From the NCBI GenBank assembly GCA_039208735.1, contig JBCCQY010000147.1, forward strand, positions 1 through 23,470: a DNA stretch of 23,470 nucleotides, written 5' to 3'. Numbering within the stretch: position 1 is the first letter of the stretch; each line of letters opens with the position of its first letter. The notes under the pieces are model-generated. The model was not told where the DNA came from. It saw only the letters and a list, made by a program, of their open reading frames with translations, and did not search any database. Positions 1-23,470 of the stretch are shown piece by piece. This stretch comes from Myxococcota bacterium (GTDB taxonomy: Bacteria > Myxococcota_A > UBA796 > GCA-2862545). Made by a program: the position numbers and the translations under genes.

Positions 1-1
1 C

Positions 2-319
2 TCGGCGCCCCGGCCGGAGCGCGATCTCGAGGTTGGAGGGTTGCGGGCCAGTCCACGGCGTCGTGAGGCGACCGTCGACGGCCAGCCGCTCGAACTGACG
101 GGCGCCGAGTTCGACGTTTTGTGCCTGCTCATGCGAGCCGCGGGCGAAGTGGTGAGCCGGGAGGAGCTGCACCGGGAGGTCCGAGGGGTGGCCTATAACG
201 GCGCGGATCGGAGCATCGACATCAACGTTTCGAGGCTCCGTCGCAAGCTGCACAAGGCCGGCCTGAACGACTGCCTCAAGTCCATCCGCGGGGTGGGCTA
301 CTTCCTCGTGCGACCATGA
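2..319 (+). CDS. OmpR/PhoB-family response regulator, C-terminal winged-helix domain (5' partial; RstA/CpxR-like)
   Basis: Frame is open from the window edge. LELTGAEFDVL...VVSREEL...DRSIDINVSRLRRKL...KSIRGVGYFL is a typical Trans_reg_C domain. ATGA overlap with the downstream kinase. Confidence 0.95.
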   Translation, partial: SAPRPERDLEVGGLRASPRRREATVDGQPLELTGAEFDVLCLLMRAAGEVVSREELHREVRGVAYNGADRSIDINVSRLRRKLHKAGLNDCLKSIRGVGYFLVRP

Positions 320-1569
320 TGCGAGGATTGACCCTTCAGGTCGTGGCTGCATTCGCAGCCGCACTGGCCCTCGGGGCGGTGGCCGGACTGGTCGTGGCCA
401 TGGTGCTGAAGGCCGACGCCGACCGCGAGTTTGAGGCCCTCGTCAGCGGAAGTGGTCTTCGTCTGTTGGCCGACACGCTCGATCAGGCTGAACCGCCACG
501 GTGGCCCGCAATTCTCGAACAGACCCAGCCCCACTTCGGCTACCCCTTGCGCGTCGCGGAGCATGACCTCACTAGGTCGAGTCTCGGAGTGCCCATTGGC
601 GAGACAGGTCGTTTGTTGGTCCTTGGCCCCATTCCACGCCCCGCCCCAGGACCGGTGCTGTGGCCACTGCTCGCCTTCGTGGTCACGCTGGTCGTTGTCG
701 CAAGCACGCTCGTCGCCCTACCCCTCGCGGTGCAGCTGCGACGGACCCAAAACGCGATTCGACAGCTCGGCGAGGGCCGCTGGGACCACCGGCTCGAGGC
801 CGAGTCCGAAGGGCCCTTGCGCAGCCTTGCCCACAACGTGAACCAGACGGCCGAGCAGCTCGAGCACCTGTTTCGCGAGCGTGAGCACCTGCTGCAGGCC
901 GTCTCCCATGAACTCGGCACACCCCTGTCGCGCATACGCTTTCAGCTCGCCTTCCTCGAGCCGTTGCTTCCCGCCCACGCGCAAACGCGCCTTGGCCATG
1001 CCAGACGTGATCTGGACGAACTCGATGAGATGAGCCGCGAACTTGTGGGCTGGGTCGAGGCCGGCTCCTCCCCTCGCGAGCCAGAGGTCTTCTCCGTCCG
1101 CGACGTGGTGGAGCCCTTGGTCGAACTCGCGTGCCAGCACGCCGACCATCTGACGCCGCGCTTAGACATCGATCCGATGGTGCACATTCTCGGCGATCTG
1201 CGGCCATTCCAACGCGCCATGGAAAACCTGCTGCGAAATGCCGTGCGGTATGCGAACGCGACCATCGTGGTCACCGGGCACCCAATCGACAACCACGTCA
1301 TCGTCGAAATCCGAGACGACGGACCCGGGATTCCCGAGGATCAACGGGCACGCCTACTCGAGCCGTTCACGCGGGTCGACGGGTCGCGTTCACGACGGGG
1401 CGGCGGATTAGGGCTTGGGCTCGCTATCGTTCATCGCCTCGTGACCGCCCACGGCGGCACCACCATCCTCGGTGATGCACCTGAGGGAGGGGCTTGTGTG
1501 ACCACCCAATGGCCGAGTTCAGGCGATCGGCGCACGCCAGCGCAGGCGGCAGACGAAGGGCGCTCCTGA
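316..1569 (+). CDS. Two-component sensor histidine kinase (2 TM, HAMP, HisKA, HATPase; RstB-like)
   Basis: Two hydrophobic segments, H-box AVSHELGTPLSRI, N-box ENLLRNAVRY, G1 DDGPGIP, G2 GGLGLGLAIV. Confidence 0.95.
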   Translation: MMRGLTLQVVAAFAAALALGAVAGLVVAMVLKADADREFEALVSGSGLRLLADTLDQAEPPRWPAILEQTQPHFGYPLRVAEHDLTRSSLGVPIGETGRLLVLGPIPRPAPGPVLWPLLAFVVTLVVVASTLVALPLAVQLRRTQNAIRQLGEGRWDHRLEAESEGPLRSLAHNVNQTAEQLEHLFREREHLLQAVSHELGTPLSRIRFQLAFLEPLLPAHAQTRLGHARRDLDELDEMSRELVGWVEAGSSPREPEVFSVRDVVEPLVELACQHADHLTPRLDIDPMVHILGDLRPFQRAMENLLRNAVRYANATIVVTGHPIDNHVIVEIRDDGPGIPEDQRARLLEPFTRVDGSRSRRGGGLGLGLAIVHRLVTAHGGTTILGDAPEGGACVTTQWPSSGDRRTPAQAADEGRS

Positions 1570-2268
1570 GCCTTCCAACAGCTCCGAGACGGGGCACTCA
1601 CGAAATTCATCATCATCTGCGAGAGAGGCAGCGGGAAAGGACAGCATGACCAATTCGTCGTCTTGCTGAAGCCGCCAGTTGACCACGTTGGGAAAGGGGT
1701 TTTCGCTTCTCGCTTCAATGTTTCGAAACACCGTTAACGGCAATCCAGGACCGGCGGTTTGTCCGTGGGCGTACGCCCAGTCCTCGCGTGGCGTTTCGAA
1801 CACGGCCGACTTCCCCCGAAAGACCTTTGCTTGATGCGCTCCCACGGACGCACACCACAGAACGTTGCGTTCTCGGTGAACCACCAAGACGGTGAGCGCA
1901 GGCTGAACGTCGCCAAAATCAGCCCAAGTCTGGTCATCCGCCACGAAGCGAGACATGAACGCCGTTGCGCTTTTGATGACGGCACCGCTGAGGCGCAACC
2001 ATGCATGCTCCGTCGATTCGCGCCAGTGCCGCTCCAGTTGGTCCAGGAAGAACCCAGAACCTTCGGGAAAGCAAGTACTGAAGGGGATATCATAGGCATT
2101 CGCCAGCGCAAACAGCTTCGCCGTGCCGTCATCGAACGCTCGAGCAACGGCATTGGATGGCAACTCATCCACCCGCGATGCAAACTGGATGCTGGGGTCC
2201 GCCGAAGGGTTCAAGCCAAGCTCCTTGCCTCCTGGAGCAGGATTGTAGCTGCAAAACGAACCATTCAC
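1519..2268 (-). CDS. Hypothetical protein, probable degenerate PP2C/PPM-fold protein (start uncertain)
   Basis: 249-aa ORF. Motif order LFALANA / LTVLVV..NVLWCASVGAHQAKVFRG / PNVVNWRLQQDDELVMLSFP / GSGAPFVC parallels PP2C LFAVADG / LYVAHVGDSRAYL.R.G / PDI...L..GD.LLLCSDG / GG.DNITV. Comparison made by eye. Confidence 0.55.
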   Translation of the reverse strand: MNGSFCSYNPAPGGKELGLNPSADPSIQFASRVDELPSNAVARAFDDGTAKLFALANAYDIPFSTCFPEGSGFFLDQLERHWRESTEHAWLRLSGAVIKSATAFMSRFVADDQTWADFGDVQPALTVLVVHRERNVLWCASVGAHQAKVFRGKSAVFETPREDWAYAHGQTAGPGLPLTVFRNIEARSENPFPNVVNWRLQQDDELVMLSFPAASLADDDEFRECPVSELLEGSGAPFVCRLRWRAPIA

Positions 2269-2294
2269 TACTATCGGCTGACGCGAGGTCCCGA

Positions 2295-3902
2295 ATGGCC
2301 ACCCCGACGATCCAAAATCCCATTCTCCCTGGGTTCCACCCCGACCCCTGCATTGTGAGGGCGGGCGAAGACTACTACATCGCGACGTCGACGTTCGAAT
2401 GGTTTCCCGGGGTGCGGCTGCACCACAGTCGCGACCTCGTACACTGGCGGCCGATTGGCTACGCCCTGGACCGGACGACCCAGCTCGATCTTCGAGGGAA
2501 TGACCGTTCTGGTGGAGTGTGGGCTCCCGCCCTGTCCTACGCCAAGGGGCGATTCCACCTCGTCTACACCGATGTGAAAGCCTGGGGCTTTGGCTTCGTC
2601 GACAGCCACAACTACCTCGTGACCGCCGACCGCATCGAAGGGCCCTGGTCCGACCCGGTCTACCTCAACAGCAGCGGCTTCGACCCTTCCCTTTTCATCG
2701 ATGAGGACGGGCGCTCGTGGATCGTGAACCTTCGGTGGGACCCGCGCCCGGGCACCGACCGGTTCGGTGGGATTGTGCTGCAGGAATACGAGCCTGACCT
2801 GCAGCGTCTGATCGGCGAGCCGCAGATCATCTTCAAGGGCACCGCACTTGGGGTGACCGAAGGTCCCCACCTCTTTCGACGCAATGGCTGGATCTATTTG
2901 GTCACCGCCGAAGGGGGCACGTCGTGGGACCATGCAATGACGGTGGCCCGTTCACGATCCGTCACCGGTCCCTACGAAGCCGATCCGGAAGGCCCCATCG
3001 TGACGAGCCGGCAGCGACCTGACCTTGCACTGCAAAAGGCGGGTCACGGGATGTTCGTCGAAACGCCAACCCACGAATGGTACGTCACCCACCTCTGTGG
3101 CCGGCCGGTTGGGCCTCATCGCCGCTGCATCCTAGGCCGAGAGACCGCTATTCAAAGGGTCCGATGGACCGATGAGGGCTGGCCTAGATTGGCCACTGGC
3201 GGAAACACACCCCAGGTTGAGGTACCCGGCCCCGACCTGCCCCCCCACCGCTGGCCTGCCTCTCTGGCCCGCGATGACTTCGACACGGCAGCGCTTGGAC
3301 CGGCTTGGCAGACGCTTCGCGTTCCGGCAGACCCAAGCTGGCTCTCCCTCGATGAACGACCCGGTTGGTTACGGCTTCGGGGGCAGGAATCGCCACGCTC
3401 CCGACACCGCCAAAGCCTCGTGGGACAGCGCGTCACCGCGACCCATCAACGCTTCGAGACCTGCCTTTCGTGCCATCCGACGTCGTTCCAACAAATGGCG
3501 GGGCTCCTCGCCTTCTATGACGACGAACAGTTCTACTACGCGATGGTCACGTTCGACCCGAAGGTGGGCCGCTAGCTGGCCCTGCTTGCGTGCCGGAACG
3601 GTGATTACGCCTGGGTCGAAGGCACGCCGTTCCCCTTGCGTACCGACCCGGTCCGGCTCGCCGTTTCGTTCGCAGGCGAACGCTTGCAGTTTTCCTACGC
3701 GACCCACGGCGGGTTTGAACCATTGGGCCCTACGCTCGATGCCACGGTGCTCTCGGACGAAGCCACCACACGGGGACTTGGCTTCACGGGAACCTTCGTG
3801 GCCCTTGGCGCTCACGATGTGTCCGGACAACGAATGGTCGCTGACTTTGACTACATCGCCGTCCAGCCCGCTGTCCGCAAAGGATCGGACGTTCATCGGT
3901 AA
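2295..3902 (+). pseudogene. GH43 beta-xylosidase/alpha-arabinofuranosidase (XynB-like) interrupted by an in-frame TAG at 3573-3575
   Basis: ATG 2295 after GAGGT. IQNPILPGFHPDPCI..YYIATSTFEWFPGV, GGVWAP, GFDPSLF and TEGPHL are GH43 motifs. The same frame resumes after the TAG with C-terminal domain motifs (LQFSY..LDATVLSDE..GFTGTFV..ADFDY) up to TAA 3902. Confidence 0.9.
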
Positions 3903-3972
3903 ACGATCGGGACGAAGCATCCCGGCTCCTCGAAGATGACCAGACTTCATCATGCCCATCGAGGAGAACCCC

Positions 3973-4740
3973 ATGCATCGATTGATCGCCGCGGCCAGCC
4001 TGACTCTGGGACTGGGCTTGACCCAAGATGCGCAGGCCCAGGCCTATAGCCAGTGGAATTGCTTAGAAACGATGAGCGGTACGCCGTCGGCCCTGCCATG
4101 GCTCGACTCTCTCGACACTTTTCCCGTTGGGATCGGCGCACTCACTGGGTTCGTCTCGGACTCCGGCTACGACGACCCTACGATGAAGGACATCACGCTC
4201 ACGTTCCGGGATCCCTTGGCTCCCGTCAACGAACTCACCATCAATCCGATCGGCGGTCCAGGAATCAGTGTCGCCGTTTCTTACAACGCCGTGGTGGCAT
4301 TTCCTCCCGCAGGAGTCGTGACACCGGCGCATGTTCGCACGGATCTGTCGCATCCCACACCCGCCCTCACCGTCTACGTGACGCACTCAAGCTACACCTC
4401 GGGCGTGATCCGGTACCTCGACGAGACGGGCGCCGTGATCGATGTGCAGACCATTCCGGCCTACAGCGCGATGTGGTACGGCCATGATGTGGACTCCGGC
4501 AACTTCACCGACACGAATTCGGTGCCCGGTCCCACGATGCCACCAACGTTTGCGATTCCGGGGACGTTCGACAGCTCCGGGATGATGGGTCCCACCTGCC
4601 TCGTGGATCGGGCCGACTGGATCTGGAGCGTCGAGATCGAGATGACGGGTGCGGATTCAGAAGTCGGCTTTAACGACATCTGCTTCCCCGACCTCTACAT
4701 CCCGTCCTGGGCCAACGCAGACGCCGCCTGCGTGCCCTAG
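3973..4740 (+). CDS. Secreted hypothetical protein (Sec signal peptide, predicted beta-rich)
   Basis: GAGGAG at 3961-3966 precedes ATG 3973. MHRLIAAASLTLGLGLTQDAQA is a signal peptide with an AxA site. GC3-rich codons; 4 Cys. Confidence 0.8.
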   Translation: MHRLIAAASLTLGLGLTQDAQAQAYSQWNCLETMSGTPSALPWLDSLDTFPVGIGALTGFVSDSGYDDPTMKDITLTFRDPLAPVNELTINPIGGPGISVAVSYNAVVAFPPAGVVTPAHVRTDLSHPTPALTVYVTHSSYTSGVIRYLDETGAVIDVQTIPAYSAMWYGHDVDSGNFTDTNSVPGPTMPPTFAIPGTFDSSGMMGPTCLVDRADWIWSVEIEMTGADSEVGFNDICFPDLYIPSWANADAACVP

Positions 4741-4774
4741 GTCCGCTTCGCCTAAAGCGAATTATCATGCACCC

Positions 4775-7171
4775 ATGATTCGCCTGGGCCGATTCTTTGT
4801 GGATCTCGAAGCCGAAACCCTGCTCGACGACGGCCAGCCCAAGCATTTGCGACCGGCGGCTTGGCGACTCTTGGCCGTCTTTGTCGAACGGCCGGGCGCC
4901 TTGTGGTCGCACGACGAGTTGATCGCGCGAGTGTGGCCAGGCCTAAGTGTGGTGAACGACGTCCTCACCCAGCAGGTGGGCGCACTGCGACGACGTCTTG
5001 GGCGCGAGGCCATCGCCACCATCCGAGGGCGGGGGTACCGCTTCGAGCTGCCCGTTTCCGATGCCTCGGCGGCGAAGCGCATCCCCAAGTTGATTGGCCG
5101 CGAGTCGATCGTGCAAGAGCTCATCGCCGCACTGCAGAGCCACGGTTCGGCGTGCTTGTATGGCGTTCCAGGGATTGGGAAGTCCGCGGTAGCCGAGCTT
5201 GTGGCGGCACGATGGACCGATCCCTCCCCGCTGCACGTCATCGATGAAACCCAAGCGGTGGCAAACGAGCCTTGCCTGTTCGTCGCAAGGCATTTTCCCC
5301 CGAGCTTTTCGGGTGCAACGATACGGCTCGAAGGACTGCCTCCGCCAGCCGGTCGCGAGTTGCTCCGTCGAACGGTCCCCCCCGCTCGAGCGTCAGATGA
5401 GGACTTGGAGGCCTTGTCGAAACGGTTTGGCGGACACCCGGGGGCACTGGTCGCCCTCGCGGGACCGCTGCGGGTCTGGCCGACGTCAGAACTCGATGCA
5501 AGTGCTTTGCCCGCCGACATCGTCGAGGCGTTCGAAGACGGGTTTGCCTCCTTGTCTCCTGCCGTTCAACACAGTTTTCGTCGGCTTGCCGGCTTGCAGA
5601 CCGCCATTCCTGCATCCCTTGCCCGGTCAAGCCTTACCGAACTGCCCCCTGGAACGGTCCAGTGCGCTCCGCTGGAACGCACGGCAGCGTCAGGCTGGCT
5701 CGATGTGGACATCAAGGATGGGTCGAGCTGGGTGAGGGTCGGGCCCCCGATGGGAGATTGGGTTCGAGCCCATCACGGGGCCATCGATGCCCCGGGGATG
5801 CACCAACTCGCCGCCAAGTGGTTGATCGACCGAGGACAATCTCATCACGAGGCGGCCCGACGAACACCAGATACGCCGTCGTGGACTTGGCTGTTCCAAC
5901 ATCACGACCTTTTGATCGAATTGCTCACTACGGGCGGAGAGCATCTATCCGCCGACGTGAGGTGCAACTTGGCGCTTATGGCGCAACTGCGCCCTCGGCA
6001 CTTCGGCTCCCCGGAACGGGCGCTCGAGCTGGTGCGCCTTGGACTCGACGCGGATCCCACACACATTCGACTGCGCCGTACCGAACTGTCCCTGCTTCGT
6101 CTGACCCAGCGTCTCGAAGAAGCCCTTCAGGCGGCGCGGAGCCTCCTCGCCGACGTCGGCGACGATGCGCTGACAAGGCTGCACGTTCAATGCGAGCTGG
6201 CAACGCTCCAAGCCTGGTCCGCTCCTGAACTCGCCAGCAAAACCGCGCGGGAAACCCTGCACCAAGCCCTGCGCGTGAACGACCCGTTCTTGATCGCGCG
6301 AGCTCATTTCACCTGTGCGCGTACCCTCCCAGGTTCCAACTCGGCGATCGAACACTACCGGGCCGCGCTGGCTCGACTCCCCGATCCGAACGGTTGGCAA
6401 GGGCAAGCCATTCGCCTCAACTTGGGGCACGCCGAGCACGAGTGGGGTCACCTCGAAGAGGCGGAGGCGCATTATCTGGCACGGCTGGACGTCCCCGAGC
6501 ACCGTGACTCCCGCGAGTCACGAATCAAGACGCTGCAGTGCCTTTCGGACGCCATGCGGGAACAGGGTCGAACGGATGAGGCCGAGCACTGGCTAGGGAA
6601 GAGCCTGAACATGGCGACCAACGCCGGCTGGATAGGCCTGTCGCGCGCCTCCGAACTTGGCCTGGCCGGCTTGGCGATCGATCGTGCCAATCTTGAAGAC
6701 GCCCAACAGTGGCTTGATCGACGACCGGCCAACCACGAGCCCGACGACCGAAGCCGCGCGATGCGATCGCTCTTGCAGGCGCTCATGGCCCTCCGATCTG
6801 GCCAAATACGGAAGGCTCGGCTCTACCTGATGGAGGCCCCGCACATGGCAATCGCGGGCTTGGATGCGGTCCGTCTTGCGTTGCTCGCAGGAAGCGAGGC
6901 GACGCTAGGGAATCCCCACGCCGCCTGCGCGCACATCACGTCGGTCCCTCCAACCCTCCGAACCGCGCCCGCCCTCCGTCCCTGGTTCGCATGGGCAGAA
7001 GCCGCTGTGGCCTTGGCGCGGGAACAAATCGGCTTCCCAGAGATCGAGGCGAGCCTCCGAGGCTACGGGACGTCGAACCCCGACAGTCGACCAGTCCCCG
7101 AGCTTCGCTGGCTTACGGACGTCCTGCGTGGTGCGCCCACGGCGATGACAGCGTCAGGTCCCCATTCGTGA
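4775..7171 (+). CDS. Winged-helix / NB-ARC-like ATPase / TPR-like transcriptional regulator (STAND class)
   Basis: N-terminal Trans_reg_C (IRLGRFFVD..LAVFVERPG..ELIARVWP..IATIRGRGYRF), LIGRE, Walker A GVPGIGKS, GxP-like GGHPGAL, and long Ala/Leu-rich helical repeats (LNLGHAEHEWGHLEEAEAHY). Confidence 0.88.
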   Translation: MIRLGRFFVDLEAETLLDDGQPKHLRPAAWRLLAVFVERPGALWSHDELIARVWPGLSVVNDVLTQQVGALRRRLGREAIATIRGRGYRFELPVSDASAAKRIPKLIGRESIVQELIAALQSHGSACLYGVPGIGKSAVAELVAARWTDPSPLHVIDETQAVANEPCLFVARHFPPSFSGATIRLEGLPPPAGRELLRRTVPPARASDEDLEALSKRFGGHPGALVALAGPLRVWPTSELDASALPADIVEAFEDGFASLSPAVQHSFRRLAGLQTAIPASLARSSLTELPPGTVQCAPLERTAASGWLDVDIKDGSSWVRVGPPMGDWVRAHHGAIDAPGMHQLAAKWLIDRGQSHHEAARRTPDTPSWTWLFQHHDLLIELLTTGGEHLSADVRCNLALMAQLRPRHFGSPERALELVRLGLDADPTHIRLRRTELSLLRLTQRLEEALQAARSLLADVGDDALTRLHVQCELATLQAWSAPELASKTARETLHQALRVNDPFLIARAHFTCARTLPGSNSAIEHYRAALARLPDPNGWQGQAIRLNLGHAEHEWGHLEEAEAHYLARLDVPEHRDSRESRIKTLQCLSDAMREQGRTDEAEHWLGKSLNMATNAGWIGLSRASELGLAGLAIDRANLEDAQQWLDRRPANHEPDDRSRAMRSLLQALMALRSGQIRKARLYLMEAPHMAIAGLDAVRLALLAGSEATLGNPHAACAHITSVPPTLRTAPALRPWFAWAEAAVALAREQIGFPEIEASLRGYGTSNPDSRPVPELRWLTDVLRGAPTAMTASGPHS

Positions 7172-7187
7172 CTCCACAACCCGCGGC

Positions 7188-7784
7188 CTAGGTTTTTCGA
7201 AGACCGTCCGCGGTTAGTGTCCAACCGGGAATCGCAAGGTCGTCCTGACTCCGCTTGGCGCGCGTGAGATCCGCTCTGCGCAAGAAGGCTCGATGGAGGT
7301 TGGCCCCTTCAAGGTTGGCCTCAACAAGGTTGGCGGCTTCCAGGTTCGCCTCGACAAGGTTGGCGCCTCTGAGGTTGGCTTGAAGGAAATTCGCCCGCTT
7401 GAGGTTGGCTCCGCGAAGATTGGCTTCGACAAGTTCGGAATAAGGAAGCTCTGCATCGACAAGCCACGCGCCCACGAGTTGGGCATGGGACAGGTTGACT
7501 CGTGCAAGAAGACCATTCTTGAGGTAGAAACCGTTCGCCACGATTCTGCAACCGTGCATGGCTAAAAGGGTGATGACAAACGCGCTCCGCTTTGCCGAAT
7601 CGGGCGTGCGATGATGGCATTGGTCTGCCAATTGCCGGGTCAGGTGGTCGATACGCTCCTGACGCTTGCGCGCTTCGGCCTGTCGTTTTCTCCAGGCGCG
7701 AATCCCATGCACGAAACCGATCGAGGTTGCCACGACGAGCCCCGCGGCGACCAACATCCAAACGGGCTCAACCACGAATTTCAT
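7188..7784 (-). CDS. Pentapeptide-repeat protein with N-terminal transmembrane helix
   Basis: A-N/D-L-x-x repeats (ANLRG ANLKR ANFLQ ANLRG ANLVE ANLEA ANLVE ANLEG ANLHR) after a hydrophobic N-terminus and a basic helical linker. Confidence 0.9.
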   Translation of the reverse strand: MKFVVEPVWMLVAAGLVVATSIGFVHGIRAWRKRQAEARKRQERIDHLTRQLADQCHHRTPDSAKRSAFVITLLAMHGCRIVANGFYLKNGLLARVNLSHAQLVGAWLVDAELPYSELVEANLRGANLKRANFLQANLRGANLVEANLEAANLVEANLEGANLHRAFLRRADLTRAKRSQDDLAIPGWTLTADGLRKT

Positions 7785-7833
7785 GCAGGTGGTCTACTCG
7801 GTGAACGGTGCACCGGCGAGGCTTGCTTCACTC

Positions 7834-7867
7834 TGGCGCACTTGGACACGGAGATGGCGTGGCTCGC
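7834..7867 (+). promoter_or_regulatory. Putative AraC-type operator: TGGCG direct repeats 21 bp apart
   Basis: TGGCGC at 7834 and TGGCGT at 7855 (two helical turns apart), directly upstream of the AraC gene. Confidence 0.35.
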
Positions 7868-7899
7868 CACTGCCGAACGCCGCGGACCTCTCTACGTTC

Positions 7900-8925
7900 A
7901 TGGGACAGGAGGCCCCGCTGGCGGCGAATCACGGCTATGCCCTCGATCCAGGTTTCAAAAGCCTAATTGCTTCAGCTGGCCTGCGGCATCAGGACGTCCT
8001 CCGGCGTGCAGGGCTTCCCGAGGACCTCCTGAACCGACCGAACGTCCGGGTGACGGCGAAGCAGTTCCTGTCGTTTTCCAACGCGCTGCAAGCGTCCGTC
8101 GACGAACCGGACTTTCCCGTCCGGTTGGTCGAGGCCATGAATGCAGAGTCGTTCTCCCCTCCAGCCTTCGCCGCCTTGTGCAGTCCCAATCTGACCGTCG
8201 CCGCGACCCGGCTCTCCCGGTTCAAGCCGCTGATGGCCCCCGTCGAGCTGGAGGTGGAGCGTCACGCTGCGGGGCTCCGCATTGCATTCCACTGGATGGC
8301 AAGCACCATCGCTCCGCCATGGTTGCTCGTTGGCACGGAGGCGCTCGGGATCGTGAAGCTCGCTCGGATGGGCACGCGACACCACGTACGAGCGAGCAAA
8401 GTCACGATGCCCGAGTTGCCTGTGGCAAAAGACGCTTACGAGGCCTATCTGGGCTGCCCCATTCAGATCGATGTCGAGCCCTCGGTGAGCTTCGACGCCG
8501 AGGATGCTACGCGGCCCTTCCTCAGCGACAACAGCGCGATGTGGGAGATTTTCGAGCCTCAGCTGCGGAAGCGGCTCGCAGACCTCGAAGGCACCGCGTC
8601 CTTTCAGGCGCGAACGCGCGCGGTCCTGATCGAAGGCCTGCCGAGCGGCCGGGTTTCGGTCGATGACGTAGCGCGGCGGCTGGCCTTGAGTTCGCGCACG
8701 TTCCAGCGACGCCTCCAGAACGAAGGAACCAGCTTCAAACTCGTCGTTCGAGAACTCCGCGAGGAGCTGGCCCGACACTACTTGGGCACGACGCAGCTGT
8801 CGTCGAGCGAGATTGCCTACCTACTCGGTTTCGAAGAAACGGCATCGTTCTTCCGGGCCTTCCATCGTTGGACCGGCATGACCCCAGAGGCCTTGCGTCA
8901 ATCGCAACAGAAGAGCCAGCGGTGA
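7900..8925 (+). CDS. AraC-family transcriptional regulator (Arabinose_bd_2-type N-domain plus HTH); start ATG 7900 or CTG 7918
   Basis: DVLRRAGLPEDLL, FAALCSPNL..A..RLSRFKPL, and C-terminal VARRLALSSRTFQRRLQNEGTSF..EIAYLLGFEETASFFRAFHRWTGMTP. Confidence 0.93.
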   Translation: MGQEAPLAANHGYALDPGFKSLIASAGLRHQDVLRRAGLPEDLLNRPNVRVTAKQFLSFSNALQASVDEPDFPVRLVEAMNAESFSPPAFAALCSPNLTVAATRLSRFKPLMAPVELEVERHAAGLRIAFHWMASTIAPPWLLVGTEALGIVKLARMGTRHHVRASKVTMPELPVAKDAYEAYLGCPIQIDVEPSVSFDAEDATRPFLSDNSAMWEIFEPQLRKRLADLEGTASFQARTRAVLIEGLPSGRVSVDDVARRLALSSRTFQRRLQNEGTSFKLVVRELREELARHYLGTTQLSSSEIAYLLGFEETASFFRAFHRWTGMTPEALRQSQQKSQR

Positions 8926-8953
8926 TCGACGGAACCCGAGGCGATCGGTTGAC

Positions 8954-9379
8954 TTAGTGCGGCTCGTGGGGGTCTGGTCGGGCGGCAAGGCGAAGGGTCA
9001 GGCCCCAGCTTAACGTCACGTCGGTTCGCTCGACGGGAAGGGGAGGCCGAGAGTCGTGGCGCACAGTCAGACTGCCGGTCATCGACAGTGCCTTGGTGAT
9101 GGTGGACGTAAGCACGAAGTAGTTGATGACTTGGATGTCGCCTGGGTCGTCCACTCTTGGCTCGATGTAGGCCGTTTCCGTCAACGTCAGCTCGTCGGGA
9201 ACGAGGACCCATCGGACCTGGGTCGCGAGCACCACACTCAAGAAGTCCACGTTGCCTGTCGACCAGCTACCGGACGTCGCAAACTGGATGCCGACCCCTT
9301 CCTCCGCGGCGGCCGCCGCCAGGTTGTCGGTATTCACCTGGGCCAAGGCCGCACAAGTCCAAACGAGCAGGCTGGTCAC
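8954..9379 (-). CDS. DUF481-like outer-membrane beta-barrel protein, apparently shortened internally
   Basis: GTG 9379 overlaps the upstream stop (GTGA). Signal peptide ..AALA-QVNTD, N-terminal motif STGNVD, C-terminal motifs ETAYIEPRVDD and HDSRPPLPVERTD..GLTL. Only 141 aa. Confidence 0.6.
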   Translation of the reverse strand: MTSLLVWTCAALAQVNTDNLAAAAAEEGVGIQFATSGSWSTGNVDFLSVVLATQVRWVLVPDELTLTETAYIEPRVDDPGDIQVINYFVLTSTITKALSMTGSLTVRHDSRPPLPVERTDVTLSWGLTLRLAARPDPHEPH

Positions 9380-10053
9380 TCCGGACAAGGGCCGCCGGCC
9401 TCAGCCCAGGTTTCGTAGCGCTCCACCAACTCGGGATGCGAAATGGGGGGAGGCTGTCGTCCCGAGTGCCAGCTTGTAATCAACAAGTGGTCGTGCTCGA
9501 TGTGGTGCGCCAGGTCAGCCAAACCGCGGCCCCCGTTGATTTCCGGATCCTTGAGCTGGGCACAGAGTTGTGCGGCCGTGCGATTCTCGAAGGCCATGGC
9601 CTGTGGAGGCATGCTCCACACCGCATCGGCAGGCGGCAACGGCACTTGGCCGTCACCCACACCCTTGGACGCATGGCACGTGCTGCAGTGCGTGCCTTCA
9701 AGCGGACTGAATCGCGTGACGCCGTAGATGTGCAAATGGCTATCGTCGCCCTGCAGTGGCGCAGGGCCATCGGGGTGGCAGTTCATGCAGCGAGGGTGGG
9801 TGGCCACTGCGTAGATGTCGGCAAAGGCGTCCAGCCCTTCCTTTCGAGACCGCGTCACGGGAGGATTCTCGATGGGCGGGGCCTCGGGGCGCAACGAACC
9901 GATGTGTGCGACGAGCCGGTCGATGCGAGCGTCCGACAGGTTGGCGACCTGTGCTGCCATCGACTGGCCAAGCTCCGCCCCTTCGGGACCCCCGCGCACG
10001 CCGTCGCGGTAATGCCGAGGCTGCCGTGTCAGGTAGGCTGGGTGCTGCTGTAA
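9376..10053 (-). pseudogene. 5'-truncated c-type cytochrome: C-terminal half of a class I (c4/c553-like) domain fused to a diheme isoquinoline-oxidoreductase-associated domain
   Basis: The frame extends upstream of 9999 as LQQHPAYLTRQPRHYRDGVRGG..MAAQVANLSDARIDRLVAHIGSL (class I cytochrome c tail whose CxxCH is absent). Then HPRCMNCH and HCSTCH heme motifs and LCAQLKDPEINGGR. Confidence 0.75.
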
Positions 10054-11554
10054 TGTAGAGCCGGCCGTACCATTCGGTTGGCTTGCCGTCTGGCCCGAGT
10101 CGGGCCTGCATGATGGCGGCGTCGGCGGGACGATACGTCGACATGCGCATCTCCGCCTCCCGAGAGAACGTCATCTTGATGGCGCCGCCGACCGCCTTTT
10201 GAACCTCACAGGTCGTGGTGACGTAATTCAAGGCATCGTAAATGAGCGAGTTGCGCCGTCCGAACGCACCCCCCATGGTGCGGGCGTGCAGCGCCACATC
10301 GTCGACGCTTAGGCCCATGGCATCCGCAATTGCAATACGGGCGTTGATCGGCCCTTGAACGCCCGTCGCAACGTGGATCTTGTCGCCCTCGGGCCAAATC
10401 GTGCAGTTCAGCGGCTCCATTGGTGCATGCGCGAGGAACGGTAGGGAGTAGCGGGCTTCGATGACATCGTCACCCGAGAGTGGACCATCCACCTTGCCTT
10501 CGGAGATGATGGTCGACAAGCTGCCCTTCTCGATTGCAGCAAAGCGCCTGTCCATGAGCGCCGGGCCGACCAGAATGCCATGGTCCGGAGTCTCGGTAAT
10601 GACCTGCGCCTTCTTGGCAGCCCACTCCGCACGCCACACCTTGTCCGCCACGATGGCCACGCAGTTGTCGAGCACGAGCACCGCTTCGACGCCTGGCATC
10701 GCTTCTAGCGCGGCCCGGTTCGCCACGCCGGTGACCTTACCCCCCGCGACGGTGGGTGGAGCAACGGACGCATAGCGCATCCCCGGGACCTCGGCATCGA
10801 TGCCATATACCGGCTTACCAAAGATCTTGTCGGGCAAATCGATGCGATTGTATGCAGTGCCGATGTACTTGTACTCGGAGCGGGGCTTGTAGATGGGCTC
10901 TTCGGGCAACGGAAGGGCAGCCACCTCCGAGGCGAGTTCACCGTACGAGACCTTCTTGCCGCTGGCCTCATGAATCACGTGGCTGTTGCGAGTCACTACT
11001 TGGGCGACGGGAACCCCAAGGGCGGCGGCGCCGGTCTCGGAGAGGAGCATCCGGGCACTCGCGGCGGCCCGTCGGAAGCCGAGCCAACCCGTCGATCGGA
11101 TGGACGAGCTGCCGCCGGTGAACGACAAGGAGGTCAGGGTGGCAATGCGGCCAGCCACACTGCGGAGAAAGGACTCGGACCAGCCCTCGCCCACGCCAAG
11201 CTCCTCGAAGAGTCCGTACAGGATGTCGGGATTGGTGAACCCGCTCAACGAAGGGGCAAGCTCGATGGTGGTGGTCTTTGGGTCGGCATCCAGTTCGTCC
11301 AGCACAATCTGCAGAAGGCTGGTTTGAGCGCCCTGGCCCATCTCGGTGTGGGGGGACAGGATGCGGACCCGGCCATCTGGCTCAACCAGGATGAAGGACG
11401 CGACGAGTTCGGCCGCACTCGGTGGGAGACTTCGTCGCTGGGCCGACCGTTGGTCGTAGGTGTTGACATAGACGCCGAGCCCAACGGACCCGAGGAGCAA
11501 GCCACCGCCAGCGATGCCGCCAGCCATGAGGAGCGTACGACGATTGATTTTCAC
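10054..11554 (-). pseudogene. iorB: Xanthine dehydrogenase-family molybdopterin subunit (IorB-like), 3'-truncated; the frame runs on to a stop at 9740
   Basis: GTG 11554 overlaps the iorA stop. Tat-like RRTLL, EMGQG, TGGSSSIR, FLAHAPMEPLNC, MGGAFGRR, YRPA. Similarity stops after about 500 aa (PTEWYGRLY) and the rest of the ORF is out-of-frame cytochrome DNA. Confidence 0.85.
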
Positions 11555-12003
11555 TGTCCCCCCTCCATGTTGCGGGCTGCTGCACGGATGCGCTCGTAGC
11601 AGCCGCACCGACACACGTTGGTGATGCCACGATTGATGTCGTCGTCGGTGGGCTTGGGGTTCGCTTCGAGGAACGCCGCCGCGGCCATCTGCATGCCTGG
11701 CTGGCAGTAGCCGCATTGGGGTACCTGCTTGTCGAGCCATGCCTGCTGAATGGCATGAGGCTCCGCTTCGGTGCCCAGGGCCTCGATGGTGCGAACCTCG
11801 CTCGCGCCAATCACGCCCACCGGCGTGACGCAAGAACGTACGGCTCGTCCATTGACGTGGACCGTGCAAGCGCCGCATACCGCAAGTCCACAGCCGAACT
11901 TGGTTCCCTTGAGTCCTAGCTCCTCGCGCAGCACCCACAGTAGCGGTGCCTCGGGCTCGACGTCCACCTCGTGGCGCGTCCCATTGATGGTCAACGCGAT
12001 CAT
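11551..12003 (-). CDS. iorA: (2Fe-2S)-binding small subunit of an isoquinoline/aldehyde oxidoreductase (IorA-like)
   Basis: GGAGGG precedes ATG 12003. [45 protein letters not shown]. Confidence 0.95.
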
Positions 12004-12314
12004 GATCCCTCCCCGGCGGGTTCGGTGTCCGCGCGGGTCTCCAATCCCCTCCGCGCGAGAGTGAAAATGGCGTAGCTGGACACAACGCTGGCGCGACAGA
12101 ACAGTCACGTGCGAGGAGCCTCGTCGGCAACAAACACCAATTGGACATTCACAGGCTCAAGCCGTGGGCTCCACCCGTCGCGACAAGAACCCCTCGTCCT
12201 CACGTTGCCGCAGACAACGCGTCCAACGAGCCATCCGTACGCAGGCGGGGCCAGATTGGACCATCCTACGGCCTGCAACCCCTGGCCAAGGTCTTAAGAG
12301 CGCGGCTGAACTCG

Positions 12315-13160
12315 TTAAGAGCCCATTCGCGCCGGGGGCGTTCGCTGCTTCCGGAATCGTCCTGGGGATTGCCCCAATACCCTTTTGAACGCGCGCGAAA
12401 AGGCGTATTGGCTCGTATAGCCAACGTCCTGGGCGATGGACTCTAAGGAGCGGTGTGGGTCGGACACCAAAAGCCGCCCGGCCAGCGACATCCGCCATCG
12501 GCGAACGTAGGCCATGGGGCTTTCTCCCACACACTCCGTGAATCGCCGCGCAAAGAGGGACCGCGAAACCCCCGTCACCTTGGCCAGACGGTCCAGAGTC
12601 CAATTCGTATCGGGCGATCCGTGGATCGCTTCGAGCGCTAGCCCAGCAAGCGCGTCATCGAGACCACGAAGCCAGGAACTGCCGTGGCGTGCCTGTGTCG
12701 TCCCACGGAGGATGGCGACGAGGAGCGCATCGAGCAGACCAGCCCGCATCGGCTCGAAACCAGCCTCTGGCGTCCGCAGCTCCGACACGATGAGCGAGGT
12801 CAAGGGGCGAAGCGCCGAAACCCGTGCCACCGCTTCAGCTTCCAGGTGGATGATATCGGGTTCGCCTGCCCACAAGCTCGTGATGGGGCACCTCGAGCCC
12901 CCAATGACCCCCACGAGCAGGGTGGTTGAATCGGAGGCATCGATTTGGTGGGCCGCGCCGCGAACCAGCAATGCGACCTCGCCCGAGCCAAGGTCGAACC
13001 GCCTCTCTCCGACGCGAAGGTGGACAAAACCATCCACGACCAGCGTGAATACGACGCCCGCGACCGCCTCGCACTGCAGCGTGACCGGACCGTCGACGAG
13101 CTTCAATTCGGATGTCCAAGGGCGGGTCACCGAAATCCAGTCGGTCATCGGGCTGTTCAT
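12315..13160 (-). CDS. AraC-family transcriptional regulator (cupin N-domain plus HTH)
   Basis: GGAG precedes ATG 13160. WLRGLDD..ALEAIH..WTLDRLAKVTGVSRSLFARRF..VGESPMAYVRRWRM..IAQDVGYTSQYAFSRAFKR. Divergent from the NAD(P)H-binding gene. Confidence 0.93.
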   Translation of the reverse strand: MNSPMTDWISVTRPWTSELKLVDGPVTLQCEAVAGVVFTLVVDGFVHLRVGERRFDLGSGEVALLVRGAAHQIDASDSTTLLVGVIGGSRCPITSLWAGEPDIIHLEAEAVARVSALRPLTSLIVSELRTPEAGFEPMRAGLLDALLVAILRGTTQARHGSSWLRGLDDALAGLALEAIHGSPDTNWTLDRLAKVTGVSRSLFARRFTECVGESPMAYVRRWRMSLAGRLLVSDPHRSLESIAQDVGYTSQYAFSRAFKRVLGQSPGRFRKQRTPPARMGS

Positions 13161-13261
13161 GGCGCTCCGTGGAAGAACGGACAAAAATAATAGCAGATGT
13201 GACATGGAGCGTCCTTGCTCGCCACCCTAGGTTTCGATCGAAGCAAGACCATGGAGTCAGG

Positions 13262-13999
13262 ATGGAAGTGTCGAAACAGGACTCTGCGCGTCAGACGCTG
13301 GTCGTCTTTGGCGCCACAGGGACCACAGGCTCCCACGTCCTTCGGCAGGCCCTGGACGGAGGGATTTCGGTTCGCGCAGCGGTTCGGTCACCAAACAAGC
13401 TCCCCCCGAACCTCGTGGCTGATCAGCCGCAAGCGAAGCTTGGGCGAAATCAGAACAGCAGCAAGCAGAGCTTGCGCGAGTCTGATCGGCTCGAAGTCGC
13501 CACGGTGGACGTCACCGACACAAATGCCGTGGCACGGGCCATCCAAGGGGCCACGATGGTGTTCGCGGCTTTAGGCTACACGGGAGATCCCGGTCGCCCG
13601 GTGCTCCTCCCCTTCGTGCAAGCGGTAGTGCAAGCGATGCGCGAACACGGGGCTCGGCGGTTCGTTTATCAGGCGTCGGCCTTTAACTCAGAGCCCGGCC
13701 AGTCGAACCCGGTCCACATTCGCTATCTGCTTCGCCCCCTCGTGGGATCCATCGTCGGCGCACATCCCATCTGGAACGAGCATGACGCCGTCATTCGCTT
13801 CCTCGTTGAGGAGGTCAGCGACCTCGAGTGGACGGTCACCCGCCCAGGGATGTTGAGCGACGGACAAAGCAAGGGCGTGCTCGCGGTTCGAGCGACACCT
13901 GGTGGGGGTGTGACCAATCGAGATCTAGCCACCTTCTCCCTAAATGCGGTTCGAACAGGCGACCACGCACGGAGCTGCCCTTACCTCGGCTACCCCTGA
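13262..13999 (+). CDS. NAD(P)H-binding protein (atypical SDR, flavin reductase/BVR-B-like) carrying a 21-aa in-frame insertion
   Basis: GGAG at 13253, ATG 13262. LVVFGATGTTG Rossmann motif, VRSPNKL, DVTD..AV..AI.G, SDLEWTVTRPG, V...DLA.F. Confidence 0.92.
   Translation: MEVSKQDSARQTLVVFGATGTTGSHVLRQALDGGISVRAAVRSPNKLPPNLVADQPQAKLGRNQNSSKQSLRESDRLEVATVDVTDTNAVARAIQGATMVFAALGYTGDPGRPVLLPFVQAVVQAMREHGARRFVYQASAFNSEPGQSNPVHIRYLLRPLVGSIVGAHPIWNEHDAVIRFLVEEVSDLEWTVTRPGMLSDGQSKGVLAVRATPGGGVTNRDLATFSLNAVRTGDHARSCPYLGYP
13420..13488 (+). mobile_element. 63-bp double-hairpin element, copy A (intragenic, in frame), bounded by duplicated (C)TGATC
   Basis: CTGATC at 13419-13424 and again at 13482-13487 (63-bp period). 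63/69 identical to the reverse complement of 13997-14065. Confidence 0.8.
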
Positions 14000-14065
14000 T
14001 CACCCTCGCGCAAGCTTTGCTTGCTGCTGTTCTGATTTCGCGCAAGCTTCGCTTGCCGCTGATCA
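13997..14065 (-). mobile_element. 63-bp double-hairpin element, copy B (inverted, at the stop codon), bounded by duplicated TGATCA
   Basis: TGATCA at 13997-14002 and 14060-14065. The reverse complement reads TGATCA GCGGCAAGC-GAA-GCTTGCGCGA AATCAGAACA GCAGCAAGC-AAA-GCTTGCGCGA GGG TGATCA. Confidence 0.8.
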
Positions 14066-14150
14066 ACGCCATCCGATCAACCATGCCGTAAAGCGCAAGG
14101 GGGGGACGTTTGGCGGGATTCTCTATCGGTGGTCGGGTCGACTTGTTCGC

Positions 14151-16807
14151 TCAAGGGTCGACGTCGACGACCTCGAAGGCCGCGGGTCTCGTGGTGGAGA
14201 AGGGAGCGAAGACCACCATCGTCGGCGTCCCGTCCGTGTCGAGGAACGTTCCACTGCGGGCCGACTCGAGTACCGTCCCGTCGACGAGCAGCGACGCACG
14301 TGGGCCCCCCGACCATCTCCGCAGCACGAAGCACGGATGGTGAATGGGCGTCTCGTCGCTGCCCTCGAGTTCGAAGGACACGCCGGCCTCGGTGAGTACG
14401 AAGTCGTAGTCCCGCTGTCCGCTGTCGTAGCCTTCACTGGTCGCCCCCACCACGTTCACCGGCTCGGGGGCCGACCGCCAGGCATCGGCGAGGGGCACGA
14501 TGTCGCGAATGTCCTGGCTCGTGGTGCTCCGCTGGTTGGAGAACCCGTACAGCACGGACCTTCCGCCCCCCGCGGCCAGGGCAAAGTGGTTGACCCGCCC
14601 GTCCCCCTCGATGGCAAACCGACCGTCGGTCACCACCCGGCTGATGGGCCAGTGGTTCCATGGACCGGCGAAGGCATCCGAGGTGAATGGAGACTGTTCC
14701 TCGGCCCCCCACGGCCCCGTTCCTCCGAGCTCGAACACCTGGAAGGGCTTGTACTCGGATCGGACGTTGGCCATGAGCAGGGGCCCCTCACCGACCGGAA
14801 CCCCGTCGTCGCCCGTCCAGGTGAGCTCGATCACCTCACCGAATTCGTCGACGATGGAAGCGGCTTGCTCGTTGACGATGTCTCGCGGGGCGAAGCCTGG
14901 CGACGACAGCATTTGAAAGTCGCTCGATACGCCGTCCTCGCCCTCTGTCTCCTCCCAGTAAGTGGCGGTCCGAACGAGCGTGCCGTCGGGGTAGATGGTG
15001 TGGTACTCGTCGACGAAGTCGTTACCCGTGCACATCTCGAAGAACAGATCCGCCGTGGTGTAGCGCCAGTGGACGACCACGCGCGCATCGGTGTTCTCCA
15101 AAACGCGAACGTGGGTGAACCGGGCCTCCTTGTCCGACATGTGCTCACCGAGCGAGGGGTCCTCGGGTCCAGGAGGCGCCCGGTCTCCGCAGAAGATCTC
15201 GACGCTCTGGTCCGACATCCAGTGGTTGCGCTCGGTCACCATGTTGACGCCGTGGGAGGTCCCCCGCCAGTAGACGTAGCTCGTGGGCAGGTCGTCGAAC
15301 TTGACCACCACGTCCTCAACCCGGGAAGCGCGCCACTGGTTGTCCCACAAGTCGTGGTAAGTGAGCCGCTCGTGAATCGCACCGAATCGGTCCGCGACCC
15401 CAGGCTGCCCCGGGAGGACCCGCGCCTGGAGGTCAGGCGACCCCGTGACCCGAACCCCGGGGTCGAACGCATCGTGCACCGCGCGCACGTCGGGCTCGCT
15501 CAGCTTGTAGTCGTACAGCCGAACCTCGTCGACGAGGCCTTCGAGGCCGAGTCGAGACGGGTAGGTGTGAGAAGGCCGAACCGGCCCAGTCGGTAACACT
15601 GGGTCGGTGTTCAGCCCCATGACCAGCGGCGTGGCCGGCGTGACGATGGGAGCGGTGGCCAGCGTGGAGGCGACCGGCTCACCATCGACGTACAGTTCCA
15701 GGGAACCCTCACCGTAGGCCCCCACCAGGTGCGCCCACCGATAGAGCGTAAGACCACGAGGGGCGGTGACCACCGCGTCGCCGACCCGGAAGCGTGGCCG
15801 CCCCCGTTCATCGATCCCAAGCGCGTAGCCGTCATCCCCCGAGGTGTGCTCGACGAGGGGAGCCTCCGCAAAGGGGAACGCCCCGAGGGCGACCCAAGCA
15901 TCCACCGTCAGCTCATCGTCGAGGGTCGGCGCGTCGGCCCCCGCGACGCGGACCTCGGAGAAGTAGCCGTCGAACCCGAGCGCGGTCCCCGACACGCCGG
16001 ACTTCCAGAGGCTCTTGTGGCCGAGGATCGCTCCGTCGACCCCCTCAATCACGTCGTCCACCACATTCCCGAGCTGTTCGTCGAAGCGCCACCACCGAAC
16101 CGGGCCCCGCGCATCGGCCAGGACCGTGGGGTTCCCTAAGATGGGGCTCGGTGGGGTCAGGGTACCCAAGGTCGTCTCGACGTCGACGATACCGTCGGGG
16201 TGAGGCGGAACGTCTGGGTGATCGTGTTGCCGGGGTCGAGCCACGCTTCGATCGTCGCCGTGCCGGCATCGTGCTCGCGGCGCACCGACCCCGTGTCGTT
16301 GATGGTGTAGACCTCGTGGACCACATCGGTGGGCGAAAGCCGGTCGAGGTCCGGGAAATAGCGCCAGTGAACCACGATCTGTCGCGGCCCGGACTCCACG
16401 ATGCGCGCGTAACTGTAGCGATTGGTCCGATCAAAGTTGGCCTCGGCTGGACCATCCCCCGCGATGGTCGCGAGGTGCTCCACGGGGTATCGGATTCCGT
16501 CGACGACCCACACGGGACGAAAACTCGTCGCACGCGAGAACACGAGACTCGACCCTTCTCCGAACGCGACGACCACATCGGCGTAGTCGCCCGATACCTG
16601 CCTGGGTTCGTCCTCGAAGCTGGTTCGTGTGTAGAAGGCACCGAAATCGGTGTCTTCGGGATTCGGCTCGTCTGTCTCGAGTGGAGGGGTCACGTCGACG
16701 AGTCTAGGGTCGTCGCCTACGCAACCGAATCCGACGAGCGCGAGCAGACCGAGCCATGGGACACCGAGCCGCCAGCGCCGAGAGGGGTTGGACGCGACTT
16801 GCTGCAC
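14151..16807 (-). pseudogene. LamG (concanavalin A-like) domain lipoprotein of about 885 aa, split by a 1-nt frameshift at the G4 run 16197-16200
   Basis: GGAGG then GTG 16807; lipobox LVGFG-C. ORF 16157-16807 (..TQTFRLTP) joins ORF 14151-16244 (PDGIVDVE..) if one C is added to ACCCCGAC. LamG motifs WWRFDE, ALGFDG, WAHLVGAY..LYVDG, GLVDEVRLYDYKLS. Confidence 0.85.
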
Positions 16808-16863
16808 AAGACCTCCGATGGTTGCTTGTGCAACGTCAGAGCCTCTCGTCGAGGGGCGACTTT

Positions 16864-17646
16864 CTACGGCAGAAGTGCCTCCGCCCAGGCCTGTGCCATG
16901 CGCGCCGCCCCCTGTTCGTTGGGATGGACCCCATCGTTGAGGTCGGCGTCACCAAAGCCCGTGTTCATGTCCACAAGCGAGATTGGGGAACTCGACGTGT
17001 CCAATCCGGACGACAGCTGGGCGAGCCGCTGATTCCAGTCGTCCACGGTTTCGTTCAGCTCGACGTTGCTGGTCTCGAACGGAATGATCTGGGCGAGGTA
17101 GATGGCGACGCTCGGGTTATCCGCACGGAGCTTCTCGACGATCGACGTCATCGCCGCCTCGCTCGTCCGCAGCGACGCACCGTTGTTCACCACGTCCGAC
17201 GCATCGTTGGTGCCAAGATGAACCAGGACGACGTCTGGCGTGTAGCCAGCGAGGAACGTCTCGAGTTCGTCGTCGATGTCGCCCGTCGTCCAACCGCCGT
17301 GGCCCTCGTGGTCCCGGTCCCAGCCATCGGCGGGGTAAAGGTCGAGGTCGACCCAATCGTCACTTCCGACGAAGCCGAACGAGAGTTCGGCCTCCGAGAG
17401 AAGGTTGTGCAGCGCGTAGCGGTAGGTGAACGGCCCACCCACGGTGATGGAATCCCCGAGCGGGAGGATCTGCAGCGGTTCTTCGTCACCCCGAGGCCCC
17501 CCCGGCGTGGGGTCGTCCGGCTCGGACTCGTCCGGCTCGTCGGGAGCGGGGAGTGGCACGGGCAAGTCGACGCCAGGCGCCTCCGCCGTGCAGGCCACCG
17601 CAAGGGTCAGGGCCAACGAGACCCACGTCGAGGATTGTGTCGTCAT
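16864..17646 (-). CDS. SGNH/GDSL hydrolase lipoprotein (carbohydrate-esterase-like)
   Basis: Lipobox LAVA-C, Pro/Asp/Glu linker, block I ILPLGDSIT, HEGHGGW, block III HLGTND, block V DGVHPN. Confidence 0.93.
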   Translation of the reverse strand: MTTQSSTWVSLALTLAVACTAEAPGVDLPVPLPAPDEPDESEPDDPTPGGPRGDEEPLQILPLGDSITVGGPFTYRYALHNLLSEAELSFGFVGSDDWVDLDLYPADGWDRDHEGHGGWTTGDIDDELETFLAGYTPDVVLVHLGTNDASDVVNNGASLRTSEAAMTSIVEKLRADNPSVAIYLAQIIPFETSNVELNETVDDWNQRLAQLSSGLDTSSSPISLVDMNTGFGDADLNDGVHPNEQGAARMAQAWAEALLP

Positions 17647-17789
17647 CTGTCCATCCAGCAGGCCGAGGGCAGCCTCGCCCCGGGCACGGTAGAAGAACGT
17701 CGGGACGGCGACCCCGGGGCGTACAAATTAGCATCTATGTTGGGGACACCCGGTCCAACCGTACGCGATGCAAGCGCTCGCTCATTCCG

Positions 17790-19286
17790 TCATGGAATCA
17801 AGTAGGCTGCGCCCGCGTCGACTTCGTTCGCGTCGATGGTGCCATCGGACGCCGTGCTTCGCTGATTCGGTTGGGAGTGCACGGCCACTCCGCCAGCGTC
17901 GACACACGCACTCGTGAAGCTCTCTATGATGTTCTGGGCGAGAAACAGCCGTGGTCCATCCTCAACGAATGGGAACCCAAGTTCGTCGGTGCTTTCGTCC
18001 AGGTGAATGGTCGGGCTTCCAAAGTTTTCGAGGTCCTGGTTCGCGCACGCATCGGTGATGGTCACCGAGCCTCCGTTGCTCACGACAGTCGACCCCTCGT
18101 CGGTCCACAATGCAGCGTTCGACAGCGTCACACTCCCACCCGAGTTGCCGAGGGCTCTTCCGTTGGTGTGCACGGACCAGTGCGAGCCCACGATGGTTCC
18201 CGAGCCGAAGTTCGCGACCCCCACATCCACGTTGCGGATCGTGAAGCCCACGATGTCCATCTCGCCGGAGAAGCCGACCACGACCGTGCCCGTCGAATCG
18301 AACACCGCGACGTCTTCGAGCAGGGTCCCCGGATTGCGAGAGTTGAGGAAGAGAATGCCTCGCGACCCATTGGTTCGGACGTTGGACAACGTCACGTTGC
18401 GGAGAGTAAAAGCGCCTCGGGCATTGTGCTGCACGCCCACGCCCGACTGTTCGTCTGACGCGGCGTAGGCCCCCTCGAGCCAGAACCCGTCCAACACCGC
18501 GTCGACTTCCGATCGGACAAGGTGCTCGACGTTGTCGGTCATCGTCCCATCCGGGTTGGCCAGGTCGTCGTCGCCCAGGAAGTCGCCCGTAATCACGGTC
18601 TGTTCGAATGCACCCGCCCGATCCGCGAGGTCGAGTTCGGTCCCATCGAACCCGCCGAACACTGCTACGCCCTCGACGAGCTGAAGTGCGAACGTCTGTC
18701 GTTCCGCCGCCGGCGCATAGCGGCCCTGGGCAACCCAAATCGCCTCGCCAGGCTGGGCGATCGCCAGCGCGTCGGCCGGATGGACAAACGCATCGGCCCA
18801 CGAGGTTCCATCTCCCGCCCCCGTCGCGGTTTCCGAGACGAACCACACATTGCAGATGGGCTCGTCGTTGGGATTGAAGCGGTCTTCGCATGTGTCGACG
18901 TCAGCACAGCGGCCGTCGCCATCCGCATCGCCCGTGGCGTTATCGCCGAAGCATGGGTCAACGTCGTCGCATTGGCCGTCTCCGTCAGCATCGCCGGTCG
19001 CATCGTCGCCTTCGCAAAGGTCGAGGTCATCGCAGGTGCCGTCCAGGTCGAAATCACCCACCGCATCGTCACCCGTGCAGGCATCGCGATCATCGCAGAT
19101 ACCGTCGTTGTCTACGTCACCCGTCGCGTCATCGCCTTCACAAACATCGACCTCGTCACACACTCCGTCACTGTCGGCATCGTCGCAGTCCACGGGCGCG
19201 GGCGCGGGCACTTCCGTGTCTACCACCGGCTCGCCGTCGGCACACCCGACCATCCATGCCAACCCCAGCATTACTTGCATCCGCAT
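17790..19286 (-). CDS. Lipoprotein with TSP type-3-like Ca-binding repeats and a pectin-lyase-like beta-helix region
   Basis: GAGGAG precedes ATG 19286; lipobox MVG-C. Acidic Cys repeats, then VWFVSETATGAGDGTSWADAF..IWVAQGRY..GVAVFGGFDGTE..TVITGD..LDGF, ending in DAGAAY. Confidence 0.85.
   Translation of the reverse strand: MRMQVMLGLAWMVGCADGEPVVDTEVPAPAPVDCDDADSDGVCDEVDVCEGDDATGDVDNDGICDDRDACTGDDAVGDFDLDGTCDDLDLCEGDDATGDADGDGQCDDVDPCFGDNATGDADGDGRCADVDTCEDRFNPNDEPICNVWFVSETATGAGDGTSWADAFVHPADALAIAQPGEAIWVAQGRYAPAAERQTFALQLVEGVAVFGGFDGTELDLADRAGAFEQTVITGDFLGDDDLANPDGTMTDNVEHLVRSEVDAVLDGFWLEGAYAASDEQSGVGVQHNARGAFTLRNVTLSNVRTNGSRGILFLNSRNPGTLLEDVAVFDSTGTVVVGFSGEMDIVGFTIRNVDVGVANFGSGTIVGSHWSVHTNGRALGNSGGSVTLSNAALWTDEGSTVVSNGGSVTITDACANQDLENFGSPTIHLDESTDELGFPFVEDGPRLFLAQNIIESFTSACVDAGGVAVHSQPNQRSTASDGTIDANEVDAGAAYLIP
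18888..19181 (-). repeat. Coding tandem repeat: about 4.7 copies of a 21-aa DxDxDGxCDxxDxCxGDDAxG unit
   Basis: DADSDGVCDEVDVCEGDDATG / DVDNDGICDDRDACTGDDAVG / DFDLDGTCDDLDLCEGDDATG / DADGDGQCDDVDPCFGDNATG / DADGDGRCADVDTC. Confidence 0.9.
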
Positions 19287-19676
19287 GTCTTCTCCTCGTT
19301 CGTGGTGAAGACAGGTACGAAGGTCGTGGACTTGATGGTTCTTAATCACACATAAGGTTCCGTGGTTCGAAGTAGATCCTCCAACCGATGGTGGGCCGGG
19401 CCGATGACGAACAGCACTACGTGTTCGTGCTCGGGGTGCTGGACCAGCGCCGGCAGACACCGACCGTGGTAACGGGTCGAGCGCTTCGGCGAATCACGCC
19501 TGTTGTCCGCCTGCTTCCGCGGAGCTTGATTGTTTCCATGCGTAAAAGAACCTCGCACGTCAAGATAGATATTTTTCCTCGGTCGAGGTTGGGCTCGAAC
19601 ACCCATGAATAGGAGACGCGGATGAAGAGCGCAGTGAGCGCTCCGAGCACGTGGTAGAGCCAGCGAGGAGGACAAT

Positions 19677-20099
19677 ATGTTCGAACGACTCCAGGCGCAC
19701 CCGTCCCGTGGACGATGGTGGGTCTTCTTCATTGTCGGCTGGGCGGCCTGCGATGGCGAGCCCGTCGTCAGCCAAGATACAGGCACTGTCCCAGAACCGA
19801 GCGACACGAGGCGCCTGGCCGATCTGCTGTCGGGTGACGCAATCGATGTGTGCGAAGAAATTGTGGCTACAATCGAGCCGGTGATGGGTCAATGTGGTGG
19901 TTCGCCGAGTCAGGTAGACCCCTTACCCGCGACCTTCTGCGCAGAACGTATTCTCGCCATTCCTGATGGTTGCGACGCCACGGTCGAGGACTATGTGCAG
20001 TGTCAAGAGGCCCTTTTTGAAGCCTACCGGGCTGACTTCTGCAGCAACCCCTCTCCGATCGAATGTGCCTTTCTCGACTCCGTCGACTGTGCTGCCTGA
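19677..20099 (+). CDS. Small Cys-rich hypothetical lipoprotein
   Basis: GAGGAGGA RBS; signal ending WAA-C. Eight further Cys including a CDATVEDYVQC segment. Confidence 0.75.
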   Translation: MFERLQAHPSRGRWWVFFIVGWAACDGEPVVSQDTGTVPEPSDTRRLADLLSGDAIDVCEEIVATIEPVMGQCGGSPSQVDPLPATFCAERILAIPDGCDATVEDYVQCQEALFEAYRADFCSNPSPIECAFLDSVDCAA

Positions 20100-20213
20100 A
20101 CAAGCCGAACTCATCGCAGAGGGTCTACTTCCCGATCCTGCCGGGTCGTAGGACTTGCACCCAGACACCGCATGTGCAGAAATGTGATGGCAAGCCTTGA
20201 TTCGTAAGGCACC

Positions 20214-20229
20214 CTTGCAGATTCGCAAG
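20214..20229. promoter_or_regulatory. Putative LysR box (CTTGC-N6-GCAAG, contains T-N11-A)
   Basis: Inverted repeat 25 bp upstream of the LysR ATG. A second inverted repeat, GCCTT-N7-AAGGC, lies at 20194-20210. Confidence 0.5.
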
Positions 20230-20254
20230 ACCGGTTCGCTGGGACAGGAGAGGC

Positions 20255-21136
20255 ATGTTTCGTTGGGACGATTTGCAGGTGCTGTTAGCGGTGCATCGCC
20301 ACGGATCGTTGTCTGCGGCAGCACGTTCCCTTTCGATCGACGGCTCCACCGCATCACGCCGGCTGCGAGCCCTTGAGTCAGCGCTCGACGCCAAGTTGTT
20401 CGAGCGCACGCCCGACGGGCTGGTCAGCACCGGATTGTCGGAGCGCTTGCTCCCCGCTGCGGAGCAGGCTGAAGCGGCCGCCCGCTCGGTGACCGCCATT
20501 GCCGCGGGGTCTGAGGTCACCCCCACGGGTACGGTTCGGGTGGCGGTCACCGATGCGTTCGCGAACTACGTGATTGCTCCGATGCTGCCGGATCTGCTGG
20601 ATGCCTTTCCGGGGCTTCACATCGAGCTGCTGGCATCCCCGAGCGTGGTGGACCTGTCGCGCCTTCAGGCTGAGATTGCGGTACGGTTCGTGCGCCCCGA
20701 ACAGGGCGACCTCATCGCCCAATGCGTCTCACGTGCGGGCCAGTTCGGCGGCTGGGTTCATTCGACCTATGTGGAACGACATGGGCCCGTCACCGGAATG
20801 CCCGTTCACTGGATCGGGTGGTCGCTCGCCTTCTCCCACCTGTCCGAGGCGCAGTTGTATGACCGGGTGGTTGGCGTGCCTCCGCGCCTGCGATGCGACA
20901 ACCTGACGACCATGATCGAGGCCTGGATCGCGGGGGCCGGCGCATTGCTGCTGCCGCAGGCCGTAGCCCAGTCGATCCCAGGCGCCATTCGAACCCCAGA
21001 ACCTGAATCGAAGGCGTTGGAGCTGTCGACCTGGGTGGTGACCCATGCTTCGATGCGCCACGTGCCACGGGTGCGAGTGGTGCGCGACTGGCTGGTCACC
21101 AGGATTCAAGAATACGAACGGGCAAGCTCCGGGTAA
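20255..21136 (+). CDS. LysR-family transcriptional regulator
   Basis: AGGAG RBS. WDDLQVLLAVHRHGSLSAAAR.L.ID.STASRRLRALE..LFER, GTVRV, DLSRLQAEIAVR, PRVRVVRDWL. Confidence 0.95.
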   Translation: MFRWDDLQVLLAVHRHGSLSAAARSLSIDGSTASRRLRALESALDAKLFERTPDGLVSTGLSERLLPAAEQAEAAARSVTAIAAGSEVTPTGTVRVAVTDAFANYVIAPMLPDLLDAFPGLHIELLASPSVVDLSRLQAEIAVRFVRPEQGDLIAQCVSRAGQFGGWVHSTYVERHGPVTGMPVHWIGWSLAFSHLSEAQLYDRVVGVPPRLRCDNLTTMIEAWIAGAGALLLPQAVAQSIPGAIRTPEPESKALELSTWVVTHASMRHVPRVRVVRDWLVTRIQEYERASSG

Positions 21137-21192
21137 CGGACATTACAGATGGGGGGCATCCCGCAAAGCACAGGAATCTACGGAGTTGTTGC

Positions 21193-22002
21193 ATGGCAAA
21201 CCCCTTGTCTGTTGCCCACCCTTGGGACCTGGTCGCACCGGGCTACCTCGAGCACAACCTCGACGACTTTACCGCCTTCGCCTCAAGGGCACTGGAGCTT
21301 GCCGCCATTGGCCCAGCCGACCGCGTCATTGACGTGGCGTGTGGGCCGGGGTCACTTGCGATTCCGGCGGCCGCGAAAGCCCAACACGTTCAGGCGGTCG
21401 ATTTCAGCCAGCCGATGCTCGCTCAGCTTCGGGAGCGCCTCTCCGACGGCAATATCCAGAACGTCAGCGTCACACACGGAGATGGACAGGCCCTTCCGTT
21501 CGAAGATGCCATGTTCGATGCAGGTTTCTCCATGTTCGGGCTGATGTTCTTTCCCGACCGTGCTCGGGGCTTTGCCGAACTGCGGCGTGTCCTTCGCCCT
21601 GGTGCTCGTGCCGTCGTATCCAGCTGGGTTCCGATGGACGACATCGTCGTGCTGTCCACCATGTTTGAGGCACTGTTCGAGGCTGCGCCTGAACTTGCTC
21701 CGACCGAGGCGCCCCCGCCGCCTCCATTGTCCAATCCCGCAAGCCTCATCGACGAAATGTCGGCGGCCGGCTTCGAGGTCGAGGTAACCGAGGTCACCCA
21801 CCCGATCCAAAATGGGTCGCTGGAGGAAACACTTGCGGCCTCCCGAACCTCCTTCGCACCCCTGTGTCTCATGGCCGAACAGCTGGGAGATCGTTTCGAA
21901 GACGTCTGGCGCCATGTATGCGCATCGATGCTCGCAAAGCTGGGGCCAGGGCCCGTTTCGTTTCCGATGCGGGCGCTGTTTGGAGTTGGCCGAGCGATTT
22001 GA
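21193..22002 (+). CDS. Class I SAM-dependent methyltransferase (UbiE-like fold)
   Basis: VIDVACGPG motif I, AVDFSQPML, GDGQALPFEDAMFD, FGLMFFPD..ELRRVLRPG. Confidence 0.93.
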   Translation: MANPLSVAHPWDLVAPGYLEHNLDDFTAFASRALELAAIGPADRVIDVACGPGSLAIPAAAKAQHVQAVDFSQPMLAQLRERLSDGNIQNVSVTHGDGQALPFEDAMFDAGFSMFGLMFFPDRARGFAELRRVLRPGARAVVSSWVPMDDIVVLSTMFEALFEAAPELAPTEAPPPPPLSNPASLIDEMSAAGFEVEVTEVTHPIQNGSLEETLAASRTSFAPLCLMAEQLGDRFEDVWRHVCASMLAKLGPGPVSFPMRALFGVGRAI

Positions 22003-22070
22003 TCGGGTCGGCGTAACGCTTTTGCCGGTGTGTCCTCTCGCAGGGCGGAGGACGCTTGGAATAGTTGTGA

Positions 22071-22673
22071 CTACGACGCAGGGTGGGCGAACGCGTGAGA
22101 GGCGGAAATCAGCCACTTCACGACGTCGAGTTCCTCCCGATTGCGCGGTCCGTACACCATGACCACATTCTTTGGAATGATGCCGCGAACCGCCAATGGG
22201 TGGTTCTCTGCCCACCCCTTCTCGATCGCAACTTGCCCGATCTCAAGCGGCAAATTGAGGTGGAGACTGCCATCACTGGGGGGATGAAGGTGGCAGAACT
22301 CCCGCCCGGCCATGAACGCGTGGGACGGCCCTGCCGAACACGACTCGTCAAGCCACATGGCCCGCGCCCCCGGCACCGAGACCCTCGAGTGCGTCTCCTG
22401 CACACACGTGAGCCCAAACATGAACGTGGCCATTTCCTGCTGCAAGTCATGGGGCGCATTCTGATCCAACTGCGTGTGAGGGTTCGTCGGGGTGGTCTTG
22501 GGGCGAGGTCCCGGTCGGGTGGGCAGGTCTTCAAGGGAAAGCGGCATCGTTTGGTCCTGTCGTTGAGCGATCGAGCGTTCGTCAGTCCGCTGAACGCCGC
22601 TCCCAGACCGACACGCAACCATCGCCAAAGCCCAGGCAAGGGCCACCCTCAGTACAGGTTTCGATACGTCCAA
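22071..22673 (-). CDS. DUF5519 / luciferase-like domain protein with a possible lipoprotein signal
   Basis: LPTRPGPRP.T...PH.QLDQ, SVPGARA, REFCHLHPPSDGSLHLNLP, KGWAENHP, MVYGPRNREE. GAGGA precedes TTG 22673, followed by ..ALAWALAMVA-C. Confidence 0.82.
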   Translation of the reverse strand: MDVSKPVLRVALAWALAMVACRSGSGVQRTDERSIAQRQDQTMPLSLEDLPTRPGPRPKTTPTNPHTQLDQNAPHDLQQEMATFMFGLTCVQETHSRVSVPGARAMWLDESCSAGPSHAFMAGREFCHLHPPSDGSLHLNLPLEIGQVAIEKGWAENHPLAVRGIIPKNVVMVYGPRNREELDVVKWLISASHAFAHPAS

Positions 22674-22760
22674 CGGTTCCTCTGCGCCTTTCCGTTCGCG
22701 GTGACACCGCTAGCATAAGGATGATGAATGAGAAGCTCCAATACAACATTCAAGCACTAC

Positions 22761-22780
22761 TGATAAGCTATGACTTATCA
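22761..22780. promoter_or_regulatory. Palindromic operator TGATAAG-N6-CTTATCA between the divergent DUF5519 and LysR genes
   Basis: Perfect 7-bp arms in an AT-rich intergenic region, 18 bp upstream of the LysR start. Confidence 0.6.
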
Positions 22781-22798
22781 ATTTTCGAGGTGGCCACG

Positions 22799-23470
22799 TT
22801 GAAGCTCAGACACCTCGAGACGTTCCTGGTGGTTGCGGAAGAACTCCATTTTGGGCGTGCGGCGGCCCGACTCCACGTCGCTCAACCGGCGGTGAGCCAG
22901 ACCATTTCCGCGCTCGAAGAAGAGCTTGGGATGCAGCTGTTCGACCGGACGAAGCGCCGGGTCCGCCTCAGCGCAGCGGGACAAGCGTATCGGGAGGAGG
23001 TCAAGGACATCTTCCACCAGCTCGACAGGGCATCGGCCATTGCGCGGGAGGCAGAAGCGGGGATTCGGGGAAGACTCACGGTTGGATTCACCGCGGTTTG
23101 CACCCTAGGCCGACTGCCGAACGTCCTGATCGAGTTCATGCGGCGGTTTCCGGACGTCGCGGTACGGCTGCAGCAGCTTGGAACGGCCGAACAAAGGGAA
23201 GCCCTGCGACGAGGCACCATCGACGTGGGATTCAGCATCTTGCCTGGTGATCACGAGCCTGTTCACTCGCAGCTCATCGCACCCGACGAACTGCACGTGT
23301 TCTTTCATACAAAGCACCGGTTGGCTTGCTGGGAGCGCGTTCCCATCGCCGAGATTCTGCACGAACCTTTCTTGCTGATGAGCCGTGAACGTGAACCCTG
23401 TGTTCACCGCTCCTTCGAACATATGTGTGAGCAGCACGGAACGCACGCTGAGGTCGTCCTCGAGGTCGAC
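22799..23470 (+). CDS. LysR-family transcriptional regulator (HcaR/AlsR-like), 3' partial; absent from the ORF track
   Basis: GAGG then TTG 22799. Translates MKLRHLETFLVVAEELHFGRAAARLHVAQPAVSQTISALEEELGMQLFDRTKRRVRLS..GRLTVGF and stays open to the window end. Confidence 0.95.
   Translation, partial: MKLRHLETFLVVAEELHFGRAAARLHVAQPAVSQTISALEEELGMQLFDRTKRRVRLSAAGQAYREEVKDIFHQLDRASAIAREAEAGIRGRLTVGFTAVCTLGRLPNVLIEFMRRFPDVAVRLQQLGTAEQREALRRGTIDVGFSILPGDHEPVHSQLIAPDELHVFFHTKHRLACWERVPIAEILHEPFLLMSREREPCVHRSFEHMCEQHGTHAEVVLEVD

Follow-up and report, generated by a model that had tools for sequence, protein, structure and literature searches.

The stretch of DNA analyzed here (the window, 23,470 bp) carries two nearly identical 63-bp hairpin sequences in opposite orientation, one inside a gene and the other on the stop codon of that gene, which raises the question of what these sequences are and how they came to lie there. 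The window is contig C147 of its source genome (G000; 9.4 Mb, 64% G+C, 93% complete), and the homologues of the host gene are assigned to Myxococcota/Myxococcales by database naming. The sole sequencing run carrying the window stretch is a marine metagenome, perhaps its source, and RNA runs were absent from the listed matches.

Copy 1, a 63-bp module that we call A2 (13420..13488, plus strand), lies in frame within a gene for an NAD(P)-binding Rossmann protein (PF13460; 13262..13999, plus strand, with the start uncertain between 13250 and 13262) and adds a hydrophilic loop. Its left joint, TGATCA (13420..13425), is read out of frame and so introduces no stop. It is followed on the plus strand by hairpin H1, with a 6-bp stem and a GAA triloop (13429..13443), by a decayed internal joint, AAATCA (13447..13452), and by hairpin H2 (13449..13486), in which the internal joint pairs with the right joint, TGATCG (13483..13488), to close the stem; the last base of the right joint likely comes from the target. 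Copy 2 is the same module inverted (13997..14065, minus strand) and sits flush with the host-gene stop codon: the TGA (13997-13999) of its inner joint (13997..14002) is the natural stop of the host gene, and its outer joint is TGATCA (14060..14065). The convergent neighbor, encoding a LamG-domain protein (14151..16244, minus strand), has its stop 86 bp past copy 2. Alignment confirmed what the preliminary description had noticed, namely, two inverted copies identical at 63 of 69 positions, each with the TGATC core at both ends and a 63-bp period, perfect in copy 2 and ending in TGATCG in copy 1. The chance of such a pair in a 23-kb window is about 5e-21, and each of the four strands of the copies has a better fold than 199 out of 200 shuffled versions (z of -2.9 to -3.2). 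As it had also noted, no transposase was recognized among the open reading frames (ORFs) of the window, with a Pfam run on the three flanking genes, and the Rfam covariance models gave no match at E values up to 1 over 13300-14200.

By comparing the host gene with its relatives, we found that the host protein has 245 residues versus 213 to 238 in most homologues. The empty site previously proposed for copy 1 turned out to be one codon short relative to 16 of 16 homologous proteins; the net gap is 20 residues rather than 21, so one codon was lost at or after insertion. The orthologue in congener G002 (72% DNA identity) ends at the same stop codon, within TGACCA, and lacks both copies. Contigs of the possible source run spanning 12300-13458, 13429-14034 and 14037-15143 at a depth of about 8 independently bridge both copies (summed depth over copies 1 and 2, 97 and 382), and since separate contigs cover them, the copies are not an assembly artifact; no junction skipping a copy was seen in contigs of the same run, which carries no weight either way. 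Elsewhere in the window, a pentapeptide-repeat gene (7188-7784) contains 15-bp tandem repeats at 7282-7439, a molybdopterin oxidoreductase-like large subunit gene (9376-11554, minus strand) seems short and enters the next ORF, possibly by frameshift or truncation, and a glycoside hydrolase 43-like gene (2157-3902) is apparently split into two ORFs near 3575-3636.

The two copies belong to a large family. A BLAST search of G000 with the 63-bp module returned 26 matches of at least 40 nt, of which three were dropped (a chance hit, an overlapping duplicate and a truncated copy), leaving 23 near-full copies on 19 contigs. Their flanks exposed further bodies between TGATCA joints: A1 (31 bp), E (32 bp), C (34 bp), B (75 to 77 bp) and D (106 bp), so that module lengths across the family run from 27 to 106 bp. 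The five unrelated bodies have only the TGATCA joint in common, and they are chained in either orientation. An automated count in G000, requiring both joints within two mismatches, found 72 modules, distributed over 53 arrays (36 single, 15 pairs and 2 triples), with 17 of the 53 compound and several of mixed orientation; the counts per type are approximate because 77-bp B variants contributed their 3' half to some of the E calls. Contrary to the first reading of the 63-mer as the basic unit, it consists of two fused hairpin modules, 27 plus 36 bp, across the decayed internal joint, as indicated by G002, where this joint is intact or almost so in some copies and the 27-bp unit, H1, is found alone.

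Some other repeats were noted in G000. Module-B-related units of 63 to 87 bp form tandem arrays, at which contigs often break, on C3, C11, C20, C42, C79, C101, C107, C127, C152, C169, C231 and C236; several are flush on TAA or TGA stops, and in them a compensatory CCAG/CTGG foot replaces TCAG/CTGA. At C169:11133-11147, two TGATCA hexamers only 9 bp apart enclose the final bases of module A beside a full A2 copy, an arrangement that may be a deletion scar. A 36-nt repeat present genome-wide in about 28 to 31 copies is probably a CRISPR repeat.

Every unit of the family is a stem-loop with the feet TCAG and CTGA or decayed versions of them, and the modules carry no U-tract. H2 is the best-conserved part of the module between G000 and G002. 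In an alignment of copies from both genomes, both sides had changed in 4 of 16 named pairs, 95.8% of 336 cells were paired versus 21 to 29% in slid controls, and the covariation score was reached by none of 500 shuffles, although these 21 hand-picked copies represent two lineages and hence few independent events. Between the two genomes, the fold is kept while the sequence drifts. The loop variants on one strand are GAA, GCA, GTA, GGA and AAA, and GNA triloops are a signature of DNA mini-hairpins. From such triloops on one strand and the compensatory stems, we infer that the donor is probably folded single-stranded DNA.

The main habitat of the family, missed by the preliminary description, is stop codons and convergent gene junctions. 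With gene calls made in this analysis, the 53 two-joint loci of G000 comprised 24 on a stop codon (6 at both ends), 15 intergenic, 8 overlapping an ORF end and 6 in a gene, and in G002, 24 of 39 loci were on a stop, 9 of them with both stops (the 39 include 2 chance hits of the motif). The gene pairs around arrays are often convergent, with element ends at distance zero from TGA stops. Unoccupied TGATCA sites in G000 number 60 at stops, 120 in other noncoding DNA and 1,453 in coding DNA; the odds ratio for occupation of stop sites is 97 versus coding sites and 2.1 (P of 0.03) versus other noncoding ones. To judge by orthologues, these stops are native: of 8 checked genes whose stop bears an element, 7 have counterparts in G001 or G002 that end there or a few codons off, with only one pair still adjacent in the counterpart genome, and orthologues of pdxA, htpX, glgX, cysK and others end at the same place or a few codons off, some with TAG. 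The junction of the polyA-polymerase gene and its convergent partner supplies an empty site: in congener G001 (L108), the two genes abut in a single TGATCA, while in G000 a 33-bp module lies between the TGA and the TCA, so one hexamer is present when empty and two when filled. This is the one clean empty site at the DNA level; a search in G000 for empty sites of G002 elements found no conserved flank pair.

The joints themselves locate the exchange. After 36 left and 16 right G000 rows that were internal halves or variant families had been removed by hand, mismatches to the hexamer by position were 7, 0, 1, 3, 2 and 3 for 49 left outer ends and 1, 1, 1, 1, 4 and 11 for 58 right outer ends, while 28 of 30 module-module joints were perfect TGATCA; the bodies diverged by 1 to 7%. 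Because the outer mismatches concentrate on the outermost base and the inner joints are nearly all perfect, the exchange would fall within GATC; a blunt, a staggered or a 4-bp GATC-duplicating reaction gives the same sequence, and exchange in a shared core mimics a target duplication. The outer T and A are a true preference, being present at 81 to 86% of ends versus a 17% background and in 9 of 12 cases even for in-gene copies. TCA follows TGA stops 100 times against 83 expected, which does not separate the models. In G000 the observed/expected ratio is 1.08 for TGATCA, 0.85 for GATC and 0.89 for CGATCG. A link to GATC methylation, as once proposed, finds no support, since a Dam-family gene occurs in all five genomes of the genus, with or without the element, and the fact that neither GATC nor TGATCA is over-represented further counts against it. 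GAGCTC is strongly avoided in G000 (observed/expected ratio of 0.34), which suggests a restriction system.

The position of copy 1 had suggested that the element preserves the reading frame by its nature, which is not borne out by the sister modules of 31, 32 to 34, 75 to 77 and 106 bp or by the 61- to 62-bp version in G002. The 63-mer can be read without a stop in all four possible ways, as can 12% of shuffles. Five arrays lie clearly in genes (four of 63 bp and one of 138 bp), and the sixth locus scored as inside lies close to an uncertain start. The five share one orientation and phase; this phase is the rarer one (286 of 1,328 coding sites), and the in-gene peptide alone is strongly hydrophilic (hydropathy of -1.9 versus -0.2, 0.1 and 1.1). 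The probability of this concordance is 1e-5 for that class and about 0.02 for any one class. In an AAA_24 protein, the insertion accounts for exactly 21 extra residues relative to homologues of 79 to 81% identity; in a third host, the site falls in a variable loop and the comparison is uninformative, and for two further hosts no homologues were found. Given the shared phase, orientation and hydrophilic reading, frame keeping looks like a filter on in-gene survival rather than a design of the element.

The family appears to be restricted to one genus, judging from genome scans. Among 41 relatives, matches were found only in G002 (11 hits, 75 to 76% identity), a congener that is 82% complete and holds about 37 loci of the diverged 61- to 62-bp version, whose stems have changed in a compensatory way. 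Counts of a 12-letter end motif were 25 for G000, 47 for G002 and no more than 3 for any of 47 other family genomes, and a pattern scan of the phylum gave 16 in G000 and at most 3 in each of the other 400 genomes, a sample that did not include G002. An all-species genome scan returned 15 stretches, 14 from one Myxococcales MAG and 1 chance hit; that MAG has the element type of G002 and is excluded as independent evidence. When 154 genomes were scanned for TGATCAG..CTGATCA, only G000 (11) and G458 (10) stood out, and 433 kb of G458 (about 7%) held coding coincidences only. Viral contigs gave no match, a metagenome scan with the module-B end gave none, and one with the module-A end gave 30 hits, none with the element anatomy. 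Module-B-like repeats are present in G001 and G003. A genome of another genus has, at G429:C198:39-98, a 60-bp hairpin that is almost perfect and closes with TGATCA; it may represent an independent module type.

The preliminary description of a dispersed, non-autonomous, site-specific element at TGATC(A) is thus supported by copy number and empty sites; BLAST, orthologue and Rfam checks showed more than two copies, an empty site and no described family. The literature searched, with partial coverage of subscription papers, does not describe a TGATCA-jointed myxobacterial repeat, and the supplementary table of PMC6006769 has no matching entry for TGATCA/CTGATC. We conclude that the family is real and new and that it is a variant of the small non-autonomous hairpin repeats, akin to SDR5, MIRU and REP, with two unusual traits, the modular palindromic joint and stop-stop targeting.

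The target of MIRU repeats is DTGA, and their direct repeats, empty and filled sites and gene-overlapping ends are all found in our family. According to passages of PMC3184786, MIRUs are also 40 to 100 bp long, occur in 40 to 50 copies, form G+C-rich hairpins with short direct repeats at the ends, show empty and filled sites and ends overlapping neighboring genes, and have no known mobilizer; in contrast, they occupy co-oriented operon junctions and carry small ORFs, whereas our elements occupy stop-stop junctions in both orientations and carry none. SDR5, as excerpted from PMC4390886 and PMC13756078, is likewise very small and structured and inserts between G and ATC in a GATC palindrome, and no enzyme is known for either; SDR5, however, is 21 nt long and confined to HIP1 in HIP1-rich genomes, whereas our 27- to 106-bp modules use TGATCA, which is not over-represented. 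As for REP, REPIN and BIME repeats, portions of PMC3733652, PMC6006769 and PMC3116915 describe 20- to 65-nt hairpins, dimers and mosaics, and insertion into or beside copies, and portions of the first two describe 3' gene ends and convergent junctions, ends that supply a stop codon, genus-level patchiness and occasional in-frame copies of 20 to 30 residues. Our family shows the G+C-rich hairpin in many dispersed copies, the mostly extragenic location at 3' ends and convergent junctions, and the mosaics. It differs from REPs in lacking a GTAG/CGTC or CnGA class-3 body tag, in its palindromic hexamer at both module ends, in having several unrelated bodies on one joint, in its zero distance to TGA stops on both sides, and in the absence of a flanked RAYT in the carrying genomes. 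Rickettsia palindromic elements, in the part of PMC3733652 that treats them, are in-gene hairpins adding 20 to 30 residues in frame; they are CGTC-tagged or long (RPE-1), whereas our in-gene copies are a small filtered minority.

Copies beside an HUH/RAYT transposase, a recombinase or a reverse transcriptase (RT), which the preliminary description had looked to as a sign of the mobilizer, were not found: no mobile gene flanks any G000 locus or inspected G002 locus. In G000 (93% complete) no Y1 transposase (PF01797, IS200 type), no IS91 and no integron integrase was found, RAYT (NF047646) was found in neither G000 nor G002 (93% and 82% complete), a RAYT-like protein of congener G003 used as the query matched nothing in either genome, and a 28-sequence profile run over six frames of G000 found no HUH gene. 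Several candidates were rejected: 8 tyrosine recombinase hits in G000 are of phage type; RT and Dam are present in all five congeners, element or not; four IS110 loci have neither TGATCA-joint ends nor module sequence; an IS630-like element sits in CTAG without TGATCA-joint ends; and an apparent match by an IS91-like fragment of G002 lies inside the coding region of that fragment. The IS630-like element, 1.5 kb long with a small passenger ORF (in G000, C18:48819-50324, C27:25472-26977, C174:19365-19640), carries a TGATCA about 45 bp inside one end, and one copy lies 110 bp from an A2 module.

A weak lead to the enzyme is the RAYT-like gene of G003 (L178:4930-5691, minus strand), which has HUH and catalytic Y motifs and matches NF047646 at an E value of 1e-8, below the cutoff. 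Located 150 to 270 bp upstream of it is a long hairpin with 31-bp subunits whose arms correspond to both H2 arms, a match found post hoc at BLAST E values of 0.05 to 0.3, with the second arm partly forced by complementarity. All occurrences of the two-arm H2 motif in G000 fall in element copies, 20 in number, and those in G003 mark 3 members of a single repeat family; H2-like arms occur at 1 of 30 RAYT-like loci in the family, the sole same-genus one. The G003 hairpins are about 200 bp long and do not end in TGATCA; 51-bp tandem repeats in G003 resemble module B (78% over 32 nt, with weak E values). The module sequences in the 21-copy alignment contain no GTAG or CGTC guide tag, and guide pairing by the IS200/IS605 rules, judged by eye, proved too lax to be of use. 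RAYT-like HUH genes occur in 17 of 49 family genomes (L182-L211; L288, L291), flanked by locus-specific long inverted repeats, and most of the RAYT-like copies, together with the IS91-like genes of G001 and G002, have a GTGACGGACGTC-like palindrome shortly upstream. A second lead in G003 is locus L176 (C576, 780-3682), where genes for a tyrosine recombinase and an IS91-family transposase form a pair between complementary heptamers, GTT... and ...AAC, with an attC-like site ahead of it and module-B-related 51-bp tandem hairpin repeats on both flanks; it looks like an IS91/recombinase unit borne as an integron-type cassette. G002 has a frameshifted integron integrase gene with no obvious cassette array (L071, C40, 1200-2180).

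Starting from the demonstrated dispersal, chaining in two orientations, conservation of structure over sequence, hexamer preference, stop-codon habitat and at least one empty site, we place single-strand exchange by an HUH enzyme first and give it about an even chance of being correct. On this reading, the units would be REP/BIME-like gene-less cassettes that an HUH (RAYT-like) tyrosine transposase mobilizes in trans in single-stranded form, and they would insert into the palindrome TGATCA and into the ends of other cassettes. The predicted enzyme, encoded elsewhere, would cut and rejoin strands within the hexamer; because donor ends and target would share the core, strand exchange inside it would regenerate the hexamer on each side and resemble a target duplication. 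Either orientation would result because the core is palindromic, and mosaics would arise from later insertions because every module end is a perfect site. Insertion would be blind to frame, with purifying selection clearing most hits in genes; hits that leave TGA stops intact would be kept, and in-gene hits would persist only if their length is a multiple of three and the encoded peptide is hydrophilic.

Second place goes to integron-type recombination, which we regard as unlikely, although it is the strongest competitor. It takes the units as minimal gene-less integron-type cassettes moved by an IntI-like tyrosine recombinase at TG/AT sites, with H2 as an attC-like site and GAT in place of GTT. 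In the portion of bioRxiv 10.1101/2022.09.11.507474 that deals with these targets, the insertion sites are GWT for IntI1 and TGWT for IntI2, with the cut after G, and attG integron cassettes share with our modules a folded single-stranded donor, insertion at GWT/TGWT without true duplication, and chaining through a core. TG/ATCA fits such targets, though not specifically, right-end positions 1 and 2 are nearly invariant, and Nostoc SDR5 shares the G/ATC register in the excerpted PMC4390886; GWT, however, suffices for IntI, whereas our elements have a stricter six-base target on both sides, as their outer T and A indicate. The AAC/GTT triplet is absent, with ATC/GAT instead, and there is no cargo gene. 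By the usual attC spacing rule, H2 of G000 has attC-like spacing and one bulged base, but the bulge is not kept in G002, modules B to E have no L-box, and a simple scan gave 7 weak hits and no canonical attC array. The broken intI of G002 and the G003 module-B-related repeats, which end in GTT, follow the attC-like site and flank the tyrosine recombinase and IS91 pair, speak for this reading, but no module lies near the G002 intI, and G000 has no integron integrase. We hold it similarly unlikely that one enzyme, integron-like or of a new HUH class, treats any TGATCA-closed hairpin as a cassette; gene-less units from 27 bp would then be excised and inserted at the TG/ATCA core, whose palindrome would place them where two TGA stops abut.

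It is rather improbable that no dedicated enzyme is involved and that host processes (template switching, GATC nick repair, gene conversion, or RNA with the resident RT) spread hairpins that are kept as terminators or mRNA 3' stabilizers between convergent genes. Such an origin would suit the failure to find a mobilizer, the presence in the genome of RT genes and a Dam-family methylase, the long tandem arrays built of related units, and the preference for stop sites over other noncoding TGATCA (the odds ratio of 2.1 given above). Congeners without the element, however, have RT and Dam equally, the modules have no U-tract, and the precise hexamer joints in 28 of 30 mosaics, together with the five bodies, favor a site-specific reaction. 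Slightly less likely still is the view that a DDE or IS110-type transposase, recognizing TGATCA and duplicating GATC, moves the modules as very short MITEs. Like MITEs (Correia, RUP, Nezha), they are non-autonomous, small, hairpin forming and found by gene ends, but MITEs have long terminal inverted repeats shared with a cognate IS, in the relevant passages of PMC3184786, and ours do not. In favor of this view, GATC hardly varies at either end, the termini of modules C and E are 10-bp inverted repeats that take in the hexamer, and G000 has IS110-family genes and IS630-like elements; the inverted end of the 63-bp module, however, extends only 1 to 2 bp past the hexamer, the joint is all that five unrelated bodies have in common, and the IS110 loci and IS630-like element lack TGATCA-joint ends or module sequence. 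Finally, a local inverted duplication or assembly artifact, suggested by the 510-bp spacing of the two window copies, is ruled out by the roughly 23 copies on 19 contigs, the diverged family in a second genome, the bridging contigs and the orthologues without the copies, and is almost certainly wrong.

How repeats of less than 100 bp move is an open question for SDR5, MIRU and CGTC REPs, and the family described here offers a clean test case, with a six-base core, five bodies, two genomes, an empty site and two candidate enzymes. If the one-enzyme reading is true, a single reaction at G/ATC would explain Nostoc SDR5 and perhaps the spread of MIRU. A hairpin at distance zero from a stop may alter termination or translation, an effect described for E. 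coli REPs that lie within 15 nt of a stop codon, as summarized in a passage of PMC5082802 citing Liang et al. 2015. Selection would sort the insertions at three levels, namely, whether the stop is kept, whether the length is a multiple of three and whether the peptide is hydrophilic, and the filtered in-gene copies may therefore be a visible route to new protein loops.

Follow-up and report, generated by a model that had tools for sequence, protein, structure and literature searches.

The short hairpin modules described here seem to constitute a family bounded by TGATCA that has been recently multiplied, and their hairpins are likely kept for a putative mobilising enzyme which would read folded single-stranded DNA (ssDNA); the probability of this reading is estimated at about 0.55. 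The DNA analysed, called here the window, is the whole stretch of 23,470 nucleotides formed by positions 1-23,470 of the forward strand of contig JBCCQY010000147.1, from the assembly GCA_039208735.1 of Myxococcota bacterium, an uncultured, GC-rich, free-living myxobacterium. The element is rated here as being of the REP/MITE/RPE-like kind.

To our knowledge, the spread of most small palindromic repeats, a frequent kind of sequence, is unexplained outside the RAYT/REPIN and IS-derived cases. The family is a compact system for the search of an enzyme and for testing the recognition of ssDNA hairpins, as it offers two close genomes whose versions have diverged while remaining equivalent in structure, orthologs with clean empty sites, a sharp TGATCA boundary and DNA-type hairpin tips, with no Y1 transposase found.

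The elements of the window

Copy A is a two-unit element (13420..13488, forward strand) that runs from TGATCA to TGATCG and represents a net insertion of 63 nt. The hairpin of its first unit (13424..13447, forward strand) pairs positions 13426-13434 with 13438-13445 around a GAA loop (13435-13437); the bulge is located at 13428/13429 and the G at 13443 is a rare stem variant. The second hairpin (13456..13479, forward strand) is made of GC-a-GCAAGC and GCTTGC-GC stems; its loop, AGA, occupies 13467-13469, and the A at 13460 is bulged. The linker ATCAGA (13449..13454, forward strand) is a degenerate TGATCA junction, predicted to pair with the TCTGAT at 13481-13486 and thereby to enclose hairpin 2. 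This helix is 96.8% paired over 21 copies, and it varies so little that its covariation information is nil. The right end of the element, TCTGATCG (13481..13488, forward strand), contains the boundary, which is of the GATC/TGATCA type.

Copy B (13997..14065, reverse strand) has TGATCA at both ends and is placed in a convergent intergenic gap. The two copies form inverted arms of 68 nt (the B arm being 13998-14065) which are 93% complementary and 510 nt apart. The two 24-nt units reported in a preliminary description of this DNA are present at the positions given above, spaced by 32 nt, and the differences that it listed between the copies were all found: 13428 (C/G), 13443 (G/C), 13468 (G/A, in the middle of loop 2) and, at the right end, 13481, 13482 and 13488. 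The GCGAAGC announced at the tip of hairpin 1 lies at 13432-13438 and, in the register used in that description, C13428 pairs with G13443 in copy A and G with C in copy B, as it had stated.

Copy A is located inside a gene for an NAD(P)H-binding protein (13262..13999, forward strand; NmrA-like, Rossmann type), whose match to Pfam PF13460 (E 1.8e-28) is split into two stretches. The terminal TGATCA of copy B provides the TGA stop codon of this same gene (13997-13999), and copy B lies between this stop codon and that of the convergent downstream gene, which codes for a Laminin_G_3 domain protein (14151..16244, reverse strand). Upstream, the locus is limited by a divergent gene for an AraC-family regulator (12315..13205, reverse strand). 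Analysis of GC3 did not discriminate between frames. The position of copy A within a coding sequence had been missed in the preliminary description.

Size and distribution of the family

The basis of the preliminary description was limited to two copies, whereas a dispersed family was found here, which goes well beyond chance. A pattern search allowing up to two substitutions revealed 60 units at 40 places of the 9.4-Mb own genome, arranged as 21 single, 18 double and one triple element; blastn-short recovered about 22 full-length copies and nhmmer gave 40 matches at E<=0.01. The unit is 31-32 nt long and the double element 63 nt. Within one genome the copies are 90-97% alike, and between genomes only about 75%. 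The family was detected in 2 of 41 related genomes, one congener carrying the diverged form (about 75% identity), and a scan of public data gave one further record set only. Three of the five genomes of the genus are free of the element, and a related strain seen in a sequencing run is grouped with the two genomes that bear it. The two genomes are incomplete metagenome-assembled genomes (MAGs), 92.7% and about 82% complete.

The majority of copies either fall beyond long open frames or coincide with the end of a gene. The stop codon of a gene lies within the element at about 12 of the 40 places, a rough figure because it comes from a home-made codon score instead of a gene caller, and the verified gene of the window reaches only 0.14 on that score. 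At these places the element is in sense orientation with respect to the upstream gene in six cases, in antisense in five and in both in one.

Conservation and covariation of the stems

The changes per site in 20 copies of the own genome are 7/640 in stems, 15/120 in loops and 8/40 in bulges (Fisher p = 1.2e-11); loops and bulges vary approximately ten times as much as stems. Stems are also more conserved than linkers and ends (7/640 versus 19/580, p = 0.009). In the register of the family all seven stem changes break a pair, three of the broken pairs being A·C or C·A, and a formal count over 21 copies found 0 pairs changed on both sides.

The two genomes were counted separately for pairing and the combined alignment was set aside, because the bulges of the own genome put its 3' arms one column out of step with the congener, which makes the combined alignment unusable for pair counts. 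In the congener 98.4% of the cells are paired and four pairs (25 cells) have changed on both sides, whereas slid registers are only 20-50% paired. The covariation score of the congener is 0.168 versus 0.095 after shuffling and was reached by 0/500 shuffles, statistics that overstate covariation because the copies are related. G·T intermediates dominate the wobble cells of the congener (UG in 8/28 at one pair), and the strand signal of wobble intermediates is inconsistent over both genomes. Additional pairs of the stems differ between the genomes in a compensatory way: A-T in one corresponds to G-C in the other, and a bulge to C-G/T-A. Since the own genome does not covary, the structural argument depends on a single further genome and on compensated differences of which perhaps five are independent.

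The conserved secondary structure proposed from the two copies is supported, the stems of the own genome being conserved and the hairpins of the congener being kept via compensatory changes. Covariation over the collected copies, which had been suggested as a check, appears in the congener, where the true test lies, but not in the own genome. As for the compensatory swap at C13428/G13443 that had motivated the proposal, the pairs are indeed kept in the register then used, but the change amounts to a register shift at a freely variable bulge position. Position 13443 is C in all the other two-unit copies except C22:74091, which has the same G, keeps the bulge G and is uncompensated. C occupies the bulge in 4/42 hairpins, so the single compensatory change of the window is only suggestive on its own.

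Loops and folding

Tips of the type C-GNA-G are present in 73 of the 98 hairpins examined. Their frequencies in three of the four hairpin classes are 17/20, 27/29 and 29/29, with a variable middle base; the fourth class (unit 2 of the own genome) has AAA-type loops and GNA in 0/20. One source describes the GNA mini-hairpin as extraordinarily stable when made of DNA and considerably weaker as RNA, and places the motif at ssDNA replication-initiation sites and in phage N4 promoters (PMC13037366). The identification of the hairpin tip as a DNA mini-hairpin of the d(GCGAAGC) type agrees with these 73 tips.

Folding is no better for one strand than for the other, nor for DNA than for RNA, and two separate hairpins are the sole fold common to both genomes. 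The minimum-energy fold of copy B is an alternative, cross-paired hairpin. As RNA, folding energies are from -26 to -33 kcal/mol, with z from -2.7 to -3.7. The T-run that characterises an intrinsic terminator was not found after either copy on either strand, and a permissive Rfam scan of 12900-14600 gave no match to the element; it returned a weak and unrelated hit to CRISPR-DR20 (14458-14494, E 0.43).

TGATCA junctions and signs of recent insertion

The units and two other types of modules are joined at TGATCA irrespective of order and orientation, and neighbouring modules are invariably separated by a single TGATCA. The distances from one TGATCA to the next show peaks at 63 nt (16 cases), 31 nt (6) and 75-77 nt (14). 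TGATCA itself is not enriched genome-wide (1741 sites, observed/expected 1.08). The left junction is TGAT at 27/40 places and the right junction GATC at 29/40, preceded by T in 28 of these 29 and followed by A in 27. Terminal symmetry is limited to TGATCAG/CTGATCA. Both junctions carry GATC or TGATCA, which could represent a target duplication of the MITE type, a preferred target, a segment of the element itself or the core of a crossover.

At the orthologous sites of the congener both window copies are missing: its ortholog of the host gene does not contain copy A, and the 3' end of this ortholog reads TGACCA and is free of copy B. Excision or empty-site polymorphism was not observed in the run contigs, which end inside repeats, and no contig spans an empty site. 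A longer element with the same TGATCAG/CTGATCA ends, such as the autonomous IS from which a DDE-transposase-derived MITE would stem, was not found at the places examined, which are a non-exhaustive set.

Copies translated inside genes

Four copies, copy A included, are inserted into real genes without disturbing the reading frame, and the same hydrophilic frame is read in all of them; the verified host genes are restricted to the 63-nt dimer, which is read in one of its four open frames. Copy A is translated as DQPQAKLGRNQNSSKQSLRESD in the frame of the NAD(P)H-binding gene (NAD_binding_10), to which it adds about 21 aa, and the alignment of the congener ortholog shows a 20-aa gap. The other cases are an AAA_24 gene (exact 21-aa gap in the homolog of a congener), an SSF transporter (19-aa gap versus both paralog and ortholog) and a conserved protein without a Pfam family (+12 aa net). 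A fifth candidate, an open frame on contig C27, had no homolog among 25 relatives.

Copy A lies between strand 2 and strand 3 of its host protein, the model of which (pLDDT 91.4) is a confident Rossmann fold where the insert forms a low-confidence loop, mostly devoid of regular secondary structure. A comparable insert was found in 0/80 homologs of the window protein. These cases add a GC-rich free-living bacterium to those in which selfish repeats are translated within genes, and their visible insertion rule (63-nt dimer, one frame) makes them material for studying how proteins gain surface loops.

Search for a mobilising enzyme

The Y1/RAYT transposase family PF01797 was found in 0/5 genomes of the genus (E<=0.001; incomplete MAGs), while the controls gave matches in 6/14 genomes. 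The link to HUH transposases of the RAYT or IS200 type, advanced in the preliminary description, thus finds no counterpart in these five genomes. The link to integrons that it also raised is not supported, the RYYYAAC/GTTRRRY cores of attC sites being absent from the element and the copies being dispersed instead of forming one array. Y2_Tnp, IS110 DEDD and TnpB were discarded as candidates, as they occur whether or not a genome carries the element, and none adjoins its copies; the same applies to a DUF559 endonuclease, present in 4/5 genomes and adjoining no copy. DpnII-type enzymes were not found, and a Dam-class methyltransferase is uninformative because it is present in all five. Between direct copies on contig C47, the one pair examined for an autonomous partner, there are a hexapeptide transferase gene and other ordinary genes.

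Comparison with known repeat systems

The REP head is a GTAG-type motif, whereas the element is bounded by TGATCA. REP, BIME and REPIN sequences are short, GC-rich, imperfect palindromes with tens of dispersed copies at gene 3' ends and convergent gaps, single or in clusters and mosaics (PMC3184786, PMC3116915, PMC3337134), to which the element is similar. Its 60 units at 40 places are likewise dispersed and mainly extragenic palindromes, but RAYT is missing from the five genus genomes, several copies lie within coding sequences, and the units are direct tandems with 32/31-nt spacing, unlike the inverted REP pair of a REPIN.

The copies inside genes resemble Rickettsia palindromic elements (RPE) and other intragenic MITEs; an RPE is a palindromic repeat that enters unrelated genes in frame, so that their proteins gain an extra peptide which the fold can accommodate (PMC10969869). 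For the present element, four in-frame cases missing from orthologs were verified, and the one insert that was modelled is a low-confidence loop. The element differs from RPE in that it has 63 nt instead of about 150 bp, is mostly intergenic, is modular with TGATCA junctions and belongs to a GC-rich free-living host; in view of composition and host, sequence homology to the families RPE-1 to RPE-10 would not be expected. The mosaics recall those of neisserial RS modules and dRS3, described in PMC3898611 as arrays of short modules parted by a symmetric repeat that is an integration target; that repeat, however, has 20 bp, inverted ends of 6 bp and a phage integrase (PMC3898611), while the modules studied here have a bare 6-bp palindrome, hairpins and no linked integrase. 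The C-GNA-G tips with variable middle base, found in three of the four hairpin classes, are like d(GCGNAGC) mini-hairpins, but the stems that they cap are longer and bulged and belong to a repeat that is dispersed.

PATEs derived from IS200/IS605 and elements of the IS608 type have bulged hairpins near their ends, a short conserved left flank and a conserved right end. The element shares with them bulged hairpins that lie, on one strand, close to each of its ends, as well as the short conserved left flank and right end; nevertheless, TnpA (Y1) was not found, the hairpins of the element stand much nearer to its ends, and conservation extends to the right flank. A PATE inserts 3' of a fixed tetra- or pentanucleotide, does not duplicate it and has an arbitrary right flank; in the element, A follows GATC in 27/29 junctions.

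Proposed mechanism and alternative explanations

It is proposed that the modules move, inserting at TGATCA-like sites so that GATC or TGATCA would be regenerated at both junctions. Such insertion would explain the mosaics, the presence of both orientations, the location at stop codons (TGA-TCA) and the single frame of the in-gene copies (xxT-GAT-CAx). Hairpins with C-GNA-G tips would be the recognised form, on ssDNA, and a copy within a gene would persist only if its 63 nt give the protein one more soluble loop at the surface. A bolder version, put forward only tentatively, is that this mobility may be independent of RAYT: bulged ssDNA mini-hairpins capped by GNA would enter TGATCA sites, stack into mosaics and seed protein loops of 21 residues, and the enzyme might be a new hairpin-guided DNA inserter.

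A role as RNA, in which stem-loops at gene 3' ends would block exonucleases or modulate read-through as in REP/BIME, mobility being secondary, is rather unlikely. REPs have been reported to influence mRNA stability (PMC3184786), and this counts for such a role together with the stop codons inside the element, the position of copy B between convergent genes, the stability of the RNA folds and the frequency of G·U-type intermediates in the congener. However, the 3'-end bias would be automatic with a TGATCA target, since this contains a TGA stop codon; orientation is mixed, the U-run after the hairpins and any Rfam match are missing, the GNA triloop is a DNA-stable motif which is much weaker in RNA, and copies within coding regions would have no obvious use. 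Correction of quasi-palindromes by template switching is an established process, and complementary arms could have been maintained by it during replication, on one strand and without selection, as a by-product of mutation among young and related copies. This explanation, considered improbable, agrees with the lack of covariation in the own genome and with the haplotype blocks of the congener, where covarying stems are tied to loops (AGC-GAA-GCT versus AAC-GCA-GTT; CAGC-GAA-GCTG versus CGGC-GGA-GCCG), a linkage that suggests few events. It does not account for stems more conserved than linkers and ends, for bulges and a G·G mismatch that persist without being "corrected" or for a hairpin architecture that outlasts about 25% of divergence between genomes; moreover, the mechanism itself needs an ssDNA hairpin.

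According to another proposal, the element would be the substrate of an HUH Y1 enzyme (RAYT or IS200/IS605 TnpA, acting on REP/REPIN- or PATE-type sequences) and would insert 3' of TGAT without target duplication. Two direct bulged hairpins near both ends, a conserved TGAT on the left that is found again at the right end and loops of the ssDNA type fit with it, but it is quite improbable: PF01797 has no match in the genus while the controls are positive, the units are direct where a REPIN needs inverted ones, the A after the right GATC is not predicted by a mechanism with a target on the left only, and just 2 nt separate the foot of the hairpin from the place on the left where cleavage would occur. 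Still less probable is shuffling as double-stranded DNA at GATC/TGATCA, either through a site-specific recombination whose core would be a symmetric stretch of 6 bp or because GATC is cut and rejoined; the palindromes would then be sites for dimeric proteins instead of hairpins. Modules in any order and orientation with a single TGATCA between them, a nearly invariant GATC core with outer bases that vary on the flank side, and the Dam-class methyltransferase gene of all five genomes can be cited for it. Against it are the failure to find a DpnII-type enzyme and the lack of a recombinase linked to the elements. In addition, the stem variants that coexist keep complementarity instead of base identity, which argues for pairing over sequence readout.

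The repeat in the window and in the genome

The element is a repeat bounded by TGATCA and composed of two hairpin units. In copy A, on the forward strand, the units are located at 13424-13447 and 13456-13479 with a period of 32 nt, and each of them is a GC-rich stem closed by a 3-nt loop, with a single base left unpaired in its 5' arm. Copy B is the reverse complement at 13998-14065, and it differs from copy A at six positions (13428, 13443, 13468 and three at the right end). Units, spacing, stem/loop/bulge layout and differences are all as reported in the preliminary description, which was made from the sequence alone. The two copies constitute an inverted pair (arms of 68 nt, 93% complementary, 510 nt apart) around the last 510 nt of an NAD(P)H-binding gene (window 13420-14065). 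Recombination between them would invert the bracketed segment, and a duplex of great length could form in a read-through transcript.

The assembly to which the window belongs as contig C147 (own genome, G000: 9.40 Mb, 63.9% GC, 288 contigs, 92.7% complete) contains about 22 full-length copies according to blastn-short, and 40 matches at E<=0.01 were obtained with nhmmer using a profile from 20 copies. A pattern search allowing two substitutions located 60 units at 40 places: 21 single, 18 double and 1 triple.

Conservation of the hairpins

Changes from the consensus were counted in 20 two-unit copies of the own genome. The stems are avoided by substitutions (7 changes in 640 cells), compared with the loops (15/120), the bulge positions (8/40) and the linkers and ends (19/580), the difference being significant for stem versus loop plus bulge (Fisher p = 1.2e-11) and for stem versus linker and ends (p = 0.009). 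None of the seven stem changes is compensated in the family register; related to this, a formal count on 21 copies gave 97.4% of cells paired and no pair changed on both sides. The preliminary description had proposed a compensatory swap between 13428 and 13443. The 13443 C to G change is common to copy A and to the copy at C22:74091, where the bulge G is kept and a G·G mismatch results; with C at the bulge, copy A restores eight pairs by displacing the bulge by one base. Pairing is therefore regained in copy A, but through a shift of the bulge, and because C occupies that position in 4 of the 42 aligned hairpins the change is suggestive rather than significant.

Covariation is found among more diverged copies. 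In the one congener that carries the element (G002; 29 copies, 440 cells), hairpin 1 appears as GCCGCGAAC-GCA-GTTCGCGGC and GCTGCGAGC-GAA-GCTCGCAGC, with T·G intermediates, and hairpin 2 as CAGC-GAA-GCTG and CGGC-GGA-GCCG. Pairing is kept in 98.4% of the cells (20-50% in slid registers), four pairs and 25 cells are changed on both sides, and the covariation score (0.168, versus 0.095 in shuffles) is reached by none of 500 shuffles. All combinations of variants are seen at the three main covarying pairs; on the other hand, each stem variant is tightly linked to its own loop, so that the independent compensatory events are few. Between the two genomes, hairpin 1 shows compensatory exchanges (A-T versus G-C and G-C versus A-T), and the bulge of the own genome corresponds to a C-G/T-A pair. 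Substitutions are thus not distributed at random with respect to the stems, and the conserved secondary structure first proposed from two copies is upheld, now on a better foundation. Since the stems of the congener's two hairpins are unrelated to each other, the two genomes share only the fold with two separate hairpins, and not the cross-paired one that was predicted for copy B.

Modules and junctions

The distance from TGATC to TGATC is 63 nt in a double and 31 nt in a single unit. The inter-unit linker AATCAGAA is a degenerate outer junction (GTCTGATCA), so that a double appears to consist of two singles, joined where the junction has decayed, and to have been propagated as a whole since. 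Inspection of every copy with its flanks revealed two further repeat modules to which units are joined in either orientation, always via one TGATCA. One of the two, about 70 nt long, exceeds the hairpin units in abundance (43 near-full-length BLAST matches in the own genome; for instance C106:10022-10103, C39:18726-18807 and C18:28485-28566), is predicted to fold as nested hairpins and forms tandem arrays at contig ends (C107:17-249, C152:22501-22718 and C3:23-218); the other (26-28 nt) is related to the 3' part of the first.

TGATCA is not enriched in the own genome (1741 sites, observed/expected 1.08), and the spacing of neighbouring sites peaks at 63 nt (16 cases), 31 nt (6) and 75-77 nt (14). 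Over the 40 places, the left junction reads TGAT in 27, CGAT in four, AGAT in one and otherwise in eight. The right junction contains GATC in 29, preceded by T in 28 of these and followed by A in 27, by G in one (copy A) and by T in one. These counts identify GATC as the invariant core of the junction, the full palindrome being strongly preferred. GATC/TGATCA may represent a duplication, the element end or a crossover core, all of them compatible with the sequence. A TGATCA-GTC-TGATCA junction immediately left of a full copy (C169:11133-11147) resembles a unit's right-end motif from which the unit itself is missing, and may have been left behind by a deletion or an excision.

Distribution and age

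The element was detected in 2 of 41 related genomes, namely the own genome and G002, one of four congeners. The matches in G002 number at least 21; their identity is 73-77% and their period 62 nt, and up to three stand in one array. A public pattern scan (one genome per species, 185,579 species) returned 22 loci, all in one record set titled Myxococcales MAG and corresponding to the same copies as in G002. Copies are 90-97% identical within each genome and about 75% between the two, and both window copies are absent from the orthologous sites of the congener, which indicates that each lineage has recently multiplied its own version. In a microbial-mat metagenome (run X2), contigs cover window 13100-14064 with the gene about 90-95% identical and the element and flanks also present, so that this second study contains a close relative in which the repeat family also occurs.

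Copies inside genes and at gene ends

Copy A lies within the ORF of an NAD(P)H-binding Rossmann protein (13262-13999; PF13460, E 1.8e-28, in two stretches split by the element). The congener ortholog (65% identity) lacks 20 residues exactly at the insert, and none of 80 aligned homologs, drawn from a search of 1.84 billion representatives, has a comparable one (1-12 residues in those columns, versus 20 here). In an AlphaFold model built on the homolog alignment (pLDDT 91.4, pTM 0.88), residues 51-70, which are most of the insert, are without regular secondary structure between the strands at 36-41 and 77-81, with block pLDDT down to 53 and 60. Three other copies are likewise in-frame insertions in real genes: in an AAA_24 ATPase (exact 21-residue gap in the homolog of a congener), in a sodium:solute symporter (19-residue gap versus paralog and ortholog) and in a conserved protein without Pfam family (12 extra residues relative to the homologs, located in a variable loop). 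The last protein belongs to a multi-copy family (C190:14697-15968, C40:29041-29889 and homologs) present in 13 of 15 searched genomes of the same taxonomic family.

The four copies and a fifth putative open frame (C27), for which no homologs were found, are all read in one sense and frame (...DQRQAKLARNQNSSKQSLRESD...). Stops interrupt two of the element's six frames. Of the four open ones, the three not read in these copies would yield peptides that are Cys-rich or hydrophobic. Copy B is situated in the gap between two convergent genes, and the NAD(P)H-binding gene takes its stop codon TGA from the terminal TGATCA of this copy; the congener ortholog of that gene ends in TGACCA without element. 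By a rough codon score, a gene stop codon falls within the element at about 12 of the 40 places, in mixed orientation (6 sense, 5 antisense, 1 both). In one frame of TGATCA, TGA is a stop, so that such sites are found at gene ends; within genes, xxT-GAT-CAx or xTG-ATC-Axx are the only possible readings. A TGATCA target would account for the gene-end copies, for copy B at a stop codon and for the in-gene copies in one frame.

DNA or RNA form and mobilising enzyme

The functional form had been suggested to be folded ssDNA or RNA. The predicted folds of the two strands are equally good, both as DNA (-16.5 to -19.7 kcal/mol, z -2.9 to -4.3) and as RNA (-26 to -33 kcal/mol, z -2.7 to -3.7); the strand signal of the wobble intermediates is inconsistent. 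No U-run follows the hairpins in either window copy, and Rfam gave no match to the element. One feature favours DNA: C-GNA-G loops (loop plus closing pair, middle base free) are present in unit 1 of 17/20 copies in the own genome (0/20 in unit 2, with AAA-type loops) and, in the congener, in 27/29 for unit 1 and 29/29 for unit 2. The literature attributes to GCGNAGC mini-hairpins an extraordinary stability as DNA and a considerably lower one as RNA, and places them at priming sites on ssDNA and in promoters of phage N4 (PMC13037366; PMC3201870).

A link with HUH enzymes had also been proposed. It is not sustained, as PF01797 (HUH Y1) gave no match at E<=0.001 in the five genus genomes, with matches in control genomes. 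Y2, IS110, TnpB and DUF559 proteins were discarded as mobilisers, being present regardless of the element and not adjoining its copies. No DpnII-type enzyme was found in the genus genomes searched, and the places examined showed no larger element sharing the ends of the repeat. In its behaviour the family resembles REP/BIME and MITE-type repeats. The defining features of the RAYT/REPIN and IS200/IS605 systems, as far as tested, are lacking in it. Rickettsia palindromic elements are alike in the behaviour of in-gene copies (PMC10969869) and neisserial mosaic elements in the module-plus-separator layout (PMC3898611). Searches of open-access texts returned no account of repeats bounded by TGATCA and none of comparable elements in myxobacteria.

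All five genus genomes carry a gene for a Dam-class (D12) adenine methyltransferase (C40:40937-41629 in the own genome, syntenic places in G001-G004); as it occurs with or without the element, it is uninformative about the mobilising enzyme. If it methylates GATC, each module boundary would be a methylation site. GAGCTC is strongly depleted in the own genome (1130 observed versus 3316 expected, ratio 0.34), which would fit a restriction system of that specificity. Elsewhere in the window, a repeat with a 15-nt period (AAGGTTGGC-type) occurs eight times at 7282-7439, within long open frames, and looks like a pentapeptide-repeat coding region.

Follow-up and report, generated by a model that had tools for sequence, protein, structure and literature searches.

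What this locus asks is how a gene for an ordinary-looking oxidoreductase came to carry a 63-nt stretch that its homologs lack, and whether its product still works as an enzyme. The window (the whole analyzed stretch of 23,470 nt, from contig JBCCQY010000147.1) comes from the genome of a marine bacterium, 9.4 Mb with 64% GC and 93% completeness, and the named homologs are from Myxococcota. The host ORF (13262..13999, forward strand) encodes a product of 245 aa, insert included, which matches NAD_binding_10 in Pfam (E 1.8e-28). According to Pfam, the homologs, the AlphaFold model and the fold search, it is an NAD(P)H-binding Rossmann-fold oxidoreductase similar to biliverdin reductase B, the human member of which is the top fold match. 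A divergent gene on the reverse strand (12315..13148) encodes an AraC-family regulator with cupin and HTH_18 domains (Pfam, gene call) and, given its position, is likely to be the regulator of the host gene. Judging from sequence comparisons, the 63-nt stretch is one copy of a dispersed hairpin cassette, located at a TGATC site, and the enzyme probably tolerates the translated peptide as an added hydrophilic surface loop and still works.

Two other features of the window deserve a brief mention. On the reverse strand at 9379-11527, an ORF resembling the large subunit of a molybdopterin-type oxidoreductase ends where it runs into the adjacent ORF, which is cytochrome c-like and read in a different frame; a frameshift or truncation is possible. 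The family names are based on inspection of the sequence, supplemented by one weak Pfam match for the cytochrome. Also on the reverse strand, 15-nt tandem repeats at 7282-7439 lie within a gene similar to pentapeptide-repeat proteins and represent an ordinary coding repeat.

Comparison of the host protein with its homologs, which as a rule have 213-227 aa, allows the extra segment to be measured. The preliminary description stated that the ORF passes through 13420-13488 without a stop codon, and this is correct. It also proposed that removal of exactly 63 bp would restore the usual spacing of the family. The stretch is indeed 63 nt long, net of one GATC, while the excess over the homologs is 20 residues and not 21: in 17 of the 21 aligned homologs, including all those with E up to 6e-35, the loop is 20 residues shorter than in the host, and in the remaining four, all distant, it is 22-23 residues shorter (28 database homologs were found, seven of which were left out of the alignment). 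Likewise, the span from the VR to the DVTD motif comprises 46 residues in the host and 26 in close homologs, as well as in four orthologs from genomes. Removal of exactly 63 nt would thus leave the loop one residue short, as a native codon has been lost and the net gain amounts to 20 residues. A similar segment at this position, which would have counted against the preliminary description, is absent from all 21 aligned homologs. A database search with residues 45-84 returned the query protein alone, a weak result, as the other carriers of the same length in this genome were also missed. The database also contains a protein (P0024) whose first 52 residues match the N-terminus of the host and which continues, from almost the same loop, with unrelated sequence.

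The stretch corresponds to a cassette, here called A2, which extends from GATC to GATC (13421..13487, forward strand, 63 nt net), is read in frame as residues D54-D75, and differs at three positions from the majority form in this genome. GATC is thereby present as a direct repeat at both ends. The left junction is the palindrome TGATCA (13420..13425, from the sequence and the junction statistics) and the right one is TGATCG (13483..13488, from the sequence). Between them lie two hairpins, each with a 6-bp stem, the first closed by a GAA triloop (13429..13443) and the second by a 3-nt loop (13461..13475). A second, inverted A2 copy, 93% alike, is located at the 3' end of the host gene (13998..14064, reverse strand), with its junction overlapping the host gene's own TGA stop codon (13997-13999); the homologs end at the same place. 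Of the three peptides that had been attributed to other reading frames of the insert, two in fact derive from this second copy. Nor is the insert unusually poor in stop codons, as was suggested: four of its six frames are open, but so are at least four in 962 of 5000 shuffled sequences (19%).

A2 is one member of a larger family. The genome contains 22 near-full A2 copies, and all related modules together occupy 101 loci on 65 contigs. The net lengths are 31 nt for A1, 63 nt for A2, about 76-77 nt for B, 34 nt for C, 32 nt for D and about 107 nt for E; every module is bounded by GATC, and the modules join in varied orders and orientations. To judge from its sequence, A2 looks like two A1 units with an altered inner junction, and modules B-D may resemble CGTC cores. 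In 20 copies, 94% of the cells in the hairpins and the closing stem are paired, and four pairs show two-sided changes (a comparison of two genomes only), three of them in hairpin 1. The GNA form of the triloops presumably points to hairpins formed in single-stranded DNA. Copies are clustered: seven neighboring pairs within 2.5 kb were found among 85 sites, compared with 1.6-2.6 expected (p 0.003-0.01), and the inverted A2 pair of the window is one of the seven.

Several additional repeats were noted in this genome. Module E, with two hairpins and an A-rich loop, is present in five or six copies (C18:28380-28489 and contigs C66, C71, C105 and C150). B-like tandem arrays without GATC junctions occur at the starts of contigs C3, C107 and C231, at the ends of C152, C236, C169, C101 and C127, and in C20, C42 and C79; they possibly represent an older state of the family. 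Genome-wide 20-mer counts revealed two other repeat families with about 28 and 18 copies, similar to CRISPR repeats.

The phylogenetic distribution of the cassette is narrow. With A2 as the query, matches were obtained in two of 41 relatives, this genome included. A version about 75% alike is present in one of four congeners (G002, assembly 82% complete). A scan of a collection of species genomes with the scaffold pattern yielded 21 stretches, 19 of them in a single Myxococcales MAG, which we did not count as a further genome, and two that look like chance matches; the same pattern gave no match in JGI metagenomes. Module B gave nothing beyond weak, partial matches in five of 400 other genomes of the phylum (two candidates scored per genome). 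In the congener the unit measures 61-62 nt and frameshifts two genes (L020 and L030). A third gene, an ORF for an AAA_21 ATPase (L025:487-2313), remains open through a 62-nt unit (1501-1566). Here the spacing shows a net gain of 21 residues relative to all six scored homologs (two further homolog loci lacked motif matches), and a one-base shift about eight codons upstream of the unit appears, from the sequence, to restore the frame. This ORF overruns the stop codon of its homologs by about 160 codons and thus may be decaying. The congener loci L016-L034 include tandem arrays of two or three units, often with partial units alongside, and in L018 and L019 16 nt of the unit start follow the right junction. 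Such partial units could stem from an intermediate of rolling or circular form, or from subsequent deletions.

Analysis of the junctions indicates a defined target. Both outer junctions complete the sequence T-GATC-A in 19 of 32 clean-ended arrays, a few of which have imprecise bounds, compared with 1636 of 55226 other GATC sites (3%). Position -2 is occupied by C in seven of 11 solo copies here and in 16 of 17 in the congener, against a background of about 26% after T, and CT directly precedes GATC in most cassette junctions. The bases outside GATC vary, hence the crossover most likely falls within GATC itself. Entry sites would then resemble the cassette's own end-to-end junction (CTGATCAG). 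A hyper-abundant target of the HIP kind can be dismissed, as TGATCA is not over-represented in the genome (observed/expected 1.08; 0.85 for GATC). Among 29 non-coding clean arrays, 14 overlap a stop codon, compared with 61 of 207 background TGATCA sites (p 0.025). Selection would be expected to produce an excess of this modest size, and a mechanism that targets stop codons is not needed.

How the cassettes move can only be proposed tentatively. They would be non-autonomous, with the crossover within the GATC of the target site, and each entry would leave two usable sites, so that modules could stack. Entry may proceed via a folded single-stranded form, either a hairpin or a circle, on which an enzyme supplied in trans would act, a route to which we give slightly less than an even chance. 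The search for such an enzyme gave no convincing candidate. The Y1_Tnp domain (PF01797) was found in none of the five congeneric genomes, the RAYT model NF047646 has no match in this genome or in G002 (assemblies 93% and 82% complete) and one weak match in the congener G003, and a scan for RAYT motifs yielded four unconvincing matches. GIY-YIG proteins, tyrosine recombinases and reverse transcriptases are present in all five congeneric genomes, with or without the cassette, and therefore do not discriminate. The neighbors of the arrays (30 scanned, ten regions read) are unrelated genes, and among them no pair of modules brackets a transposase; at one cassette copy, an IS630-type gene is found about 470 nt away.

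The most serious alternative is that no dedicated enzyme is involved and that the copies arose by template switching during replication at short TGATCA matches, aided by the hairpins. The clustering of copies, the window's own inverted pair included, would be expected on this account, as would the partial units and tandem arrays common in the congener, and it agrees with the failure to find a RAYT in either genome. On the other hand, most copies lie on different contigs (65 in total), the preservation of stem pairing across two genomes suggests that a protein reads the fold, and the two assemblies, being incomplete, may simply lack the gene of the enzyme. We consider template switching possible, though somewhat less probable than the enzymatic route.

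The fate of the copies that enter genes is more informative about the present locus. Six of 13 solo A2 copies are in frame within ORFs, a sample in which copies in other frames are perhaps undercounted, as the screen of in-gene sites recovers three of six known cases. The carriers are the host enzyme, an AAA_24 ATPase, a sodium:solute symporter and three ORFs without a Pfam match, which rest on our own gene calls; the cassette is absent from homologs of the three carriers that have a family. A clean crossover does not account for the net lengths, which deviate by one residue in the host and by two residues in the symporter. All six in-gene copies are in the Asp frame and in the sense orientation, whereas 1029 of 1291 coding TGATCA sites (80%) are in the Ile frame. 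The peptide of the Asp frame is the most hydrophilic one (hydropathy -1.7); those of the remaining three open frames score +0.2, -0.2 and +1.0. Depending on the assumed target, the chance that six copies would fall into one open class is 0.001-0.008 (calculated post hoc), and for the four young copies alone the frame test gives p 0.016-0.051. The A2 copies at stop codons are divided into four sense and four antisense, which argues that orientation is not fixed by the route of entry. In two of the in-gene copies, drift from the majority form has altered 13 and 14 of 67 positions without closing the reading frame. Weak peptide-like matches were also seen inside genes in the same orientation at C47:30275-30311 (E 0.018) and C87:19993-20030 (E 1.1), possibly decayed copies from older insertions.

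These data suggest a filter acting after entry. Selection would remove the copies that shift the frame, together with in-frame copies whose peptide is hydrophobic or rich in cysteine or that fall on a buried Ile, and the survivors would be intergenic copies, those at stop codons, and copies read in the Asp frame within loops like that of the host. A gene-breaking copy in this genome is found in an FG-GAP gene (C172); a screen of emptied sites by coding score lacked the sensitivity to count such insertions. For the host, we consider it most likely, from the sequence evidence, that the peptide is kept and tolerated rather than excised.

Is the host enzyme nevertheless intact? The AlphaFold model has a mean pLDDT of 89, low only at the N-terminus and in the insert, whose blocks (pLDDT 50-67) are placed between a short helix and strand 3. 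None of the 87 conserved columns is altered in the host protein, while 13 close homologs themselves depart from the consensus at 1-11 of them, although the homologs were selected by likeness to the host protein, which favors its agreement. The model fits an intact enzyme that carries a flexible extra loop, and the earlier suggestion that the insert is tolerated in a surface loop gains support from the predicted confidence profile, from the unaltered columns and from the five other genes with the cassette in the same frame. It could be argued instead that the insert cripples the enzyme, which would make the gene a young pseudogene not yet decayed. The insert lies about a dozen residues past the beta-2 arginine, which we assume helps to bind NADP in this family; furthermore, one native residue is missing, the second copy sits on the stop codon, and cassettes do break genes elsewhere, namely the FG-GAP gene and the two frameshifted genes of the congener. 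Against this, the ORF contains no stop or frameshift, its conserved columns are unchanged, its third-position GC content of 0.71 is inside the range of the genome (10th percentile 0.70), and the preference for one frame in all six genes indicates that their products are under selection. A young pseudogene is therefore improbable.

Even less probable is precise excision at the DNA or RNA level, either by slippage between the GATC repeats or by splicing, that would yield a mature protein without the insert, as the preliminary description had offered as an option. The direct repeats of A2 close a stable hairpin (z -3.0), a layout that favors slippage, and in the congener some genes still contain 62-nt units. 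However, frame and orientation should be irrelevant if the insert were removed, yet they are shared by all in-gene copies; all nine composite A2 arrays are located outside intact genes; old A2 copies that have lost their GATC ends have kept the frame; and removal would give a loop of the wrong length. In sequencing run X1, unitigs span both junctions of 13421-13487 without differences at a depth of about 8, similar to the flanks, and no joint that skips the insert was found in the unitigs or contigs, which drop rare forms; the run is possibly the source of the assembly and hence is not independent of it. Rfam returned no match with E up to 5 in the window segment 13000-14400. An assembly or library artefact, in which GATC-ended fragments were joined in vitro, would account for modules that all end in GATC and join in either orientation, but is extremely improbable, as the copies differ from one another at 0-14 positions, the congener has a diverged family with two-sided stem changes, the placement respects reading frames, and the unitigs cross both junctions.

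The cassette invites comparison with several known families of small palindromic repeats. According to the parts of PMC2229807 used here, the palindromic elements (RPEs) of Rickettsia are located between genes and in frame within conserved genes (19 reading frames), an RPE-bearing guanylate kinase is translated and active with a changed affinity, and the elements are single stem-loops of 105-146 bp, for which the table gives no established target duplication. Like RPEs, A2 is a dispersed palindrome present in frame in unrelated genes (six ORFs) and absent from the homologs of the three that have a family. It is set apart by these descriptions of RPEs in that it has 63 nt and two hairpins, is bounded by GATC, can be stacked, and occurs in Myxococcota. 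The main text of PMC3733652 describes GTAG and CGTC REPs as short hairpins found singly, in pairs as dimers, or in clusters; dimers or groups make up over half of the intragenic inserts and encode 20-30 residues, head-to-tail dimers are rare, REP ends often supply a stop codon, and the CGTC families have no dedicated transposase. The cassettes share with REPs and BIMEs the small size of their modules (31-34 nt net, within the 20-40 nt of such hairpins), the occurrence as singles and composites, and a location near gene ends. They differ in that the modules end in GATC and lack a GTAG or CGTC tag, and A2 resembles a head-to-tail dimer; neither GATC nor a myxobacterial name appears in the main text of that paper.

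For the REP/BIME system of E. coli with its TnpA-REP (RAYT) transposase, PMC3333891 in the portion consulted reports mosaic arrays, tandem amplification and a proposed single-stranded circle, and states that the enzyme cuts at C|T and needs GTAG. The CT that precedes GATC in most cassette junctions recalls this cut site, but the cassettes lack GTAG, their crossover appears to lie within GATC, and no Y1 or RAYT protein was detected in this genome or in G002. Among cyanobacteria, SDR5 is a very small repeat inserted precisely in HIP1, a palindrome with a GATC core that is hyper-abundant in the genomes concerned (PMC4390886, as far as consulted). The target and the size of the present cassette are different, and its TGATCA target is not over-represented. 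A MITE of the DDE type can be rejected, as A2 has only two complementary terminal bases inside the GATC repeat. No description of this family was found in the literature searched, mostly open-access main texts. We conclude that the insert is a passenger of an apparently undescribed, GATC-bounded family akin to RPEs and REPs but a member of neither.

Peptides added to proteins by palindromic repeats are already on record for a few lineages, and the host enzyme itself is an ordinary example of the outcome, with no new function. The locus contributes the frame filter, the correction from 21 to 20 residues, and the contrast between 62-nt and 63-nt units. The family points to a mobilizing route with a GATC core, the enzyme of which was not found. 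A bolder and distinctly doubtful proposal is that single-stranded hairpin cassettes move here by a new recombination system using a four-base GATC overlap, and that the gain of one base, from 62 to 63 nt, turned a breaker of genes into an invader of proteins. If the former were true, the target would be regenerated at each entry and cassettes would stack in any order and direction, similarly to an integron without a fixed array; if the latter were true, the same hydrophilic loop would have been seeded in unrelated proteins. In any case, the family offers an unusually clean natural test of how inserts are filtered, with a defined target and four possible peptides, of which one survives, while copies of different ages and the frame-breaking congener unit, one base shorter, provide further contrast.
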